64,000 bases of DNA from Bacilli bacterium (lineage in GTDB: Bacteria > Bacillota_I > Bacilli_A > RF39 > UBA660), in contig JBMNEQ010000004.1 in the NCBI GenBank assembly GCA_050948865.1, forward strand, positions 62,477-126,476, read 5' to 3'. The first letter of the stretch is position 1; each line of letters begins with the position of its first letter. The notes beneath the pieces are model-generated. The model was not told where the DNA came from and did not search any database. It saw only the letters and a list, made by a program, of their open reading frames with translations. The position numbers were made by a program, and so were the translations under genes. Below are positions 1 to 64,000 of this stretch, one piece after another.

Positions 1-2
1 AA

Positions 3-338
3 ATGGTTAATCGTTTTAATATGGGAGAAAAGGAAATCTTTTTAATTTCTTTAAAGGCTGGAGGAACAGGATTAAATTTAGTAGGGGCTGATACGGTTAT
101 TCATTTTGATCCTTGGTGGAATCCTGCTGTTGAAGATCAGGCAACTGATCGAGCATATCGAATTGGGCAAGAAAACAAAGTAGAAGTTTATAAATTAATT
201 ACTAAAAATACAATAGAAGAGAAAATTAATGAATTAAAAGATCGGAAAAGAGAAGTAGCTAATTCCTTAATAAAATCAGGAGAGACATTTATTAATAAGT
301 TAAGTGAGGATGAATTAGTTAATATCTTATCCGAATAA
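3..338 (+). CDS. SNF2-family helicase, C-terminal fragment (helicase C domain); 5' end lies outside the window
   Basis: Translation carries helicase superfamily C-terminal motifs (LISLKAGGTGLNL, QATDRAYRIGQ) typical of SNF2/RapA-like ATPases. The ORF runs off the window start. Confidence 0.7.
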   Translation: MVNRFNMGEKEIFLISLKAGGTGLNLVGADTVIHFDPWWNPAVEDQATDRAYRIGQENKVEVYKLITKNTIEEKINELKDRKREVANSLIKSGETFINKLSEDELVNILSE

Positions 339-410
339 TATAGAGTTTTAACTCTTTTTTTATTATCTAAAAAGGATTCGTGTTATAATTTAAAGAGGAG
401 GGAAAATTAG

Positions 411-911
411 ATGTTAATATTAAATGATGAAAAGATTATTAAAAAGCTTAAAAACTTTGAGGAAGGTTTTTCTAATAAGAATTATATTTATGGAATTCTT
501 AAAAATCAACATAGGAAGGTCTCTAATTTTTTAATATGGATATTTATGTTTTTAATATTATTTATATTTTTTTCTTATTTTGATGTTTCTTTTCAAATAG
601 CTTTTGCGGTAGGTTTTTGTTTGGGGATCTTAATATCTTTTAAAAATAAATTTTGTATTATAACTTTCGATGAAGAAAATTTAAATATGTATATTTTTAA
701 TATTTTAATGACTAAGGTAATAAAAAAGGAGGTTTTATCTTTTTCTAAGATTACAATTAAAAAATTAAAAAAAACTTCTGTATTTCATCGTGTGAAATTA
801 TTAATTAATAAAAGGATATTTGATATTACTTTCTCTAAAAAGGTTTTAGGTTTAAAATATCAAAAAGAAAATCTATATAATTTCGTTCAAAAATTACATA
901 GTTTAGGGTAA
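411..911 (+). CDS. hypothetical membrane protein
   Basis: ORF with a good RBS (AAAGAGGAGGG) upstream and a hydrophobic central segment. No recognisable family. Confidence 0.35.
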   Translation: MLILNDEKIIKKLKNFEEGFSNKNYIYGILKNQHRKVSNFLIWIFMFLILFIFFSYFDVSFQIAFAVGFCLGILISFKNKFCIITFDEENLNMYIFNILMTKVIKKEVLSFSKITIKKLKKTSVFHRVKLLINKRIFDITFSKKVLGLKYQKENLYNFVQKLHSLG

Positions 912-988
912 AAAGTAAATTTGATTTATTTAAAGATTTATGGTAATGTTTAGAAGAAAAATAATTATCAAGGTAGGTGGGGTTTTAA

Positions 989-1564
989 GTGTTAATGTAT
1001 AAAATATTAAGACCTTTAGCAACATTTTTAATGAAAATAATTTACCGTCCTAAAATAATCGGAAGAGAAAATATAAATAAAGAAGGAGCTCTTATATTTG
1101 TTGGTAATCATACTAATTTCTTAGATCCAGTCTTGTTAATGAGTAGTACTAATAGAAATGTTCATTTCTTAGGTAAACATACTTTATTTAAAGGAATTGG
1201 TAAATATTTTTTTTCTTCAATTGGTGTTATTCCAGTTAATCGAACAATTAAGGATAAAAGTGTTATACCAGCTAGTATTTCCATTATTGAAAAAGGTGGT
1301 GTTTTGGGAATTTTTCCTGAAAGCACAATTAATAAAACAGATGATTTAATAATGCCTTTTAAAATAGGGGCTGTTAAAATTGCTCAGTTAACAAAAACTT
1401 TAATTATTCCTATAATAATAAATGGTAAATATAAACCTTTTGGTAATAAATTAGAAATAAAATTTTTAAAACCAATTAAAATAATTTCTTCAAATTTAAC
1501 TAAAGAAAATGAAAAGTTAATGGAAACTTTTAAAAAAGAATTAAAGTTTGTAAAGGAGAAGTAA
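989..1564 (+). CDS. 1-acyl-sn-glycerol-3-phosphate acyltransferase (PlsC family)
   Basis: HXXXXD acyltransferase motif (FVGNHTNFLDP) and a downstream GIFPEST motif. Start is GTG 989 or ATG 995, after AGGTAGGTGG. Confidence 0.75.
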   Translation: MLMYKILRPLATFLMKIIYRPKIIGRENINKEGALIFVGNHTNFLDPVLLMSSTNRNVHFLGKHTLFKGIGKYFFSSIGVIPVNRTIKDKSVIPASISIIEKGGVLGIFPESTINKTDDLIMPFKIGAVKIAQLTKTLIIPIIINGKYKPFGNKLEIKFLKPIKIISSNLTKENEKLMETFKKELKFVKEK

Positions 1565-1565
1565 A

Positions 1566-3287
1566 ATGAAAAAGATTAAAAGTCCATGGATGAAATTTCA
1601 AGAAGAAAAAAGGAATGAAATAGAAGTTCCAAAGATGAGTATTTATGAGATGTTTAAGGAGGTAGCTTTAGAAAATCCCACTGCTTTAGCTTATAACTAT
1701 TTTGGGACTATAGTTACTTATAAAAAGTTTTTAGTTCAAATAGACAAAACAGCAGAAGCATTTAAAAGATATGGAGTTAATTTTGGTGATGTTGTAACTA
1801 TTTGTCTTCCTAATTTTCCTGAAGGGATTATTTGTGTTTATGCTTTAAATAAAATAGGAGCAATTGCGAATATGGTTCATCCTTTATCAGGGGAAGGGGA
1901 AATAAAAAGTTATGTTAATGATACTAATAGTAAGATTATTGTAACACTAGATTTAAATAAGAAAAAAATTAAAACTATTATTAAAGATACTAAGTTAAAA
2001 TATGTTATTTTAGTTGATGCTGATGATTCTTTTAACATTTTCTTAAAATTAGGATATAAATTACTTAATAAAAAATTATTTAATGTTAAGAAATTAAAAA
2101 AGCCTTATCTGCGTTTTAAAAACTTTTTGGTTAGTAATCCAGGCGAAAAATTAAAAGATGAAAAGATAATTAAAGATCATGTTGAAAAAAGGGATGCGAT
2201 TATACTTTATAGTGGAGGAACTACAGGAATCCCTAAGGGAATTCTTTTAACTAATGGGAATTTTAATGCTTTAGCTGTTCAAGCAAAACATTTATTTGGC
2301 CATTTTGAAAAGGGAGATAAAGTTTTAACTATTATGCCTATTTTTCATGGTTTTGGATTAGGGGTTTCTATTCATTGTATTTATTGTTTGGTTGGTCAAA
2401 CTATTTTAGTGCCGAAATTTGAAGCGAAAAAGAGTGATAATTTGATTAAAACTTATAAGCCTAATTATATTATAGGTGTTCCAACTTTATTTGAAGCCCT
2501 TTTAAATAATAAAGGTTTTAAAAAGATGAATTTATCTTTTATAAAATATGTTATTAGTGGTGGTGATAGTTTATCTGAATCTTTAAAAGATCGCTTTAAT
2601 GCTTTTTTAAAGGAACATCATTCTTTAGCTGTAATTGAACAAGGATATGGTCTTTCAGAAGCAGTTGCCGCTACATCTTTTGCAAGAAAAGATCTAGGAG
2701 CACCTTGCTCAATTGGGATTCCTTTATTAGGAAATTATTATAAAATTGTGGAAGAGGGTTCTGAAACAGAGGTTCCATATAATAATGATGGTGAGATTTG
2801 TATAACAGGTCCCACAGTAATGAAAGGGTATTTAAATAATCCTGAGGAAACTAATATGGTTTTAAGGAAACATAAGGATGGATATACTTGGTTACATACC
2901 GGAGATGTTGGTTCGATGAGTGAAGATGGAATAGTAACTTATAAACAAAGATATAAAAGAATAATTGTTTCTAGTGGTTATAATGTTTATCCTTTACATG
3001 TAGAAAATATTATTAATAGTCATCCTCTTGTTTTAAAATCTTGTGTTGTTGGAGTGCCTCATAAATATAAAATACAGGTTCCTAAAGCTTTTATAGTTTT
3101 AAAAGAAAATGTTAAGTCTAGCCGAAAAATTAAAAAGGAAATAAAAGAAATATGTCAAAAAAATTTACCTAAATTTTCTATTCCTTATAAATATATTTTT
3201 AAAGAAGAATTTCCTACTACTTTAATTGGAAAAGTTGATTATAGAATATTAGAAAATGATGAAGATGATGAAGAAGATGAAGAATAG
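1566..3287 (+). CDS. AMP-dependent synthetase/ligase (long-chain acyl-CoA or acyl-ACP synthetase-like)
   Basis: AMP-binding signature YSGGTTGIPKGILLTNGN, and the C-terminal half is typical of adenylate-forming enzymes. Unusual poly-acidic tail ENDEDDEEDEE. Confidence 0.8.
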   Translation: MKKIKSPWMKFQEEKRNEIEVPKMSIYEMFKEVALENPTALAYNYFGTIVTYKKFLVQIDKTAEAFKRYGVNFGDVVTICLPNFPEGIICVYALNKIGAIANMVHPLSGEGEIKSYVNDTNSKIIVTLDLNKKKIKTIIKDTKLKYVILVDADDSFNIFLKLGYKLLNKKLFNVKKLKKPYLRFKNFLVSNPGEKLKDEKIIKDHVEKRDAIILYSGGTTGIPKGILLTNGNFNALAVQAKHLFGHFEKGDKVLTIMPIFHGFGLGVSIHCIYCLVGQTILVPKFEAKKSDNLIKTYKPNYIIGVPTLFEALLNNKGFKKMNLSFIKYVISGGDSLSESLKDRFNAFLKEHHSLAVIEQGYGLSEAVAATSFARKDLGAPCSIGIPLLGNYYKIVEEGSETEVPYNNDGEICITGPTVMKGYLNNPEETNMVLRKHKDGYTWLHTGDVGSMSEDGIVTYKQRYKRIIVSSGYNVYPLHVENIINSHPLVLKSCVVGVPHKYKIQVPKAFIVLKENVKSSRKIKKEIKEICQKNLPKFSIPYKYIFKEEFPTTLIGKVDYRILENDEDDEEDEE

Positions 3288-3870
3288 TCGTAGGGGAGAA
3301 ATAGGTTATAAAATTGCTAGACTATTTTTAAAACCAATATTTTTATTATATTATCGTCCTAGATTTTTTAATAAAGATGTTATTCCTAAAAAGGGACCAA
3401 TTATTTTAGCAGGTAATCATATTCATATTTTAGATCAATGTCTTCCTTTAGTATGCACAAAGAGAGCTGTTCATTATTTAGCTAAAAAGGAATATTTTGA
3501 TTCTAAGTTTGCGTGGTTTTTTAAATTTGTTGGTTGTATTTCTGTTAATCGAAAAATAAAAGATACTAATGCTATTAATCAAGCCCTTGATATTTTAAAT
3601 AAAGGAGGAGCTATTGGCATTTTTCCTGAGGGAACGAGAAATAAAACTAATTCTTTATTGTTACCTTTTAAATTAGGAACAGTTTCTATGGCTCAAAAAA
3701 CAGGGGCTCTAATTGTTCCTTTTGGAATAACAGGGGAATATAAAAGGGGAAAAGATAATAATTTAACATTAAGATTTGGAGAGCCTTTTAAGGTAGGTAA
3801 AGAAGAATCATTACAAGAAGCGAATAATAAATTAAGAAAGATTATAGAAAAGTTAATTAAAGAAAATTAA
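3277..3870 (+). CDS. second PlsC-family acyltransferase
   Basis: HXXXXD motif (AGNHIHILDQ) and a FPEGTR motif. The start is uncertain because ATGs at 3256-3277 overlap the end of the upstream ligase gene. Confidence 0.7.
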   Translation: MKNSRRGEIGYKIARLFLKPIFLLYYRPRFFNKDVIPKKGPIILAGNHIHILDQCLPLVCTKRAVHYLAKKEYFDSKFAWFFKFVGCISVNRKIKDTNAINQALDILNKGGAIGIFPEGTRNKTNSLLLPFKLGTVSMAQKTGALIVPFGITGEYKRGKDNNLTLRFGEPFKVGKEESLQEANNKLRKIIEKLIKEN

Positions 3871-3950
3871 AACTTTGAAGATGATGAATATCCTAAACCT
3901 AAGAAAATAGAAAACTAATAAAAAAAGTAGAGAATTTTATCTCCACTTTT

Positions 3951-4685
3951 TTAATTTCTTTTAGAAAACTTTTCTGTTATGATTCCAATTAAGAAAAGGA
4001 TTATTATAAAACCTATTATATAATATTTAAAAGGATTATTTTCTTTTTTCTCTATTTCTTTTGGGGGAGTAGTTTTTTTAGAAGTTGTATAGTTTACATT
4101 AATTCCTTCTTTTAAGGTTGGTATTAAAGACCAAGTCAAAGTATTATCATTATCAATTAAGGGAGCATTATGAGAAATAATTTTTCCATCAATTTTAATT
4201 TTTATATTATATTTAAGAATACCAGCCATCATATTAAGTTCTTCTTCATTTACTTCTTCAGGTTTTAAAGAAATAAAAACATTATCATTTTCTCTTTTAA
4301 AACTAAGAACTTCTTCTGTAATATTTTCTTCTTTTAAATCAGAGTTTTTAGCTATATTTTCTAAGATTGTATTTAATTCTTCTAATGATTTAAAATTAAT
4401 AGTAACCTTTTTTCCATAATAATTGACTTCTTCTTCAGTAAAATTGTAATCTACGATTTTCGCTTCCTTTTCCTGCCATTGTTTTTCCAAACTTTTAAAA
4501 GTTTCTTCAGGATTTATTGAAAAATCATCCTCTTCTTTTTCTTCAAATAATTGTTCAGCAAAAGCGATAGATAAAGTAACAGATCCTTGATCATTTTTAT
4601 CAATTTCTATTTCCATGGAAACTCTTGCGCATCCTGTAAAAAAGATAATAAAAGTTATAATTAGTATTTGTTTAAATAGTTTCAT
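3951..4685 (-). CDS. hypothetical lipoprotein
   Basis: Signal peptide with lipobox (FFTGC) after MKLFKQ. GGAGG RBS 5 nt upstream of ATG 4685. C-terminal hydrophobic segment. Confidence 0.5.
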   Translation of the reverse strand: MKLFKQILIITFIIFFTGCARVSMEIEIDKNDQGSVTLSIAFAEQLFEEKEEDDFSINPEETFKSLEKQWQEKEAKIVDYNFTEEEVNYYGKKVTINFKSLEELNTILENIAKNSDLKEENITEEVLSFKRENDNVFISLKPEEVNEEELNMMAGILKYNIKIKIDGKIISHNAPLIDNDNTLTWSLIPTLKEGINVNYTTSKKTTPPKEIEKKENNPFKYYIIGFIIILFLIGIITEKFSKRN

Positions 4686-4809
4686 TTTTCCTCCTTCTAT
4701 TTTCTTTTTCATTATATCTTATTCTTTAATATATTTCAATTTTGGTAAAACTTGTTTTTTTATCCTTCTTAAAATTATGATATAATATTTTCAGTTTGGA
4801 GTTGGTTTT

Positions 4810-6231
4810 ATGAAAAAACCGAATATGATGGAAGCTAGAAGAAGAACTAAAGAGAAGACAAAAATTATAACTGATGCTTATTTTATTCCTAAGGAAATAA
4901 AAAATTGTGGTCGGGGTTTAAAGTATTATTTAAGAACTTATGGTTGTCAAATGAATTTAAGAGATAGTGAATCTATTTCGGCAATCTTAGAAGATTTAGG
5001 ATATATTAAAACTTTAAATGATCAAGAGGCTGATTTAATAATTTTAAATACTTGTGCAGTTAGAGAAAATGTTCATAATAAAGTTTTTGGTTTATTAGGT
5101 CTTTATAAACATTATAAAAAGAAAAAACCTAATTTATTACTTGGGCTATGTGGTTGTATGGCTCAAGAAGAAGTGGTTATTAATAAAATTATTAAAGAAA
5201 TTAAACATCTTGATTTTGTTTTTGGAACTCATAATATTCATTTATTACCGTCAATTTTAAAAGAATATCAAGAAAAAAAGAAAATGATTGTTAATGTTTT
5301 AAGTAATGAAGGGAATATTTATGAAAACATTCCTCTTAAAAGGGAGCATCCTTATAAAGCTTTTGTTAATATTACTTATGGTTGCGATAAGTTTTGTACT
5401 TATTGTATAGTTCCTTATACTAGGGGAAAAGAAAGAAGTCGTCAACCAGAAGATATTTTTAAAGAAGTAAAAGGATTGTTAAAAAAAGGTTATTTAGAGA
5501 TAACTTTATTAGGACAGAATGTTAATGCTTATGGTAAGGATTTTTTAGATAAAAAATATCGTTTAGAAAATTTATTAGAAGATCTTGCTAAAACAGGTAT
5601 TAAACGTCTTCGTTTTTTAACTAGTCATCCTTGGGATTTTACTGAAGAAATGATTGATGTTATAGAAAAATATGATAATATAATGCCTCATATTCATTTA
5701 CCTGTTCAATCAGGTAGTAATAAAATATTAAAATTAATGGGAAGAAGATATAGTAAAGAAGAGTATCTTACTTTATACAAAAAAATAAAAGATAAGATTA
5801 CTAAAGTAGCAATTACGACTGATATTATAGTTGGTTTTCCTTATGAAGATGAAAAGGATTTTGAAGAAACATTATCTTTAGTTAAAGAATGTCAATTTGA
5901 TGGGGCTTTTATTTTTATTTATTCACCAAGAGAAGGAACACCAGCTTTTAATATGGAAGATAAAGTATCTTTAACTGTTAAAAAGGAACGTTTTTATAAA
6001 CTTCATCAATTAACAAATCAATATACAAAAGAATCTAATTTAAAATTACAAAATAAAATAGTTTCTGTTTTAATTGAAGGTTATAGTAATAATAAAGAAT
6101 TATTAACAGGTTATACCGATACTTTTAAAGTAATTAATGTTAAGGGTTCTTCTTCTTTAATTGGTCAAATAGTTAAAGTTAAAGTAACAAAAGTTAGAAC
6201 TTGGAGTTTATATGGAGAAGTAGTAAATTAA
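4810..6231 (+). CDS. miaB: tRNA-2-methylthio-N6-dimethylallyladenosine synthase (radical SAM methylthiotransferase)
   Basis: MTTase N-terminal domain, radical SAM CxxxCxxC (CDKFCTYCIVP) and a TRAM-like C-terminus. Full-length MiaB architecture. Confidence 0.9.
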   Translation: MKKPNMMEARRRTKEKTKIITDAYFIPKEIKNCGRGLKYYLRTYGCQMNLRDSESISAILEDLGYIKTLNDQEADLIILNTCAVRENVHNKVFGLLGLYKHYKKKKPNLLLGLCGCMAQEEVVINKIIKEIKHLDFVFGTHNIHLLPSILKEYQEKKKMIVNVLSNEGNIYENIPLKREHPYKAFVNITYGCDKFCTYCIVPYTRGKERSRQPEDIFKEVKGLLKKGYLEITLLGQNVNAYGKDFLDKKYRLENLLEDLAKTGIKRLRFLTSHPWDFTEEMIDVIEKYDNIMPHIHLPVQSGSNKILKLMGRRYSKEEYLTLYKKIKDKITKVAITTDIIVGFPYEDEKDFEETLSLVKECQFDGAFIFIYSPREGTPAFNMEDKVSLTVKKERFYKLHQLTNQYTKESNLKLQNKIVSVLIEGYSNNKELLTGYTDTFKVINVKGSSSLIGQIVKVKVTKVRTWSLYGEVVN

Positions 6232-6250
6232 AAAAGACGCTTTTAAACGT

Positions 6251-7138
6251 CTATTTAGCTTCTTTATAAATAGTTAAATCAAATTTATGATCTAAGGTTT
6301 CTCTTTCATTTAAAGTTAAAGTATCAATCAGAAAATAGCTATGTTGAAGAATTTTTACTTTATCTAAAGGATTATCCCAAGTTAAATCTAAATGAAGCCA
6401 TTTATTATTTAAATAAATTAAATTCCAGACATGATTTTCTGTGGCTATTTTTATATTAGGAATATTTAATTTATATAAAAATAAACTCATCGTATCAGTA
6501 TAACCACTACAAACGGCATATCCTTCAAATAAAGTTCCATAAGCATTATGAGATTGATAAGTTTTATCATTAATATCTTTTATTTTTAAAATATCATATT
6601 CAGTATTTAAAATTAAATAGTCATGTATTTTTTCAATATTTAAAGAGATATCTTTTTTCGGATCAACAAGTTTCATAAATAAGTTATCAATTTCTTTATT
6701 TATTTTTATAATCTTTTCTTCATTATAATATCTACTTACTTCAATATTTACTTTTCCAGAAGGATAATAAGTAGTATATAAAGTTTCATAACTATTATAG
6801 GGATGTACAAAACTATTTAAATGAGATAATTGATAATCATCAATTGAGATATCTTTTACATCTTTAATACAATCTTTATATTCTTTACTACAATAAAAAG
6901 TAAAACTATCCCAACCAGAATTAATAATTGTATAATAAATATTTAATAATTCTTTTTTATTAGTAGGAATAAAATCATTAGTATTTTGAACATATAAAAA
7001 CTGAAGATCTAATTTATATTGATTATCTTCAGGTATTGTTATATTTTTATGATAATTATCGATACTAAATAAATCATTAGTATAAATAAAAAAACATCCA
7101 ACTATAATAATAAATAAAGCAATTAATTTTTTAAACAT
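6251..7138 (-). CDS. transglutaminase-like cysteine protease domain protein (secreted or membrane)
   Basis: N-terminal TM/signal segment. Core resembles the transglutaminase-like Cys-His-Asp fold (YAVCSGY...HVWNLIYL...DLTWDNP). Confidence 0.55.
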   Translation of the reverse strand: MFKKLIALFIIIVGCFFIYTNDLFSIDNYHKNITIPEDNQYKLDLQFLYVQNTNDFIPTNKKELLNIYYTIINSGWDSFTFYCSKEYKDCIKDVKDISIDDYQLSHLNSFVHPYNSYETLYTTYYPSGKVNIEVSRYYNEEKIIKINKEIDNLFMKLVDPKKDISLNIEKIHDYLILNTEYDILKIKDINDKTYQSHNAYGTLFEGYAVCSGYTDTMSLFLYKLNIPNIKIATENHVWNLIYLNNKWLHLDLTWDNPLDKVKILQHSYFLIDTLTLNERETLDHKFDLTIYKEAK

Positions 7139-7205
7139 TTTATCACCAATTTAGTCTCTCATATAAATTTGTCTAAAATAGGAGAATTTTTTAAAACAAA
7201 GTAAT

Positions 7206-7460
7206 TTATTTATTACTTTGTTTAGTTTGATTAATTTTTGTTGTAAGTTTAGATTTCTTTTTCGCGGCCGTATTCTTTTTAATAACTCCCTTTTTAACAG
7301 CTTTATCTATTTTTTTATAAGCTTCATTTAAAGATTGATCATTATTATTAGTTAAAGCTTTTTTAATAGCAGTCTTCATTGTTTTTTTAACTTTAGAATT
7401 TTCTTCTCTTTTACGTTCTGCAACTTTAACTCGCTTTTTAGCACTTTTAATATTAGGCAT
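7206..7460 (-). CDS. rpsT: 30S ribosomal protein S20
   Basis: MPNIKSAKKRVKVAERKR... is the canonical S20 N-terminus. GGAGGTG RBS lies upstream of ATG 7460; the track ORF carries a spurious 12-codon N-terminal extension. Confidence 0.9.
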   Translation of the reverse strand: MPNIKSAKKRVKVAERKREENSKVKKTMKTAIKKALTNNNDQSLNEAYKKIDKAVKKGVIKKNTAAKKKSKLTTKINQTKQSNK

Positions 7461-7555
7461 CTTTTCACCTCCATCGTGATATATCAATTTTAACAAAAGT
7501 CTCTTTAAAAAGCAATATTTTTTCTTAATATGTTTAAAATAAGAAGGGTGATTAA

Positions 7556-8584
7556 ATGTCTAAAGAAATAGATTTAAGTCAATATGAAATAAGAACTGAT
7601 ATGGTTTTAGAAGAAATAGAAAGTAAAATACCTAAAAAAGGAATTATTTCTCAAGTTGAAGAAATAAATGATATGAAGATTACTAGAGTAGATGTTTTAA
7701 AAGAGGGAGTTTCTTTAATCAATAAAAAAGAAGGTAAATATATTACTATTGAATTTGAGGATGTTACTGATTCAGAAAATAAAGATGTTTTAAGGAAAGT
7801 ATTTATTAAAGAATTAAAGAAGATGTTAAAATATTTAAAAATTAAAGATAAAGATACTTGTTTAATTATTGGTTTAGGGAATAATAAATCTACTCCTGAT
7901 TCTTTAGGTCCTTTAGTTATAGAACGGTTACTTGTTACTAAACATTTATTTTCTCTTGGAGAAGTGGAAACAGGATATAGAAATGTCAGTGCTTTTTCTC
8001 CTGGAGTTATGGGTCAAACAGGAATTGAAACTAGTGAGATGATTTTAGGTATTATTCAAAAGATAAGGCCAGATTTTTTGATTGTCGTTGATGCTTTAGC
8101 TTCTAATTCCATTTCTAGAATTAATAAAACTATTCAAATGACGGATACAGGAATTCATCCAGGAAGTGGCGTTGGTAATGCTAGAAAAGAAATAAGTTTT
8201 GAAATTTTAAAGATACCGGTTATTGCAATTGGGATACCAACAGTAGTTGATGCTGTTACTATTGTCAGTGATACTATTAATTATATGATGAAAAAGTTTG
8301 CTTATAATAAAGAAAATTTAGATGATCCTTCTAATAAACTAATTCCTTTTTGGAAATTAGATTACTTAAAGAAAGAAAAAGAATTATCTAATCAAGAAAA
8401 AAAGAATTTAATGGGATTGATTGGGACTTTATCAGAAAATGAAATAAAACAATTAGTTTATGAAGTTTTAAATCCGATTGGTTATAATATGATGGTGACA
8501 CCAAAAGAAATAGATTTTTTATTGGAAAAATTAAGTCAAGTTATTGCTTGTGGTTTAAACGAAACATTACATCAAAAAACCTAA
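7556..8584 (+). CDS. gpr: germination protease (spore endopeptidase degrading SASPs)
   Basis: Hallmark motifs EIRTDMVLEE and VVDALAS. Sits in the conserved position next to rpsT and spoIIP. Confidence 0.9.
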   Translation: MSKEIDLSQYEIRTDMVLEEIESKIPKKGIISQVEEINDMKITRVDVLKEGVSLINKKEGKYITIEFEDVTDSENKDVLRKVFIKELKKMLKYLKIKDKDTCLIIGLGNNKSTPDSLGPLVIERLLVTKHLFSLGEVETGYRNVSAFSPGVMGQTGIETSEMILGIIQKIRPDFLIVVDALASNSISRINKTIQMTDTGIHPGSGVGNARKEISFEILKIPVIAIGIPTVVDAVTIVSDTINYMMKKFAYNKENLDDPSNKLIPFWKLDYLKKEKELSNQEKKNLMGLIGTLSENEIKQLVYEVLNPIGYNMMVTPKEIDFLLEKLSQVIACGLNETLHQKT

Positions 8585-8659
8585 AGATAAAGTATTTACT
8601 CGACAATTTAATCATTCATACCCTTATATAATAATCATAAATTATATTAGGGAGGATTT

Positions 8660-9670
8660 ATGAAAAAAAGATTTAAAAAGCCAAAAAATTATTTTTCTTT
8701 TAAGAAGATTAAATATGTTTTTTTAATTTTAATAGTTTATTTATCTTATGATTATACTTATTCTTATTTAATTTCTAATAATATAAAAATGACTAATGAA
8801 GCTTTTTTACAATTATTAATAACAGAAGGTAATCATCATGTTTTAACAGGTTATCGTCCCAAAAGTTTAGTAAATGAAATAATATCTAATCTTTATAAAA
8901 TTGATATTAATAAACCAGTTAGTTTATTAGGGATTAATTTATTTGATCAAGATTTATTAGCCCTTAATACTGAAACTCATCATGATGAATATAATCCTTA
9001 TGAACTAGAAAAAGTAACAGAGTATATTAAAGATCCTAATCCAATTAACATTAATAACCCTTTAGTTTATATTTATAATTCTCATCAGTTAGAAAATTAT
9101 CATCCTAAATATTTAGAAATATATAATATTACTCCCAATGTGATGATGGCTTCTTATATGTTAAAAGAAAAGTTAAATAATCTGGGGATTAAAACAATTG
9201 TGGAAGAAGCGAATTTAATTGAATTTATGCGGCTTAATAATTGGAATCATGCTTCATCGTATAAAGCTTCTCGGATCTTTATGTTAGATGCTAAAAATAA
9301 GTATAGTAGTTTAGAATTTTATTTAGATATTCATCGTGATTCGATTAAAAGAAATGCGAGTACAATTTCTATTAATGGAAAATCTTATGCCAAAATATTA
9401 TTATTAATTGGCTTAGAAAATCCTCAATATAAAGAGAATTTAAAGATGGCGGAAGCGATTAATTCTTTATTAAATAAGCATTATCCTGGTTTAAGTAGAG
9501 GAATATTAAAGAAACAAGGAAAAGGTGTTGATGGTATTTATAATCAAGATATTTCTCCTCAAGCTCTTTTAATAGAAATAGGGGGAGTTGATAATAATAT
9601 TGAAGAAGTATTAAATACAGTTGAAGCCTTTTCTTTGGTTTTTTCTAAGTATGTGAATAATTATGATTAA
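8660..9670 (+). CDS. spoIIP: stage II sporulation protein P (cell-wall hydrolase needed for engulfment)
   Basis: N-terminal TM segment, IYNSHQLENY motif (matches the SpoIIP IYHTHxxExY motif) and the conserved gpr-spoIIP linkage. Confidence 0.85.
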   Translation: MKKRFKKPKNYFSFKKIKYVFLILIVYLSYDYTYSYLISNNIKMTNEAFLQLLITEGNHHVLTGYRPKSLVNEIISNLYKIDINKPVSLLGINLFDQDLLALNTETHHDEYNPYELEKVTEYIKDPNPININNPLVYIYNSHQLENYHPKYLEIYNITPNVMMASYMLKEKLNNLGIKTIVEEANLIEFMRLNNWNHASSYKASRIFMLDAKNKYSSLEFYLDIHRDSIKRNASTISINGKSYAKILLLIGLENPQYKENLKMAEAINSLLNKHYPGLSRGILKKQGKGVDGIYNQDISPQALLIEIGGVDNNIEEVLNTVEAFSLVFSKYVNNYD

Positions 9671-9989
9671 AGAGGGATATTTATTTAGATTTGTTATGAC
9701 TTCTTTATTTATTATTTTTATAACTTTATATATTTCTCAAGCAACAGGATATTATGAATATCAACAACATAAGAAAAAGGTTTTAACAGAAGAAAAAATA
9801 AAACAATTTGAAGAAGATGTTCAAAAAGGTAAAAAAATTGATATAGAAGATTATTTAGAGGTTACAGAATATAAATATTGTAATGGTATCTCTAATACTG
9901 GTTTAAAATTATCAAAAGTTATTTCTAATTATGTTCAAAAGGGAGTTGATGGTCTTTTGAAAGTCTTAGAAAAGATGTTTATAAATTAA
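9663..9989 (+). CDS. small membrane protein in the yqxA position
   Basis: The 108-aa ORF overlaps the spoIIP stop and has an N-terminal TM. Its position between spoIIP and lepA matches yqxA of Bacillus. Confidence 0.4.
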   Translation: MIKEGYLFRFVMTSLFIIFITLYISQATGYYEYQQHKKKVLTEEKIKQFEEDVQKGKKIDIEDYLEVTEYKYCNGISNTGLKLSKVISNYVQKGVDGLLKVLEKMFIN

Positions 9990-10002
9990 AAAAACTAGAC
10001 TA

Positions 10003-10344
10003 TTAGTTTTTTTGTTTTAGTTTTGGTTTGTTTTTATTAAATTCTAATAGTTCTAGTTTATTAACATAAGTAAAAGCGGCTACTTCAGGTCTGAAAAAAC
10101 GTTGATCTTCTTCTTTATATTTTTTAAGTAAAGTCATAATAAGGTGGTGTTCATTTTTATCAATATTTAAAATTAAATGATTTTCTTCAAAGACTTCTTG
10201 AATAATTTTTTTGTTTTGAAGAAATGATTCTTTTAATTCATTGATTTCAAAGATATTAGGATTTTTTCCTGTTTTTGATAAATCAATACTTGTTAAAGCT
10301 AACTCTTCAATTATGTTATTTAATTTTACTTTTTGTTTTAACAT
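10003..10344 (-). CDS. hypothetical protein
   Basis: 113-aa ORF convergent with the upstream gene. An AT-rich bidirectional hairpin lies in the 13-nt gap. No family recognised. Confidence 0.35.
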   Translation of the reverse strand: MLKQKVKLNNIIEELALTSIDLSKTGKNPNIFEINELKESFLQNKKIIQEVFEENHLILNIDKNEHHLIMTLLKKYKEEDQRFFRPEVAAFTYVNKLELLEFNKNKPKLKQKN

Positions 10345-10470
10345 AAAACCCTCCTCTATAAATTGTTTTTTAGTATAGCATAATTTTAGGGGCTTGACAA
10401 TTGTTTAGGTTGTTTAGGCTTTAGGAGCGTGTTATAATATTTACAGTTTTAAAGAGAGGTTAGTTGATAA

Positions 10471-12267
10471 ATGAAAAGGGAAAATATGCGAAATTTTAGT
10501 ATTATCGCTCATATTGATCATGGGAAAAGTACTTTAGCAGATCGTTTAATTGAATATACTAAAAGTGTTAGTCAAAGAAAAATGAAAAAGCAACTTTTAG
10601 ATTCGATGGATTTAGAACAAGAACGAGGTATTACGATTAAATTAAATGCTGTTCAATTAAAATATAATTTTAATCAAGAAGATTATTATTTTCATTTAAT
10701 AGATACACCAGGTCATGTTGATTTTACTTATGAAGTTTCAAGAAGTTTAGCTGCTTGTGAAGGGGCAATTTTAGTTGTTGATGCTGCTCAAGGAATAGAA
10801 GCTCAAACTTTAGCGAACGTTTATTTAGCTTTAGAAAATAATTTAACTATTATTCCTGTTATTAATAAAATTGATTTACCTAATTCTAATATTGAAAAGG
10901 TGAAAAAGGAATTAAAAGAAACATTTGACTTTCAAGAAGAAGAGATTCTTTTGGTAAGTGCTAAAACAGGATTAGGAATTGAAGATTTAATCAAAAGAAT
11001 TATTGAAATAATACCTGCTCCTCAAGGAAATAAAAATAATCCTTTACAAGCTTTAATTTTTGATAGTATTTTTGATAGTTATCGGGGAGTTATTATTTTA
11101 ATTAGAATTATTAATGGGAAGATTAATCTTGGGGATAAAATTAAATTATTAAATAGTAATGTTATTTATGAAGTAGTAGAACTAGGAATTAATAATCCGA
11201 GTGAAGTAAAAAAAGAAGAGTTAAGGGCTGGAGAAGTAGGTTTTATCTGTGCTAATATCAAGAATATAAATAAAGTTCAAGTGGGAGATACTATTGTTCA
11301 TAGTTATGATTTAAATCCAAAACCTTTACCAGGATATAAACCATTAAATCCAATGGTTTTTTGTGGATTATATCCTGTTGATTCTTCAAAATATGTTTCT
11401 TTAAAAGAAGCTTTAGAAAAATTAAAGTTAAATGATGCTTCATTAGATTTTGAAGCAGAATCATCTAATGCTTTAGGTTTTGGTTTTCGTTGTGGTTTTT
11501 TAGGCTTATTACATATGGAAATTTCTTTAGAAAGAATAGAAAGGGAATTTAATATTGATTTAATCGCTACTTCTCCTAGTGTAATTTATCAAATAAATCT
11601 TACTGATGGCAAGAAAATTAAGATTGATAATCCAACGAAATTACCTCCTCAACAAAAAATAACTTCTATTGAAGAACCATATATTAAAACCACTATTTTA
11701 GTACCAACAGAATATATTGGTCCAATCATGGAATTATGTCAAAGTAAAAGAGGTAGTTTTTTAAAGATGGATTATATTGATAAAACAAGAGTTAAAATTT
11801 ATTATAAAATTCCTTTAGGAGAAATAGTTTATGATTTTTTTGATCGTTTAAAATCATCAACTAAAGGTTATGCTTCTTTTGATTATGAAGTAATTGGTTA
11901 TGATCCTAGTAAATTAGTTAAAATGGATATTTTAATTAATGGAGAAGTTGTTGATGCCTTAAGTATGATTATTCATCAAGATTTTGTTCAATTAAAAGGT
12001 CGTTTAATTGTTGATAATTTAGAAAAATTAATTCCTCGTCAACAATTTGAAGTCCCTATTCAAGCGGTGCTTGGTTCAAAAGTTATTGCAAGAGCAACTA
12101 TTAAAGCGATGAGAAAAAATGTTTTAGCTAAATGTTATGGTGGTGATGTTTCGAGGAAAAGAAAATTATTAGAAAAACAAAAAGAAGGTAAAAAGAAGAT
12201 GAAAATGGTTGGTAAAGTAGAAATTCCTCAAGAAGCCTTTTTATCAGTTTTAAAATTAGATAATTAA
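10471..12267 (+). CDS. lepA: elongation factor 4 (translational GTPase LepA)
   Basis: [20 protein letters not shown]1 motif, DTPGHVDF, and a full EF4 C-terminal domain. Confidence 0.95.
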
Positions 12268-12325
12268 CAATCATATTAAGAAAACTTCTTTCATATAGTT
12301 AACTAAGAATGAAAGGAGTTTTTAT

Positions 12326-12985
12326 ATGAAACAAATTATTCCCTTTAAAAAGGATCTTTTATTTAAAACTAAAGTTAGTGAAATAACTAGTATATCTTTA
12401 GAACATACTTTAAAATTAGAGGAAACAGATTATATTAATGGGGAGTTTATTGTAAGTGGTGATTATAAAATTACTGAGGCTAGTTTAAATTTAGAGAATT
12501 ATTCTTTTAATATTCCTTTTGATATTACTTTAGATACTAAATATAAGTTAGAACAAGCCAAAGTTGATATTCATGATTTTTATTATGAAATTATAAATAA
12601 TGAAGTGCTAAGGGTTAATATTGATGTTCTCATTGAAGGAATAGAACTTTTAAATGATGTGGTTATTAAGGATGAAGAAGTGGAAGTTTTAGAAATAAAT
12701 AAAGAAGATGAAGTAGAAGAAGAACCAGAAAAAGAAGAAGTTAAAGAAGAAAGAACAGAAACTATAATTGAAACAAAAGAAGAAGTTAAATCTTTATTTG
12801 ATTCAATTAATGAATTTGATGAAACCTTTTCGACATATCGTGTTTATATTGTTCGGGAAAATGATTCTTTGGAAACCATTTTAACTAAGTATAATATTTC
12901 TAAAGAAGAATTAAGTCTTTATAATGATTTGGATAATTTAAAATTAGGAGATAAAATTATAATTCCCGCTTTAAAAAATGAATAA
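12326..12985 (+). CDS. SpoVID-like spore coat morphogenetic protein (N-terminal SpoVID-type domain, acidic linker, C-terminal LysM)
   Basis: C-terminal LysM domain (YRVYIVRENDSLETILTKYNISKEELSLYNDL). The N-terminal segment resembles the SpoVID N-domain pattern. Followed by a CotS-family gene, as in the Bacillus spoVID-ysxE operon. Confidence 0.55.
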   Translation: MKQIIPFKKDLLFKTKVSEITSISLEHTLKLEETDYINGEFIVSGDYKITEASLNLENYSFNIPFDITLDTKYKLEQAKVDIHDFYYEIINNEVLRVNIDVLIEGIELLNDVVIKDEEVEVLEINKEDEVEEEPEKEEVKEERTETIIETKEEVKSLFDSINEFDETFSTYRVYIVRENDSLETILTKYNISKEELSLYNDLDNLKLGDKIIIPALKNE

Positions 12986-13892
12986 AATAAAAGAATATTT
13001 TAAGATTAAAACCTATCATCCTAATCGTTATACTTTTAAAAAAGGAGTAAAGATAATAAATACAGATGATGGGTGTTTTGTTTTTAAAAAAAAGAAAAAT
13101 AATATTAAGGAATTATATAAGTATTTAAATTCTCGTAATTTTAACTATTATCCTAAATTAATTGATGAATTAGAGGATTATAACATCTATGAATATATAG
13201 AAGAAGTAAAAACTCCTAAAGAACAAAAGGCTCAAGATTTAATTTATTTAATATCTTTATTGCATAATAAAACGACCTATTATAAGGAAGTAGATTTAGT
13301 TTTATTTAAAGAAATTTATGAAAATATTATAAATAAATTAACTTATTTAGATAATTATTATCAAGATATTATTACGATGATTGAAAAGGATGTTTATATG
13401 AGTCCTAGTCAATATTTAGTGGCTCGTCATATTTCTTTAATTTTATCAGTGATTACATTTTGCCAAAAGGAAATAAATAACTGGTATGAATTAATTAAGG
13501 ATAAAACTAAAACTAGAGTAGTAACTTTACATAATAATTTAGAAGTTGATCATTTATTAGGAAATGAAATTAAATATTTAATTAGTTGGGAGCATTCAAC
13601 TATAGGAATGCCTATTTATGATTTTTATTTATTTTATAAAAAACAGGCTTTAGAACTTGATTTTAGTGAATTATTAAAATTATATGAAAGCAAATATCCA
13701 TTATTAGAAGAAGAAAGAAAATTATTATTTATTTTGATTTCTATTCCCGATAAAGTAAGTTTTAATGATTCAGAATATGAAAATTGTAAAAGGATAAGTA
13801 AAACAATTGAATATTTATCTAAAAATGAACTTTTAATTGCACCATATTATCAAGTAAAGGAGATAGAAAAAACAACAAATTTCCAAAAATAA
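12978..13892 (+). CDS. CotS/YsxE-family spore coat protein (phosphotransferase-like fold)
   Basis: Catalytic-loop-like LHNNLEVDHLLGNE and a downstream WEHSTIGMPIYDF motif resembling the CotS family. Overlaps the upstream LysM gene, i.e. an operon. Confidence 0.5.
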   Translation: MNKIKEYFKIKTYHPNRYTFKKGVKIINTDDGCFVFKKKKNNIKELYKYLNSRNFNYYPKLIDELEDYNIYEYIEEVKTPKEQKAQDLIYLISLLHNKTTYYKEVDLVLFKEIYENIINKLTYLDNYYQDIITMIEKDVYMSPSQYLVARHISLILSVITFCQKEINNWYELIKDKTKTRVVTLHNNLEVDHLLGNEIKYLISWEHSTIGMPIYDFYLFYKKQALELDFSELLKLYESKYPLLEEERKLLFILISIPDKVSFNDSEYENCKRISKTIEYLSKNELLIAPYYQVKEIEKTTNFQK

Positions 13893-14024
13893 GATTATGG
13901 CATTAATATGAGTCAGAATAATAATTGTTAATATTGATTGATAAATTAAAACAATTGTTACCATAAGTAAACAAAAGAGAAGTTTACCTTTTTTAGGAGT
14001 AAAGAAATTAAACCAGTTAAACAT
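13833..14024 (-). CDS. possible small hydrophobic peptide (63 aa)
   Basis: GGAGA RBS 7 nt upstream of ATG 14024, and the product is entirely hydrophobic. It overlaps the 3' end of the convergent gene, so it could be spurious. Confidence 0.2.
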   Translation of the reverse strand: MFNWFNFFTPKKGKLLFCLLMVTIVLIYQSILTIIILTHINAIILFLEICCFFYLLYLIIWCN

Positions 14025-14124
14025 AATAAAATCTCCTCTAAATAAGATATTCTAAAAAGTTAGAAAAGTTAGGGTTTATCTAGTAGTTTTTTTATTTTAA
14101 TGCTACACTATTAGTGGTGATGGT

Positions 14125-15339
14125 ATGAATTTGAAGAGGATTATAATTTCTTTTTTAATCATTATTTCTTTTACTGGTTGTTTTCCCCAAAAATCAAAAA
14201 TTATTGTAATGAAGGATTTAAGTAATTATACTAAAGAAGAGGTTATAAAATATGCGAAAGAAAATAATTTAAAATTAAAAATCAAAGAAGAATATCATGA
14301 AGAAATTAAAAAGAATTATGTTATTGAACAAAGTCTTAAAAAGAATGAGGAAATGAAATCTAAAAATTTAACAGTAATAATTTCTTTAGGTAAAACTCCT
14401 CTTGAATTATATAAACAATATCAGGTTAATGAATTAAGAAAGGTTCCTATTTTGATGTATCATGGAATTATTAATAAACTAAATGAAGAAACAAAATATC
14501 TAGGTGGTAATGTTGATAAAGATGGTTATAATCGAACTAAAGAAGCTTTTATTAATGATTTAGAATTTTATTATCAAAAGGGTTACCGGATGATAAGATT
14601 AATTGATTATATAGAAGGAAATATTTCTGTTGAACTAGGTAAAAGTCCTCTTATTTTAACTTTTGATGATGGACAAGCGAATAACATTAAAATTTTAGAA
14701 AAAGATCATGAAGGAAAATTAATAATTGATCCAAATTCAGCTGTCGGAATTATGGAAAGTTTTAAGAATAAATATCCTGACTTTAATATAACAGCTACTT
14801 TCTTTTTAAACGAGGGCTTGTTTAATCAACCTGAATATAATGAGGATATATTAAAATGGTTAGTTGATAATGGATATGATATCGGTAATCATACAAAAGA
14901 TCATCTCAATTTTAAATTTTCTACTATTTTTGAAGCTGAATATAATATTGCTTTTATGTATCAATTATTTGATAAAATAATACCTCATAAATATGTTAAT
15001 ATTTTATCTTTACCTTTTGGTTCACCTGGATCTAATACTCATTTTATTTTTGATAAGCTTCTTCAAGGAGAACATGAAGGTTATCAATATAAAAATATTT
15101 CTACCTTAAGAGAATGTTGGGAACCTGAACTTTCACCTTTTCATAAAAACTTTGATCAAACTTATCTAAAAAGAATTAGAGCTTGGGATAATAATGGAAA
15201 AGAATGTGATTTAGAAATAACCTTTCAAAACTTAGAAAAAAATCGTTATATCTCTGATGGTGATCCTAATACAATAGTTATTCCCCAAGAAGAAGCAGAA
15301 AATTTAATTGAAACAAAGAAGAAAGTTGTTAAATACTAG
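14125..15339 (+). CDS. polysaccharide deacetylase (NodB-type) lipoprotein
   Basis: Lipobox (ISFTGCF), a TFDDG NodB motif (LILTFDDGQANN) and downstream His residues. Confidence 0.75.
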   Translation: MNLKRIIISFLIIISFTGCFPQKSKIIVMKDLSNYTKEEVIKYAKENNLKLKIKEEYHEEIKKNYVIEQSLKKNEEMKSKNLTVIISLGKTPLELYKQYQVNELRKVPILMYHGIINKLNEETKYLGGNVDKDGYNRTKEAFINDLEFYYQKGYRMIRLIDYIEGNISVELGKSPLILTFDDGQANNIKILEKDHEGKLIIDPNSAVGIMESFKNKYPDFNITATFFLNEGLFNQPEYNEDILKWLVDNGYDIGNHTKDHLNFKFSTIFEAEYNIAFMYQLFDKIIPHKYVNILSLPFGSPGSNTHFIFDKLLQGEHEGYQYKNISTLRECWEPELSPFHKNFDQTYLKRIRAWDNNGKECDLEITFQNLEKNRYISDGDPNTIVIPQEEAENLIETKKKVVKY

Positions 15340-15392
15340 TAAAGTTTATTTATATTGTGTATAATAAAATTAATAAAATAGGTGGTGGTTAG

Positions 15393-15560
15393 ATGAATAA
15401 TAAGGGAGTAATTTTATCAGGATTAATTTATTCATTATTAACATTTTTTTTGCTTCTTTTAGCAAGTATTTTATTAATTTTATGGCATCGTCAATCAGCA
15501 GTTGATTTAGTAAAAGAAGAAGCAGAAAGAATACAAGGGAAAATGTTTACTGGGGGTTAA
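15393..15560 (+). CDS. small membrane protein (55 aa); not in the supplied ORF track
   Basis: GGTGGTGG RBS then ATG 15393. Single TM helix followed by a charged tail. Confidence 0.3.
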   Translation: MNNKGVILSGLIYSLLTFFLLLLASILLILWHRQSAVDLVKEEAERIQGKMFTGG

Positions 15561-15586
15561 ATAAGATTAAGAGAGGATTTGTTGAT

Positions 15587-15946
15587 ATGGAAGCATATAA
15601 TTATCAACAAAGAGTTAAAAAGAAGAAGGATAACTTAAAAGAAGAAAATGATACTATTACTATAAATAAAGAATTTGTAGTAGTTTTAGATTTTGGTAAA
15701 GAAGTAGAAGAATATAAATTTAAACTGGTTGATATTCCCCTTAAAGATAAGAAAGGATTAGAAGATGGTTTATCAATAAAAAGTCCTTTAGGTCAAGTAG
15801 TTTTTGGGAAAAAGAAAGGTGATCAGTTTCGTTATCCAATAAGAGATAAATTTAATAATAAAATTTATGCTTCAGGTATTATTAAAGATGTTTTAACTGT
15901 TAAAGAAATTAAAACTAAAACTAAAAAAAATAAAACCTTGATTTAA
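15587..15946 (+). CDS. GreA/GreB C-terminal (FKBP-like) domain protein; short GreA-family factor
   Basis: LSIKSPLGQVVFGKKKGDQF matches the GreA C-terminal motif (S/PLGxALLGKxVGD). It lacks the long N-terminal coiled coil. Confidence 0.55.
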   Translation: MEAYNYQQRVKKKKDNLKEENDTITINKEFVVVLDFGKEVEEYKFKLVDIPLKDKKGLEDGLSIKSPLGQVVFGKKKGDQFRYPIRDKFNNKIYASGIIKDVLTVKEIKTKTKKNKTLI

Positions 15947-15984
15947 TAAAGACTTTAAGATAATATATATTTTATAAATCGTTG

Positions 15985-16190
15985 ATGAAGGATAGTATTA
16001 AAATGGTTATTTTAAGAGAACTAGTGGTTGGTGAAAACTAGGAATAATGTTTTAAGAATCAACTTCGGAGTGAAACGAGGAATTAAGTATTCGTTTTCGG
16101 TTTAACCGTTATTTAAAAAAAGAGATTAGAGTGTAATTAGGATGGCACCACGGCATTTCGTTCCTAGGGAAGAGAAATGTCTTTTTTTAT
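15985..16190 (+). promoter_or_regulatory. T-box riboswitch leader controlling serS
   Basis: AGAGA box, F-box CCGTTA (16106-16111), T-box AATTAGGATGGCACCACGG (16134-16152), and a terminator hairpin plus T-run (16153-16190) competing with the antiterminator. Confidence 0.75.
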
Positions 16191-16205
16191 AGAAAGGATG
16201 ATAAA

Positions 16206-17471
16206 ATGTTAGATATTAAAAGAATTGTGGAGAACAAAGAAGAAGTAAGAAAAGCTTTATTAAAAAGGGGGTTAGAAGTAGATTTTGATCTTTTAATTAA
16301 TTTATATAATGATCGACGTCAAATATTAGTCGAAGTAGAAGAATTAAAAAGTATTAAAAATAAATTAACCAAAGAAGTGGGAATTTTAAAAAGAAAGAAA
16401 GAATCAGCTGATCATTTAATTAAAGAAATGACTAATAATAATGAAAAGATTGATGATTTGGAAAAGAAACAAAAGGATCTAGCAATAAAGATCAATGATT
16501 TTTTAATTGAACTTCCTAATACTCCTGATGATGATGTAGTTAGTGGGGGAAAAGAATTTAACGAAGTCATAAGAACTTATAAAGAAAAACCAGAGTTTAC
16601 TTTTGAGTCTAAGGATCATGTCACTTTAATTAATCAATTGGGTTTAGTTGATTTTGAAAGAGGAACAAAATTAGGAGGCTTTGGTTATTGGATTTATAAA
16701 GGAATAGGGGCTAGATTAGAATGGGCTTTAATAAATTATTTTATTGATTTTCATTTAAAAAATGGTTATGAGTTTTTACTTCCTCCTCATATTTTAAATG
16801 AAGAATGTGGATATACTGCAGGTCAATTTCCTAAATTTAAAGATGATGTTTTTAAAGTTCTAGATGGGGGATTTTTATTACCAACCGCTGAAACAGCAAT
16901 AATTAATTATCATCGAGATGAAATATTAAATATTAATGATTTACCTAAAAAATACTTTTCTTATACTCCTTGTTATCGTAAAGAAGCGGGAAGTCATCGG
17001 GCTGAAGAAAGAGGAACTGTAAGAGGGCATCAATTTAATAAAGTGGAAATGTTTGTTTATACAACTAAAGAAGATTCAGAGAAAATGTTAGAAGAATTAG
17101 TACTAAATGCTGAAAAATTAGTCCAAGGGTTAAATTTACATTATCAAGTTAGTAAATTAGCAGCTGAAGATGTCAGTGCGGGAATGGCTAAAACTTATGA
17201 TGTAGAAATATGGATTCCTAGTATGAAAGAATATAAAGAGGTGTCTAGTGTTTCTAATGCTCGTGATTATCAAACAAGAAGGGGAATGATTAGATATAAG
17301 ACTAAAGAGGGAAAAATTGAATATGCTCACGCTTTAAATGGTTCAGGTTTAGCGACATCACGTTTATTACCAGCTTTAATAGAACAAAATCAAAATGAAG
17401 ATGGAAGTATAACTATTCCTGAAGTTTTAAGACCATATTTAGGAGGAATAAGTAAAATAACGGTTAGTTAA
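16206..17471 (+). CDS. serS: seryl-tRNA synthetase
   Basis: N-terminal coiled-coil arm and class II aaRS motifs (FRKEAGSHRAEERGTVRGHQF...), preceded by a T-box leader. Confidence 0.95.
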   Translation: MLDIKRIVENKEEVRKALLKRGLEVDFDLLINLYNDRRQILVEVEELKSIKNKLTKEVGILKRKKESADHLIKEMTNNNEKIDDLEKKQKDLAIKINDFLIELPNTPDDDVVSGGKEFNEVIRTYKEKPEFTFESKDHVTLINQLGLVDFERGTKLGGFGYWIYKGIGARLEWALINYFIDFHLKNGYEFLLPPHILNEECGYTAGQFPKFKDDVFKVLDGGFLLPTAETAIINYHRDEILNINDLPKKYFSYTPCYRKEAGSHRAEERGTVRGHQFNKVEMFVYTTKEDSEKMLEELVLNAEKLVQGLNLHYQVSKLAAEDVSAGMAKTYDVEIWIPSMKEYKEVSSVSNARDYQTRRGMIRYKTKEGKIEYAHALNGSGLATSRLLPALIEQNQNEDGSITIPEVLRPYLGGISKITVS

Positions 17472-17551
17472 ACTAGTAGTTTTTTAAAAAAAAGCTGAAT
17501 ATTAATAACAACTATTATGTTTTTAAATATAATAGGATGAGGTGAAAATAA

Positions 17552-17938
17552 ATGAATTCTAGAGATTTTTTAGGAAATAATTTTAATGATTTTTTTGCTT
17601 TACCCCAAGTAGGGATGTTTGGATCAATGCGATCAGATATTTATAAAAGTGAAGAAGGTTATATTTTAGAAGTAGATATGCCTGGTTTTCTTAAAGAAGA
17701 GATAAAAATGGATTATAATAATGGTTATTTAATAGTAGAAGCTTTAAAAAATGAGACAAGAGAAATAAAAGAATATCTTCGAAGGGAACGTTTTTTAGGA
17801 CAACATAAAAGAAGTTATTATGTGGGAGAAATAGATGAATCAAAATTAAAAGCAACCTTTGAAAATGGGATTTTAAAAGTCCTTATTCCTAAAAATGATA
17901 ATGATTCTTTTTCTAAAAGAACCATTAATATCCAATAA
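17552..17938 (+). CDS. Hsp20/alpha-crystallin family small heat-shock protein
   Basis: Alpha-crystallin domain (EEGYILEVDMPGFLKEEIKMDY...GILKVLIPK). Confidence 0.85.
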   Translation: MNSRDFLGNNFNDFFALPQVGMFGSMRSDIYKSEEGYILEVDMPGFLKEEIKMDYNNGYLIVEALKNETREIKEYLRRERFLGQHKRSYYVGEIDESKLKATFENGILKVLIPKNDNDSFSKRTINIQ

Positions 17939-17960
17939 AAAACGCTCAATTGCGTTTTTT
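17937..17960 (+). terminator. rho-independent terminator after hsp20
   Basis: AACGC-tcaatt-GCGTT hairpin followed by TTTTTT. Confidence 0.7.
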
Positions 17961-18017
17961 TAGATCTTATGTTAAAATAAAATTTCTAGTAATTATTAAT
18001 TGAAAGGAGAAATCATT

Positions 18018-18242
18018 TTGTCAAAAAAGATTGAAGTAAATGACTTAGTAACAAGAAATTCTTATAATAATGATGTTATTTTTAAGGTAGTTGAGATTGA
18101 AGAAGATAATGCTACTCTTAAAGGGGTAATTGTTCGTTTATTAGCGGATAGCCCCCTTAGTGATTTAAAAAGTTATGAAAAAGATGATATTCAAAAGCAA
18201 TTAACTGATACTTTAAATAAAGTGAAAGTAAAAAGAAAATAA
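18018..18242 (+). CDS. small hypothetical protein (74 aa)
   Basis: AAAGGAG RBS 7 nt upstream of TTG 18018. Strong hairpin terminator immediately after the stop (18246-18280). Confidence 0.4.
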   Translation: MSKKIEVNDLVTRNSYNNDVIFKVVEIEEDNATLKGVIVRLLADSPLSDLKSYEKDDIQKQLTDTLNKVKVKRK

Positions 18243-18245
18243 TAA

Positions 18246-18280
18246 TTAACACTCTAGATTGGAGTGTTAATTTTTATTTT
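18246..18280 (+). terminator. rho-independent terminator
   Basis: AACACTC-loop-GAGTGTT stem followed by a T-rich tract. Confidence 0.65.
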
Positions 18281-18389
18281 AGGATATTTTGTCAAGGATT
18301 GTCAAATTTTAACAAAGTATTTATTTTTATTTAGTTAATCTTTTTATTCTAATTTTTATTATGTTATTATTATTTAAGGAGGAAAAAAG

Positions 18390-19661
18390 ATGAAAAAACT
18401 AAAAGTTTTATTAGTTGTTATTTGTTTATTATTATTTAGTGGTTGTGATTTAAAATTAGAAAATAAAAAGCCTAAGAAATTAAAACCAGAGATGAATGTT
18501 TTATCCTCAGATTTAGGTTATTTATCAGATCTAAAGATAATTAAGAAATTTAATTCAGAAGGTGCCATAAGTTTAAATAATTTTGCTTTTAATTTATATG
18601 ATCAATTATTTCAAAAGGATAAAAATGTGTTTATATCCCCTGTAAGTGTTTATTTAGCTTTAAGTATGACTTATAATGGAGCAGCTGAAAAGACTGCTTT
18701 AGAAATGGGAAATGTTTTAGAAACAGGTAATTTAAGTTTAGAAGAATTTAATGAATTAAATCGTGATTTACAATTTTTAATTTTAGGGTATAAAAATAGT
18801 AAAATTGAACTTGCTAATTCTATTTGGATAAGAGATTCTTATCAAGAAGCAGTTAAAGAAGATTTTTTAAAGCGAAATAAAATGTATTATGGAGCGATGG
18901 TTTCTAGTTTAGATTTTAATAATCAAAGAGCAGTAGAAACAATTAATAACTGGGTTAAAAAGAATACCAATAATCGAATTAAAGAAGCAATTACTGGAGA
19001 AATAGATCCTTTAACAGAAATGTTTTTAATTAATACTATTTATTTTAAGTCTGATTGGTTAAATTTATTTAAAAAAGGAAATACTAGTAAGAAAGATTTT
19101 AATACTCCTCATGGTTTAAAAAAGGTTCAAATGATGTCTAAGAATGATAAAATTGGATATGTCGAAAATGATCAATTAAAAGCAGTTTTGCTTCCTTATA
19201 AAGATCAAAAAACATCAATGTTTATTATTTTACCGGAAAACAAATTAGAAGATTTATTATTAGATTCTAATATAATTAGTGATTTAATTAAAGAAATGAA
19301 AGATAATCAAGTGGAAGTTGATTTAAGTATGCCCCGAATGAAAATAGACTATGAAATTTCATTAAAAGAATCTTTAATGAAGATGGGAATGATTGAAGCT
19401 TGGAGTAGTCAAGCAGATTTTTCTAAAATGTCTTCTCTAGCCTTAGAAAAAGGATTACATATAGATGATATAGAACATAAAACATTTCTTGAGGTAAATG
19501 AAAAAGGGACAGAAGCAGCGGGAATGACTAGTGTTCTAATGGAAGATACAGCTTTTATGGACAAAAGTTATAAAATGTATATCGATCGTCCTTTTGTTTT
19601 AGGAATAATTGATCATGAAAGCGAAGTAGTTTTATTTTTAGGTAATATTGTTGATCCTTAA
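18390..19661 (+). CDS. serpin (serine protease inhibitor) lipoprotein
   Basis: Lipobox LLFSGC. Serpin hinge/reactive-centre loop NEKGTEAAGMTSVLME and C-terminal signature YIDRPFVLGI...LFLGNIVDP. Confidence 0.85.
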   Translation: MKKLKVLLVVICLLLFSGCDLKLENKKPKKLKPEMNVLSSDLGYLSDLKIIKKFNSEGAISLNNFAFNLYDQLFQKDKNVFISPVSVYLALSMTYNGAAEKTALEMGNVLETGNLSLEEFNELNRDLQFLILGYKNSKIELANSIWIRDSYQEAVKEDFLKRNKMYYGAMVSSLDFNNQRAVETINNWVKKNTNNRIKEAITGEIDPLTEMFLINTIYFKSDWLNLFKKGNTSKKDFNTPHGLKKVQMMSKNDKIGYVENDQLKAVLLPYKDQKTSMFIILPENKLEDLLLDSNIISDLIKEMKDNQVEVDLSMPRMKIDYEISLKESLMKMGMIEAWSSQADFSKMSSLALEKGLHIDDIEHKTFLEVNEKGTEAAGMTSVLMEDTAFMDKSYKMYIDRPFVLGIIDHESEVVLFLGNIVDP

Positions 19662-19727
19662 AAATTATTTTTCTATTGTTAATTAAGAAAAAACAATATA
19701 TAATAAAGAAGAAATAGCGGTGATTTT

Positions 19728-20177
19728 ATGAATATTAATTTAGAAAAATTAATAAATAATTATTTGGAAGAATTAAAAATCGAAGAGACTATTAATTATA
19801 GTGAGGATGATTTAAAAAATACCGAAATAAAAAGATTAAGTGAAATAAAAATAAAGGGAGATATAAAATCTACTACGGAAGAATTGTATTTTTTAAATTT
19901 AAAGGTAACAGGGATGATGGTTTTACCTTGTAGTATTTCTTTAGAAGAGGTAGAGTTTCCTTTTAATTTTTATATTGAAGAAGTTTTAACAGAAAAGATG
20001 ACTGAAGAAGAAAATTATATTAAAATAATTGATAATAGTATTGATATTAAACCTTTAGTATGGCAAAATATTGTTATGGAAATTCCTTTAAAAGTTGTTA
20101 GTCCGAATATTGAAAAAAAGATTTTTCAAGGAGAGGGCTGGGAATTAATCGAGGAAGATCAAGAAAAAGGTTTTTAA
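19728..20177 (+). CDS. YceD/DUF177 family protein (precedes rpmF)
   Basis: Acidic protein whose gene sits directly upstream of L32, the conserved yceD-rpmF arrangement. Confidence 0.65.
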
Positions 20178-20200
20178 ATAATAATGAAAGAGGTGAAAGT

Positions 20201-20389
20201 ATGGCTGTTCCAGCTAGAAGAGTGAGCAAGACAAGAAAAAGAAAACGTCGTACTCATTATAAAATAGGAGCTAGAAATATTGTAAAATGTCCCAATTGTA
20301 ATGCTTTTATTAAACCCCATCGTGTTTGTTCTAATTGTGGCTATTATAAGGGGAAAGAAGTAATTGTAAAAGAGGATAATGAAGAGTAG
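20201..20389 (+). CDS. rpmF: 50S ribosomal protein L32
   Basis: [21 protein letters not shown]... with a CPNC...CSNCG zinc ribbon. AGAGGTGA RBS. The antisense ORF 20174-20422 is an artefact. Confidence 0.9.
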
Positions 20390-20426
20390 AAAAACTCTTC
20401 TTTTTATATTGTAAAGGAGCATGAAG

Positions 20427-29752: not shown

Positions 29753-30869
29753 ATTGTTTTTGAAACAATCTTTTTTTTCTAAAAATTCCAAGCATGATTA
29801 AAAGAGTAATTATTAATAAAGGGGCTGAGATTAGATAATGGAATTTCTTTTGCATAAAATCTAAAGCAAAAATAGCCCGTCCTTTGAAAATAAAGTAAGA
29901 AATTAATAAGCCTAAAATACAAATAAGACTAATATTAAGTTTAAGAGACTTTTCTTTTTTTAATTTAAATAAACTTTTACTATATTCACTTATAAAATAT
30001 AAGGTTAAAGTAGCTAAAATAAAGAAATTAAAATACCAGTGAATATTTAAAAAGTTTTCTAAACCGGTAATAAAATCTCCAATAACTATTTTTCTTTGAA
30101 TGTAAGCCTCAGGATAGCGGTATAATTGGGCTAAACTAATGGTTAAAACGGTAGTAATCATAAAGTAAACTATAGAAAGAAGGATGAGGGAAGCTAAAAA
30201 GCCAATAATTAAATATTTTTTATAATGAGTATTGTCTTTGATTTTATTTTTAGGAATCATTGTTAAAGTTATTAAAGGGGGATAAGCATAACATAATAAG
30301 ATTAAACTTTGAGAAATAACAGCTAGAGGACCATTTTTACAAATGGGAAAGATCTTTTCAGTATCAACCCAAGGATATAAAGAAAAGACAACGATGATAA
30401 TTAAAAGGATTCCTCCATAAAAAAGGATTTCTCCTACCCGACTAATGATAGTTAAACCTTTTGATACAGCATAATAAAAGATAATAGTAGATAAACCTGC
30501 TAAAAATAAATAAGGAGTTTCTCCTGCATATAAAAAGATGGTTGTATAAGCACCACTCCAAATAATTATTCCAAATAAAACTAACATGCCCATTATTAAA
30601 AGGAAATTGATAATGTTGCCAAAAGTATTACCAAAGATGATTTTATTTTTTTCTAAAATATTTTTATTTGGTTCAAATTCCATAATATAAATTATGATAA
30701 TTAAGGGAATAAAAGCAATAACAAGGGAAAATAAAGGTATTAGCCAAGAATCTTCATCAGCTTGATTAATTATAATAGATGTTCCAAAACCAGGGAAAAG
30801 AGCACTACCAAGAAAAAAACTTAAAATCCCTAGTTGAAAAGAAGTGATAGTTCCTTTATTTTTTAGCAT
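29730..30869 (-). CDS. spore germination protein, GerAB/GerKB permease family
   Basis: N-terminus with ITSFQLGILSFFLGSALF and about 10 TM helices, typical of the B subunit of germinant receptors. Confidence 0.8.
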   Translation of the reverse strand: MLKNKGTITSFQLGILSFFLGSALFPGFGTSIIINQADEDSWLIPLFSLVIAFIPLIIIIYIMEFEPNKNILEKNKIIFGNTFGNIINFLLIMGMLVLFGIIIWSGAYTTIFLYAGETPYLFLAGLSTIIFYYAVSKGLTIISRVGEILFYGGILLIIIVVFSLYPWVDTEKIFPICKNGPLAVISQSLILLCYAYPPLITLTMIPKNKIKDNTHYKKYLIIGFLASLILLSIVYFMITTVLTISLAQLYRYPEAYIQRKIVIGDFITGLENFLNIHWYFNFFILATLTLYFISEYSKSLFKLKKEKSLKLNISLICILGLLISYFIFKGRAIFALDFMQKKFHYLISAPLLIITLLIMLGIFRKKRLFQKQSKLLKQQ

Positions 30870-32076
30870 TTTTCATCCTCCTTTTAGATGAATCTAAGAA
30901 AGCTTGCACATCTTTAAGTTTAGTTTTGATTTTAATATCATATTTGGTGGTAGGATAAATATTGTCCCAATCATCTTTTAATTTTTTCCATTCTTGATGA
31001 TGATATCGATAAAGATGTTCTCCTACTCCAATAACATCACTTTTAAACTCCTTTTGAGTAGCTTTAATAGTTTTATTAATAATCCTTTTTAATTCCTTGT
31101 CAGCCATTTTTTCTATTTTTTTTAAATTCTTAGTCTTTTTTAAATCATAAGAGCAGTTAATTTCATTTAGGGATCCTTCTATTTCCACATTAAAAGAAGC
31201 ATGAGGAATTCCTTTTTTAATGTCGACCTTTCTATTAAATTTTAATTTATCAACCGAAATACTAGCATAATTTTTCTTTTTATCACAAGGAAAAGAAAGA
31301 GTAAATTTTTTAATTCTTTGTCTTAATATTTGATAACCAAGACTTTCTTTTTCTTTAAAAAAACCAACTAATTTATCATCTTTAAAAACAGCATTGCCAA
31401 TTATCTTTATTTTTGTTTGTGGTTCAGCTGTTTTTACATTTTTAGCTGTTTCTCCCTTTTTTGGTTTACCAACGATTTTGATGGCATTAAAACTAGTATT
31501 TCTTCCTTCTTGAAGAATACAATCAACAACTTTGTCAAAAGTAGAAACGCTAGAAGCACTACCACTTAAATAAGAAATATGTTTTAAACTTGTCACCAAA
31601 TCTTTAGCTGGATAATCTTCTAAAGCAGAAGTTATTTTTAAAGCTTCATTAGCAGTTGATCCTTTAACAATAATTAAAGGAAATATTTTTCTTGCTCTTT
31701 TTTCTCTAAGGAAAAAGTCTAAAACATCATAAAGACCATTTTTAGCAGTTTGTTCTCCAATTAAAACAACTTCTAGATGCCCTAAATAAGGTTCTTTAGG
31801 GATTGTTAAAACAACTTTATTAATTGCTTCTAGAATAGTTTTTCCTTTGGCATCATAGGTAGCAAAAGGAAGTTTAGCTTCTGCTCCTCCTGCACTTCCT
31901 TCACTTTCAGGGCGGGTAATATTTAATATTTGTAAGGTTATTAGATATGTTTTAGATTTATTATCATAATCAACTCCAATTCCACTAATTAAATTAAAAT
32001 CATCTAATTCTTTATATTCCCAACATCCTGATAAAGTTATAATTATTAAAAATAAAATTATTATTTTTATTTTCAT
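30856..32076 (-). CDS. spore germination protein, GerAC family lipoprotein
   Basis: Lipobox LSGCW, and the C subunit sits between the A and B genes. Confidence 0.8.
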   Translation of the reverse strand: MKIKIIILFLIIITLSGCWEYKELDDFNLISGIGVDYDNKSKTYLITLQILNITRPESEGSAGGAEAKLPFATYDAKGKTILEAINKVVLTIPKEPYLGHLEVVLIGEQTAKNGLYDVLDFFLREKRARKIFPLIIVKGSTANEALKITSALEDYPAKDLVTSLKHISYLSGSASSVSTFDKVVDCILQEGRNTSFNAIKIVGKPKKGETAKNVKTAEPQTKIKIIGNAVFKDDKLVGFFKEKESLGYQILRQRIKKFTLSFPCDKKKNYASISVDKLKFNRKVDIKKGIPHASFNVEIEGSLNEINCSYDLKKTKNLKKIEKMADKELKRIINKTIKATQKEFKSDVIGVGEHLYRYHHQEWKKLKDDWDNIYPTTKYDIKIKTKLKDVQAFLDSSKRRMKNAKK

Positions 32077-33539
32077 TTTTTCTGATCCTTTCCTCGAAGG
32101 GGATTCTTTTTGGCTGTTAGGACATTTCTTTCTTGAAATTTAGCTACATTGGTTAAAAGAAAAGCATCGTGTTGATTTTTTAAATTAATAGGAGTATAAG
32201 GGGATAAATAAGAGATACCAAAAGATTCAATACTAGCTAAATAAGTTAAGAATAAGAATGTTCCCGCGAGTAGTCCTGTTATTCCAATAAAAGAAACTAA
32301 AAAGATAAATAATAATCGCCACCATCTAAGACCATTAACCAATTCCATGTTTGAAACTATTAAACCACTAATAGCAGTAATAGCTATTACAATAATCATA
32401 ATCGGGGAGACTAAACCAGCTGTAACAGCAGCTTCTCCTAAAACTAAAGCACCAACGATACTTAAAGCACTACCTAAATTTTTGGGTATTCTTAAATCTG
32501 TTTCTTTTAGTATTTCAAAGATGATTAACATTATTAAAGCTTCTACAACAGTTGGAAAGGGAACTCCTTGCCTTTGAGTAGCAAAACTAATATATAATTG
32601 TTGAGGGATGGCTTCTTGATTATGAGTAGTAATAGCAATATAAAGAGCAGGAGTAAATAAAGTTAAAAAAAGAGCGATTAATCTTATGATTCTAGTATAA
32701 TTAACATTAATTGCTTTTTGATAATAATCATCAGGTGAACGAAAGAAATCAACAAAGATAGCTGGAATAAGAACTACAGAAGGAGTATTATCTAAGACAA
32801 TAGCAATTTTACCTTCTAATAAACTAGAACAAACCCGATCTGGTCTTTCTGTTGGTAAATAATTAGCAAAAGTTTTATATTTATTATCAGAAATTAATTC
32901 AATAATATAATTAGCGTCTAATATGGCATCAATATTAATACTTTCTATTTTATTTATTACATTTTGAACCATATTTAAATCGACAATATCCTTAATATAC
33001 ATAATTCCTATTTTAGTTTGACTGCGAACTCCAACAATTAATTCTTTTAATTTTAAATTAGAATCTTTTATTCTTGATCTAATTAAACCAAGATTAGTTT
33101 GATAATTTTCTACAAAAGAATCTTGAGGACCTTTAATAGTGCTTTCTAATTGAGCTTCTGAGATCGGACTATTTAATCCAGCTTTTGTTTCTAAGATTAA
33201 AACTTCATCAAAACCATCAATAATAAGGATTGTTAAACCACTAGTAAGAAAAGTAGTCAATTCTTGATAAGATTTAGTTTTTTTAATATTATTAATAGGT
33301 ATTTTAGTTTTCAAATATTTTAAAAGATCTTCTTCTTCTATTTTCTCTTCTGGTTCTCTTTCTAAAAAACTTAAAATAAACTTATTGATAGTTGTTCTTT
33401 CACTAATGGTTTCATTAAATACAAGATGAAGATAAGTGTTAGAATAAGTTAAAGTTTTAATAATTAAATCAGGGAAATCTTGAAAATCATTTTTAATTTT
33501 ATTAATTATTTCTTTACTATTTTTGACTAGTTTCTCCAT
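32073..33539 (-). CDS. spore germination protein, GerAA family
   Basis: GerA-family A subunit with soluble N-domain and C-terminal TM bundle. It heads the A-C-B operon. Confidence 0.85.
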   Translation of the reverse strand: MEKLVKNSKEIINKIKNDFQDFPDLIIKTLTYSNTYLHLVFNETISERTTINKFILSFLEREPEEKIEEEDLLKYLKTKIPINNIKKTKSYQELTTFLTSGLTILIIDGFDEVLILETKAGLNSPISEAQLESTIKGPQDSFVENYQTNLGLIRSRIKDSNLKLKELIVGVRSQTKIGIMYIKDIVDLNMVQNVINKIESINIDAILDANYIIELISDNKYKTFANYLPTERPDRVCSSLLEGKIAIVLDNTPSVVLIPAIFVDFFRSPDDYYQKAINVNYTRIIRLIALFLTLFTPALYIAITTHNQEAIPQQLYISFATQRQGVPFPTVVEALIMLIIFEILKETDLRIPKNLGSALSIVGALVLGEAAVTAGLVSPIMIIVIAITAISGLIVSNMELVNGLRWWRLLFIFLVSFIGITGLLAGTFLFLTYLASIESFGISYLSPYTPINLKNQHDAFLLTNVAKFQERNVLTAKKNPLRGKDQKK

Positions 33540-33634
33540 TTCATCACCACTTTTTTTATTATTACCAATTATTTGTAAAATATTAAATAAACAAGGTAAT
33601 TATGATATACTAGTAATGTATTAAGGAGGTTCTA

Positions 33635-33925
33635 ATGGAAAAATATATTATGGTTTGTTCTTTTATTATTATTGTTGTTTTAGTCTTATTAATAAATAAA
33701 TATTTTTCTTCTTCTAAAGTTTTTAAGTATATTCCTTTTATTTTTACTTTAATTAGTGGTTTTATCTTTCTGTTTATTAGTTTAGTTATTTTAAAAAATA
33801 AAAACTTAGTTTATTTTCTATTAGGTATGATTAATTTAGTTAGTTCTTTTGGGGCTTTAATGACAGCTTTATTAATTGATTTAAAAAAGTATTTTAAAGA
33901 TCAAGAAAAGTTTCTTCAAAATTAG
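33635..33925 (+). CDS. small membrane protein (3 TM)
   Basis: GGAGG RBS, then 96 hydrophobic residues. No family assignable. Confidence 0.3.
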   Translation: MEKYIMVCSFIIIVVLVLLINKYFSSSKVFKYIPFIFTLISGFIFLFISLVILKNKNLVYFLLGMINLVSSFGALMTALLIDLKKYFKDQEKFLQN

Positions 33926-33941
33926 GAAAAAGGATGAGAGA

Positions 33942-34928
33942 ATGAAATTTAGATATATAGTAATTATTTGTTTATTATTTTTTATTGGTTGTAATTTTAA
34001 AAAGACAGTATTTTCTAAAGATTATTTTTATATGGATACTTATTTTCAGGTTAAAATTTATTCTAAAAATAAAAAAGAAACTCTTCAAGCTTTAGAAGAG
34101 ATTGATTTAATTTATAATTATTATCATCGTTTAACTGATCGTTTTCATCAAGATGAAGAATTAATTAATGTTTATTATTTAAACAATATTTTAAAAGTAG
34201 AAGAATCAATAAAAATAGATCAAGAATTATTTATTCTTTTAAAAGAATGTTTAAATTATTATGAAGAAAGTAATGGTTTATTTAATATTGCTTTAGGGAA
34301 TGTTTTAGATGTTTGGCATAATTATAGGGAAAAACAAATGGGAGTTCCAACCTTAGAGGAATTAAAAAGTAGTGGTTCTATTAATATTAAAAGTATTGTT
34401 TTAAATGAAGATTTTACCTTTAAGAAAAAAGAAGATCTTAAAATAGATCTTGGGGGAATAGCTAAAGGATATGCGACAAAGGTTGTGGAAGAATATTTAA
34501 AGGAAAAAGGACTAACTAAATATTTAATTAATGCTGGAGGTCATGTAACAGTTGGGGAGCATTATAATAAAGGAAAATATAAAATTGGGATTGAAGATCC
34601 ATTAAAAGATCAAGAGATCTTTAAGGTGATTAAAGCGAATAATATCACTGTTGATACTAGTGGTAGTTATGAAAGATATTATGAATATAAAGGGGTTAAA
34701 TATCACCATTTAATTGATCCTTTTACTTTGTTTCCTCCTCATTATATGTTATCTGTAACTGTTCTTACAAAAGATAGTATGAAGGCTGATTTTTTATCTA
34801 CTTATTTATTTTTAATTCCTATTGAAGAAGGGTTAGAAATAGTCAAGAAGATGGATGGAGTCGAAGCTTTATGGTATAGTAATGAAGGTCAAGTTTATTC
34901 ATCTAAAGGAATAATTAATTATGAATAA
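33942..34928 (+). CDS. apbE: FAD:protein FMN transferase (ApbE family) lipoprotein
   Basis: Lipobox FFIGCN and the ApbE motif DLGGIAKGYA. Confidence 0.85.
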   Translation: MKFRYIVIICLLFFIGCNFKKTVFSKDYFYMDTYFQVKIYSKNKKETLQALEEIDLIYNYYHRLTDRFHQDEELINVYYLNNILKVEESIKIDQELFILLKECLNYYEESNGLFNIALGNVLDVWHNYREKQMGVPTLEELKSSGSINIKSIVLNEDFTFKKKEDLKIDLGGIAKGYATKVVEEYLKEKGLTKYLINAGGHVTVGEHYNKGKYKIGIEDPLKDQEIFKVIKANNITVDTSGSYERYYEYKGVKYHHLIDPFTLFPPHYMLSVTVLTKDSMKADFLSTYLFLIPIEEGLEIVKKMDGVEALWYSNEGQVYSSKGIINYE

Positions 34929-35289
34929 GAGTGATTATCAGTTAATATTCTTTGTTTTATTTATTGTTACCTTATTTTGGATAATAGGTGGATTATTAAC
35001 TAATTCTTCAAAGAAGATAGCTTTAGTTTATTATGAAGAAAAATTAATTAAAACGATTCCTTTAGATCATCAAGAGAAAAAGGAATATCTTGTTCAAGGT
35101 TATAATGGGCCAGTGGTAATTATTACTAAAGGAGATAAAATTAAAGTAAAAGAAGAAGAATCCCCTTTAAATCTTTGTTCTAAGCAAGGTTATATTTCTA
35201 AACCTTATGAAATGATTGTTTGTTTACCTAATCATTTAGTTATAAAAATAAAAGGAGAAAAGGAAGCATTTGATGCAGTAATTAGGTGA
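34921..35289 (+). CDS. NusG domain II-containing (DUF1312) membrane-anchored protein
   Basis: N-terminal TM then CxxQGY...CLPN pattern. It is the usual partner of ApbE and Gx-transporter genes. Confidence 0.55.
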   Translation: MNKSDYQLIFFVLFIVTLFWIIGGLLTNSSKKIALVYYEEKLIKTIPLDHQEKKEYLVQGYNGPVVIITKGDKIKVKEEESPLNLCSKQGYISKPYEMIVCLPNHLVIKIKGEKEAFDAVIR

Positions 35290-35293
35290 AATA

Positions 35294-35794
35294 GTGGAGT
35301 TAAAAAAAACAGTACGATTAGCGATGCTTTTATCTTTAGGAATAGTTTTAAACTTAGTAGAAAGTATGATCCCTTTTATTGGATCGATTATTCCTGGTTT
35401 AAAATTAGGTTTAACTAATATAGTAATTCTTTTAGTTCTTTATTTATATGGTTTTAAAGATGCTTTAACATTATCAATAATGAGAGTCTTTATAATTGGT
35501 ATTTTAAGAACAGGTTTATTTAATATTATTTTCTTTTTTAGTTTAAGTGGAGCTTTATTTAGTGTTTTAGCAATGGCAATTTCTAAAAGATTAACGAAAT
35601 TATCAATTATTGGAATTAGTATTATTGGAGCCTTATTTCATAGCTTTGGTCAAATAATAATAGCTATCCTTTATATAAATATGGAAATAATTTACTATTT
35701 ACCGTGGTTATTATTATTTTCTCTTCCAACAGGTTTTTTAGTGGGAAAGATCGCCAATGAAGTGTTAAGTTTTTCTAACTCAGTTTTTAAATAA
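35294..35794 (+). CDS. Gx transporter family membrane protein
   Basis: Multi-TM protein with LGIVLNLVESMIPF, typical of the Gx/ECF-S-like family found alongside apbE. Confidence 0.55.
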   Translation: MELKKTVRLAMLLSLGIVLNLVESMIPFIGSIIPGLKLGLTNIVILLVLYLYGFKDALTLSIMRVFIIGILRTGLFNIIFFFSLSGALFSVLAMAISKRLTKLSIIGISIIGALFHSFGQIIIAILYINMEIIYYLPWLLLFSLPTGFLVGKIANEVLSFSNSVFK

Positions 35795-35834
35795 AGGCTA
35801 GAATGATATAATTAAGGAAGAAAGGTTGATATAA

Positions 35835-36734
35835 ATGAAAAAGATAGTTTGTATAGGACATGCTTCTTATGATATTACATTTCCTTTTGATCATTATCCT
35901 ATTGAAAACTCTAAAAATAGAGTTCCTAAAAGAGTAGAATGTGGTGGTGGACCTGCTTCTAATGCTGCTTATTTATTAGGTAAATGGGGATTAGATGTTA
36001 GTTTTGTTGGTGTTCTTGGAAATGATATTTATGGTCAAAGAATTCTAAAAGAGTTTAAAGAAGTAAATGTTAAAACAGACATGGTAGAAATTGATGTTAA
36101 TTATGAAACGACTTTAAGTTTTATCGTGGTGAATAAAAGTAGAGGTAGTCGGACTACTTTTACTCAAAGAAATCCAGAAATGAAATTAAAGACAGAAAAG
36201 AATTTAATAGCAGATATTATTTTAGTTGATGGTCAAGAATTAGAGACTTCAATCAAGGCTATTAAAGATAATAAAAAGGCTATTTCTATTATTGATGCTG
36301 GTAGTTTAAAAGAAGAAAATATTATTTTAGGAAAAATGGTTGATTATTTAGTTTGTTCTAAAGATTTTGCAGAAGGTTTTACGAACTTAAAAATTGATTT
36401 AAAAGATCCAGATTCTATCACTGCTGTTTATCAGAAATTAGAAGAAGAGTTTTCTAATAAGATCATTATTACTGTTGAAGATCAAGGTTGTTTATATAAA
36501 GAAAATAATAAAATAAAAAGAATGCCTAGTATTAAAGTAAAGGCTCTTGATTCAACAGGGGCCGGAGATTTATTTCATGGTGCTTTTGTTTATGGGATTG
36601 CGAATGGCTTTTCTTTAGAAAAGACTTTAAAGATCTCTAATATAACAGGGGCCTTATCAGTTACCAAGATGGGGGGACGTTATTCAGTTTTACCCTTAGA
36701 AGAAATAATGAAAGTGTATGAGGAACATGCTTGA
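35835..36734 (+). CDS. PfkB-family carbohydrate or nucleoside kinase
   Basis: Ribokinase-like fold with the DSTGAGDLFHGAFVYG anion-hole motif. Confidence 0.8.
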   Translation: MKKIVCIGHASYDITFPFDHYPIENSKNRVPKRVECGGGPASNAAYLLGKWGLDVSFVGVLGNDIYGQRILKEFKEVNVKTDMVEIDVNYETTLSFIVVNKSRGSRTTFTQRNPEMKLKTEKNLIADIILVDGQELETSIKAIKDNKKAISIIDAGSLKEENIILGKMVDYLVCSKDFAEGFTNLKIDLKDPDSITAVYQKLEEEFSNKIIITVEDQGCLYKENNKIKRMPSIKVKALDSTGAGDLFHGAFVYGIANGFSLEKTLKISNITGALSVTKMGGRYSVLPLEEIMKVYEEHA

Positions 36735-36990
36735 TGACCTTTTTATTAAAAATTTACCAACTATTGATTTACATGGTTATGATCGTTTAACAGCAAGAAT
36801 TCTTTTAATGGACTTTATAAAAGATTGTTATAAATTAAAGGAAAAAAGGATTGTGATTATCCATGGGAAAGGAACTTTTGTTTTAAAAGAAGAAATAACT
36901 AAAGTTTTAAAGAAAAATAAATATATAAAAGACTTTAAAAGTCAAGTTTTTAATGCGGGTTGTACTATTGCTGAATTAAATTTAAATTAA
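36718..36990 (+). CDS. Smr (small MutS-related) domain protein
   Basis: IDLHGYDRL...VIIHGKG Smr motifs. Confidence 0.7.
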   Translation: MRNMLDDLFIKNLPTIDLHGYDRLTARILLMDFIKDCYKLKEKRIVIIHGKGTFVLKEEITKVLKKNKYIKDFKSQVFNAGCTIAELNLN

Positions 36991-37003
36991 GGTGGAAAAG
37001 ATT

Positions 37004-37954
37004 ATGGCTCAAGAAAAAATATTAGAATATTTATTACAATTTGTAACTATTTATTTAGTAGTATCAACAAATGATTATCTTTATAAAAATAAAAGGTTGA
37101 AAAAGGCTAACAAATATAAAGGAAGAATAATTAAAGGAACTCCCTTTAATATTAATGATATTGAAGAAGAAAAAAGAATAAAAATAAAAGCAAAATTAGA
37201 ACAAGAAAAAAGAGATAAAGTCTTAAATTTTATTCAGAAGCTAGAAAAGAATTTTAATGAAGAAGACTTATCTTTAATGTATGAAAATTTAGCTTCTTTA
37301 AAGATTAAGAAGAAACCTCCTTTAATGGGTATTATGCTTTCTTTAGCGGCTAGTTATAATGCGAAAAAGAACCGCATTAATATCTATTTTAACCGGGCTT
37401 TTGAACATGAAATGTTTCATTTAGCTTCAGCAAAATATGATGAGAAAAGTGATATTGAATGTGTTGGTTTTGTTCAAAAAAAAGATGATGTTACAATTGG
37501 TAAAGGTCTTAATGAAGGTTATACTGAATTATTAAGACAAAGATATTTTCCTAAAAAGATGGATACATTTTATAATGTTTATAATATAGAAACTAATCTT
37601 GCAGAAATGATGGAATATTTATTAAAAGATAAACAAGAATTATTAAAGTATTATTTAAAGGCTGATTTGCCTGGTTTAATTAATAGTTTAAGTGTTTATG
37701 CTAATTCTAAGGAAGTAATTAAATTAATAAAAGATATTGATTATATTACTGATTTTCATCGTGGGTTTATTCCTGGTCCTAAATATAAAGCTTATAAATT
37801 AATTTTAGAAACTAAAAAAACAATGCATGGTTGGTTTTTAACTAAAAAAGATCATGAAAAAGATATTAAAGGATTTGAAGAGGTAATGTTAAGAGGTTCT
37901 TTAGAAAAAATATTTTTAACTTCTAAAGAAGGTAAAAAAGTTGTTGTTAGATAG
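37004..37954 (+). CDS. hypothetical membrane-anchored protein with a HEXXH motif (putative metallopeptidase)
   Basis: N-terminal TM and FEHEMFHLAS (HEMFH) motif. AAGGTGG RBS before ATG 37004. Confidence 0.45.
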   Translation: MAQEKILEYLLQFVTIYLVVSTNDYLYKNKRLKKANKYKGRIIKGTPFNINDIEEEKRIKIKAKLEQEKRDKVLNFIQKLEKNFNEEDLSLMYENLASLKIKKKPPLMGIMLSLAASYNAKKNRINIYFNRAFEHEMFHLASAKYDEKSDIECVGFVQKKDDVTIGKGLNEGYTELLRQRYFPKKMDTFYNVYNIETNLAEMMEYLLKDKQELLKYYLKADLPGLINSLSVYANSKEVIKLIKDIDYITDFHRGFIPGPKYKAYKLILETKKTMHGWFLTKKDHEKDIKGFEEVMLRGSLEKIFLTSKEGKKVVVR

Positions 37955-37980
37955 TTATTTTTTTTCTTAGGTGGTGAATT

Positions 37981-40188
37981 ATGGATAAGTATATTAAAGG
38001 AACTGTTCGTAATATCTTTTATCAAACAGATAAAGGTTATATTGTTGGTTTATTTAAAATAAAAGAAACTAAAGATAAAATGATGAAAGTTTATCTTAAT
38101 AGAACAATTACTTTTACAGGAACATTTCCTGATTTATTATTGGGAAGTGATTATCTTTTTTTTGGTGATTTAATTCATCATTATAAATATGGTAAACAAT
38201 ATAGTGTTTTTCGTTATGAAAAAATTTTACCAGAAGGAAGAAATGGAGTAATAAGTTTTTTATCTTCAGATTTATTTAAAGGAATCGGATTAAAAACAGC
38301 TACTAAAATAGTTAATCAGTTAGGTGAAAAGGCTATAGATAAAATTATTAAAGATTATAAAGTTTTATTAAAAATTTCTTCAATGACAGAAGAAAAAGCA
38401 AAAATGATTTATGATGTTTTAGAAATAGAAGTCTCTAGTTATAAAATAATTATTGATTTACAAAAGTTAGGTTTTAATATGAAAGATTCAACTAAAATTT
38501 ATCAAAGATATCAAGAAGAAACAGATGTTATCTTAAAAAAGAATATTTATCAAATAATAGAAGATGTTGAAGGAATTAGTTTTTTAACTATTGATAAAAT
38601 AGCTCTTAATCAAGGATTTAATCCAAAAGATGAAAATAGAATTAAGGCTTGTATTCAATATATCATGTTAATTTTATGTTTTAATGAAGGTCATGTTTAT
38701 AATTTTATTACAGATATTTATACAGGAGTAAGTAATTATTTAAGAACAAATATTACGGAAAAAGAACTATTAAAATATTTAATAAGTTTAAATAAAGAGT
38801 ATAAAGTTATTATTAAAGGGGATAATTATTATTTAAGAGATTTTTATCAAGTAGAAGAAATGAATGCGGTAACTATTTCTAAACTTTTAACAAAAAAAGA
38901 TGATTATTATCAGGATATTTATTCTAAATTAAGAAAAATAGAAAAGAAAAATAAGATTACTTATGATGAACAACAAAAAGAAGCGATTATTAATAGTCTT
39001 AATAAAAATTTTTCTATTATTACAGGCGGTCCTGGAACAGGAAAAACTACTATTGTTAAAGCGATTGTAGATTTATTTATAGAATTAAATAATCTTGATC
39101 GAAGAAATTTAGATGATCAAATTGCTCTTTTAGCCCCAACTGGTCGTGCAGCGAAAAGAATGAAGGATTTAACTGGTTATTATGCAGTAACAATTCATCG
39201 TTTTTTAAAATGGAATAAAGAAACTAATGATTTTGGAATAAATGCCAATTTTAAATCTAATGTTAAACTAGTTATTATTGATGAAGCGAGTATGATAGAT
39301 ATGTTTCTTTTAAGAAGTTTATTTAATGGTTTAAAAGAAAATATTAAAATGATTTTTGTAGGTGATCATAATCAATTACCAAGTGTAGGACCAGGTCAAA
39401 TAATTCAAGATTTAATTGAAAGTAAAATAATTCCTACTTTTAAATTAGAATCTTTATATCGACAAGAAGAAGGATCTTATATTATTGATTTAGCATATGA
39501 AATTAATAAAGGGGAATTATCTGAATTATGGTTAACAAAACAACCTGACTATAATTTTATAGAAAGTAGTAGAGAAGAAATTAAAAAAGTGATTGGAAAG
39601 CTATGTGAAAATGCTCTTAAGAAAAAATATCAACCAAAAGATATTCAAATTTTAGTTCCTATGTATAATGGAATAAATGGAATTCATCAAATCAATGAAA
39701 TAGTTCGAGATATTTTTAATCCTTTAACATTAACAACAAAAATTTTTACTTATGCCCATCAAGATTATCGAGAAGGAGATAAAGTATTACAAACAAAGAA
39801 TAATAATGAAGTGAATGTTTCTAATGGAGATATTGGGATTATTAAGAAAATAACTAAAGAAGATAAAAAAACAATTATTAAAATTGATTTTGATGGAGAA
39901 TTAGTGGAATATCAACCTAAAGATTTTGAAGATTTAACTTTAGGTTATGCAATAAGTATTCATAAATCCCAAGGTAGTGAATTTAAGATTGTTCTTATTC
40001 CTATGGATTTATCTTTTTCTAGAATGCTTTATCGTAAACTTATTTATACTGCTGTTACTAGAGCGAAAAAATCTTTAATGTTAATTGGTCAAAAAGAGGC
40101 CTTTTTAAAAAGTGTTCATAATATTAAAGAAAAAGAAAGGCAAACTACTTTTAAAGATTTTTTAATTGATAAAACAACTAATGCATAA
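37981..40188 (+). CDS. recD2: ATP-dependent RecD-like DNA helicase (RecD2/YrrC)
   Basis: Walker A IITGGPGTGKTT, HhH N-terminal region, and C-terminal SH3/UvrD-C region typical of RecD2. Confidence 0.9.
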   Translation: MDKYIKGTVRNIFYQTDKGYIVGLFKIKETKDKMMKVYLNRTITFTGTFPDLLLGSDYLFFGDLIHHYKYGKQYSVFRYEKILPEGRNGVISFLSSDLFKGIGLKTATKIVNQLGEKAIDKIIKDYKVLLKISSMTEEKAKMIYDVLEIEVSSYKIIIDLQKLGFNMKDSTKIYQRYQEETDVILKKNIYQIIEDVEGISFLTIDKIALNQGFNPKDENRIKACIQYIMLILCFNEGHVYNFITDIYTGVSNYLRTNITEKELLKYLISLNKEYKVIIKGDNYYLRDFYQVEEMNAVTISKLLTKKDDYYQDIYSKLRKIEKKNKITYDEQQKEAIINSLNKNFSIITGGPGTGKTTIVKAIVDLFIELNNLDRRNLDDQIALLAPTGRAAKRMKDLTGYYAVTIHRFLKWNKETNDFGINANFKSNVKLVIIDEASMIDMFLLRSLFNGLKENIKMIFVGDHNQLPSVGPGQIIQDLIESKIIPTFKLESLYRQEEGSYIIDLAYEINKGELSELWLTKQPDYNFIESSREEIKKVIGKLCENALKKKYQPKDIQILVPMYNGINGIHQINEIVRDIFNPLTLTTKIFTYAHQDYREGDKVLQTKNNNEVNVSNGDIGIIKKITKEDKKTIIKIDFDGELVEYQPKDFEDLTLGYAISIHKSQGSEFKIVLIPMDLSFSRMLYRKLIYTAVTRAKKSLMLIGQKEAFLKSVHNIKEKERQTTFKDFLIDKTTNA

Positions 40189-40267
40189 ATCTTTAATAAT
40201 TAGGGAAACTATAACTGATATCAATAATAGATATCAGGGTCATATTTTTTAACTAAGAGGTGATAAA

Positions 40268-40423
40268 ATGAAGTTTAAAAAAGGTCTACTATATATGATG
40301 ATGGGAGCAGCAGTGGGAGCTGGAGCCCATTATGCTTATCATCATTATGCTAATGGTGATTTGATGAAAACTTTTCATCAAATGAAAGACAAAACCCAAA
40401 ATGAGTTGGAAGATATGATGTAG
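40268..40423 (+). CDS. small glycine-zipper protein (51 aa); not in the supplied ORF track
   Basis: AAGAGGTGA RBS, ATG 40268, GAAVGAGA motif, and a perfect terminator right after the stop. Confidence 0.4.
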   Translation: MKFKKGLLYMMMGAAVGAGAHYAYHHYANGDLMKTFHQMKDKTQNELEDMM

Positions 40424-40426
40424 AGA

Positions 40427-40449
40427 AAACCCCGTTTGGGGTTTTTTCA
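40427..40449 (+). terminator. rho-independent terminator
   Basis: AAACCCC-gttt-GGGGTTT followed by TTTT. Confidence 0.8.
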
Positions 40450-40517
40450 TGGAGAAATAGTTTACAATTTAATTCTCTTCTGATAAGATTAAATTATATT
40501 TAAATGGAGGTCTAATA

Positions 40518-41954
40518 ATGGGAACTAAAAAAGTAAAAGATATCACTGCTAAAGAAATAGATTTTGCTCAGTGGTATACAGACGTTGTTAAAAAAACTGA
40601 ATTGGTTGATTATTCAACTGTTAAGGGTTGTTTGATTATTAGACCCTATGGGTATGCAATTTGGGAAAATATTCAAAAATATCTTGATGCTAAATTTAAA
40701 GAAACTAATCATGAAAATGTTTATATGCCTTTATTTATTCCAGAAAGTTTATTAAATATGGAAAAAGAACATGTTGAAGGTTTTGCTCCTGAGGTAGCTT
40801 GGATTACTCATGGAGGAGATGATCAATTAATAGAAAGATTGTGTGTAAGACCAACTTCAGAAGTATTATTTTGTGATCATTATTCCAAGATAGTAAAATC
40901 TTATAGAGATTTACCTAAATTATATAATCAATGGTGTTCAGTAGTTAGATGGGAAAAAACAACAAGACCTTTTTTAAGATCAAGAGAATTTCTTTGGCAA
41001 GAAGGACATACCATTCATGCCACTAAAGAAGAAGCGATGGAAGAAACTTTAAGAATGTTAAATGTTTATGCTGACTTTTTAAAGGATTATTTAGCTATTC
41101 CAACTATTAAAGGAGAGAAAACTCCAAGTGAAAAATTTGCTGGGGCTTGGAATACTTTTACCATTGAAGGTTTAATGGATAATGGAGTTGCTTTACAAAT
41201 GGGAACTTCTCATTATTTTGGTGATAATTTTTCTAAACCTTTTAAGATAATTTTTACTAATGAATTTAATGAAGAAAAGTATGTTCATCAAACATCATGG
41301 GGTTTATCAACTAGAGTAATTGGCGGTTTAATCATGGTTCATGGTGATAATAATGGTTTAGTTTTACCACCAAATATTGCTCCAACGAAGATCGCGATTA
41401 TTCTTATTAATCCTAATTTAGAAGTTAAAGAAACAGCTATTAAAATTAAAGAAGAATTAACTAAAAATAATATTACTAATCTTTTAGATTTATCAGATAA
41501 AACACCTGGTTTTAAATTTTCTTTATATGAAATGAAAGGTTTTCCTCTTCGTTTAGAGCTCGGCCCAAAAGATTTATTAAATCAACAATGTGTTTTGGTG
41601 CGTCGTGATACAGGTGCTAAAAGTATAGTTTTAATAGAAAACTTAATTGAAGAAGTAAATAATTTATTAATGGATATTCAAAATAATTTATATGAAAAAG
41701 CTTTAAAAAGAAGAATGGAAAGGACTTTTGAGGTAAAAAATTTAAAGGAAATGAAAGAAATTATTGATAAAACTCCAGGTTTTATTAAAGCTTATTGGTG
41801 CGGAGATAAAGAGTGTGAAGAAAAGGTGAAAGAAGAAACAGGAGCTTCATCTAGATGTATTCCTTTAGAACAACCTTTAAATATGGGAACTACTAAATGT
41901 TTTGTCTGTGGTAAGAAAGCAACTAAATTAGTTTATTTTGGATTACAGTATTAA
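40518..41954 (+). CDS. proS: prolyl-tRNA synthetase (archaeal/eukaryotic-type short form)
   Basis: 478 aa with class II motifs and a C-terminal zinc-binding domain (CFVCGKKA). It lacks the bacterial insertion/editing domain. Confidence 0.9.
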
Positions 41955-42015
41955 GTTATAAAACTTAAGGAAAAAAGATAAATCTTTAAAACTGTTCTTC
42001 ATTATACAACAAACC

Positions 42016-42058
42016 AAAAACGCACAAATCCTTTAATAATATAGGTTTGTGCGTTTTT
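42016..42058 (+). terminator. rho-independent terminator after proS
   Basis: 13-bp stem AAAAACGCACAAA...TTTGTGCGTTTTT. Confidence 0.75.
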
Positions 42059-42125
42059 ACTGTCAAACTTGAGTTGTTATAATTGAAATTATTTTGGATC
42101 TTAAATCATCCATGATATAATTTAA

Positions 42126-42767
42126 ATGGTGAACAAAATGAAGTTTAAGATAGATAATGATGTTTATGATGTTGTAATAAAAAAGAAAGATAATAAATAT
42201 TCCTATATTAGAGTTAAAGAAGATTTAAAGATTTATATTAATACTTCTAAAGAGATAACAGATAAAAAAATAAAGGAACTTTTAGAAGAAAATCAAGTTA
42301 AAATAAAAGGTTTTTTAGATAAAGAAAAGAAAAAGAAAAATGAAAGTTTAATGTTTTTAGGTAATCCTTTTGATATAGTTTTTGTTCCTTCTATTAAAGA
42401 ACCTTCATTAGAAGAGGGAATTCTTTTAATAAATGATTTAAATAAATTAGATTCTTTTTATAAAAAAATGGGTTTTAGAATATGTCAAGAAAGATTAGAT
42501 TTTTTTTATAATATTATAGAAGAAAAGATTCCATATCCGCAGTTAAAATTAAGAAAAATGAAAACTCGTTGGGGAGTATGTAATAGAAAAAATAATTCTA
42601 TTACTCTTAATTTGGAGTTATTAAAAAAAGAAATTAAATTTTTAGATTATGTTTTAGTTCATGAACTATGTCATTTTGTTCATTTTAATCATTCTAAAGA
42701 TTTTTGGTTATTAGTTTCTAAATATATAAAAGATTATAAAAAATTAAGAAAGGAAATTAAAGAATAA
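42126..42767 (+). CDS. YgjP-like (DUF45, WLM-type) metal-dependent hydrolase
   Basis: YVLVHELCHFVHFNHSKDFW zincin-like motif. A start at ATG 42138 has the better RBS. Confidence 0.7.
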   Translation: MVNKMKFKIDNDVYDVVIKKKDNKYSYIRVKEDLKIYINTSKEITDKKIKELLEENQVKIKGFLDKEKKKKNESLMFLGNPFDIVFVPSIKEPSLEEGILLINDLNKLDSFYKKMGFRICQERLDFFYNIIEEKIPYPQLKLRKMKTRWGVCNRKNNSITLNLELLKKEIKFLDYVLVHELCHFVHFNHSKDFWLLVSKYIKDYKKLRKEIKE

Positions 42768-43501
42768 TGTTAATTACATCACCTAATAATGAAAAAGTTA
42801 AAGAATGGAAAAGGTTAAAGGATCGAAAGTATCGTTTAAAACAAAAAAAGTTTTTAGTCGAGGGTCAGCATTTGGTTTTAGAGGCTTATAAAGAAGGTTA
42901 TATTGATACTTTGATTTTAGAGCAAAATGAGTTATTACCTCTTAATGTTGAAACAGTTTATGTTAGTAATGAAGTAATTAATTCTTTATCTGATTTAGAA
43001 TCAATTGCTACTGTAATGGCAGTTTGTAATTTCCCTAAAGAAGCAGAAACTTTTGGGAATGGTCTTTTAGTTATTGATGAAATTCAAGATCCTGGTAATT
43101 TAGGAATGATTATTAGAAGTGCTGTTGCTTTTAATATAGAAACAATTATTATTGGAAAAAATACGGTCGATGTTTTTAATCCTAAATGTATTAGGGCTAC
43201 TCAAGGGATGATTTTTCATATTAATATACTTCATCAAGATTTATTTGATTTTCTTCCTTATTTATCAGATTTAGGTTATTTTATTTTAGGAACTAAAGTA
43301 ACACATGGTAAAAAAGTAGAAGAATTACCGAATTTAACTAAATATGCTTTAGTGGTAGGTAATGAAGGAAATGGCATCAGAGAAGAAATATTAGATTTAT
43401 GTGATGACTTTGTTTATATTGAAATGAATAGCGTTTGTGAATCCTTGAATGTTTCTGTAGCTTCCAGTATAATATTAAACCAACTGCATAATAGAAGGTG
43501 A
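42767..43501 (+). CDS. TrmH/SpoU-family RNA 2'-O-methyltransferase
   Basis: SPOUT motifs (DPGNLGMIIRSAVAFN, LVVGNEGNGI). Confidence 0.8.
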   Translation: MLITSPNNEKVKEWKRLKDRKYRLKQKKFLVEGQHLVLEAYKEGYIDTLILEQNELLPLNVETVYVSNEVINSLSDLESIATVMAVCNFPKEAETFGNGLLVIDEIQDPGNLGMIIRSAVAFNIETIIIGKNTVDVFNPKCIRATQGMIFHINILHQDLFDFLPYLSDLGYFILGTKVTHGKKVEELPNLTKYALVVGNEGNGIREEILDLCDDFVYIEMNSVCESLNVSVASSIILNQLHNRR

Positions 43502-43504
43502 AAT

Positions 43505-43981
43505 ATGGATTTATTATTAATTGGAAAATATGTTAATACTCATGGTCTTAAAGGAGAAATAAGAATAATTTCTGATTTTCGTTTTAAAAGTTTAATTTTT
43601 CAAGCGGGAAAAATTATTTATATAGGAAAAGATAAAAATCCTTTTATTATTAAAAAACATCGAGTTCATAAAAATTATGATTTACTTTCTTTTAAAAACA
43701 TATCTAATATTAATGAAATTGAAGATCTTAAAAATAGTTTAGTTTATATTGATCAATCTTTATTTGATTTTGATATTCCTCCTATTGAAACTCTAATAGG
43801 ATATAAGATTTATTTTAAAAAGGAATTTATAGGAACAGTGATTGATTATTATAAAGAAAAAGCTTATGATATTTTGGTAGTAAGTGAAAGAAGAATGAAA
43901 ATCCCTTATATTGATGTTTTTATTAAAGAAATATTAAAAACAGAGAAAAAAATATATTTAAAAAAGAAGGGGGTTTATTAA
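43505..43981 (+). CDS. rimM: 16S rRNA processing protein RimM
   Basis: IGKYVNTHGLKGEIRI N-terminal motif plus PRC barrel. Upstream of trmD. Confidence 0.85.
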   Translation: MDLLLIGKYVNTHGLKGEIRIISDFRFKSLIFQAGKIIYIGKDKNPFIIKKHRVHKNYDLLSFKNISNINEIEDLKNSLVYIDQSLFDFDIPPIETLIGYKIYFKKEFIGTVIDYYKEKAYDILVVSERRMKIPYIDVFIKEILKTEKKIYLKKKGVY

Positions 43982-45081
43982 TGAAGATAGATATTTTAAC
44001 TTTATTTCCTAATATGTATGAAGGCTTTTTAAAGGAATCTATTATTAAAAGAGCAATTTTGAATGAAAAGGTTAAAATTGATATTCATAATATTCGTGAT
44101 TATAGTTTAGATAAACATAAACGGGTTGATGATATTCCTTATGGTGGGGGTCAAGGAATGATTCTTATGTGTCAACCGATATATGATGCTCTTTTGGAAT
44201 TAAGAAAAGAAAAGACAAAAGTAATTTTATTATCTCCGCAGGGAGTTTTATACAATCAAAAGATTGCTTATCGTTTAAGTCAAGAAAAACATTTAATTCT
44301 TATCAGTGGTCATTATGAAGGCTTTGATGAACGAATTACCTCGATGGTTGATATGGAACTTAGTATTGGGGATTATATTCTAACAGGAGGGGAATTACCT
44401 AGTATGGTTGTAACTGATAGTATCGTTCGTTTGGTTCCTGGTGTTATTACTCAAGAGTCACATTTAAAAGAATCTTTTAATGATGATTTATTAGATTATC
44501 CTAACTATACAAAACCAAGGAACTTTCAAGGTAAAAAAGTGCCAGAGATATTATTAAGTGGACATCATCAAAATATAGAAAAATGGAGACAAACAGAAAG
44601 AATAATTAAAACTATGGAAAAACGTCCTGATTTAATAAAAAAGAAAAATAGTTATGTTTTAATAAAGGATCAATTAAATAAAGAAGTGTTTTATTTAGAA
44701 TATGAAAAATTAGAAGGATTAAACTTTATGCCGAGAAATAATCCTAAAAGAGAAGATGTTATTAATGTGACAAAAATGATTTTAGTTAAAGATACTTTTA
44801 TTAATAAAGTAATTAAGATTAAAATAGAAAGAAAGTTAGAATCTTTTATTGAACGTTTACATGAATTAGAGGAAGAAATTGATGAAGAAGATGAAGATGT
44901 TTTAATTAAAGAAATAGAAAGATATCACCAGTATTTAATAGTAAATTATCTTCGGTATTTAAAGAAGGAATATCAGGAATTAGTTTTGCAAAAAATACAA
45001 TTATTACTTAATGAATTAAAAATGAAAAGGAATTTAAGATTAAATGTTAAAGCTGAAGAAAAACCTAAAAAAGGTAAATGA
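43981..45081 (+). CDS. trmD: tRNA (guanine37-N1)-methyltransferase with an unusual ~120-aa charged C-terminal extension
   Basis: MKIDILTLFP... and the SPOUT core up to about residue 245. The remainder is a K/E-rich, coiled-coil-like tail. Confidence 0.9.
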   Translation: MKIDILTLFPNMYEGFLKESIIKRAILNEKVKIDIHNIRDYSLDKHKRVDDIPYGGGQGMILMCQPIYDALLELRKEKTKVILLSPQGVLYNQKIAYRLSQEKHLILISGHYEGFDERITSMVDMELSIGDYILTGGELPSMVVTDSIVRLVPGVITQESHLKESFNDDLLDYPNYTKPRNFQGKKVPEILLSGHHQNIEKWRQTERIIKTMEKRPDLIKKKNSYVLIKDQLNKEVFYLEYEKLEGLNFMPRNNPKREDVINVTKMILVKDTFINKVIKIKIERKLESFIERLHELEEEIDEEDEDVLIKEIERYHQYLIVNYLRYLKKEYQELVLQKIQLLLNELKMKRNLRLNVKAEEKPKKGK

Positions 45082-45180
45082 TAGTTGTTATTTATTTTAG
45101 AGTATGTTAAAATTTAAACTATTGAAAAGCAATCCGCTGGAGTTTAATTTATGATTGTTAGATAGAAAGGAAGAGATTAG

Positions 45181-45519
45181 ATGGGGATTATTGAAAAAAT
45201 AACTAAAGAACAAATTAATCCAAATATTCCTCCTTTTAGAGTGGGAGATACTGTTTTGGTTAATGTTAAAATTACTGAAGGAAAAAGGGAACGTCTTCAG
45301 GCATTTGAAGGTCTTGTGATCTCTAAAAAAGGTGGTGGGGTCAGTGAAACTTTCACAGTAAGAAAGAAATCAGGAGGAATTGGTGTAGAAAGAACTTTCC
45401 CTGTTAATTCACCTCGTATTGGTGGGGTAGAAGTTGTTAAAAAAGGAAAAGTAAGAAGAGCCAAATTAAATTTCTTACGTAGTAAAATTGGACAATATAA
45501 AATAAAAGAAAGAGATTAA
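45181..45519 (+). CDS. rplS: 50S ribosomal protein L19
   Basis: Canonical L19 sequence ([29 protein letters not shown]). Confidence 0.95.
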
Positions 45520-45543
45520 ATAAGGCAGTAAGCCTTATTTTTG
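45518..45543 (+). terminator. rho-independent terminator after rplS
   Basis: AAATAAGGC-agtaa-GCCTTATTT followed by TT. Confidence 0.7.
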
Positions 45544-45551
45544 GTGAAACC

Positions 45552-46061
45552 ATGAAAATTACAAAAACTTTTTTAGAATACTTTATCTTAATTTTAATAG
45601 TAGTTTTTATTCGTGCTTTTATTATTACTCCTGTTCAAGTCAATGGAGATTCTATGAAGGAGACAATTCATCATAATGATATTTTGCTTTTAAATAAATT
45701 AAATTCTCATCCCAAGAAGTTAAAACGTTTTGATATTATTGTTTTTAATTATTATAATGAAGCTTTAATTAAAAGAGTTATTGGTTTACCTGGAGAATCT
45801 ATTGAATATAAAGATAATAAATTATTGGTTGATGGAAAACAGATTAAAGAACCACTTTCCTTTGGAAAAATTAGTAATTTTAGTTTGCGTTATATTGGAT
45901 CTGGATATGAAAAGGTTCCAGAAGGAATGTATTTTGTTTTAGGGGATAATCGAAATAATTCAACTGATAGTAGAACTATTGGTTTTGTTTCTAAAAAAGA
46001 TATTCAAGGTAAAGTGAATTTTATTTTATTTCCTTTTAAGCGGTTTGGTTATGTAAAGTAA
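45552..46061 (+). CDS. lepB: signal peptidase I
   Basis: Ser/Lys dyad motifs (GDSMKETI; KRVIGLPGE) and the GDNRNNSTDSR box. Confidence 0.9.
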   Translation: MKITKTFLEYFILILIVVFIRAFIITPVQVNGDSMKETIHHNDILLLNKLNSHPKKLKRFDIIVFNYYNEALIKRVIGLPGESIEYKDNKLLVDGKQIKEPLSFGKISNFSLRYIGSGYEKVPEGMYFVLGDNRNNSTDSRTIGFVSKKDIQGKVNFILFPFKRFGYVK

Positions 46062-46070
46062 GGTGGTAAT

Positions 46071-46937
46071 ATGAAAATTAATTGGTATCCAGGGCATATG
46101 TTAAAAACAAAGAAAATGATTAAAGAAAAGATTAATCTAATTGATGTTGTTTATGAAGTGCTTGATGCAAGGATTCCTTATTCTTCAAAATTAGAAGATA
46201 TTGATGATTATCTTTTATCTAAACCCAGGTTACTTATTTTAACTAAAAGTGATTTATGTGATTTAAAAGAGACTAATAAATGGATTAAATATTATGAAGA
46301 AAAAGGTTATAAAGTTGTTTTAGTTGATCTTTTAAGACAAGTTAATCTAGATAAAATCTTTTTTAAAACTAAGGAATTAATGAAACCTTTTAATGAAAAA
46401 AGATTACAAAAAGGTTTACAAGTAAAAAGTACACGTGTTTTGGTTATTGGGATACCTAATGTTGGAAAGTCTACTCTTATTAATCAATTAGTTGGTAAAA
46501 AGGTTGTTAAGGTGGGAAATAAACCAGGCCTAACTAAAAGTTTAACTTGGATAAGGCTTAAAGAAAACATTGAATTATTAGATAGTCCTGGTATTCTTTG
46601 GCCGAAACTAAAAGAGAAAACAGAAGCTTTAAATTTAGGGGTAACTTTATCAATTAAAAAAGAAATTCTTCCTTTAGAAAATATTTGTCAGTATTTATTA
46701 ATATTTTTAAATAAATACTATTATAATGCTTTAAAAGAATATTATAATATTGATCAAGTTAATAAAGAAAACATCCTTGAGGTTTTTAAACAAATAGGTA
46801 AACAAAAAGGTTTATTAATAAAGGGTGGTGAAGTAGATTATAATCAAGTATTTATTATAATTTTAAAGGATTTTAATGAAGGCAAATTAGGTTTAATAAC
46901 CTTAGATAGATATAATAAAGAGGTGATAGAAAAATGA
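46071..46937 (+). CDS. rbgA: ribosome biogenesis GTPase A (YlqF/RbgA)
   Basis: Circularly permuted GTPase (MKINWYPGHM..., GIPNVGKST). Conserved lepB-rbgA-rnhB order. Confidence 0.9.
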   Translation: MKINWYPGHMLKTKKMIKEKINLIDVVYEVLDARIPYSSKLEDIDDYLLSKPRLLILTKSDLCDLKETNKWIKYYEEKGYKVVLVDLLRQVNLDKIFFKTKELMKPFNEKRLQKGLQVKSTRVLVIGIPNVGKSTLINQLVGKKVVKVGNKPGLTKSLTWIRLKENIELLDSPGILWPKLKEKTEALNLGVTLSIKKEILPLENICQYLLIFLNKYYYNALKEYYNIDQVNKENILEVFKQIGKQKGLLIKGGEVDYNQVFIIILKDFNEGKLGLITLDRYNKEVIEK

Positions 46938-47749
46938 AAAGTTCTTTTTTAAAAAAGTTAGAGAAAGGCTTAAATTTAATTGCTAAAGATGAACGAGAAA
47001 AGATTATAAAAAAATATGAAAAAGAAATTGATAAATTAATCAAAGAAGGTTTTAAAGAAAAAGAAGCAGTATCATCTTTAGGAAATGTTGATGTTCTTAT
47101 TTCAAAAGTTTTAGGAGAATATAAAATTTCTTCAAAATATATTAAAAAAATGGAAGATAAAAAAATAAGGGGTTTAGAAGCAGTGATTAATGATTTTGTG
47201 GAATTAATTATTTCTTTTGTGAATCGTTTTATGGAACAAGATATTAAAAGAATTATGGAAATTTTTTTATATATTTTGATTTTTATCCTTATTTTTTGGT
47301 TATTAAAAATACCATTTTTTATAATAGAAGTAATTGGGATTGGTTTTCTTCGAATGTTTAGTTATCCTTTAGGATTAGATTTAACACGTCTTTGGAGTTT
47401 CTTTATTTCTTTAATTTATTTATTCTTAATTATTTATACTCTTGTTGTTATTGCTAGAAGAATGGAAAAAGGAAATATTAAATTTTCTCCTAAAGAAGTA
47501 TTAAAAGAACAAAAAAAGGTTTCTAATGTTTTATTAATTTTAATTAAGATTTTTGCTTTATTAGGAGTTATTCCTTTAATCCTTCTACAATTAACTTTCT
47601 TAATAATTTTAGGTTTATTAATTGGTTTAATGATTAAAGGGGTTTTAATTTTAGGACCAATTTTAATAATTTTCGCTTTTTTAATTATTATTGGTAGTTT
47701 TATTAATTTAGTATTTACTTTTATTTTTAGTAAAGGGGGATTAGACTAA
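46934..47749 (+). CDS. DUF1700-like membrane protein
   Basis: N-terminal soluble helix pattern (FLKKLEKGL...EREKIIKKYE...LGNVD) followed by 4-5 TM helices. Confidence 0.45.
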   Translation: MKSSFLKKLEKGLNLIAKDEREKIIKKYEKEIDKLIKEGFKEKEAVSSLGNVDVLISKVLGEYKISSKYIKKMEDKKIRGLEAVINDFVELIISFVNRFMEQDIKRIMEIFLYILIFILIFWLLKIPFFIIEVIGIGFLRMFSYPLGLDLTRLWSFFISLIYLFLIIYTLVVIARRMEKGNIKFSPKEVLKEQKKVSNVLLILIKIFALLGVIPLILLQLTFLIILGLLIGLMIKGVLILGPILIIFAFLIIIGSFINLVFTFIFSKGGLD

Positions 47750-48237
47750 TGAAAAATTATAATTTTCCTTTATTAATTGGGGGTCTGTTATTAGTTGTTG
47801 GAATGGTTTTAACAATTTTAGATTTTTATCGTTTTGAATATTTAAATACTTTACCAGAAATGGATTTATCAATCAGAGAAATAGAAATTTATGAAAGATT
47901 TGATGATAAGGAATTTCGTTTTAATAAAAAAACAGCTTTAGTTAATATAATTGAAGATCCTTGCCTAGAAGAAGATGAATTATTAATTAAGATAATTTAT
48001 TATAATGATTTTGCTACTTTAAGTAAAACGATGGATGAAACTTTTAATTATAAAAAATTAAATATTGAATTAAGCTATGATGATATTGTTAGTTCTTCTT
48101 TTAAAAAGGTTTTAACGAAAGGGTTTATTAATTTACGTCAAGGAAAAATTTATAATTATAGTTTATTATTTAAACCGACAATTGATGTTTATGTTAATAA
48201 AAATGATTATAAGAGAATAAAGATAATGAACTATTAA
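47749..48237 (+). CDS. hypothetical membrane-anchored protein
   Basis: N-terminal TM and a start coupled to the upstream stop. No family recognised. Confidence 0.35.
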   Translation: MKNYNFPLLIGGLLLVVGMVLTILDFYRFEYLNTLPEMDLSIREIEIYERFDDKEFRFNKKTALVNIIEDPCLEEDELLIKIIYYNDFATLSKTMDETFNYKKLNIELSYDDIVSSSFKKVLTKGFINLRQGKIYNYSLLFKPTIDVYVNKNDYKRIKIMNY

Positions 48238-48260
48238 TTTATTATTTTAGAGGAGTGAAG

Positions 48261-48881
48261 ATGGAGGATTTATATAAATATGAACGAGTTTTATATGAAC
48301 AGGGAATTAAATATATTGGTGGTGTTGATGAAGTAGGAAGGGGCCCTTTAATTGGTCCTGTTGTTAGTGCTTGTGTTATTTTACCTCAACATTTTTCTTT
48401 AGAAGGGTTAACTGATTCTAAAAAGATTTCTTCTTTTAAAAGAGAAGAATTTTATCAGATTATAAAGAAGGAAGCTTTAGCGATTGGAATTGGTTTTGTG
48501 GATGCGAAAATAATTGATGAGATTAATATTTTAGAAGCTTCTAAAAAATCAATGGAAATAGCAATAAAGAATCTTCATCATCCTATAGAACATGTTTTAA
48601 TTGATGCTTTAACTTTAGATTTAGATGTTCCTTCAACCTCTATTATAAAAGGAGATAGTAAAAGTATTTCTATTGCTGCAGCATCAGTTATTGCTAAAGT
48701 TACTAGAGATAATTATATGATAGAATTAGGAAAAAAGTATCCTTTATATGGTTTTCAATATCATAAAGGATATCCTACTAAAAGACATTTAGAAGCTATA
48801 GAAAAATATGGTTTAATTGAAGAATATCGTTTAACTTATAAACCTATTCAAAAAGTAATGAGGAAAAAGGTTAGAAGTTAA
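48261..48881 (+). CDS. rnhB: ribonuclease HII
   Basis: GVDEVGRGPLIGPVV active-site motif. GGAG RBS before ATG 48261. Confidence 0.9.
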   Translation: MEDLYKYERVLYEQGIKYIGGVDEVGRGPLIGPVVSACVILPQHFSLEGLTDSKKISSFKREEFYQIIKKEALAIGIGFVDAKIIDEINILEASKKSMEIAIKNLHHPIEHVLIDALTLDLDVPSTSIIKGDSKSISIAAASVIAKVTRDNYMIELGKKYPLYGFQYHKGYPTKRHLEAIEKYGLIEEYRLTYKPIQKVMRKKVRS

Positions 48882-48913
48882 AGAATAATATAATAAAGAG
48901 AAAGGAAGATTAG

Positions 48914-50935
48914 ATGGGTAAAAGTCTTGTTATCGTAGAATCACCTAGTAAATCTAAAACAATTGAAAAATATTTAGGAAAAGACTATAAAGTAGTTTCT
49001 AGTAAAGGCCATATTCGGGATTTAGCAACTACTGGTAAATATGGATTAGGAGTTGACTTAGAAGATAATTTTAAACCTACTTATAAACCAATAAAAGGGA
49101 AAAAAACTATTATTGAAGAATTAAAAAAAGAAGCTTTAAAGCATGAAAAGGTCTTTTTAGCGACTGATCCTGACCGTGAAGGAGAAGCAATTAGTTGGCA
49201 TTTAAAAGAGGCTTTAGAATTAAAGGATAATACTTATGAAAGAGTTGTTTTTAATGAAATAACAAAAGATGTTATTCAGAAGGCTTTTTTAAATCCGAAA
49301 AAGATAGATGATGATTTAGTTCGTTCTCAGGAAACTAGAAGAATACTAGATCGGATTATTGGTTTTCGTTTAAGTAAATTAATGCAATCAAAAACAGGTG
49401 GGAAAAGTGCTGGTCGGGTTCAAAGTGTTGCTTTAAAATTAATTGTTGATAAAGAAAAAGAAATTAATGATTTTAAAGAAGAAGAATATTGGACTATTAC
49501 AGCTAAATTTAATGATTTTGAAGCTTTCTTAGAAAAGTATCAAGATCAAAAGATAACAATTAAAAATGAATTAGAAGCAAAAGAGATTATAGATAAATTA
49601 TCTAAAGCTTTTAATTTAAAAGACATTGAAAAAGTTACTAAAAATAGAAATCCAAAGATGCCTTTTATTACAAGTACTTTACAACAAGAAGCGAGTAATA
49701 AATTAAATTTTAGTCCTAAAAAAACTATGATGATTGCTCAAAAATTATATGAGGGAATAGATTTAGAAAAAGAAACAACAGGTTTAATAACATATATGAG
49801 AACTGATTCTACTAGATTAGGAGATGAATTTACTAAAAATACTTTTTCTTATATAGAAACAAATTATGGAAAAGAATATTTAGGCATTAAAAGAGGGAAG
49901 AAGAAAAAGGATAATGTTCAAGATGCTCATGAAGCAATTAGACCAACGAATATTAATTATCATCCTTTAAAAATAAAAAATTATTTAAAAGAAGATGAAT
50001 ATAAATTATATTGTTTAATATATAAACGTGCTTTAGCTTCTTTAATGAAAGCGGCGAAAGTTAATCAAACAACTGTTTTTTTAGAAAATAATGATTATTT
50101 ATTTAAAGCTAGTGGTCAAACATTAATATTTGATGGTTATTTAAAAGTTTATGGAGATTATGAACAAAGTGAAGAAAAGGAATTACCACCTTTAGATAAA
50201 TATAAAAGTAATGTTTTAGTCGCGAATGAAATAATTAAAGAACAACATTTTACTAAACCTCCAGCTAGATATACAGCAGCAAAATTAATAAAGGAACTAG
50301 AAGAATTAGGAATAGGAAGACCTTCGACTTATTCTAAAATTATTGATACTTTAAATGAAAGAAGTTATGTAAGTATTATTAAAAAAAGTTTTCATCCGAC
50401 AGAAATAGGAATAGAAACTACTAATAAATTACAAGAATTTTTTAGTAGTATTATTAATGTTAAATATACAGCCGAAATGGAAACTTCTTTAGATAAAATA
50501 GCTTTAGGAAAAGAAGAGTGGACGAAGTTATTAACGCTTTTTTATAGTGAATTTGAACCAATAGTTCAAAAGGCTTTTGAAGAAATGGAAAAAAAAGAAC
50601 CAGAATATACAGGAGAAAATTGTCCAGAGTGTAATCAACCCTTAGTTATAAAGAATGGTAAATATGGAGCCTTTGTAGCTTGTAGTGGTTTTCCTAAATG
50701 TAAATATATAAAAAAAGAACCAAAAGAATTAAAAAAGATAACAGATTGTCCAAAGTGTGGTGGAGATATAGTGGAAAAGAAAACTAAAAGAGGAAAGATA
50801 TTTTATGGATGCGCTAATTATCCAAAATGCACTTATGCTACATGGGATAAACCAACTGGGGAATTATGTCCTACATGTAATAATTTATTAGTTTTAAAAA
50901 AGGATAAAGTAATTTGTCCAGAATGTGATAAATAG
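48914..50935 (+). CDS. topA: DNA topoisomerase I
   Basis: TOPRIM N-terminus (LVIVESPSKSKTIEKYLG), active-site Tyr region and three C-terminal C4 zinc ribbons. Confidence 0.95.
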   Translation: MGKSLVIVESPSKSKTIEKYLGKDYKVVSSKGHIRDLATTGKYGLGVDLEDNFKPTYKPIKGKKTIIEELKKEALKHEKVFLATDPDREGEAISWHLKEALELKDNTYERVVFNEITKDVIQKAFLNPKKIDDDLVRSQETRRILDRIIGFRLSKLMQSKTGGKSAGRVQSVALKLIVDKEKEINDFKEEEYWTITAKFNDFEAFLEKYQDQKITIKNELEAKEIIDKLSKAFNLKDIEKVTKNRNPKMPFITSTLQQEASNKLNFSPKKTMMIAQKLYEGIDLEKETTGLITYMRTDSTRLGDEFTKNTFSYIETNYGKEYLGIKRGKKKKDNVQDAHEAIRPTNINYHPLKIKNYLKEDEYKLYCLIYKRALASLMKAAKVNQTTVFLENNDYLFKASGQTLIFDGYLKVYGDYEQSEEKELPPLDKYKSNVLVANEIIKEQHFTKPPARYTAAKLIKELEELGIGRPSTYSKIIDTLNERSYVSIIKKSFHPTEIGIETTNKLQEFFSSIINVKYTAEMETSLDKIALGKEEWTKLLTLFYSEFEPIVQKAFEEMEKKEPEYTGENCPECNQPLVIKNGKYGAFVACSGFPKCKYIKKEPKELKKITDCPKCGGDIVEKKTKRGKIFYGCANYPKCTYATWDKPTGELCPTCNNLLVLKKDKVICPECDK

Positions 50936-50947
50936 AAGGAGATAAAA

Positions 50948-51640
50948 GTGGAAATAGTAAAAGTTAATAATTTAACTAAAACTTATGGTAAAGGAAGAGC
51001 CTTAGTTAAAGCTTTAAATAATGTTTCTTTTAATATTAAAAAAGGGGAATTTATCGCGATTGTTGGACCTTCAGGTAGTGGAAAATCAACTCTTTTACAT
51101 ATTTTAGGGGGAGTAGATAAACCAACTAGTGGGGAAGTAATAATTAATAATACGAATATTTATAAGTTAAATAATCAAGATTTAACCATCTTTAGAAGAA
51201 GAGAAATAGGGTTAATTTATCAGTTTTATAATTTAATTCCTATTTTAAATGTGGAAGAAAATATTACTTTACCAATCTTATTAGATCAAAAAAAGGTTAA
51301 AGAAGATGTTTTAAAAGAAATAATGGAAACTTTAAAATTAAAAAATAGAATTAAACATTTACCTAATCAATTATCAGGTGGCGAACAACAAAGAGTATCA
51401 ATAGGAAGAGCTTTAATTAGTAAGCCCTCTATTATTTTAGCTGATGAACCAACAGGGAATCTTGATTCTAAAACTTCCAGTGAAATTATGTCTCTTTTAA
51501 AAATGGCTAATGAAAAGTATCAACAAACAATTATTTTAGTTACTCATAATTTAGATTTAGTAAAAGAAGTAGATCGAGTTATTTCTATAGCCGATGGTAA
51601 GATCATTAGTGATCAAAGAGGTAAAGATGAAAATAATTAA
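50948..51640 (+). CDS. ABC transporter ATP-binding protein (MacB/LolD-like)
   Basis: Walker A GPSGSGKST, signature LSGGEQQR, Walker B ILADEPTGNLD. Confidence 0.85.
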   Translation: MEIVKVNNLTKTYGKGRALVKALNNVSFNIKKGEFIAIVGPSGSGKSTLLHILGGVDKPTSGEVIINNTNIYKLNNQDLTIFRRREIGLIYQFYNLIPILNVEENITLPILLDQKKVKEDVLKEIMETLKLKNRIKHLPNQLSGGEQQRVSIGRALISKPSIILADEPTGNLDSKTSSEIMSLLKMANEKYQQTIILVTHNLDLVKEVDRVISIADGKIISDQRGKDENN

Positions 51641-54131
51641 GACTTTAACTCAAAGACATTTAAAATTAAATAAAGTAAGAACCTTAGTTATTATGCTTGG
51701 CATTATTCTTGTTGGAGCGATGATTAGTGGGGTTTTTACTTTAGTTTCTAGTATTCATCATTTGCTTATAAAAGAACAAGTGGAAATAGTTGGTAATTAT
51801 CATGCTTTAATTGAAAATATACCCGGAGAAAGAATTAAAGATATTAAAGAAAATAAAAATATTAAGGAAATATTTTTAAATCATAATCTTGGTTTTACTT
51901 TATTAGAAGATTCTCCTTTAAAAGAAAAACCTTATCTTTATATTAAAGAATATGATTCTAATAGTTTTGATAAAAAAATATTTCATCTTCTAGAAGGAAG
52001 ATTTCCAAAAACAAAAGAAGAAATAATTCTTCCTGAACACTTTCTTTTAGATTTAGATTTAGGTTTAAAAATAGGAGATAAATTTACTTTAGAGATTGGA
52101 AAACGTTCTTTAGATGATACTTTATTAGAAGATAATTTACAGTATCAAGAAAAAGAACAATTAATTAATTTAGAAACTAAAACTTATACTTTAGTAGGAA
52201 TAATGGAAAGACCTTATTTAGAAAATTATAATTTTCCTGGTTATACAGCTATAACTTATTTAGATTTTAAAAAGGATAATCTTTATTCAGTTTATCTTTT
52301 AGCTAAAAAACCAAAGAATATTTATTCTATAGCAGAATCTTTATTAGAAGAAGATAATAATGTTTATTATAATGAGAATTTATTAATGTTACTTGGAGCA
52401 AGTAAACAACAAAATATTAATAAAGCTCTTTATTCGATTGCTTCTATTTTAGCTTCTGTTATTATGATTGGTTCTATTGGAGTAATTTATAATGGCTTTA
52501 ATATTTCTTTAACAGAAAGAAAAAAACAGTTTGGTGTTTTATCTAGTGTTGGAGCAACAAGAAAACAGATTGTTAAATCTGTTTTATATGAAGCCTTTTT
52601 AATGGGGATTATTGCTGTTCCTTTAGGAATACTATCTGGTATCTTAGGTATCTTTGTTACTTTAAAAGTAACAAATCATCTTTTAGCTGAACTTGATCTT
52701 TCTTTTGGTCTTTCTCTTTCCTTTTTACCCATACTATTATCTTTTATCTTTATTTTCTTAACTATTATTCTCTCTGTCTTAATACCAGCTTTTAGGACCG
52801 CTAAAACAAGCCCGATTGAAGCGATTAGAATGACAGATGATATAAAGATAAAAAGTAAACAAGTAAAAACTAGTAAACTAACTAAATTTATTTTTGGTAT
52901 TGAAGGAGAAATTGCTTTAAAGAATATGAAAAGAAATAAAAGAAAATATCGAACAACTATTATTTCTTTATTTATTAGTATTGTTTTATTTATTACTGTT
53001 CATTCTTTTGTTAGTCTAGGTTTTAAAAGTATTGGTCTTTATCTTGATGATTTAAATGCTGATCTTCAGGTAGGTTTTTATGATGTTGAAGATCAAGTGG
53101 AAGTAGAAAAAATAATCAAAAGAATAACCCAAATAAAAGAAATAGATGAATATTCTATTTCTAGAACTTTAACTTTATTTATTAATGTCCCAGCTAAAGA
53201 TTTCTATAATACTCAGGATAAAAAAGATAATGAAAGGGAAACTGTTTTAGTCCAAGTAGCAACATTTAAAGATCCTTATTATAAAAAATATGTTAAAAAT
53301 ACTAATTTAAAAGATAAAGAAGTAATTTTAATGAATAGGGGAAAAGAAATAGTTACTAATAAAAAGAAAGAAACTAAGGTTATTGAATATGATTTTTTAA
53401 AGGTTAAACCCCAAGATAAATTAATTTTAGAAACAATCGAAGATTATGAGTTCTTTGAAGAAGTAACGATTAAAAAGATCTATAATAAATCACCCCTTGG
53501 TTATGGAAATTATTTTCCTTTAATAATTGTTTCTAATCAGTTTTTTGAAGAGATGTTAATTAAATACAATAAGCCTAATTTAAGTAGTCAATCGATTAGT
53601 ATTAATAGTAAAAAGGATGGTCTTGTGGAAGATAAAATAAATAAAATAACTAAAGATTTTCCTTCAATAAATATATCTATTTATAATGAAGCAAAAATGA
53701 AGAAAGAAGAAAGAAATGTGATGTTAGTCTTTTCTATCTTTTTATATGGTTTTATTGGTTTAATTACCTTAATTGGAGTGACAAATGTTTTTAATACTAT
53801 TACTACAAATATTTATTTAAGAAGTAAAGAATTCGCTATCTTAAGATGTTTAGGATTAACAAAACAAGGCTTTAATAAAATCTTATATTATGAAAGTATC
53901 TTATATTGTTTAAAAGCTTTATTTTATGCTTTACCAGTTAGTATTTTAATTCATCGCTTTATGTTAGTAGGAATTAATGAAGTCTTTGTAATTAACACTA
54001 AAATACCATGGACATCTATTTTTATTACGATTATTAGTTTATTAATAATTGTCTTTTCTACAATGATTTATGCTAGTAGAAAAATAAAAGAAACAAATAT
54101 TATTGATGCTATTAGAAGGGAGAATATTTAA
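51627..54131 (+). CDS. ABC transporter permease, duplicated FtsX/MacB-type with large extracytoplasmic domains
   Basis: Two FtsX-like 4-TM modules, each preceded by a ~200-aa loop. Overlaps the ATPase gene by 14 nt. Confidence 0.8.
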   Translation: MKIIKTLTQRHLKLNKVRTLVIMLGIILVGAMISGVFTLVSSIHHLLIKEQVEIVGNYHALIENIPGERIKDIKENKNIKEIFLNHNLGFTLLEDSPLKEKPYLYIKEYDSNSFDKKIFHLLEGRFPKTKEEIILPEHFLLDLDLGLKIGDKFTLEIGKRSLDDTLLEDNLQYQEKEQLINLETKTYTLVGIMERPYLENYNFPGYTAITYLDFKKDNLYSVYLLAKKPKNIYSIAESLLEEDNNVYYNENLLMLLGASKQQNINKALYSIASILASVIMIGSIGVIYNGFNISLTERKKQFGVLSSVGATRKQIVKSVLYEAFLMGIIAVPLGILSGILGIFVTLKVTNHLLAELDLSFGLSLSFLPILLSFIFIFLTIILSVLIPAFRTAKTSPIEAIRMTDDIKIKSKQVKTSKLTKFIFGIEGEIALKNMKRNKRKYRTTIISLFISIVLFITVHSFVSLGFKSIGLYLDDLNADLQVGFYDVEDQVEVEKIIKRITQIKEIDEYSISRTLTLFINVPAKDFYNTQDKKDNERETVLVQVATFKDPYYKKYVKNTNLKDKEVILMNRGKEIVTNKKKETKVIEYDFLKVKPQDKLILETIEDYEFFEEVTIKKIYNKSPLGYGNYFPLIIVSNQFFEEMLIKYNKPNLSSQSISINSKKDGLVEDKINKITKDFPSINISIYNEAKMKKEERNVMLVFSIFLYGFIGLITLIGVTNVFNTITTNIYLRSKEFAILRCLGLTKQGFNKILYYESILYCLKALFYALPVSILIHRFMLVGINEVFVINTKIPWTSIFITIISLLIIVFSTMIYASRKIKETNIIDAIRRENI

Positions 54132-54140
54132 AAAGGTAAA

Positions 54141-54680
54141 ATGATTAAAGTTTATATTGGACCAATGTATAGTGGTAAAACAACCGCGATTATTGATTTA
54201 TATTTAAATACTTGGAATAAAGAAGAGGTTTTATGTTTTAAACCAGAACTAGATACAAGAAGTCATTCTAAAATTAAATCAAGAAATATAGAACAATCTA
54301 TTGAGGCTATAACTATTAAAAGGATAGAAGAAATAGATAAATATTTAGAAGATAAAATAACAAAAATCTTTATAGATGAAGCCCAATTTTTAAAAGGGGA
54401 TGTTAATTATTTATTAGAATTATCTTTAATTAAGAATATGGAAATTCATATTGCTGGATTAAGTTTAACTTCAGAACAGAAACCCTTTGGCTTAATGCCG
54501 GAAATTCTTTCTATAGCTGATGAAATTAAGATATTTAAGGCGATATGTTATATTTGTAATAAACCAGCGGCCTATACTTATTATAATGGTAAAAAGGAAA
54601 CTGAAATTTTAGTTGGAAGTAAAGGTTATATGCCTTTATGTAAAGAGTGTTTACTTAAAAAAAGAAACTGTCAAAAATAA
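54141..54680 (+). CDS. tdk: thymidine kinase
   Basis: P-loop GPMYSGKTT and a C-terminal zinc ribbon (CYICNKPA...CKEC). Confidence 0.9.
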   Translation: MIKVYIGPMYSGKTTAIIDLYLNTWNKEEVLCFKPELDTRSHSKIKSRNIEQSIEAITIKRIEEIDKYLEDKITKIFIDEAQFLKGDVNYLLELSLIKNMEIHIAGLSLTSEQKPFGLMPEILSIADEIKIFKAICYICNKPAAYTYYNGKKETEILVGSKGYMPLCKECLLKKRNCQK

Positions 54681-54753
54681 CTACCACAATTTGACAAATC
54701 TAATTTTTTTTGCTATCATATATTTATCAATCGGTTTTTCTGATTGATCTAGT

Positions 54754-54785
54754 GGGAACGGCTAGTAAACTCGTTCCTTTTTTTT
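54754..54785 (+). terminator. rho-independent terminator after tdk
   Basis: GGGAACG-loop-CGTTCC followed by TTTTTTTT. Confidence 0.7.
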
Positions 54786-54812
54786 GACAATGTATAAATA
54801 AAATGTTATTAT
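54784..54812 (+). promoter_or_regulatory. sigma-A type promoter for the 54838 gene
   Basis: TTGACA (54784-54789), 17-nt spacer, TATTAT (54807-54812). AGAGGGA RBS lies downstream. Confidence 0.5.
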
Positions 54813-54837
54813 ATCAACTAAAAAAGAGGGAATGTAG

Positions 54838-55470
54838 ATGACAAAAAAGATTAAACGTTATACTTTAAACATAATTGAAGGAGGAAACTTTATTCCAGTT
54901 TTTAAAGAAGATTTAAAAGGAATTGATAAAGTAACTACCACTTATCAAAACAAAGATGAATTATTAGATGATTTGATTAACAATCTTCATTTTCAAACTG
55001 ATAAAATTAATTCTTTTTTAGGAATTACTTATCGCCAAAATAAAGGAACAAGAATGACAAAGGTTTTATATAAACCTGATAGTGAAGTTTTTAATGAACT
55101 AAAATTAAGTGAAAAGGTTTTAGCTTATAGTATTAATGAAGATTTTATTTATGAATTTGTTAGTCGTTATAAAAATAATCCTTATTTAAGAACTTTATCA
55201 CATATGATAAAAGAAGCGATTAAATATGAAGAGAATTATTTTGATAATTTACAAAGATTATTAGATATTACTTTTGATCAATATAAATCAAGAAGGGATA
55301 CTTATTTATTTATTAAAGATTATGAAAAAAGACAACTCCAAAATTTAGAAAAAAGAATAGATCAAAACAAAAATAAAGAAGAATTATTAAAAATAAGAGA
55401 AGCATTAACAAAACAAAAAGAAGAACCTAAACAGTTATCATTGTTTGATATTAAACCAAAAATTAAATAA
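54838..55470 (+). CDS. hypothetical protein (210 aa), possibly element-associated
   Basis: Own promoter and RBS, no recognisable domain, K/E-rich C-terminal helix. Sits immediately upstream of a tyrosine recombinase. Confidence 0.4.
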   Translation: MTKKIKRYTLNIIEGGNFIPVFKEDLKGIDKVTTTYQNKDELLDDLINNLHFQTDKINSFLGITYRQNKGTRMTKVLYKPDSEVFNELKLSEKVLAYSINEDFIYEFVSRYKNNPYLRTLSHMIKEAIKYEENYFDNLQRLLDITFDQYKSRRDTYLFIKDYEKRQLQNLEKRIDQNKNKEELLKIREALTKQKEEPKQLSLFDIKPKIK

Positions 55471-55503
55471 TTTTTTTATGTTAAAATTAAAGTGGTGATA
55501 AAT

Positions 55504-56433
55504 ATGGAAGAGTTTTTAAAAAAGTTTTTAAATTATTTAACTTATCAAAAAAGATATTCTAAACATACAGTTTTTAATTATGAAAAGGATATTGAATTAT
55601 TTCATGAATTTTTAAAAAGAAAAACTTTAACATATCACACTTTAACTTATCAAAATATAAGAGAGTTTTTAATGGAACTATATGATAAAGATTATGCTAG
55701 AAGTAGTGTTTCTAGAAAGATAAGTTCTTTACGTAGTTATTTTAAGTATTTAGTTTTAGAAGATGTTTTAGAAGAAAATATTTTTAAATTAGTTTCTTTA
55801 CCAAAAAAAGAAAAGAAAATACCTAAATTTATTTATCATCATGATTTAATGCCTTTATTTGAAGTTCCTGATCTTTTAACACCTTTAGGACAAAGAAATC
55901 GTTTAATCTTAGAAATACTTTATGGAACAGGAATAAGAGTTCAAGAATTAGTAGATATTAAAATAGAAGATATTGATCAATCAAATAAATTAATTAGAAT
56001 ATTAGGAAAAGGTAATAAAGAAAGAATGGTTGTTTATGGAGAATATAGTGAAGAAATATTAAATTTATATTTACAAGAAGGACGTTTTAAATTACTAGGT
56101 AATAATTATAGTGATTATTTATTTTTAAACAATCAAGGTAACAAAATATCTCCTAGGGGTGTTAGATATATATTAAACAAATTAATAAAAGAAACTAGTT
56201 TAAAAATAAATATTTCTCCCCATGTTTTACGTCATACATTCGCTACTCATATGTTAGAAAATGGGGCTGATTTAATTACTGTTCAAGAATTACTAGGACA
56301 TGTTAGTTTATCAACAACAGGAAAATATATGCATGTTACTAATGAAAGATTAAGAGAAGTCTATTTACACCATCATCCAAGAGCTAGAGAGAATATCGTT
56401 GAATTAAAAAGTAAGTTCCCGTTTGAATGCTAA
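55504..56433 (+). CDS. tyrosine recombinase, XerC/XerD family
   Basis: N-terminal SAM-like core-binding domain, and catalytic HVLRHTFATHMLENGADL...LGHVSLSTTGKYMHV with RHR/Y residues. GGTGA RBS before ATG 55504. Confidence 0.85.
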   Translation: MEEFLKKFLNYLTYQKRYSKHTVFNYEKDIELFHEFLKRKTLTYHTLTYQNIREFLMELYDKDYARSSVSRKISSLRSYFKYLVLEDVLEENIFKLVSLPKKEKKIPKFIYHHDLMPLFEVPDLLTPLGQRNRLILEILYGTGIRVQELVDIKIEDIDQSNKLIRILGKGNKERMVVYGEYSEEILNLYLQEGRFKLLGNNYSDYLFLNNQGNKISPRGVRYILNKLIKETSLKINISPHVLRHTFATHMLENGADLITVQELLGHVSLSTTGKYMHVTNERLREVYLHHHPRARENIVELKSKFPFEC

Positions 56434-56689
56434 AATATAATTTCGTTACAAAGTTCTCGTTTGTGGGAGTTTTTTTAGTGTTTAAAATCTAAAAAGATGG
56501 TCTTTTTTTCAATATTATGATACTATATATTCGATGTTATAAATTTATAGCAGCTAAAAAAGGATACGTACTTGGTCATTTTAAGACTTAGTTCCCGTAT
56601 CGGAATAATAAAAAAGAATTGTTGTTGGCTATTATTTGCCAACCAATCATTTAAAGTTATAGTAGATTTTTAAGTGATTGGTTGACAAT

Positions 56690-57960
56690 CATTTGTAAGC
56701 AAAATGATCATCAATGAAAACTTTATTTAATTTTATAATCACTTAGATTAAATGTTACATTATCAGGTTTTATGTAAGAGCAATTTAATTTTTTTATAAA
56801 ATTCGGATAAAGTTTTTTAGTTAATTCATATGGTGTCTTATTATCTAAACTTACTCTTGGAGTATTGTTTATGTTATTCTCAAGAAACTTCACTGTTTCA
56901 TCAGTCAAATTTTCAAAAGATGTTCCTTTAGTAAAAACCTTTCTGATGTAATAGTGATTTTTTTCTATTTCTGCTTTTTGATTTGATTGATAAGGATCAC
57001 AATAAAACACATTACATATTTTTTTATTGTTTTTATAATCTCTTTCCATCATATCAGGATTGAAAAATTCTCCTCCATTGTCGGTCAAAATAATCCGTAA
57101 AACTTGAGCGTATAACTTAATACCAAGTGTGTCTTTTAAAAATACAAATTTATCATCTACTGATGCTATATTATTTTTATCTAATAAAAAAATCAACATA
57201 AACTTAGTTTTAATAATTAAAAGCGTTAATAATACTTTTGAATTACCTTGTTTTCCAATAACAGTATCCATTTGGGCAACGTTCATTCTAGGATGTATAG
57301 TTGTGAAAAGCAGATAATCGTTATAAGTTCTATTTTTTAGAATAGCTAATTCACGTCTATTTCTACGTTGATTTAATTTCCTTTTTTTGTATTTTACTTT
57401 TTTAGGTAAATCTAAATTTGTTAAAGACAAAGCGTTAATATCAATGTACTTATAAAAAGTTGTTTTGCTCATGCAAAGAATGTCTTTGTGGTTTGCAAAT
57501 ACTTGGTTAACACTTTGTTTTTTATCTTTTATAAGTGGAACTATTATTTCTTCTATTTCTTCAATCTCTTGAGGAGTGATATCAATGCCTTCTCTTGTTG
57601 TACGAAGTTTAAGTTTATATAAATCGTATGCTATCTTAGCGTTATAGTAAAGCTTTTTTTTAGAGCATCCTCCTTTGGCTGAACAATTATTACAAACATA
57701 TGGAACTTTATTGAGTTTAGGACAATTTGATGTGTTTTCATTGTTGTTTGAATATTTAGAGTATCTATTTCTTTTTACTTCTTTAGCAATAGTGGTGCGA
57801 TCCTTTTCAATTGTTTTTCCAATATCAGTAAATGTAACGTTTTTTCTTATTAAAATTTCTATAACATCTCTTTGTTCTTTAGTAAGATGATTGTAACTTG
57901 ATTTTGCCATTTTGACACTTCCTTTCATTAATGGCAAATAAACCAACATAGAATATAATA
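56690..57960 (-). mobile_element. IS30-family insertion sequence (boundaries approximate)
   Basis: Single transposase ORF fills the element. Its flanks are intergenic and contain inverted GC-bearing motifs (ccaaccaatca/tgattggttg). The terminal inverted repeats could not be delimited by eye. Confidence 0.45.
56723..57910 (-). CDS. IS30-family transposase (HTH plus DDE)
   Basis: N-terminal HLTKEQRDVIEILIRKNVTFTDIGKTIEKDRTTIAKEVKRNRY matches the IS30 HTH signature, and a DDE region lies downstream. GGAAGTG RBS before ATG 57910. Confidence 0.85.
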   Translation of the reverse strand: MAKSSYNHLTKEQRDVIEILIRKNVTFTDIGKTIEKDRTTIAKEVKRNRYSKYSNNNENTSNCPKLNKVPYVCNNCSAKGGCSKKKLYYNAKIAYDLYKLKLRTTREGIDITPQEIEEIEEIIVPLIKDKKQSVNQVFANHKDILCMSKTTFYKYIDINALSLTNLDLPKKVKYKKRKLNQRRNRRELAILKNRTYNDYLLFTTIHPRMNVAQMDTVIGKQGNSKVLLTLLIIKTKFMLIFLLDKNNIASVDDKFVFLKDTLGIKLYAQVLRIILTDNGGEFFNPDMMERDYKNNKKICNVFYCDPYQSNQKAEIEKNHYYIRKVFTKGTSFENLTDETVKFLENNINNTPRVSLDNKTPYELTKKLYPNFIKKLNCSYIKPDNVTFNLSDYKIK

Positions 57961-58512
57961 TAACTAATTAATAAATATAGCAAAGTAAAATTCATTTCTA
58001 ATAATTGATGAACTAAGTTTGATGGTTAAAATCCCTAAATTATTAAGTGATATGAATTTGCTCGTTTCTTGTTTGTTATATATAATGAATTAGGAATTTA
58101 AAAAATAGGTTCTTAATAAAAACAGTTCTATTACAGATGATATTACTGATAAAGATTGGATTTAAGTCAAGTATTTAGACGCTTTTTTATAAACGTTTTA
58201 ATTTATATTTAAATTTATTCCAATTTCCTTTATGATTTTAGGAACCCAATTCGTGTTAATTTTGTCGTGGAAAGCGTATAGACGCTTTCGCTTTTACGAC
58301 TAACACGAATTGCCTAAAATAATAAAGTTTTCTCGGCATAAATACAAAAAAATTCCTTAAAAGGAATCCAAAAAATTATTTCAACAACTAAGTTCCCATA
58401 TGGTAGTTGGGCGGGAACTTACCTTTTTATTTAACAGCTAGAGAGAATATTATTGACATAACTAAAGATAGTGATAAAATATAATTATAATTAAAAAAGA
58501 AAAAGGTGAATC

Positions 58513-59034
58513 ATGATTGATTTTATAGAATTTTTAAAAGATATATTTGGTTATGCTATTATAATTGCTTTAATTATTTTAATTAGAATATTTGTTTTAG
58601 TTCCTATTGAGGTAGTAGGAACTTCTATGGAACCAAATTTAAAAAATGGGGATATAATATTAATGGATAAAGTAGCATATAATTATTTTAAATTAAAACG
58701 TTTTGATGTTATAGTATCTGAATATGATAGCCCTAAACATATAGTTAAAAGAATAATAGGTTTACCAGGAGATAAAATTAGATATATAGATAATAAATTA
58801 TATATTAATGAAAAAGAAGTAGAAGAAAAATTTAATAAATATGGAGTAATAGAAGATTATTCTTTAAAAGAATTAGATTATGAAAAAATACCAGAAGATA
58901 TGTATTTTGTAATAGGGGATAATAGAGAAGATTCTGTTGATAGTCGTAGTTTTGGTTTAATCCATAAAGAAGAAATAGAAGGAAAACCTTTTCTTGTTAT
59001 ATGGCCCTTAAATCATTTTAAGTTAGTAAAATAA
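58513..59034 (+). CDS. signal peptidase I, second copy
   Basis: GTSMEPNL, KRIIGLPGD and GDNREDSVDSR boxes. 173 aa. Confidence 0.85.
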   Translation: MIDFIEFLKDIFGYAIIIALIILIRIFVLVPIEVVGTSMEPNLKNGDIILMDKVAYNYFKLKRFDVIVSEYDSPKHIVKRIIGLPGDKIRYIDNKLYINEKEVEEKFNKYGVIEDYSLKELDYEKIPEDMYFVIGDNREDSVDSRSFGLIHKEEIEGKPFLVIWPLNHFKLVK

Positions 59035-59284
59035 TAAAAGACTTTTATTGTTTCCCAACAATTGCCAAAAAATAATTTTTGTGCTATTATATTTTTAAGT
59101 TTAGACATTTATTATTTAATTTGGCAAACTTTTTGAAAGAAAAGGACGCAAAGTTGGGAATCTAAGGTATTAGTGATGGTAATTGAATACTATGATCGTC
59201 CAACTGCAACTAGCGAATATTGCAGTTTTTTGTTTGAATAATAAGTGTTGAACGGGCTAAATATATTAATGGGAGGAAATATTT

Positions 59285-62200
59285 ATGCTAAACAGAAAAT
59301 TTATTGTAGCTTTTGCAGTTACAGTACTCGTTTTCTTGGGAATCTATACGTTTGCGTTAAACCCGCCAGCAGATGAACCTAAGGACGATGAAACAGGTGT
59401 TAAGGAGGAGCAAAAGACACCGAAAGAAGAGAATATAGAAGGGGAAAATATAGAGGAAGGGGAAGAGGCTGAAGAAGAATTTGAAGAAGGAACAGGAAGT
59501 GGTTTACAATTTACTCCTGGAAGAATTATACCTACTACAAGTTCTGTAACTAATTTACCAGAAAAGGTAGAGGAAGATACTGAAGAACCAGTGGTAGAGG
59601 AAGAAGTTATTCCATTATCAATTTCAGGAGTAGAAGAAGGGGCATATTATAATGATGAGCAACAGTTAGAAATAAAAGGAACAAACATAATTAGTGTTAA
59701 ACGTAATGGGGAATCAGTTGGATTTACAGGTGGTAATTATTCTTTTAGTGAAGAAGCTGAATATGAAATAGTTGTTACTGATAATGATAATAATACTATT
59801 TCAGTGAATTTTGTGATTGATACTACTGTTCCAAGTATAAGTGGAATTGAAGAAAATACACATACGAATAATGAAGTAGAAATAACAATTGAGGATAAAA
59901 ATTTAGAATCAGTTTTAGTTAACGATGAAATAATTGAATTAGATGAAAATAATAAATTTGTTCTTAGTGAAGAAAATGAATATGTTGTTATCGTTACTGA
60001 TAAAGCGAATAATCAAACTAAAGTTGAATTCGTTATTGATAAAACAGCTCCTGAGGTAAAACTTAATGGAGATAAAAAAATATATTTAGAATTCAATCAA
60101 GATTATTATGATGATAAAGGTGCTACTGCAACAGATACTTTTACTGCAACAGAAGAATTAATATTTAGAAATTTAATTGAATATGTTGAAGTAATAGATG
60201 GTAATAAAAACTTCGTTAAAGTTTCAGAAATTGATAATACAAAAATTGGAAGATATAAAGTTTGGTATTATTTTAAAGATAAAGCTGGTAATGAAGGTAA
60301 TGCCATAAGAAATGTTTATGTAGAAGATACTACTTCACCTATTATTGAATTAATAGGGGATTCAGAAATAATTATGAATCCATCAATTTTCTATTTTGAT
60401 CAAGGAGCCACAGCTACTGATAATTATGATGGAGATTTAACAAAGAAAATTAAAAAAACAGGTTTTGTTAATCCATTAATTCCAGGAAAATATACGATTA
60501 CTTATAATGTTACTGATAGTAATGGAAATGAAGCTGAACCTGTATCAAGAACCGTGATTGTTAAAGATACAATTAAACCAACAGTATTATTATTACCATA
60601 TGGTAATAATAAAGCAGCTAAAACTCATAGTACTTGGGTAATTGTTTTAGATAATCACCGTGTTGATAATGATAGTTTAAAATATATATGGACTGATTCA
60701 ACAGAAGCGCCAACTAAAGAAGAATTTAGTAATGAATTTAGAAATTTTAATGTAATTAAAAGTCCATCTGATTTAAATGGAACCTATTATTTATGGATTT
60801 ATGCTAAAGATGTTAGTGGCAATGAAACAATAGTTAGTAGTAAAGCTTTTAATTTTGATAATGAAGGCCCAAGTGTAGAGGTAAATTATAGTATTACTGA
60901 AGAAACTAATGAAAATGTAGTAGTAACTATTAGTGCAAATGAAAAGATGCAAAAAGTAGATGGTTGGACATTATCAAATGATAAAAAAGAATTAAAGAAA
61001 GATTATAAAACAAATGTTTCTAATGAACGTGTTGTCTTAAAAGATTTGTTAGGAAATAGTACAGAAGTTTTTATAAGTATAACTAATATAGATAAAGGAA
61101 AACCTGATTTTAAAATTTCAAGGAATATTCCTTTTGATCAACCAACTAATCAAGATGTTACTCTAACTTTTGCTATTGCTTATGATAATTCTGGCGGTTT
61201 TGGTCTTCATGATGAACCTTATTCATTTGATGGGGGAAAGACATGGACTAATGACTCTTCTAAAACCTTTTCAAAAAACCAAAGTGTTAATGTAATGTTA
61301 AGAGATAAAGTTGGTAATACCTGTTCAGGAAGTATTAAAATTACCAATATTGATAAGGAAACTCCTGTTGTAACTTATAATGATAAAGAACAAAGAACAG
61401 TCAAAGAAACAATTACAATAAACCCAGATGGGGAATATGATGTGGAAGGAAACAATCCTTTTCTAGTAACAGATAATAGTCAAGAAGGTTATTTAGAACC
61501 TTATGAAATAAAAATTAGATATGCTCCAGAATGGGATGGGCAAAATGGAACATATAATGGTAAAAAAGTAGATAAAGTTGATTTGGGATTACTAGGAGTA
61601 TATAGAATTGATTATAAATATAAAGATGAAGCAGGTAATAAAACTTATGGTGCTGTTTGGATTTATGTAGTTGTTGGTGAAAAACAAGTTTATAATGAAA
61701 CAAAACAAATTCTTTATGATGTTATACAAGAAGCAATAAATGAAGCAGATGAAGGAAATACGATTTTAGTAGGACCTGGAGAATATGATGTAGCATATAT
61801 TAAAGAATCTAAAAAACATTATTTATTGATTGAAAAACCAATAATTATTAAAGCTGCTGAAATGGATAATAAACCTATTTTAGTTGGAGATTATAATCAA
61901 ATTCAAGCTCAAGGAAGCCATCAACAGGCAACCATAGAAATTTATAATACTGATAATGTTACTTTAGATGGTTTAGTTATACATAGTATAGAAAACTATC
62001 CTTCGACCTTTACTAAAGCATTAGAAATAACAAATTCAAATAATACTCTTATAAATAATTGTACTATTTACGATGAAGGTAGGACCGCTATTTATATTGC
62101 TGGAAATGAAGTAGGAAAATATACAATTTCAAATAATAACCTTGATGGTTCTATTGTTGTAGCTAATGGTGCTGGTGATGGAGAAGGGGCTAATGAAGCC

Positions 62201-63415
62201 ATTATTAAAAATAATGTTATAAATGGAAGTATTTCTTTTACAGGAAAAACCAATTCAGGTTGGGATCCTTTATCTATTAACGAATATCCAAATATAAAAA
62301 ATAATGTTATTAATGGAACAAATGAAGGAATGTTATTGAATAGTCGTGATAGTGATGAAGGTAATTTAATTAGTAATGATCTTTTAAATATGATTATCGA
62401 AAATAATGAGTTCCCTAGTGGAGAAATAGGTATAATGAAGGATAGTTATGAATGTTATGATGCAGAATTACATAGAAAAAGACTTATTTTAAATCCTTTG
62501 ATTATTAATACTACAACTAGTTTTTCTTATTTAACTCTTCAAAATGCAATTAATGATGCTAACGAAGGAGATACTATTAAATTATTTGATCATCTTCAAC
62601 TTAGTTCGACAATAAATATTTCTAATCTTAATTTTACACTAGATTTGAATGGTCATAGTTTGACAACTCCAGATGCTGAGGGTTCGGCTGCCCAAACGGT
62701 GTTTAAAATTGTTGGGGAGTCTAATGTTACGATACAAGGTAAAGGTTTGATTCAATCAGGGACCACTACTAGTTATGAAGGGTTTGTTAATATGACTCCA
62801 ACAATCCATATAAATGATGCAAATTCTAGTCTTACAATAGATAATGCAACTATTAAAGGTGGAGATTCCATTAATTCACGAGATACAGCACCGGCCCTTT
62901 GGGGTCAAAACTTTAAGGAAATTAACATTATTGATGCAACTATACTCGGGGGAGACCACATTAAGAAAAAAGATGTAGGTATTGGATATAACAATTATGC
63001 TACTGCAGGTTATGCGATTGATTTAAATGTAGCAAGTGGCAAAACTGTAAATATCATTAGAAGTACCATTAGTGGTGGTAATGGAATAAACGGTGGATAT
63101 AATACTTTTGAACAAGGTGAAGGATATAAGCAAGCTTCTGGTGGGCAAGCATTTTCTATGAATCAAACAAACGAAATAAATATTACAAATTCCACTATTA
63201 GGGGCGGTCACAGTGATTTACATCATGGAGGTCATGCTATTGTACGAGGCGTGGGGAAATTTGATATAAAAGCCTCTAGTTTAGTTGGTGGAAATGGTAA
63301 TAAAGAAAATGGATATTCGGCAGGAAAAGGAGTATCTGGCTATGATTCTGGAAGTGGTAGTTACACTATTGATGAAAACTCTACTATAACTGATGGAGGT
63401 TCAAGTAATTCATAA
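59285..63415 (+). CDS. large exported surface protein: N-terminal signal-anchor, acidic linker, about 6 DUF5011/Ig-like repeats, parallel beta-helix (pectate-lyase-like) repeats, Gly-rich C-terminus
   Basis: N-terminal hydrophobic segment. Repeated ...DQGATATDNYDGDLT...TYNVTDSNGNEAEP..RTVIVKDTIKP modules (DUF5011-like). NNCTIYD.../ISNNNLDGS PbH1-type repeats. No LPXTG or SLH motif seen. Confidence 0.8.
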   Translation: MLNRKFIVAFAVTVLVFLGIYTFALNPPADEPKDDETGVKEEQKTPKEENIEGENIEEGEEAEEEFEEGTGSGLQFTPGRIIPTTSSVTNLPEKVEEDTEEPVVEEEVIPLSISGVEEGAYYNDEQQLEIKGTNIISVKRNGESVGFTGGNYSFSEEAEYEIVVTDNDNNTISVNFVIDTTVPSISGIEENTHTNNEVEITIEDKNLESVLVNDEIIELDENNKFVLSEENEYVVIVTDKANNQTKVEFVIDKTAPEVKLNGDKKIYLEFNQDYYDDKGATATDTFTATEELIFRNLIEYVEVIDGNKNFVKVSEIDNTKIGRYKVWYYFKDKAGNEGNAIRNVYVEDTTSPIIELIGDSEIIMNPSIFYFDQGATATDNYDGDLTKKIKKTGFVNPLIPGKYTITYNVTDSNGNEAEPVSRTVIVKDTIKPTVLLLPYGNNKAAKTHSTWVIVLDNHRVDNDSLKYIWTDSTEAPTKEEFSNEFRNFNVIKSPSDLNGTYYLWIYAKDVSGNETIVSSKAFNFDNEGPSVEVNYSITEETNENVVVTISANEKMQKVDGWTLSNDKKELKKDYKTNVSNERVVLKDLLGNSTEVFISITNIDKGKPDFKISRNIPFDQPTNQDVTLTFAIAYDNSGGFGLHDEPYSFDGGKTWTNDSSKTFSKNQSVNVMLRDKVGNTCSGSIKITNIDKETPVVTYNDKEQRTVKETITINPDGEYDVEGNNPFLVTDNSQEGYLEPYEIKIRYAPEWDGQNGTYNGKKVDKVDLGLLGVYRIDYKYKDEAGNKTYGAVWIYVVVGEKQVYNETKQILYDVIQEAINEADEGNTILVGPGEYDVAYIKESKKHYLLIEKPIIIKAAEMDNKPILVGDYNQIQAQGSHQQATIEIYNTDNVTLDGLVIHSIENYPSTFTKALEITNSNNTLINNCTIYDEGRTAIYIAGNEVGKYTISNNNLDGSIVVANGAGDGEGANEAIIKNNVINGSISFTGKTNSGWDPLSINEYPNIKNNVINGTNEGMLLNSRDSDEGNLISNDLLNMIIENNEFPSGEIGIMKDSYECYDAELHRKRLILNPLIINTTTSFSYLTLQNAINDANEGDTIKLFDHLQLSSTINISNLNFTLDLNGHSLTTPDAEGSAAQTVFKIVGESNVTIQGKGLIQSGTTTSYEGFVNMTPTIHINDANSSLTIDNATIKGGDSINSRDTAPALWGQNFKEINIIDATILGGDHIKKKDVGIGYNNYATAGYAIDLNVASGKTVNIIRSTISGGNGINGGYNTFEQGEGYKQASGGQAFSMNQTNEINITNSTIRGGHSDLHHGGHAIVRGVGKFDIKASSLVGGNGNKENGYSAGKGVSGYDSGSGSYTIDENSTITDGGSSNS

Positions 63416-63710
63416 GAATTAGAATAAACATAGGATACAGGGACATATTTACTGTCTTATAACGCAGTAATCTAAAACAAACTGGGTGGTTCAAAGTGAA
63501 TCATCCAGTTTTCTTTTTTATCCCATGGAAAAGCGAGCAATTAAGTTCCCTTCTGTGAAGTGTTTTTTTAACAAAAACAATCTTATCTGAATAAAAGATT
63601 ATCTATATTGATAACAAATTATAAAAGAGCATCTGCTCTTTTTTTCTTGTGAATAATGTTATATTATGCTAAAATTAAGTTGTAAGTAAGATAGTAAGGG
63701 AGTGAATGTA

Positions 63711-64000
63711 ATGGCATTTTTAAAGTTTAGACCGTTAACATCAAGATTTAATTTTAGGAAAACTTTGAAAGAAGAAGAATTAAATGAGGAGTTTAAAAGT
63801 TATTTACTTGATGGTGAAGAGATAATGATGTCTTTTTCTTCTGGTCGGGATGTGGGTATTTTTACTGATAAAAGAATTCTATTAATTGATATTAAGGGAT
63901 TAAGGGGTTTAAGAAGAAGTATTTTTACTCTTCGTTATGAATCTATTTCGGCTTATGAATTAAATGTTCGTTCTTTTGATAGTGCGATTAATATTACTAG
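63711..64000 (+). CDS. bacterial PH-domain (bPH)-like protein, 5' part; runs off the window end
   Basis: AAGGGAG RBS and ATG 63711. GRDVGIFTDKRILLIDIKG pattern resembles bPH/YdbS-like domains. Confidence 0.45.
   Translation, partial: MAFLKFRPLTSRFNFRKTLKEEELNEEFKSYLLDGEEIMMSFSSGRDVGIFTDKRILLIDIKGLRGLRRSIFTLRYESISAYELNVRSFDSAINIT

Follow-up and report, generated by a model that had tools for sequence, protein, structure and literature searches.

A predicted lipoprotein serpin, probably of the miropin-like Group T, in an uncultured spore-forming Bacilli lineage

Where does a spore-forming bacterium hold a serpin, and what is the inhibitor likely to do there? This question is raised by a gene at 18390..19661 (+ strand) of a 64,000-nucleotide stretch of DNA, hereafter the window. 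The gene encodes 423 amino acids followed by a stop codon, in the open reading frame that a preliminary description had delimited and called a full-length serpin. In a Pfam scan, PF00079 (Serpin) covered residues 62 to 423, corresponding to profile positions 3 to 370 of 370, with an E value of 5.3e-97 and a score of 325.8 bits (the gathering cutoff is 27 bits). An E value this low excludes a chance match. The near-complete profile match upholds the full-length reading, for which a serpin profile search had been proposed. The strings quoted in the preliminary description were all located, LLFSGC at residues 14 to 19, GTEAAGMT at 373 to 380, and SVLMEDTAFM at 381 to 390.

The serpin domain spans residues 62 to 423 (18573..19658, + strand) according to the PF00079 match, an AlphaFold model, and Foldseek. 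The best sequence matches among solved structures were miropin (5ncs, E=9.5e-55), chloropin (8gxv, E=3.2e-51), and tengpin (E=1e-45); conserpin was also listed, and each of the best solved relatives is a bacterial or an inhibitory serpin. The AlphaFold2 model, built on 55 relatives, has a pLDDT of 89.9 and a pTM of 0.87. Its sole disordered part is residues 378 to 391, between strands s5A (362 to 369) and s1C (393 to 397), which is where the reactive-centre loop is expected. In the Foldseek search, native miropin (5ncs) ranked first, and the best 50 of the 415 PDB matches at E<=1e-3 were all serpins. The C-terminal signature was read directly from the sequence as claimed. It runs from Met396 to Ile406 (MYIDRPFVLGI; 19575..19607, + strand) and presumably fits PROSITE PS00284. 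Within the 20 closest relatives, P401 of this signature is invariant and F402 is kept as Phe or Tyr. The query is identical to human alpha-1-antitrypsin at 44 of the 52 positions that we take to be classically conserved in serpins (after Irving et al. 2000). The retained set includes the shutter residues S53, S56, N186, and H334, the breach residue W194, and E342 and G344. Human alpha-1-antitrypsin, in a sequence checked for length (394 aa) and residues 194, 342, and 358 only, is 30% identical to the query over 349 aligned residues.

The gene is single-copy within the window and native in composition, with a GC3 of 0.144 against 0.10 to 0.17 in the neighbouring genes. The identical 423-aa protein is present on 9 contigs from several independent samples. 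Therefore, the frameshift that had been named as a possible flaw is not there. The window itself has a GC content of about 25%. The LepA encoded there matches, at 100% identity, a protein on a 788-kb JGI contig of a "Bacilli bacterium" metagenome-assembled genome (MAG), the next match is 94% identical, and all later ones are at 75% or less. The host is a deep-branching, uncultured, low-GC Bacilli lineage. Horizontal transfer of the serpin was considered and rejected, because the composition is native and the nearest serpins, like the nearest LepA, come from "Bacilli bacterium" MAGs. The window also encodes Gpr (7556-8584), SpoIIP (8660-9670), a SpoVID-N/LysM protein (12326-12985), and the germination receptor proteins GerAB, GerAC, and GerAA (29730-33539, - strand). 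These genes justify the earlier designation of the host as a spore-former.

The first 19 residues form a predicted lipoprotein signal peptide (18390..18446, + strand), delimited by pattern tests and by the conservation of Cys19. The signal, MKKLKVLLVVICLLLFSG followed by C19, has the n-region MKKLK, the h-region VLLVVICLLL, and the lipobox L-F-S-G-C. It passes a PROSITE PS51257-like rule and G+LPP v2. However, it fails the older and stricter G+LPP v1, because lipobox position -3 is Phe. Among 55 aligned relatives, at least 90% retain Cys19 and 44 match a lipobox pattern. Comparable lipoboxes occur in GerAC (TLSGC), ApbE (FIGC), and three other proteins (e.g., FTGC) of the same window, which indicates that this type of signal suits the organism. 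Known lipoproteins occur in both the GerAC and the ApbE family. Neither lgt nor lspA was found within the 64-kb window. With two of three patterns passed and Cys19 so widely conserved, the lipoprotein claim stands as a prediction, and Cys19 of the serpin would be the lipidated residue.

Between Cys19 and the serpin domain lies a Lys-rich tether, or N-terminal extension (residues 20 to 61, 18447..18572, + strand), that is modelled with low to moderate confidence. Its one predicted element is a short strand at residues 36 to 39, ahead of helix A. The preliminary description had called the protein surface-tethered. The tethering holds as a predicted lipid anchor, but "surface" is imprecise, since single-membrane Bacilli carry their lipoproteins on the outer side of the cytoplasmic membrane, under the wall or inside it.

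Is the trap of this serpin intact? The hinge, E371-K-G-T-E-A-A-G-M379 (19500..19526, + strand), was placed by numbering and alignment. It comprises P17 E371, P16 K372, P15 G373, P14 T374, P13 E375, and A-A-G-M at P12 to P9. This stretch is nearly invariant among the 20 closest relatives, with G373 and T374 in all 20 and E371 in 19. The residues at P12 to P10 (A-A-G) are small, and neither charge nor proline occurs between P12 and P9. The published inhibitory motif is ExGTEAAAA (PMC8233489). Met at P9 is uncharged but not small, in contrast to the textbook rule of Ala, Gly, or Ser; it is the norm of the clade, being found in 15 of the 20 relatives. The claim of an inhibitory-type hinge is thus supported by a canonical, clade-invariant P17 to P10, with the caveat of Met at P9, a position at which miropin has Val.

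The reactive-centre loop from P15 to P5' comprises residues 373 to 392 (19506..19565, + strand). Counting from the hinge places the predicted scissile bond P1-P1' at Thr387-Ala388 (19548..19553, + strand), within the P4-P1' sequence Met384-Glu-Asp-Thr387/Ala388. In alignments, the P1 Arg of chloropin and Thr369 of miropin both lie opposite Thr387. The query loop is three residues longer than that of alpha-1-antitrypsin, with an offset from the hinge Gly to the Pro of 28 versus 25. Anchoring this longer loop from s1C is what places Met390 opposite M358. The miropin loop is longer still (29), and yet it uses the hinge-count register, which makes Thr387 the better call for the query P1. Thus, from the earlier suggestion of Thr or Met at P1, Thr is retained on the hinge count and on both alignments, and Met, as Met390, arises only from the s1C anchoring. 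Asp386 and Glu385 are possible alternative P1 residues.

The 20 closest relatives show which parts of the loop are free to change. P4 Met, P1 Thr or Glu, and P1' Ser or Ala are semi-conserved. The positions P3, P2, and P2' to P5' are hypervariable, with entropies of 2.2 to 3.3 bits versus a mean of 1.39 bits for the body of the protein. The Glu-Asp of the query at P3-P2 is unusual in this clade, in which P3 is usually Arg or Lys and P2 is usually Leu or Val. Thr at P1 together with acidic P3-P2 residues points to no obvious common protease. We interpret a hypervariable loop on an invariant hinge as a fixed trap whose specificity may be diversifying.

The sequence upstream of the gene suggests how it is expressed. 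A hairpin resembling an intrinsic terminator (18244..18272, + strand), with a 13-bp stem and a T-run, ends an upstream mini-ORF. Its position just upstream indicates that the serpin is a separate transcription unit. A candidate control region at 18289..18327 (+ strand) contains a direct repeat, TTGTCAA-GGA-TTGTCAA (18289-18305), that overlaps a weak sigma-70-like site, TTGTCA-17-TATTTT (18299-18327). A role of the repeat and the sigma-70-like site in control is putative, and promoter-like sites upstream of the serpin are no commoner than in shuffled sequence. A strong Shine-Dalgarno sequence, AAGGAGG (18376..18382, + strand), lies 7 nt before the ATG. A CAT-containing -10 element is typical of sporulation sigma factors. 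On direct reading, the 117 bp upstream of the serpin are free of the CAT triplet, so that no sporulation-type promoter is evident there, although this is a weak negative. The mini-ORF is YabG-like, and we considered whether it could be the remnant of a yabG gene split by insertion of the serpin. This was rejected because no YabG-like sequence was found further downstream, the mini-ORF has its own Shine-Dalgarno sequence and terminator, and most of its homologues are stand-alone proteins of 50 to 120 aa.

We looked for a partner protease in the neighbourhood of the gene. Pfam scans of about 45 ORFs detected no candidate target and no exported serine protease within the 64-kb window. Gpr, a signal peptidase S26, and a YgjP-like metallopeptidase, which are housekeeping or sporulation enzymes, were set aside as partners, since they show neither linkage to the serpin nor a fitting specificity. 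A conserved operon was likewise rejected, because the three closest relatives examined (61%, 52%, and 51% identity) lie in wholly different housekeeping contexts. Around 83 related loci, the 150 immediate neighbours included 12 serpins (tandem copies), 7 ECF sigma factors, 3 S8 subtilases, and 3 MA-clan peptidases, and no protease was recurrent or dominant among them. The absence of a linked protease and the unrelated contexts indicate that the serpin is a stand-alone gene.

How unusual is such a protein? NCBI already lists the identical 423-aa protein under MGI6330077.1, "MAG: serpin family protein [Bacilli bacterium]", and its IMG name is "serine protease inhibitor". At E<=1e-10, a protein search yielded 970 relatives, of which the closest is 61% identical, followed by one at 56% and then by lower values; several of the closest come from Bacilli MAGs. 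A lipobox and a GTEAAA hinge occur together in most of the best 120 of the 970. Among GTDB species representatives, an alignment-based scan confirmed at least 591 serpin loci in many phyla. A single-protein query of these representatives found no relative, and the best among the matches listed for an alignment query was 50% identical; the species of the window is evidently absent from them. Serpins with lipoboxes are also encoded in the genomes of cultured Brevibacillus reuszeri, a Paenibacillus sp., Ureibacillus manganicus, and Natronincola peptidivorans. Membrane-anchored prokaryotic serpins are already recognised in the literature (PMC8233489). Given the abundant relatives, these cultured examples, and the prior literature, a lipoprotein serpin in a spore-former is not a novel combination. 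The rarity implied by the words "patchily distributed" was therefore overstated, since members of the family abound in metagenomes and other spore-formers, and this very protein had already been annotated as a serpin.

We suggest that the protein is probably an inhibitory serpin that is tethered to the cytoplasmic membrane and acts as a suicide substrate to shield envelope proteins. The inhibitory mechanism is the one expected of a member of the serpin family. The precursor would be exported via the Sec pathway, diacylglycerol would be added at Cys19, and removal of the signal peptide would leave a mature protein of 405 residues (about 46.5 kDa). The mature serpin would face outwards from the cytoplasmic membrane on its tether of about 40 residues and act in the zone between membrane and wall. 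The attacking enzyme would be a serine protease or, possibly, a cysteine protease of the papain type. It would attack the exposed loop at the Thr387-Ala388 bond or immediately upstream of it, whereupon the hinge from P15 to P9 would insert into beta-sheet A and the protease would be trapped as a covalent complex. Such trapping may guard envelope proteins against extracellular proteases made by other organisms or by the cell itself. Envelope protection is the likely role if miropin and the Clostridium thermocellum serpins are taken as models, and the example of miropin also makes a defence against the proteases of a host or competitor plausible.

The same molecule and mechanism could instead serve in regulation rather than in defence against foreign proteases. 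The regulated enzyme would be an extracytoplasmic protease of the cell itself, such as a secreted subtilase or one that acts at the membrane in sporulation or germination. We regard this regulatory role as unlikely, although several observations speak for it. A full set of sporulation and germination genes surrounds the locus, and a tether beneath the wall should limit the access of large foreign proteases. PinA of C. thermocellum inhibits subtilisin-like proteases that are also present in the organism's own genomes (PMC8201313), and an S8 subtilase adjoins a few of the related loci (3 of the 150 neighbours). However, no protease gene is linked to the serpin in the window, the genomic context is wholly different in the closest relatives, and the upstream stretch has no CAT triplet. 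In addition, the hypervariable P3, P2, and P2' to P5' are more in keeping with a defence that diversifies than with one constant housekeeping target. Regulation of this kind, by a membrane-tethered serpin acting on an envelope, sporulation, or germination protease of its own endospore-forming cell, is also one of two forms that an undescribed role could take. The other is a trap for Glu/Asp-specific glutamyl endopeptidases of the V8 type at Glu385 or Asp386, which is conceivable from Met-Glu-Asp-Thr/Ala at P4-P1' combined with a flexible register like that of miropin. We give an undescribed role of either form only a slim chance.

Two further explanations deny the protein a working trap or a working export signal. 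Met at P9 departs from the small-residue rule, and for common proteases the combination of Thr at P1 and Glu-Asp at P3-P2 is not typical, as might be seen if the protein served the envelope in binding or as a kind of chaperone, with its fold preserved and its trap lost. We consider such a non-inhibitory serpin very improbable, because the hinge is canonical and clade-invariant from P17 to P10 and the shutter and breach residues are kept. Miropin, with Val at P9 and Thr as its canonical P1, is a proven inhibitor (bioRxiv 10.1101/2025.09.05.674453), and Group T prokaryotic serpins are judged to be mostly inhibitory (PMC8233489). The last explanation is that this lineage is losing the gene or can do without it and that the serpin is not functionally exported. 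It draws on one independent assembly (L087), in which the Shine-Dalgarno sequence, the start codon, and the larger part of the signal peptide are lost through a 62-bp deletion between 13-nt direct repeats. If the contig is genuine, export is not kept in every population. However, in L087 the body of the serpin has 100% identity and no stops, the window and 8 other contigs are intact at 423 aa, and the clade keeps both lipobox and hinge, so we consider decay or dispensability barely credible. The tethered, envelope-shielding inhibitor is the explanation that we retain.

The significance of the protein is modest. It adds one more probable miropin-like Group T member, from an uncultured low-GC spore-forming Bacilli lineage. 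Taken alone, the locus raises no new question, and its product is already correctly annotated in public databases. The clade of lipoproteins to which it belongs could be of wider use. With its fixed hinge and its variable P3, P2, and primed side, it could serve as a panel for the diversification of serpin specificity. The physiological role of prokaryotic serpins has been described as enigmatic (PMC8233489), and if the serpin did regulate a protease of its own cell, a bacterial serpin would gain a defined physiological role.

Human alpha-1-antitrypsin has an identical hinge from P17 to P10 (EKGTEAAG). However, it is a secreted glycoprotein with Met at P1, whereas the query is a predicted bacterial lipoprotein with Thr as its predicted P1. 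The siropins of Eubacterium siraeum and PinA/PinB of C. thermocellum, likened to the query here by description, are inhibitory serpins of anaerobic Firmicutes. The siropins inhibit human neutrophil elastase and proteinase 3. C. thermocellum forms spores, and its PinA is attached via a dockerin module. PinA is attached through the cellulosome, in contrast to the predicted lipid anchor of the query. It is cited as a "modular cellulosomal serpin" in a review (PMC8201313), and the siropins and PinA/PinB are thought to shield the cell or cellulosome from extracellular proteases (PMC5127057; PMC8201313).

Tengpin of Thermoanaerobacter tengcongensis (2pee), a Group T serpin from a Firmicute, carries an N-terminal extension before its serpin domain, as does the query with its roughly 40 residues. 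The 56-aa extension of tengpin stabilises the native state (PMC1905895). However, the two extensions have no detectable sequence similarity, and the alignment begins at helix A. Chloropin of Chlorobium limicola (8gxv) is the second-best solved relative (E=3e-51) and has the same hinge register. By hinge count its P1 is Arg, in contrast to Thr387 of the query. The crystallised chain of chloropin lacks an N-terminal lipoprotein signal, and the comparison covers that chain only. Inhibition by chloropin is reported to be accelerated by DNA (PMC10090351).

Miropin of Tannerella forsythia is the top match by both sequence and structure and the nearest characterised protein, although it is only about 31% identical to the query. 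It is a lipoprotein serpin, as is predicted for the query, with the hinge GTEAAA and a hydrophobic P9 (Val, where the query has Met). The two share a long loop (Gly-to-Pro offset of 29 versus 28), Met at P4, and Thr as the canonical P1. The loop consensus of the query clade, TKVEM-x-x-[T/E]-S-x-P, closely resembles TAVEMVKTSSP of miropin. Miropin has been described as a surface lipoprotein inhibitor with three adjacent reactive bonds, P3-P2, P2-P1, and P1-P1' (bioRxiv 10.1101/2025.09.05.674453). These are Val367-Lys368, Lys368-Thr369, and Thr369-Ser370, and Lys368-Thr369 is labelled P2-P1 (bioRxiv 10.1101/2025.09.05.674453). At P3-P2, miropin has Val-Lys and the query has Glu-Asp. Since the query lacks this Val-Lys, trypsin, plasmin, and Kgp, which miropin targets via Lys368, are unlikely targets. 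The anchors also differ. T. forsythia is an oral pathogen of the Bacteroidota with two membranes, and miropin is anchored in the outer one and exposed at the surface, whereas the query is predicted to lie on the cytoplasmic membrane of a single-membrane spore-former. Group T consists of miropin, the siropins, tengpin, and the Bifidobacterium serpin (PMC8233489, Spence et al. 2021). The nearest characterised relatives of the query, by sequence and structure matches, are members of this group, with miropin first and tengpin among the best.

The locus L087, a serpin region on an independent metagenome contig (ENA ERZ27247346), is 99.8 to 100% identical to the window outside a single deletion. It lacks 62 bp, in the region of L087 positions 1370 to 1400, and the window counterpart lies within 18364 to 18438. 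There, two 13-nt direct repeats, TTATTATTATTTA, flank the missing segment (18364 to 18376 and 18426 to 18438). Through this deletion, L087 has lost the Shine-Dalgarno (SD) sequence and ATG of the serpin, together with the greater part of its signal peptide. In the gene call, the L087 serpin starts at an upstream ATG, giving a 412-aa product with the N terminus MLLLFSGC. The loss may reflect either a variant that arose by deletion between the repeats or an artefact of assembly. Upstream of the serpin, a direct repeat with a 10-bp period, TTGTCAA-GGA-TTGTCAA (18289 to 18305, + strand), overlaps the only plausible -35 element of the gene. This repeat may serve as an operator or as the site of a regulator.

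A 74-aa YabG-like ORF (18018 to 18242, +) begins with TTG behind an AAAGGAG SD; the ORF listing puts its start at 18000 instead. Of the sporulation peptidase YabG (PF05582, E = 1e-14), it matches only the N-terminal ~65 residues. We rejected an origin from a broken yabG, because the ORF has its own terminator and many relatives of 50 to 120 aa. A HMMER scan found 415 relatives among the representatives; of the 150 listed, most have that length. Therefore, judged by sequence, the product looks like a recurrent stand-alone mini-protein.

Several other features lie on the same strand. The products of 20940 to 22109 and 22240 to 23322 are paralogues in which a type IV pilin N-terminal methylation motif is fused to a Fibrobacter succinogenes major domain (FISUMP). 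The first of these genes has a GC content of 0.35, above that of its surroundings. Downstream of the pair is a Tad-like pilus cluster encoding a TadE-like protein, a ParA/CpaE-like ATPase, a T2SSE ATPase and two T2SSF proteins (20940 to 28038 with the pair). A c-di-GMP-I riboswitch (67 bits) sits immediately 5' of a gene whose 1376-aa product contains a bacterial surface Ig-like domain (together 59113 to 63415); the product is probably an adhesin under c-di-GMP control. A signal peptidase I gene (58513 to 59034) lies just ahead. The T-box leader (15973 to 16168, 117 bits) upstream of serS (16206 to 17471) is ordinary tRNA-dependent regulation.

Among 5.8 billion proteins searched, LepA (10471 to 12267, +) had an identical MAG protein and one 94% match; all others were at most 75% identical. 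The host therefore seems to belong to a Bacilli lineage that branches deeply, is poorly sampled, has ~25% GC and retains endospore genes.

Elsewhere, further serpins (Pfam) made up 12 of the 150 immediate neighbours of related serpin loci, followed by ECF sigma factor genes (7 of 150). The loci listed for tandem serpins or neighbour genes are L015, L020, L026, L034, L053, L055, L062, L064, L072, L080 and L083. Tandem serpin duplicates are thus fairly common beside related serpins in other phyla, with cases including Ureibacillus manganicus and an uncultured Tannerella MAG.

Follow-up and report, generated by a model that had tools for sequence, protein, structure and literature searches.

Insertion sequences of the IS30 family are typically 1.0-1.25 kb long, duplicate 2-3 bp of their target, and transpose by a copy-out/paste-in route through circles and (IS30)2 tandem dimers. 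Work from the Olasz laboratory is said to have shown that subterminal sequences modulate IS30 transposition. Phage Mu (L1-L3/R1-R3) and Tn7 carry several transposase-binding repeats at each end, and the number, spacing, and orientation of these repeats differ between left and right. The (IS)2 tandems and circles are known IS30 intermediates, and IS30 itself is ~1.2 kb in length (PMC9330008). Two other members of the family, IS1630 from Mycoplasma fermentans and ISMhom-1 from M. hominis, have 27-bp inverted repeats and unusually long target duplications. In IS1630 these are 16-26 bp (PMC3317919), and the title of Calcutt et al. (1999), cited in that paper, describes the element as one that targets and duplicates variable-length inverted repeats. 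ISMhom-1 is found in the 3' ends of genes whose open reading frames remain intact (PMC7648426). Lastly, TnGBS, ISLre2, and the ISKra4 group, which encode prokaryotic Mutator-like transposases, have a single insertion orientation and land 15-17 bp upstream of the -35 box of sigma-A promoters; asymmetry between their two inverted repeats has been proposed to set this orientation (PMC3942029).

Here we examine a recurrent 9-mer, TAAGTTCCC, in a 64,000-nt stretch of DNA from an uncultured member of the Bacilli (the window). We conclude with high confidence that an IS30-family insertion sequence of 2,040 bp occupies 56397-58436 and that the motif corresponds to AAGTTCCCG, the conserved inner core of the sites that its transposase recognizes. 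Exact matches to TAAGTTCCC number four on the two strands of the window (56412-56420, 58389-58397, and 63542-63550 on the plus strand and 58413-58421 on the minus strand) versus 0.51 expected, and none of 100 shuffles reached four, confirming the recurrence noted in a preliminary description of this DNA. The two degenerate copies are also as described there (AAGTTCTCG at 56451-56459 and TTAGTTCCCG at 56588-56597), as is a 33-nt palindrome at 58389-58421 with 9-bp arms and a 15-nt loop. The last copy is likewise an exact match, although it lies one base beyond the reported position (63542-63550 rather than 63541-63549), and the claim that the motif is confined to non-coding DNA does not strictly hold, since the copy at 56412 is inside the present xerC reading frame. 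When one mismatch is allowed the enrichment in the window is gone (19 matches versus 16.7 expected). The copies are not independent occurrences, as a single repeated element of 2,040 bp accounts for five of the six listed; if the element is treated as a single unit, one outside copy (63542) is left versus ~0.5 expected, which is unremarkable. The features of this region, with window coordinates, strand, and supporting evidence, are:

56383-56396, plus strand: left copy of the target-site duplication, GCTAGAGAGAATAT, within the last conserved codons of xerC (direct repeat).
56397-58436, minus strand: complete 2,040-bp insertion sequence of the IS30 family (found elsewhere as an identical sequence between other flanks, identity stopping exactly at both positions).
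56397-56421, plus strand: right terminal inverted repeat (IRR), C-GTTGAATTAAAAAGT-AAGTTCCCG, holding site R1 at 56412-56420 (nhmmer E = 1.2e-6).
56451-56476, plus strand: site R2, AAGTTCTCG, a direct subterminal core doubling as the 5' arm of a short hairpin that precedes a T-run and reads inward from IRR (element position 56-58 in 20 of 28 relatives).
56588-56597, plus strand: site R3, TTAGTTCCCG, the third direct core of the right end (element position 175-217 in 28 of 28 complete relatives).
56723-57949, minus strand: transposase open reading frame, 408 aa (IS30 model, Pfam HTH_38, more than 4,000 homologues found).
58346-58369, minus strand: terminator-like hairpin and T-run, GGATTCCTTTTAAGGAATTTTTTT, in the leader of the insertion sequence, reading inward from IRL (direct sequence reading; below the stem and GC criteria of the scanner).
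58389-58397, plus strand: site L2, a subterminal core inverted relative to L1, with which it makes up the 33-nt palindrome (element position 39-41 in 23 of 28 relatives; covaries with L1).
58412-58436, minus strand: left terminal inverted repeat (IRL), T-GTTAAATAAAAAGGT-AAGTTCCCG on the minus strand, holding site L1 at 58413-58421 (nhmmer E = 3.8e-6).
58437-58450, plus strand: right copy of the target-site duplication, GCTAGAGAGAATAT (direct repeat).
58453-58480, plus strand: lepB promoter, TTGACA, a 16-nt spacer, and TAAAAT, with TG before the -10 box (11 of 12 consensus matches).
63542-63550, plus strand: lone TAAGTTCCC downstream of the giant gene and outside the insertion sequence (match of the inverted-repeat model to the core only, E = 14).

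The boundaries of the element are defined by its other copies. Within the same metagenome the insertion sequence is present in at least four places, three on the 787,845-bp contig that contains the window and one on a 29,943-bp contig; copies are also present in other samples, and an identical transposase is found on 19 contigs. The match between copies stops precisely at TGTTAAAT... and ...ATTCAACG, and the copies in this metagenome are bordered by direct repeats of 13-14 bp. None of the other copies is near xerC; their neighbours are mutL/rpmG, an AAA ATPase gene, and lon. As expected of an IS30-family element, multiple identical copies have different flanks and a target duplication. A model of the inverted repeats (nhmmer) is significant in the window at the two true ends only, and a sensitive blastn search of the window for further fragments of the element returned AT-rich low-complexity alignments only. 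The 56300-58600 region has no blastn match in the plasmid collection. Three candidates were rejected. A weak match to the inverted-repeat model at 41196-41214 is inside a 478-aa open reading frame. A truncated copy (L001) had suggested the inner inverted repeat as an alternative end, and its junction is a 12-13-bp microhomology with rpmG that is consistent with a deletion. Another apparently truncated copy (L003) is interrupted by an ISNCY-family insertion sequence, beyond which the right end resumes.

The transposase scores as a member of the IS30 family (NCBIfam NF033563, 87.1 bits versus a cutoff of 80, E = 1.5e-24) and has an N-terminal helix-turn-helix (Pfam HTH_38 at residues 18-61, E = 2e-9). 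There is no Mutator-like family among its Pfam and NCBIfam matches. Its true start is likely the ATG at 57910, which is preceded by a predicted ribosome-binding site, GAAAGGAAG.

Analysis of the ends reveals a common plan. The terminal inverted repeats are imperfect and 25 bp long, within the ~20-30 bp of the family: IRL and IRR match at 21 of 24 positions, and the 24-nt arms at 56398-56421 and 58412-58435 are 88% complementary. At both ends an A/T-rich tip, (G/A)TT(A/G)AAT(A/T)AAA, is followed by the core AAGTTCCCG at positions 17-25, and the core occupies these same positions in both repeats among ~50 distinct related ends. We compared 28 related complete elements whose transposases are 40-82% identical and found that they share a map with cores at 18 (direct) and 39-41 (inverted) on the left and at 18, 56-58, and 175-217 (all direct) on the right. 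The second left-end core is inverted and lies 13-15 nt inward of the first. In the window the map is 18/40 on the left and 18/56/194 on the right, and these are exactly the five copies of the preliminary description. That description had also considered remnants of a repeated element's ends; the motifs do belong to element ends, but to the intact ends and subterminal sites of an IS30-family element rather than to remnants. Across the relatives the core is AAGTTCCC in most and AAATGCAC, AAATGCCC, AAATTCTC, AAGTGCAC, or AAGTTCCA elsewhere. Within any one element the IRL core equals the IRR core, and divergent cores tend to change jointly at all sites of an element. Because the five-site layout recurs in 28 relatives and the core changes jointly, we regard the core sites as putative transposase-binding sites, which is the most likely role for all five. 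In a separate scan of the window, the Rfam matches present were a c-di-GMP-I riboswitch, a T-box, and chance miRNA-like matches on the hairpin after the transposase stop, and no tRNA genes were present.

We propose that the IS30-type transposase probably binds the five sites through its N-terminal helix-turn-helix region, that this binding would lead to assembly of the transposition complex, and that the unequal arrays (two sites on the left, three on the right) would allow the two ends to be distinguished. The sequences establish the element's boundaries, its multiple copies, the target duplication, the IS30-family transposase, the conserved five-site layout, and the joint core changes; we infer that the core is bound by the transposase and that the left/right asymmetry sets the orientation of insertion. 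At the present locus the target was the final codons of xerC, at a point 16 bp upstream of the lepB -35 box; the insertion duplicated 14 bp and exchanged the C-terminal tail of XerC for residues encoded by the insertion sequence. XerC homologues end 1-6 residues past HPRAR; the tail found here, VELKSKFPFEC, comes from codons of the element. The lepB -35 box begins 16 nt past the IRL tip and the promoter is directed away from the element. An exact-match scan of the metagenome for the empty xerC-lepB site gave 0 matches, and all nine contigs with an identical LepB either contain the insertion sequence or break at it.

The proximity of the motif to xerC is coincidental: the overlap exists because the element inserted in the last xerC codons. 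It had been suggested that the motifs could be binding sites for the adjacent XerC-like tyrosine recombinase, and in favour of such dif-like or att-like sites one copy overlaps the end of the xerC reading frame and one pair is palindromic. However, the same sites accompany the insertion sequence to at least three other loci of the same genome that lack xerC (mutL/rpmG, the AAA ATPase gene, and lon), they are present at every copy of the element, and they also occur in related elements of other genomes, while the xerC overlap is due solely to the insertion. Nor is the layout that of a Xer site, which has two ~11-bp inverted arms around a 6-8-bp centre, occurs once per replicon, and is independent of mobile elements; the only inverted pair here has 9-bp arms 15 nt apart and lies within the insertion sequence. 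A recombination or binding site for XerC is therefore extremely improbable. The related suggestion of boundary repeats around a recombinase/IS30/adhesin island likewise finds no support. The mobile unit, with a 14-bp target duplication of its own, is 56397-58436 only and does not include lepB, the riboswitch, or the giant surface-protein gene, and in the copy after the giant gene the remainder of the inverted repeat is missing. That same copy, exact and intergenic, could instead point to a dispersed host repeat or a regulator operator (REP-like or MITE-like) unrelated to the insertion sequence, for which many intergenic copies independent of a transposase gene are expected. Yet no further exact copy is present in the other 62 kb of the window, outside the element, near matches there are as numerous as chance predicts (the one inspected closely, at 41201, is intragenic), and at 10 loci carrying the insertion sequence TAAGTTCCC is confined to positions within it, with 0 copies in the flanks. 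There is also no Rfam match at the motif copies, either at the gathering threshold or up to E = 5, and we consider a host repeat very improbable.

Another question is whether the repeats matter mainly as hairpins, that is, as inward-facing terminators or insulators at both ends of the element, with site identity a by-product. The 9-bp L1/L2 stem is kept by compensatory changes (82% of cells paired across relatives and 18 cells changed on both sides, values reached by none of 500 shuffles), R2, in the window as in many relatives, supplies the 5' side of a short stem that leads into a T-run, and there is the additional hairpin with a T-run at 58346-58369. Set against this, R1 and R3 have no pairing partner and yet carry the same core and change together with the other sites, and L1 and R1, 2 kb apart, are equidistant from the tips as expected for protein recognition. 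In addition, the stability of the L1/L2 stem is not unusual (z = -0.87), no T-run directly follows it, and a terminator scan found none. Covariation of L1 and L2 does not separate a DNA or RNA hairpin, for example an insulating terminator, from a protein-site role. Both the L1/L2 pair and R2, with the T-run after its hairpin, could work as hairpins instead of, or besides, serving as protein sites; as the main function of the repeats, we judge this quite unlikely. The lone copy at 63542 is not explained by the insertion sequence and is probably a chance match. Alternatively, it could be what erosion has left of an old right end of this insertion sequence: over 28 nt, the sequence that begins at 63543 can be aligned with the R2 hairpin region, 56451-56478 (AAGTTCCCTTCTGTGAAGTGTTTTTTTA versus AAGTTCTCGTTTGTG-GGAGTTTTTTTA), a weak similarity matched by 13 of 1000 shuffles in a comparison chosen after the match was seen. 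But neither an inverted-repeat tip nor other sequence of the element lies beside 63542, and chance alone would give ~0.5 exact copies in the window. An eroded end is unlikely.

Known systems provide points of comparison for the element. Like E. coli IS30, the element has an IS30-type DDE transposase with an N-terminal helix-turn-helix and imperfect terminal repeats of ~25 bp. Unlike IS30, it is 2.04 kb long (relatives are 1.6-2.04 kb), has five discrete cores arranged asymmetrically (2+3), encodes a cysteine cluster in its transposase, and has promoter-adjacent targets. Repeats of 12-14 bp border 24 insertions across the family, including insertions in closed long-read chromosomes. Such a duplication is atypical for the IS30 family but does not exclude the element from it, because long-duplication exceptions such as IS1630 have been published (PMC3317919). 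The gene-3'-end insertions of ISMhom-1 resemble the insertion in xerC. In contrast to IS1630, the duplication in the present clade is near-constant at 12-14 bp and without a palindrome, and the element is ~0.7 kb longer. In two relatives, L035 and L066, head-to-tail tandems are separated by spacers of 14 bp and 12 bp that equal the target duplication, although these may be assembly products, and an IRR-IRL junction (circle or dimer) of the window's element gave 0 matches in the metagenome contigs. The asymmetric multi-site ends resemble those of Mu and Tn7, whose transposases are unrelated and which are much larger; the sites described here are putative.

A functional parallel is seen in target choice. 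A promoter is found beside IRL in 27 of 43 distinct left flanks versus 1 of 48 right flanks (Fisher p = 6e-11), with 15, 16, or 17 nt between the IRL end and the -35 box of a sigma-A-type promoter and one fixed orientation. This is the same gap, combined with a conserved IRL/IRR asymmetry, as in TnGBS, ISLre2, and ISKra4-type elements. However, the transposase here is of the IS30 type rather than the Mutator-like type (p-MULT 3/4), and the promoter is beside the end upstream of the transposase gene; the likeness is a functional resemblance, not membership. In the searchable literature, fixed promoter-upstream insertion is described for the unrelated TnGBS/ISLre2 transposons only. How the promoters are found may be considered in two ways. 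A resemblance of the transposase N-terminus to sigma-70 region 4, as a means to read -35 boxes, was rejected, with no such Pfam match at E = 10. A target RTTGAC that mimics the IRR tip GTTGAAT as the cause of the promoter association is neither supported nor excluded by the flanks: subclades with the IRR tip ACTGAAT are still at promoters, and eight flanks without TTGA at positions 15-18 have a good -10 box at the right spacing. Taken together, we lean toward the view that the window's insertion sequence belongs to a large and apparently undescribed IS30-family clade in uncultured Bacilli, characterized by five asymmetric cores (two left and three right), 12-14-bp duplications, and oriented insertion 15-17 bp upstream of sigma-A -35 boxes.

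Our analysis cleanly reassigns what appeared to be recombinase sites or island boundaries to the end architecture of an insertion sequence, and there is no need to invoke a new regulatory system around xerC or the surface-protein gene. The conserved, jointly changing cores provide a ready map for testing how an IS30-type transposase discriminates between left and right ends. The promoter-upstream position suggests that promoter-targeted transposition arose in bacteria a second time, independently. Should the targeting be real in this clade and in TnGBS/ISLre2 alike, the two transposase families would have reached one safe landing site by convergence, perhaps by reading RNA polymerase bound at promoters, and a comparison with TnGBS/ISLre2 could tell whether the transposases read the DNA sequence or the bound polymerase. 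The insertion rule would also aid the annotation of promoters in uncultured low-GC genomes.

The 64-kb window contains four exact copies of the motif TAAGTTCCC, at 56412-56420 (+), 58389-58397 (+), 58413-58421 (-) and 63542-63550 (+), where 0.51 copies are expected, and none of 100 dinucleotide-preserving shuffles contained four or more. The recurrence noted in the preliminary description is therefore real; its positions for the first three sites stand, but its last was one base too low, and the two degenerate copies it listed (AAGTTCTCG at 56451 and TTAGTTCCCG at 56588) are present as stated. With one mismatch permitted, there is no enrichment across the window (19 observed versus 16.7 expected), so the signal is limited to a 7-kb stretch.

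Repeat finding uncovered a 24-nt inverted repeat (56398-56421 and 58412-58435, 88% complementary) that carries the motif in both arms and is bracketed by the direct repeat AGCTAGAGAGAATAT. Such an arrangement, an inverted repeat with a flanking direct repeat, typifies a transposable element with its target-site duplication. When copies are aligned, shared identity starts at TGTTAAAT and stops at ATTCAACG. The features of this insertion sequence (IS) and its core sites, counted from the tips of its two terminal inverted repeats (IRL on the left, IRR on the right), are as follows:

56397-58436: complete IS, 2,040 bp, limits set by aligning copies
56723-57949, minus strand: transposase ORF between the inverted-repeat arms, matching an IS30-family model
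58413-58421: L1, the IRL core, at position 18 from the tip
58389-58397: L2, inverted core copy, at position 40 from the left tip
56412-56420: R1, the IRR core, at position 18 from the tip
56451: R2, direct core copy, at position 56 from the right tip
56588: R3, direct core copy, at position 194 from the right tip
58453-58480: promoter TTGACA-16-TAAAAT in front of the host gene lepB

The ORF scores 87.1 bits against the NCBIfam IS30-family transposase model (cutoff 80), and its protein contains an HTH_38 domain. A protein look-up found the exact transposase on 19 contigs. In the window's metagenome the IS occupies four places: the window's contig (787,845 bp) has three, and a contig of 29,943 bp has the fourth. 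Their neighbours are mutL/rpmG, an AAA ATPase gene, lon and the window's xerC-lepB. Target-site direct repeats at three loci measure 14 bp (GCTAGAGAGAATAT in the window), 14 bp and 13 bp. Its transposase, its HTH domain, its inverted repeats and the way its copies behave all place the element in the IS30 family. The earlier suggestion that the motif marks the ends of a repeated element was thus essentially right, since it lies in both arms of a copied, duplication-flanked IS. Binding sites for the adjacent recombinase are unsupported, as the exact motif is confined to IS positions and absent from the flanks in ten IS-carrying loci. Nor is there support for island-boundary repeats: the element ends at 56397 and 58436, and the copy at 63542 fits the inverted-repeat profile in its core part alone (E = 14, with dozens of chance matches as good). 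That copy lies outside the IS, downstream of the giant surface protein gene and between two terminator-like hairpins. About 0.5 chance copies are expected, so we regard it as a chance match; less probably it is an eroded fragment of the IS, for which there is a modest likeness to the R2 hairpin region (13 of 1000 shuffles did as well, the comparison having been picked post hoc). In itself, the motif is a normal part of IS anatomy. Elsewhere in the window, a c-di-GMP-I riboswitch (59113-59211, plus strand; 67 bits, gathering score 35) directly precedes the gene for the 1376-aa surface protein (59285-63415), which has Ig-like surface domains (Pfam), and a T-box leader lies at 15973-16168 (plus strand; 117 bits, gathering score 93).

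Homologues of the transposase number more than 4,000. We gathered relatives at 59-82% identity from metagenome contigs and, from genomes (chiefly gut MAGs named 'uncultured Bacilli bacterium'), 80 loci at 40-58% identity. The inverted-repeat profile matched both upstream and downstream in most loci. In about 50 distinct ends the repeats are built alike, with the tip (G/A)TT(A/G)AAT(A/T)AAA followed by the core at 17-25. This core is AAGTTCCC(G/A) in most elements and AAATGCAC, AAATGCCC, AAATTCTC, AAGTGCAC or AAGTTCCA elsewhere, with left and right cores agreeing inside each element; the tip differences between IRL (GTTAAATAAAA) and IRR (GTTGAATTAAA) are conserved family-wide. Mapping each element's own core with one mismatch permitted, we find that 28 complete elements carry it at 18 (direct) and 39-41 (inverted) at the left end and at 18, 56-58 and 175-217 (all direct) at the right, with few matches in the central 1.0-1.4 kb.

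These sites could act through protein recognition or through structure. L1 and L2 form the arms of a 33-nt palindrome, and their pairing is retained through changes in both arms (82% of cells paired, 18 doubly changed, values equalled in 0 of 500 shuffles; at most 54% paired in slid registers). R2 supplies the 5' arm of a short hairpin with a T-run after it, as in many relatives, and at 58346-58369 there is a second hairpin, again with a T-run; both point into the element, as if blocking transcription from entering the IS. However, R1 and R3 keep the same core without a pairing partner. Because of this, and because two core sites 2 kb apart lie equally far from their tips, the simplest reading is that the IS's own transposase would recognize the cores by their sequence. 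Other structure is also present: the whole 487-nt leader, from IRL to the start of the transposase, folds more stably than its shuffled versions (z = -4.4) and includes an imperfect hairpin some 70 nt long (58236-58312, minus strand); an inner inverted repeat surrounds the ORF (57926-57941 and 56623-56640; ATGGCAAATAAACCAA and TTGGCTATTATTTGCCAA), with analogues in relatives (for example, GTTTCATTTGTCA); and a 20-nt hairpin follows the transposase stop codon (56636-56688 region). Transposase residues 76-95 (window ~57665-57724, minus strand), lying after the N-terminal HTH and before the catalytic domain, contain a Cys cluster, C-X9-C-X2-C-X5-C, that is invariant in 18/18 aligned family members and may be a zinc-binding module; canonical IS30 is not known to have such a cluster.

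Flanks were read outward from the IS tips (including the IRL-side flanks of collected loci L001-L104), and a promoter was called at 9 or more of 12 matches to a sigma-70-like TTGACA-N16-18-TATAAT whose -35 box began 15-18 nt out from the tip. Promoters so placed occur in 27 of 43 distinct IRL flanks versus 1 of 48 IRR flanks (Fisher p = 6e-11). Near-consensus -35 hexamers cluster at positions 16-18 of the left flank (18/42 flanks; at most 3 per bin elsewhere) and -10 hexamers at positions 37-42 (34 occurrences, background about 3 per bin), while both distributions are flat in the right flank. The gap from IS end to -35 box is 15 nt in 12 cases, 16 nt in 11 and 17 nt in 4. The pattern appears in 25/34 flanks of elements with a AAGTTCCC-like core versus 2/9 of those with other cores, and all four copies in the window's metagenome obey it. 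The promoters lie beyond the duplicated 12-14 bp and vary in sequence by site, and in flanks read further they are followed by host genes; they therefore belong to the host rather than to the IS. An excess of intergenic insertions could come from selection against gene disruption, but that cannot account for the fixed spacing and fixed orientation. We therefore infer that this IS family truly targets promoter-proximal sites in one orientation.

The window's copy sits inside the last codons of xerC. XerC homologues (52-65% identity) terminate 1-6 residues past a conserved HPRAR; here the tail reads RARENI and then VELKSKFPFEC, which is encoded by IRR, and the present stop codon falls within the IS. 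Past the IS, the frame runs on from the duplicated 14 bp into IDITKDSDKI and then a stop codon, likely the former XerC tail. The catalytic domain is untouched. An exact-match scan for an unoccupied xerC-lepB site gave 0 matches and all contigs with identical LepB contain the IS or break at it, so the insertion seems fixed in the sampled population.

Two copies that seem shortened each have a specific cause. In L003, a 1,674-bp ISNCY-family IS (4481-6154; 465-aa transposase, NF033594, 343 bits; 30-bp flanking duplication) interrupts the right end of another IS30-like copy; a further copy begins at L004 6975. In L001 (4228-4450), a deletion removed the right end from about 114 nt past the transposase stop, joining the IS to a truncated rpmG (ribosomal protein L33) via 12-13 bp of microhomology; the rpmG frame is IS-encoded from after KKYC to its end. 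Two relatives contain head-to-tail tandems (L035 2960-3050, spacer 14 bp; L066 3180-3270, spacer 12 bp) whose spacers equal the local duplication length. These resemble the (IS30)2 intermediate (PMC9330008) and might be intermediates of the (IS)2 type or products of assembling circles. Separately, a contig of sample 3300028603 (L005/L107) links the lepB side of the window IS to the far flank of another IS locus without a matching duplication, reflecting either that IS copies recombined in a different strain or that the assembly is chimeric.

Compared with IS30, the window IS is long (2.04 kb versus about 1.2 kb; PMC9330008), and its 12-14-bp duplication, five core sites and asymmetric end layout are atypical of the family. 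Long duplications are shared with IS1630, a family member with 27-bp repeats and duplications of 16-26 bp (PMC3317919), and ISMhom-1 is likewise located in the 3' ends of genes (PMC7648426), as the window IS is in xerC. Oriented insertion 15-17 bp upstream of the sigma-A -35 box is described for TnGBS, ISLre2 and some ISKra4-group elements, whose transposases are Mutator-like and whose target specificity the authors call unique (PMC3942029). The window IS chooses targets as TnGBS/ISLre2 do, but its transposase is unrelated and the element falls outside that family. We found no report of promoter targeting in the IS30 family in the literature searched, with ISfinder and subscription journals outside its reach. 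Within the IS30 family the clade is an unusual variant, worth a short follow-up chiefly for its promoter-proximal targeting.

What the first reader, a model, noticed from the sequence alone, without database searches (positions are those of the whole stretch)
58513..63415. Dedicated signal peptidase paired with a giant exported Ig-like/beta-helix protein
A second SipS-type peptidase is encoded directly upstream of, and co-oriented with, a 1376-aa protein carrying an N-terminal signal-anchor, an acidic linker, six or more DUF5011/Ig-like repeats and pectate-lyase-like beta-helix repeats. This is reminiscent of cognate peptidase-substrate pairs such as sipW-tasA. The protein lacks LPXTG or SLH anchoring signals, so release or anchoring may depend on this peptidase. 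It could be an adhesin, an S-layer-like component or a polysaccharide-active enzyme.
Basis: partly seen in the sequence, partly recalled or inferred. Interest (0 to 1): 0.5.

Follow-up and report, generated by a model that had tools for sequence, protein, structure and literature searches.

The report
Riboswitch-gated giant surface protein with partner peptidase
In an uncultured low-GC Bacilli bacterium, the gene for a very large secreted surface protein has its own promoter and a c-di-GMP-sensing RNA switch, and in every related lineage examined it sits just downstream of an extra signal peptidase gene; this is a new variant of known adhesin-control systems, not a new kind of biology.

Summary
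Both ORFs are real. One is a bacterial-type signal peptidase I paralog (58513-59034). The other is a 1376-aa exported protein (59285-63415) with a signal peptide, an acidic linker, about 8 Ig-like beta-sandwich modules and two C-terminal right-handed beta-helix modules.

The 250-nt spacer holds a promoter-like site, a c-di-GMP-I riboswitch (RF01051, 67 bits against a threshold of 35) and an intrinsic terminator. The terminator's 5' arm shares 4 nt with the aptamer's last helix. The giant gene is therefore its own, second-messenger-gated transcription unit, and I predict an ON switch.

The peptidase/substrate idea still gains support. In 5 of 5 lineages, with peptidases about 50% identical and three different upstream contexts, the peptidase paralog lies 184-250 nt upstream of a large Ig-like protein. 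These proteins share a conserved signal peptide, MLN[RK][KR]...F[LF]GI..FA|[QL], while their mature parts vary from 931 to 1771 aa. The riboswitch is present in 3 of the 5 and looks decayed in the other 2.

The peptidase is not SipW-type. Only 2-3 of the Ig modules are DUF5011 by Pfam. The beta-helix is shown as a fold, not as an enzyme.

Verdict: new variant of known kinds (Bc2-cap, sipW-tasA), of moderate interest.

The parts
58453..58480 (+). Promoter-like site of the peptidase gene (TTGACA-16-TG-TAAAAT, 11 of 12 matches). It lies about 20 nt outside the right end of the IS30 element.
   Evidence: IS boundary
58513..59034 (+). Signal peptidase I paralog (173 aa, bacterial P-type S26). It has an N-terminal membrane anchor, the SMEPN serine box, the KRIIGLPGD lysine box and GDNREDSVDSR.
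   Evidence: It is 41% identical to the housekeeping copy. The catalytic boxes are kept in the orthologs of L030, L036 and L034.
59062..59090 (+). Promoter-like site of the giant gene (TTGCCA-17-TG-TATTAT, extended -10). The predicted transcription start is about 59097.
   Evidence: Equivalent sites lie just after the peptidase stop in L030, L036 and L034. The region aligns across 5 lineages.
59099..59122 (+). 5' strand of a long-range helix that closes the whole leader. It pairs with 59232-59250.
   Evidence: duplex -17.1 kcal/mol; 1 of 1000 shuffles as stable
59113..59211 (+). c-di-GMP-I (GEMM-I) riboswitch aptamer. It has a P1 hairpin with a GAAA tetraloop and a P2 hairpin. G59123 is at the position equivalent to Vc2 G20.
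   Evidence: RF01051, 67.1 bits against a gathering score of 35, E=5.7e-11. Orthologous aptamers are in L028 (68.1 bits) and L030 (52.1 bits). 93.9% of cells are paired.
59202..59231 (+). Intrinsic terminator of the expression platform: AACUGCAA / UUGCAGUU followed by a U-run. Its 5' arm shares 59202-59205 with the P2 3' strand.
   Evidence: -7.9 kcal/mol; pair probability about 0.85 without ligand. It is conserved with 2 compensatory pairs. The scan calls the equivalent terminators in L028 and L030.
59232..59250 (+). 3' strand of the leader-closing helix, located just after the terminator U-run.
59271..59276 (+). Ribosome-binding site GGGAGG, 8 nt before the ATG.
   Evidence: read from the sequence; aligned across 5 lineages
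59285..63415 (+). Giant exported protein gene (1376 aa).
   Evidence: The identical protein P0001 is in the public collection.
59285..59356 (+). Family-specific signal peptide MLNRKFIVAFAVTVLVFLGIYTFA. The type I cleavage site TFA|LN is inferred.
   Evidence: the only hydrophobic segment. It is conserved in L028, L030, L036, L034, P0023, P0052, P0073 and P0109. The cleavage site is inferred from the -3/-1 rule.
59363..59605 (+). Acidic low-complexity linker (aa ~27-107).
   Evidence: Similar linkers are in L034 and L036.
59606..61669 (+). Array of about 8 Ig-like beta-sandwich modules (aa ~108-795). Two are significant DUF5011/PF16403 (aa ~257-347 and 353-426).
61682..62509 (+). Beta-helix module A (aa ~800-1075).
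62510..63412 (+). Beta-helix module B (aa ~1076-1376), Gly/Asn-rich coils. There is no C-terminal anchor.
63479..63521 (+). Intrinsic terminator ending the giant gene's transcription unit (15-bp stem plus T-run).
45552..46061 (+). Housekeeping signal peptidase I (169 aa) after rplS, listed for comparison.

Best explanation
This is a three-part cell-surface module conserved in a clade of uncultured low-GC Bacilli.

(1) The giant gene is its own transcription unit. A sigma-A-type promoter about 30 nt after the peptidase stop starts a leader of about 190 nt. The leader contains a c-di-GMP-I aptamer and an intrinsic terminator.

(2) The terminator's 5' arm reuses the last 3-4 nt of the aptamer's P2 helix plus the junction bases. 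Without ligand, the terminator forms and transcription stops before the ORF. With c-di-GMP bound, P2 and the junction are locked, and the terminator loses the base pairs next to its U-run. RNA polymerase then reads into the 4.1-kb ORF. This makes it an ON switch (inferred).

(3) The product is exported through Sec using a family-specific signal peptide. It displays a stalk of Ig-like modules tipped by two beta-helix modules. I infer that it acts as an adhesin or matrix protein of the high-c-di-GMP, sessile state.

(4) The adjacent P-type signal peptidase I paralog is expressed from its own promoter. It is the partner enzyme that removes this signal peptide (inferred from conserved linkage). 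Its activity would decide maturation and release from the membrane, because the protein has no other recognisable anchor.

Shown: gene structures, aptamer identity, the terminator overlap, the folds, and the conserved synteny and signal peptide.
Inferred: direction of the switch, the ligand in vivo, the cleavage site, peptidase specificity and adhesive function.
For: Riboswitch and terminator:
- The aptamer scores 67.1 bits against a gathering score of 35. It recurs upstream of the orthologous giant genes in L028 (68.1 bits) and L030 (52.1 bits).
- The terminator shares 59202-59205 with P2. Without ligand the terminator pairs have probability about 0.85 and the P2 base about 0.15. The aptamer-enforced fold is only 1.1 kcal/mol worse, so ligand binding can tip the balance.
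- The same overlap occurs in all three lineages, with different stem sequences. 92.6% of cells are paired against 22-52% when the partner is slid, and 2 pairs change on both sides.
- A class I ON switch in front of an adhesin has a precedent in Bc2-cap (PMC4933901).

Own promoter:
- Promoter-like sites with an extended -10 lie at the same place in 4 of 5 lineages.

Peptidase linkage:
- In 5 of 5 lineages the S26 paralog lies 184-250 nt upstream of a 931-1771-aa Ig-like protein. Upstream contexts are xerC, Peptidase_M23, or Germane plus a tRNA.
- The homologs are closer to this paralog than to the housekeeping copy.
- The catalytic Ser and Lys boxes are kept.
- The signal peptide is conserved while the mature parts vary.
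- Nine more distant S26 loci lack such a neighbour within 300 nt.

Folds and relatives:
- Structure models and fold searches.
- Relatives of the beta-helix modules carry CWB2, SLH, choline-binding or Big_2 domains, so they are surface proteins.
Against: - Nothing is experimental.
- In C. difficile all functional class I c-di-GMP riboswitches are OFF switches, and the review warns against extrapolating direction between species (PMC6366702).
- In the window, an alternative weaker hairpin (about -4.6 kcal/mol) next to the U-run can still form with the aptamer intact.
- ViennaRNA does not recover the consensus aptamer fold for L028 and L030 on its own.
- With 3 sequences, covariation is not statistically significant.
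- No GGDEF, EAL or HD-GYP gene is visible in this 64-kb window, so c-di-GMP synthesis by the organism is unverified.
- The riboswitch has decayed in 2 of 5 lineages although the peptidase pairing persists.
- The predicted cleavage site ([ST]FA|) is ordinary, so the housekeeping peptidase could cut it.
- The separate promoter means the two genes are not obligatorily co-expressed.
- The five lineages are related, so part of the synteny may simply be inherited.
- The closest beta-helix relatives have no peptidase or riboswitch nearby.
Confidence: 0.6

Rival explanations
1. The adjacency is inherited gene order with no functional meaning. The second S26 is a general-purpose secondary signal peptidase, as in many Firmicutes with several Sip paralogs. 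The giant protein is processed by whichever peptidase is available. Only the riboswitch control is specific to the giant gene.
For: - The giant gene has its own promoter, and a terminator lies between the genes.
- The cleavage site is an ordinary [ST]-F-A site (sequence).
- Window, L028 and L030 also share the downstream bPH_1 gene, which points to plain synteny.
- Relatives of the beta-helix part lack any nearby S26.
Against: - The pairing persists in lineages with three unrelated upstream contexts, at about 50% peptidase identity.
- It was found in 3 of 3 loci chosen blind to their neighbours.
- The signal peptide is the most conserved part of otherwise shuffled proteins.
- The spacing stays at 184-250 nt.
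Confidence: 0.3
2. The riboswitch is an OFF switch. c-di-GMP binding favours termination, so the giant protein belongs to the low-c-di-GMP, planktonic state. It could then be a released polysaccharide-degrading or dispersal factor.
For: - All seven functional class I riboswitches of C. difficile are OFF switches (PMC6366702).
- An alternative hairpin abutting the U-run is compatible with the folded aptamer in the window.
- The beta-helix fold matches many lyases and depolymerases.
Against: - The main terminator arm overlaps P2 and the junction in all three lineages. That is the ON architecture, and no separate anti-terminator segment is available.
- In L028 and L030, sequestering the shared bases leaves only 4-6 AU-rich pairs detached from the U-run (sequence).
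- Bc2-cap is a class I ON precedent.
Confidence: 0.22
3. The giant protein is mainly an enzyme, namely a secreted polysaccharide lyase, epimerase or depolymerase. In this reading the Ig-like modules are spacers or carbohydrate-binding units, and the protein is not an adhesin.
For: - Some relatives carry Pel9A-like, DUF1565, Pectate_lyase_5, CHB_HEX_C or Fn3_assoc hits.
- One relative lies next to a phage-like DNA polymerase ORF.
Against: - No catalytic family model reaches threshold on this protein.
- Orthologs at the same locus lack the beta-helix modules altogether, so the conserved core of the family is the Ig-like array.
Confidence: 0.25
4. The protein is an S-layer-like structural coat component.
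For: Foldseek matches of the Ig-like array include the S-layer proteins EA1, SbsB and Sap. The protein is large and carries no covalent anchor.
Against: - There is no SLH or other wall-binding domain.
- S-layer genes are normally expressed constitutively at very high level, not behind a second-messenger-gated terminator.
- Domain composition varies greatly between lineages.
Confidence: 0.07

Closest known systems
Bc2 c-di-GMP-I riboswitch upstream of cap/cbpA (collagen adhesion protein) in Bacillus thuringiensis and the B. cereus group (PMC4933901, PMC7423583)
   Same: A class I c-di-GMP aptamer sits in the 5' leader of a large surface adhesin gene in a Firmicute. Control is by a terminator, and ligand binding gives read-through (ON).
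   Different: - Cap is an LPXTG, sortase-anchored collagen-binding protein. The protein here has no anchor motif and has an Ig-like plus beta-helix architecture.
- No partner peptidase is described for Cap.
- The ON direction here is predicted, not measured.
tapA-sipW-tasA operon of Bacillus subtilis and sipW-tasA/calY of B. cereus (PMC4292775, PMC10151520)
   Same: An extra signal peptidase is encoded next to the secreted biofilm-matrix protein(s) it processes.
   Different: - SipW is an ER/archaeal-type peptidase. The peptidase here is bacterial P-type: TIGR02227 159 bits, SipW model 20 bits against a cutoff of 190.
- sipW and tasA are co-transcribed. Here the substrate gene has its own promoter and a riboswitch-controlled terminator.
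- TasA is a small fibre subunit, not a 1376-aa modular protein.
Clostridioides difficile CD2831/CD3246 adhesins and the ZmpI (PPEP-1) protease under opposing c-di-GMP riboswitches (PMC6366702)
   Same: A protease gene lies next to a c-di-GMP-riboswitch-controlled surface adhesin gene. The protease governs whether the adhesin stays on the cell.
   Different: - There the adhesins use class II ON riboswitches and sortase anchoring. The protease is a secreted Zn metalloprotease that cuts near the C-terminal anchor, and it is itself under a class I OFF riboswitch.
- Here the neighbour is a membrane signal peptidase with no riboswitch of its own, and the site is N-terminal.
SipA/LepA signal-peptidase-like proteins in streptococcal pilus islands (PMC4049620)
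   Same: An S26-family gene is embedded in a surface-appendage locus and dedicated to that locus's exported proteins.
   Different: SipA lacks the catalytic residues and acts as a chaperone. The paralog here keeps the Ser and Lys boxes. No sortase or pilin genes are present.
Beta-helix adhesins: PfbA (S. pneumoniae), the SRRP binding region (L. reuteri), and the autotransporter passengers pertactin, Vag8 and UpaB
   Different: Sequence identity is only 9-17%, so this is a fold-level resemblance. Anchoring and secretion routes differ (LPXTG or type V).

Membership tests
c-di-GMP-I (GEMM-I) riboswitch, Rfam RF01051 | Covariance-model score above the curated gathering threshold | tested here: met
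   67.1 bits against 35, E=5.7e-11, full-length match 1-87 of 87. Orthologous copies score 68.1 and 52.1 bits.
c-di-GMP-I (GEMM-I) riboswitch, Rfam RF01051 | Two hairpins, the first capped by a GNRA tetraloop, with the conserved GGCAAAC...GACGCAAAG core. G at the Vc2 G20-equivalent position and C after P2 for ligand recognition. | tested here: met
   The alignment to the model shows the GAAA loop, the conserved core, G59123 and C59207. 93.9% of cells are paired across 3 lineages. The mapping of G20/C92 rests on PMC6140456 plus inference.
c-di-GMP-I (GEMM-I) riboswitch, Rfam RF01051 | Binds c-di-GMP and changes expression of the downstream gene | not testable with these tools
   Only the architecture is available: a terminator that overlaps the aptamer's 3' end.
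Bacterial (P-type) signal peptidase I, MEROPS S26A / TIGR02227 | Family model above cutoff; catalytic Ser (SMxP) and Lys (KRxxGxPGD) boxes; box E GDNxxxSxDSR; N-terminal membrane anchor | tested here: met
   TIGR02227 159.4 bits against 47. PF10502 E=1e-44. GTSMEPN, KRIIGLPGD and GDNREDSVDSR are readable in the translation, as is the hydrophobic stretch at aa 14-31.
SipW-type (ER/archaeal-type) signal peptidase | Match to the SipW equivalog model, with a Ser-His rather than a Ser-Lys dyad | tested here: not met
   NF046067 scores 20.2 bits against a cutoff of 190. The Lys box is present.
Cognate peptidase-substrate operon (the tapA-sipW-tasA pattern) | Peptidase and substrate are co-transcribed from one promoter with no terminator between them | tested here: not met
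   A promoter-like site (59062-59090) and a riboswitch terminator (59202-59231) lie between the genes. No strong terminator directly follows the peptidase gene, so read-through into the leader remains possible.
Cognate peptidase-substrate pair (functional sense) | Conserved genetic linkage of the peptidase paralog with one class of substrate across lineages | tested here: met
   5 of 5 lineages and 3 upstream contexts. The signal peptide is conserved. Distant S26 loci serve as a negative control.
Cognate peptidase-substrate pair (functional sense) | The substrate is cleaved specifically by the paralog | not testable with these tools
   This needs heterologous processing assays.
   The protein is a member (88.3 bits against 27), but only 2 stretches are significant and 1 is sub-threshold. 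About 8 Ig-like modules appear only at the fold level, and the last two are low-confidence.
Pectate lyase / Beta_helix Pfam families (PF13229, PF12708 and others) | Sequence-model match and catalytic residues | tested here: not met
Sortase (LPXTG), SLH, CWB2 or choline-binding anchored surface proteins | C-terminal sorting signal or a wall-binding repeat domain | tested here: not met
   The regex search found no LPXTG-like motif or C-terminal hydrophobic segment. No anchoring-domain hits were found. The relatives of the beta-helix modules do carry such domains.

The most novel reading that the evidence does not exclude
The S26 paralog and the family-specific signal peptide form a private maturation channel that gives two-input control of a giant adhesin. 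c-di-GMP, through the riboswitch, decides whether the protein is made. The dedicated peptidase decides whether it stays tethered to the membrane by its uncleaved signal-anchor, with the acidic linker spanning the wall, or is released into the matrix. This would be a signal-peptidase-based counterpart of the C. difficile PPEP-1/CD2831 anchor-or-release logic. The variable mature part (Ig-like array with or without beta-helix tips) would be swapped behind a fixed cassette of peptidase, promoter, riboswitch and signal peptide.
Probability: 0.15. Interest if true: 0.65.

Novelty: new variant of a known kind. Interest (0 to 1): 0.45.

Why it matters
c-di-GMP riboswitches in front of adhesins are known, and so are dedicated signal peptidases for matrix proteins. 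They have not been described together as one conserved module, and not with a P-type peptidase.

If the linkage is functional, it gives a compact, testable example of how a poorly known, uncultured Bacilli clade switches on and matures its largest surface protein. The organisms are about 25% GC and are labelled 'Bacilli' or 'Mollicutes bacterium' in MAG records.

The conserved signal peptide next to a conserved peptidase paralog is a natural system for studying how signal peptidase I chooses its substrates.

It is also a practical annotation lesson. The 250-nt 'spacer' between two co-oriented genes held the key regulatory element.

Tried and rejected
- Genome search with the whole giant protein: 292 pattern matches but no relative in the 185,579 species-representative genomes.
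- Genome search with the peptidase: only 33-41%-identical S26 genes (Erysipelotrichales, Secundilactobacillus), too distant for orthology. I used them as a negative control.
The module B alignment found a single 2.2-kb contig.
- Contexts of nine beta-helix relatives (P0127, P0220, P0130, P0223, P0128, L021): no S26 and no riboswitch. The beta-helix part therefore does not carry the association.
- BLASTP self-comparison of the giant protein: no internal repeats at E<1e-3, so the Ig-like modules are too diverged for sequence-repeat detection.
- Permissive Rfam scans of the L036 and L034 leaders: no c-di-GMP-I or -II match at E<=10. Their folding z-scores are not significant (-0.16 and -0.43).
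- Unconstrained MFE folding of the L028 and L030 leaders did not reproduce the consensus aptamer, so for those two the switch logic rests on sequence overlap.
- Motif search for GGDEF, EAL, HD-GYP and PilZ in all window ORFs: nothing convincing.
- A regex count of catalytic boxes over 119 S26 homologs was too strict to be informative.
- SipW membership and operon structure were considered and rejected.
Full report
WHAT IS THERE

The window is about 25% GC with nearly all genes on the + strand. Exact-sequence look-ups place it on a 787,845-bp contig of a MAG annotated only as 'Bacilli bacterium'. The region of the finding recurs at >=99.9% identity in nine independent assemblies, so it is real sequence.

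THE PEPTIDASE

It is a bacterial-type signal peptidase I. PF10502 gives E=1e-44. TIGR02227 scores 159 bits against a cutoff of 47. The SMEPN, KRIIGLPGD and GDNREDSVDSR boxes are intact.

It is a second copy. A 41%-identical paralog at 45552..46061 follows rplS, which is the classical housekeeping position.

It is not SipW-type: the SipW model scores 20 bits against a cutoff of 190.

THE GIANT PROTEIN

- The only hydrophobic segment is at aa 1-28.
- Residues 27-115 are strongly acidic (29 D/E, 6 K/R).
- There is no LPXTG-like motif, no C-terminal hydrophobic tail, and no SLH, CWB2 or choline-binding domain.
- Pfam sees only two significant DUF5011/PF16403 stretches and one sub-threshold stretch.
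- An AlphaFold model of aa 100-800 has mean pLDDT 79. It is high up to about aa 600 and low for the last two modules. It is all-beta with about eight sandwich modules, and it matches multi-Ig proteins.
- No beta-helix or pectate-lyase sequence model hits, even at E<=10.
- The region consists of two modules, A (aa ~800-1075) and B (aa ~1076-1376), which occur separately in relatives.
- The family is rare: 94 hits among 1.84 billion representative proteins. Its members carry CWB2, SLH, choline-binding or Big_2 domains, so they are surface proteins.

The 250-nt spacer is a complete regulatory leader.
- A promoter-like site with an extended -10 lies at 59062-59090.
- It is followed by a c-di-GMP-I riboswitch aptamer at 59113-59211 (RF01051, 67.1 bits against a gathering score of 35, E=5.7e-11, full-length).
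- Next comes a hairpin plus U-run at 59202-59231 (-7.9 kcal/mol).

The terminator's 5' arm (AACUGCAA, 59202-59209) shares 59202-59205 with the 3' strand of the aptamer's P2 helix. In the ligand-free ensemble the terminator pairs have probability about 0.85 and the P2 base about 0.15. Enforcing the aptamer costs only 1.1 kcal/mol. A tightly binding ligand can therefore flip the structure. It would remove exactly the base pairs that abut the U-run. This is the architecture of an ON switch.

RELATED LOCI

The beta-helix half led nowhere. Nine loci of its relatives have neither an S26 gene nor a riboswitch.

The Ig-like half and the peptidase were informative.
- L028 encodes P0020 (1771 aa), which is 36% identical to aa 113-694 of the giant protein. 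This locus shows the 3' end of an S26-like gene, a c-di-GMP-I aptamer (68.1 bits), an overlapping terminator, the giant gene, and then a bPH_1 gene as in the window.
- I then looked up three peptidase homologs (50-53% identical). They are closer to this paralog than to the housekeeping copy.
- All three have a large Ig-like secreted protein 184-241 nt downstream.
  - L030: xerC, S26, riboswitch (52.1 bits), a 1035-aa protein, bPH_1, PPDK.
  - L035-37: Peptidase_M23, S26, a 931-aa protein.
  - L032-34: Germane, a tRNA, S26, a giant protein with an acidic linker.

- That makes 5 of 5 lineages and three upstream contexts.
- All peptidase orthologs keep the catalytic boxes.
- All giant proteins start with MLN[RK][KR]x(13-14)F[LF]GI[FYL][STA]FA|[QL]. 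Between 11 and 16 of the first 25 residues are identical, while the mature proteins range from 931 to 1771 aa. Only the window's protein has beta-helix modules. Four more database proteins carry the same signal peptide.
- Nine distant S26 loci used as a control show no such neighbour within 300 nt.

THE LEADERS COMPARED

The five leaders align at the promoter, at a UUUUGGCAA segment, at the terminator's 3' arm and at the RBS. The scan calls promoter-like sites with an extended -10 at the same place in four of them.

In the three riboswitch-bearing leaders, the aptamer is 93.9% paired. The terminator is 92.6% paired against 22-52% in slid controls, with two pairs changed on both sides. Columns 96-99 belong to both structures. 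Three sequences are too few for statistical significance.

L036 and L034 have lost the aptamer core: there is no hit at E<=10. They look like decayed riboswitches.

MOST LIKELY MECHANISM

The giant gene is transcribed from its own promoter. At low c-di-GMP the leader terminates at about 59231. At high c-di-GMP the aptamer holds P2 and the junction, the terminator fails, and the 4.1-kb ORF is transcribed.

The product is exported by Sec, and its signal peptide is removed at TFA24|L25. This site is inferred from the -3/-1 rule and from its conservation as [ST]FA|.

The neighbouring peptidase paralog has its own promoter (58453-58480). It is the partner enzyme, inferred from linkage and signal-peptide conservation.

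The mature protein has an acidic stalk, an Ig-like array and beta-helix tips, and no recognisable anchor. I infer that it acts as an adhesin or matrix protein of the sessile state.

My estimates: riboswitch identity about 0.9, ON direction about 0.7, functional peptidase link about 0.55.

The main caveats are these. All functional class I riboswitches of C. difficile are OFF switches (PMC6366702). An alternative weaker hairpin exists in the window. No c-di-GMP enzymes are seen in this window. The cleavage site is ordinary.

COMPARISON WITH KNOWN SYSTEMS

- Closest for the RNA: Bc2-cap of B. thuringiensis, a class I ON switch before an adhesin (PMC4933901).
- Closest for the peptidase idea: tapA-sipW-tasA. 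That system uses a different peptidase type and is an operon.
- Closest for the protease-next-to-riboswitch-controlled-adhesin layout: C. difficile ZmpI/CD2831. It uses a different protease, a different cleavage site and a different riboswitch class.
- SipA of streptococcal pilus islands is catalytically dead, unlike this paralog (PMC4049620).

VERDICT

The combination of a P-type peptidase paralog, a cyclic-dinucleotide riboswitch and a giant variable surface protein with a fixed signal peptide is a new variant of known kinds. Interest is moderate (0.45).

Noticed in passing
window 56402-58431: An IS30-family element lies immediately upstream of the peptidase promoter. Its transposase is at 56723..57949 (-) and scores 86.9 bits on NF033563 against a cutoff of 80. 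20-nt inverted repeats lie at 56402-56421 and 58412-58431. Contig L006 joins the same element to a different left flank, and several short contigs break at 58407-58475. The element is therefore probably multi-copy or mobile. It also overlaps the 3' end of the xerC-like ORF (55492..56433).
   Followed up: partly
window 59099-59122 with 59232-59250; also L030 and L036 leaders: A long-range helix pairs the predicted 5' end of the leader with the segment just after the terminator U-run, enclosing the aptamer and terminator. Duplex energies are -17.1 kcal/mol in the window (1 of 1000 shuffles as stable), -14.7 in L030 (8 of 1000) and -12.2 in L036 (30 of 1000). It is not significant in L028. The sequences differ but the position is the same. 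It cannot influence termination. It may be a 5'-terminal stem that stabilises read-through mRNA, or an RNase III site.
   Followed up: partly
L028 136-223: The orthologous riboswitch has A instead of G at the position equivalent to Vc2 G20 (CUUA|GCAAAC, against UUUG|GCAAAC in the window). The G20A change makes Vc2 bind both c-di-GMP and 3'3'-cGAMP, and natural cGAMP riboswitches have A there (PMC6140456). This copy may therefore sense a different or additional dinucleotide.
   Followed up: partly
L036 2691-2907 and L034 6364-6550: Two lineages keep the peptidase/giant-gene pair but have leaders that look like decayed riboswitches. The promoter, a UUUUGGCAA segment, the RBS and (in L036) the terminator's 3' arm still align. 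The aptamer core is gone and no Rfam family matches. Both share the motif AUAUCA[AG]UU[UG]G[AG]GGUUUUGGCAA.
   Followed up: partly
window 63711-64000 (runs off the end); L028 5731-6129; L030 10936-11745: A small bPH_1 (bacterial PH domain, 132 aa) gene follows the giant gene in three lineages and is duplicated in L030. In the window it has its own promoter-like site (63647-63675) and is separated from the giant gene by two hairpins. I did not determine whether it belongs to the module.
   Followed up: no
L022 1-528; L023 3483-5081: Some relatives of beta-helix module B lie in mobile-looking contexts. One is next to a family-A DNA-polymerase-like ORF (possibly phage). Another is next to an IS66 transposase. 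This hints that these beta-helix modules also circulate as phage or mobile-element depolymerase-like or receptor-binding parts.
   Followed up: no
L030 ~7533-7552: A perfect 9-bp inverted repeat, CTGTGATAA-AA-TTATCACAG, overlaps the -10 region of the giant gene's promoter-like site in this lineage only. It could be an operator for a dimeric regulator.
   Followed up: no
window 58245-58313 and 58391-58432: The right-hand 480 bp of the IS element contains a long imperfect palindrome (AATTCGTGTTA...TAACACGAATT) and a hairpin, AAGTTCCC...GGGAACTT, followed by a T-run. The function is unknown; they could be an IS end structure or a terminator.
   Followed up: no
window 15973-16168: T-box leader (RF00230, 117 bits against a gathering score of 93) upstream of the ORF at 16206..17471.
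   Followed up: no
L017 6001-12584 (Secundilactobacillus odoratitofui): In this distant control locus, an S26 gene is followed about 500 nt downstream by an 1828-aa ORF whose N-terminus resembles a KxYKxGKxW-type signal peptide. Peptidase-next-to-giant-surface-protein arrangements may therefore occur independently elsewhere.
   Followed up: no
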